From a virus (taxonomy: Duplodnaviria; Heunggongvirae; Uroviricota; Caudoviricetes), in the IMG/VR virus record IMGVR_UViG_2521172734_000004, positions 1-7,811 of that record: a DNA stretch of 7,811 nucleotides. The stretch is one strand, 5' to 3'. This document shows, piece after piece, positions 1 to 7,811 of the stretch. The translations under genes were made by a program, and so were the position numbers. Under the pieces are notes generated by a model. It was given only the letters and a program-made list of their open reading frames with translations. It did not search any database and was not told where the DNA came from. The stretch's first letter is position 1, and every line of letters starts with the position of its first letter.

Positions 1-7202: not shown

Positions 7203-7811
7203 ATGGTGGATAAGGGAAAAGAGATTCTTGCAGTACGAAATGCAGCCAGCAACGAATATGGCGGGATAAACTGTGAGGTGCAGTTTGAAGACGCGGTGAA
7301 TGAAAAAGGGGAACAGGTATGGCTGCCGTATACTGCAACGGAAACGGATAATACAGAACACGGAAAAGCATTGTGGTCTGGGCTGACAGCAGGAACGTAC
7401 GGAAGTGTGAGTGCCTTTGTCGCCACGGAAGCAGTACTGGAAGCGGCAAAAGCGGCGAAAAGGGAAGAGATTAATATCTGGCGTGATGTGCAGGAGAATA
7501 TGGAATACATGATGGAATTCAACGGAAGGAACTGGGATTACGGCAAGAAGACGTTGTCCAGGATAAGCATGACACGCCTGATGGCAGAGAATAACCGTCT
7601 TCCGGAAGGTTTTGCCTGGACCGACGGGGATAATAATGTGGTGCCGGTGACGGCGGCAGACATCATAGCCCTGTCGGATGCGACAGAGCAGGCGATGTTT
7701 GCGAAGGGGGTGGAGATTAATACACGGCAGTTGCAGATGAAAGCAGAGGTTGAGGCGCTGACAGAGCTGAAGGCGATCCGCAGTTACGTTGTTGGATGGC
7801 CTGCAGGCTGA
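7203..7811 (+). CDS. Phage tail-fiber-associated protein, possibly a tail fiber assembly chaperone (assigned by position; function uncertain)
   Basis: ORF-track frame 7116..7811. A strong ribosome-binding site GAGGAGG (7194-7200) precedes ATG 7203 and GTG 7206. The product (MVDKGKEILAVRNAASNEYGG...LTELKAIRSYVVGWPAG*) is about 202 aa, acidic and soluble-looking, and sits where lambdoid phages carry tfa. I do not securely recognise the family. The stop TGA is the last three bases of the window. Start could instead be GTG 7116, ATG 7125, ATG 7140 or GTG 7206. Confidence 0.6.
   Translation: MVDKGKEILAVRNAASNEYGGINCEVQFEDAVNEKGEQVWLPYTATETDNTEHGKALWSGLTAGTYGSVSAFVATEAVLEAAKAAKREEINIWRDVQENMEYMMEFNGRNWDYGKKTLSRISMTRLMAENNRLPEGFAWTDGDNNVVPVTAADIIALSDATEQAMFAKGVEINTRQLQMKAEVEALTELKAIRSYVVGWPAG

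Follow-up and report, generated by a model that had tools for sequence, protein, structure and literature searches.

Which function should be assigned to a gene that directly follows the side tail fibre gene of a lambda-like prophage, in the position where lambda carries tfa, when its product is not recognizable as lambda Tfa? This question is raised by the last open reading frame (ORF) of the stretch of DNA analyzed here, further called the window, which is 7,811 nucleotides long and comprises the tail end of a lambda-like prophage. In the window, K (197–982), I (1139–1552), J (1613–5008) and lom (5076–5675) are followed by stf (5827–7194, plus strand), encoding a side tail fibre of 455 aa with Pfam phage_tail_N and Collagen matches, and by the ORF under study (7203–7811, plus strand), encoding 202 aa plus stop. 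A first-pass annotation had placed this ORF in the tfa slot, and the gene order J, lom, stf, ORF is indeed the one of lambda. Pfam, PHROG and homologues assign its product to the DUF4376 family of tail fibre assembly proteins (ORF-191 / PHROG 1141 type). Taken together, the protein is quite probably an intermolecular tail fibre assembly chaperone of the DUF4376 class, expressed from the late transcript together with Stf, its presumed client, and probably translationally coupled to it. Most likely, it helps the collagen-containing side tail fibre to reach its three-chain form.

The ORF starts with an ATG at 7203, followed by a GTG at 7206, and its TGA stop codon (7809–7811) includes the final base of the window. 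At the junction with stf (7192–7208, plus strand), which reads TAGAGGAGGTCATG, the TAG stop codon of stf (7192–7194) immediately precedes the Shine–Dalgarno sequence AGGAGG (7195–7200), and 8 nt on the same strand separate the stf stop codon from the start codon of the ORF. Both genes are probably arranged for coupled translation, and no promoter-like site was found between them. Regarding composition, the GC content of the ORF is 51.4%, vs. 56.2% for the window, 56.3% for J, 60.0% for stf and 53.5% for lom. Residues 1–79 of the protein have a net charge of −7 and a pI of 4.4, the entire protein has a pI of 4.67, and a signal peptide-like N-terminus is absent from the translation. The first-pass annotation had described an stf stop codon lying inside the ribosome-binding site of the ORF, a higher AT content than that of the tail genes, an acidic N-terminal half and an end on the last base of the window. 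These descriptions hold, with the stf stop codon abutting or overlapping the Shine–Dalgarno sequence and with a modest difference in composition.

A different start is used by PGAP/RefSeq, in which the DUF4376 coding sequence begins with the ATG at window position 7140, 63 nt upstream and overlapping stf. This start adds 21 residues (7140–7202) that are read within stf in another frame. The start at 7203, giving the 202-aa form, is favored here because the family alignment, the PHROG profile and the ribosome-binding site agree with it. Upstream of both genes, the interval between lom and stf contains a terminator-like hairpin (5779–5814, plus strand), in which a T run adjoins a 13-bp stem and from which 12 nt remain to the stf start. 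Any transcription reaching stf and the ORF from upstream would need read-through of this hairpin, e.g., by Q-antiterminated late transcription, and in the lysogen the hairpin may serve to terminate lom transcription as well. An Rfam search of the window gave no match.

The family to which the protein belongs is clear from profile searches. Residues 81–188 match Pfam DUF4376 (PF14301) with a score of 61.7 bits (cut-off 25; E 1e-16), the rest of the Pfam scan consisting of two sub-threshold chance matches, and PHROG 1141, labelled 'tail fiber protein', matches the protein end to end (E 1e-79). No NCBIfam model matches it. In the PDB, no chain matches the protein or the family profile by sequence and no fold match was obtained either, while a structure search in BFVD returned solely other DUF4376 or unnamed phage proteins. 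A megablast of the ORF against the phage collection gave no match, and tblastn was required to detect its relatives. The nearest phage records, at 42–45% identity, are ORF-191A, C, D and E from the P-Eib prophages of ECOR-9 and genes of PhiR5 and PhiR12, some of which carry the annotation 'tail fiber assembly protein'. They are followed at 33–36% identity by phiP27 L57, Rac-SA53 and SerU-LTIIb. In P-EibA, -C, -D and -E (AF151091 and related), the identity extends over more than 90% of the length, and the gene order is identical as well: J, lom, an orf-401-like collagen fibre gene and ORF-191, the fibres being of the EPclC type with tips ending in LFQRIx. The profile search that the first-pass annotation had proposed thus yielded a confident match and not one to an unrelated family, since the tested members of the DUF4376 family are tail fibre chaperones. 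As far as sequence goes, nothing sets the protein apart within a chaperone family that has been described before, though little studied.

The ORF is real and not a chance ORF, because the DUF4376 and PHROG 1141 matches are strong, 109 homologues of the protein exist, dN/dS is low and the AF2 model reaches a pLDDT of 94. Compared with close relatives, dN/dS amounts to 0.08–0.16 in both halves of the protein, and therefore the gene is maintained by selection. The N-terminal domain does not display the excess of amino-acid change by which an adhesin engaged in an arms race would be recognized.

The relation to the classical tail fibre assembly proteins had to be considered separately, as lambda Tfa and Mu U/U′ have a similar size and occupy the same slot after the fibre gene. 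Homology with either of them was rejected. Among the Pfam matches at E ≤ 0.1 there is none to Caudo_TAP (PF02413), BLASTP gives nothing (best E against lambda Tfa 0.063, over 14 residues) and hhalign returns probabilities of 2.5% (lambda Tfa) and 0.6% (Mu U). As controls, lambda Tfa and Mu U/U′ match Caudo_TAP strongly and do not match DUF4376. The initial impression that the protein could not be matched to lambda Tfa is hereby corroborated, and the protein is a putative functional analogue of lambda Tfa, not a homologue. In literature, the C-terminus of TfaMu is said to be a DUF4376 domain (PMC7882524). Contrary to this statement, U and U′ of phage Mu (locus L097, 2476–3565) match Caudo_TAP only, with no DUF4376 match even at E ≤ 1.

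What lambda Tfa, Mu U/U′ and the protein studied here do have in common is a two-module logic, in which a fibre-specific N-terminal part is combined with a conserved C-terminal part. In an alignment of 43 homologues, residues 1–80 are variable and residues 81–200 are highly conserved, with W93, R94, E98, W111, D112, G114, K115, F137, W139, T140 and D141 among the invariant positions. The same division appears in a cluster-representative library at 50% identity, in which 250 representatives match the protein at E ≤ 1e-3: among the best 150 of these, approximately 107 align only from residue ~51 on, mostly over residues ~75–200. In the AF2 model, the variable N-terminal domain (residues 1–79; 7203–7439, plus strand) consists of three β strands (8–45) and one helix (52–63). 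The conserved C-terminal DUF4376 domain (residues 80–202, Pfam 81–188; 7440–7808, plus strand) consists of a helix (76–99), a hairpin (102–113), a helix (115–129), a second hairpin (138–148) and a long helix (151–185). Given the alignment, the model and its co-variation with the fibre tip, the N-terminal domain would dock on the tip of the fibre, while the C-terminal domain, which is homologous to that of V22 gp27, would act as an oligomerization module.

Several members of the family have been studied experimentally. The best example is gp27 of the Alteromonas phage V22, encoded directly after the receptor-binding fibre gene gp26, which is required to obtain a cell-binding fibre but does not co-elute with the mature fibre in size-exclusion chromatography. 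According to the authors, its sole recognizable feature is the C-terminal DUF4376 domain (PMC7289586). A stronger interaction with the fibre was seen for its homologue A5 gp9, which is nevertheless dispensable for a functional fibre, and both proteins co-purify weakly with their fibres and have been proposed to act as transient caps (PMC10579305). Thirdly, the H-fibre of Campylobacter CJIE1 needs a downstream DUF4376 gene to function (PMC7882524). In our analysis, V22 gp27 matches PF14301 at E 3e-21, and hhalign of the target-family alignment against V22 gp27 gives a probability of 94.6% (E 6.5e-8) over 126 columns. Like the protein studied here, V22 gp27 and A5 gp9 are DUF4376 proteins of ~195–240 aa, encoded directly after a receptor-binding fibre gene and composed of a variable N-terminal and a conserved helical C-terminal part. 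However, their identity to this protein is ~21% and extends across the C-terminal domain only, whereas the N-terminal domains and the client fibres are unrelated. Moreover, the host is enterobacterial here, the phage is a lambdoid siphovirus prophage and the client fibre has collagen repeats. The protein has a short central β-hairpin, and our analysis did not recover a fold like that of intramolecular chaperones. An intramolecular chaperone domain of the Peptidase_S74 type, as in the K1F tailspike and T5 pb1, which is part of the fibre C-terminus and is cleaved off by autoproteolysis, was rejected in addition, as the protein is encoded by a separate ORF in another reading frame, with no Pfam match and no PDB sequence or fold match to such a domain. 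Structural guidance comes from the solved Pam3 gp24–gp25 complex and from TfaMu, in which a variable N-terminal domain binds the fibre and a conserved helical C-terminal domain trimerizes (PMC9608196). The principle proposed for the protein studied here is the one of Pam3 gp25, with an N-terminal β domain that would grip the fibre tip and a C-terminal helical domain that would trimerize.

In the presumed client, Stf, a lambda-type N-terminal domain precedes an Ala-rich coil, which is followed by Gly-X-Y repeats (~120 residues) and finally by a tip of 85 residues. Over the first 160 residues of their alignment, Stf and lambda orf-401 share 74% identity. The C-terminal tip (residues 371–455; 6937–7191, plus strand) is of the 'PfC2' type. 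Across 27 distinct fibres, the alignment of such tips shows a common scaffold, with ..VGSFVLA.., ..PGTW.. and a terminal ..GLFQRIS, and variable loops within the fibre tip. Tips of the Stf type pair with class-A DUF4376 N-terminal domains. The tip is presumed to be both the binding site of the N-terminal domain of the downstream protein and the receptor-binding part of the fibre. In a survey of E. coli prophage collagens, the 55989 copy of Stf, EC55989_1078 (467 aa), was described as having the EPclC* architecture with a 'PfC2' end, which is also the architecture of Stf in the window, and ORF-401 of P-EibA as EPclC (PMC3368898); the words 'downstream', 'chaperone' and 'tail fiber assembly' are absent from the text of that study.

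Otherwise near-identical prophages carry different numbers of collagen Gly-X-Y repeats in Stf (window 6565–6936; L001, E. coli 55989, 7589–8992; L002, O104:H4 2011C-3493, 4382–5992). Full-length Stf copies range from 357 to 512 aa, with 455 aa in the window and 467 aa in 55989. None of the complete E. coli genomes is identical to the window across the collagen stretch of stf, 55989 being the closest with 99.5%. In O104:H4 2011C-3493, stf (L002, 4454–5992) is labelled by PGAP as a pseudogene with 'missing C-terminus'. One open frame of 536 codons nevertheless continues up to the DUF4376 gene and finishes there with an identical ...GLFQRIS, so this label may be a repeat artefact.

The link between DUF4376 genes and tail fibres can be evaluated across relatives. 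To this end, 95 loci with a DUF4376 relative were collected and their fibre/DUF4376 gene pairs were read by a script; a scan of genome contigs yielded two loci only. Wherever the upstream ORF was readable, i.e., in most of the 95 loci, a long ORF on the same strand is present directly upstream of the DUF4376 gene, and the upstream ORFs that were checked are tail fibres. The distance from the fibre stop codon to the DUF4376 start codon ranges from −8 to +20 nt in most readable pairs and is 41 nt in one subgroup. Homologues are present behind fibre genes in contexts resembling those of siphoviruses, myoviruses and podoviruses.

Besides gene position, the type of N-terminal domain goes together with the type of fibre end, as tabulated for four types. 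N-terminal domains of the type present here, ..ITAVRNAxYNExGxIxCEVQF.., accompany fibres ending in ..PGTW..LFQRIx. The type MAFKMSNE.QTIKIFNLRSDTNEFI.. accompanies ..VKNIAFNYIVRLA, the type MQNIKHFTP.. accompanies ..GGTWITASSV, and the type MYHYSP..FYPDEL.. accompanies ..TAWIAIGx. In 62 distinct triples, the identity between the C-terminal 90 aa of the fibres correlates with that between the N-terminal domains (Spearman 0.53, Mantel p 5e-4), a test that is confounded by the shared ancestry of linked genes, whereas the correlation with the identity of the C-terminal domain is much lower (Spearman 0.17). When fibre tips are <25% identical, the N-terminal domains are 21% identical, but the C-terminal domains are still 56% identical.

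Additional evidence is provided by natural chimeras. The protein encoded in locus L066 (3794–4519; 242 aa) is 62% identical to lambda Tfa over residues 1–117 of both proteins (E 2e-53), while its DUF4376 part, at the C-terminus, shares 45% identity with the protein studied here (E 7e-49), and the fibre of this locus ends in ...VKNIAFNYIVRLA, exactly like lambda Stf. A second chimera, in locus L068 (3794–4381), matches positions 2–65 of the Caudo_TAP profile and continues with DUF4376. Both kinds of C-terminal module thus occur naturally on an N-terminal module of the lambda Tfa type. The last example is an invertible cassette in Salmonella enterica subsp. diarizonae CCUG 30040T (L015, 2474–6877), where a Resolvase/HTH_7 invertase gene adjoins the fibre/DUF4376 genes. 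The order in this locus is fibre, DUF4376, an inverted DUF4376 hybrid and an inverted alternative fibre end, which is the layout of the Mu G segment. DUF4376 is found in both accessory genes, in the positions of U and U′, one of them also having a Caudo_TAP N-terminal part, and inverted repeats of 51–81 nt are located inside both fibre ends and both DUF4376 genes. The chimeras and this cassette indicate that the DUF4376 domain does the job of the C-terminal part of Tfa, with which it is exchangeable, and that the N-terminal domain carries the fibre specificity.

Other arrangements were encountered as well. A very common element in Salmonella enterica with an SU10-type adaptor gene (L005, 3536–6606; also L004, L006 and L007) encodes one collagen fibre of 573 aa that terminates in LFRRVA. 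Behind it, DUF4376 genes for proteins of 192 and 201 aa are arranged in tandem, the second of which lacks its own upstream fibre gene. In decayed prophages, the N-terminus of J (L019, 2222–3532) or of Stf (L027, 3647–4603) is fused in frame to the DUF4376 ORF; these fusions arose through deletion of the intervening genes.

Based on these elements, a working mechanism in three steps can be proposed. In the first step, the β-rich N-terminal domain (residues 1–79) would recognize the small Stf tip (residues 371–455, ending in GLFQRIS). Secondly, the conserved helical DUF4376 domain (residues 80–202) would oligomerize, probably into a trimer. Thirdly, this would bring three Stf C-termini in register, upon which the tip and the adjacent collagen triple helix could fold from the C-terminal end. 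The protein may then leave the mature fibre. As A5 gp9 is dispensable, a strict dependence of the fibre on its chaperone cannot be assumed.

The first-pass annotation had named, next to a fibre-specific chaperone, a distal fibre component. In this alternative, the protein would be retained on the fibre tip of the virion, where it could be an adhesin like gp38 of T2/T6, bind a co-receptor, which has been proposed for TfaMu, or shield the tip in the manner of a removable 'cap'. It would thereby shape host range directly, beyond assisting folding. We consider this alternative unlikely. TfaMu stays bound to its fibre and the weak co-purification of A5 gp9 and V22 gp27 would fit a cap, but for V22 gp27 the size-exclusion result points the other way. 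The Stf tip is small (~85 aa), but the variable loops sit in this tip itself. The name 'tail fiber protein', given to relatives by PHROG and in several GenBank records, is a label and not a test, whereas among close relatives purifying selection acts on the N-terminal domain as strongly as on the remainder of the protein, and this domain follows the fibre tip instead of varying independently. A gp38-type adhesin is also disfavored, no gp38-type Pfam match being present at E ≤ 0.1. The confident match to a family with tested chaperones favors the first of the two options, an assembly chaperone.

A more far-reaching version of the chaperone reading can be formulated. The C-terminal part of Caudo_TAP proteins and DUF4376 may be interchangeable but unrelated 'trimerization engines' that have been shuffled onto fibre-specific N-terminal domains, and the DUF4376 protein might in addition be retained on the PfC2 tip as a removable cap, first registering the collagen triple helix and then gating adsorption. 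The natural fusion of residues 1–117 of lambda Tfa to DUF4376 argues for the interchangeable modules, and the proposal as a whole is tentative, a possibility with the odds against it.

The surroundings of the gene can be read in E. coli 55989, where the prophage is 99.5% identical to the whole window except for the collagen-repeat number in stf. The DNA of the ORF is 100% identical in 55989 and 99.3% identical in O104:H4 outbreak strains, and in both RefSeq names the product 'DUF4376 domain-containing protein'; a close copy is present in 56 of 5426 complete E. coli genomes. In 55989, it is the last phage gene, with tRNA-Ser(UGA) located ~0.6 kb further, followed by the hya operon. Directly downstream, a hairpin is followed by ~0.5 kb that is common to other copies of the element and holds the frameshifted remnant of a YkgJ-family cysteine-cluster gene (L001, 9752–10114). 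As ~500 nt of this stretch are common to unrelated IMG/VR copies, it belongs to the phage end and not to the chromosome. The first-pass annotation had expected effectors, an invertase or further fibre cassettes at this position. This does not apply to 55989, where none of these is present between the ORF and tRNA-Ser, but does apply to relatives, given the cargo genes eibA and eaaA downstream of ORF-191 in P-EibA, where 55989 has the prophage end and tRNA-Ser, and the invertase-linked cassette described above. In O104:H4, a DinI-like gene lies downstream of the copy. That the gene is itself such cargo, a 'moron' without a role in the fibre like eib, lom or effector genes, is highly improbable: it is the last gene of the prophage, its GC content lies somewhat below that of the tail genes and cargo genes are found at this end of related prophages, but its coupling to stf is tight without a promoter-like site in between, a signal peptide-like N-terminus is lacking, homologues follow fibre genes in contexts resembling three phage morphologies, and the chimeras with lambda Tfa and the place in an invertible cassette tie the family to fibres.

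The chaperone reading does not describe a new kind of system. Its added value is modest and lies in the pairing of N-terminal domain and fibre tip, the natural Tfa::DUF4376 chimeras and the invertible cassette. The gene, which in RefSeq has no more than the name of a domain of unknown function, receives the working annotation 'tail fibre assembly chaperone, DUF4376 type', covering prophages of pathogenic E. coli, including 55989 and the O104:H4 lineage. The DUF4376 gene is now also paired with a specific tip type, i.e., the PfC2 tips of collagen-like EPclC fibres. For host-range engineering of phages and pyocins, this suggests the rule that the fibre tip and the N-terminal domain of the downstream gene should be moved together, while the DUF4376 C-terminal domain would be generic.
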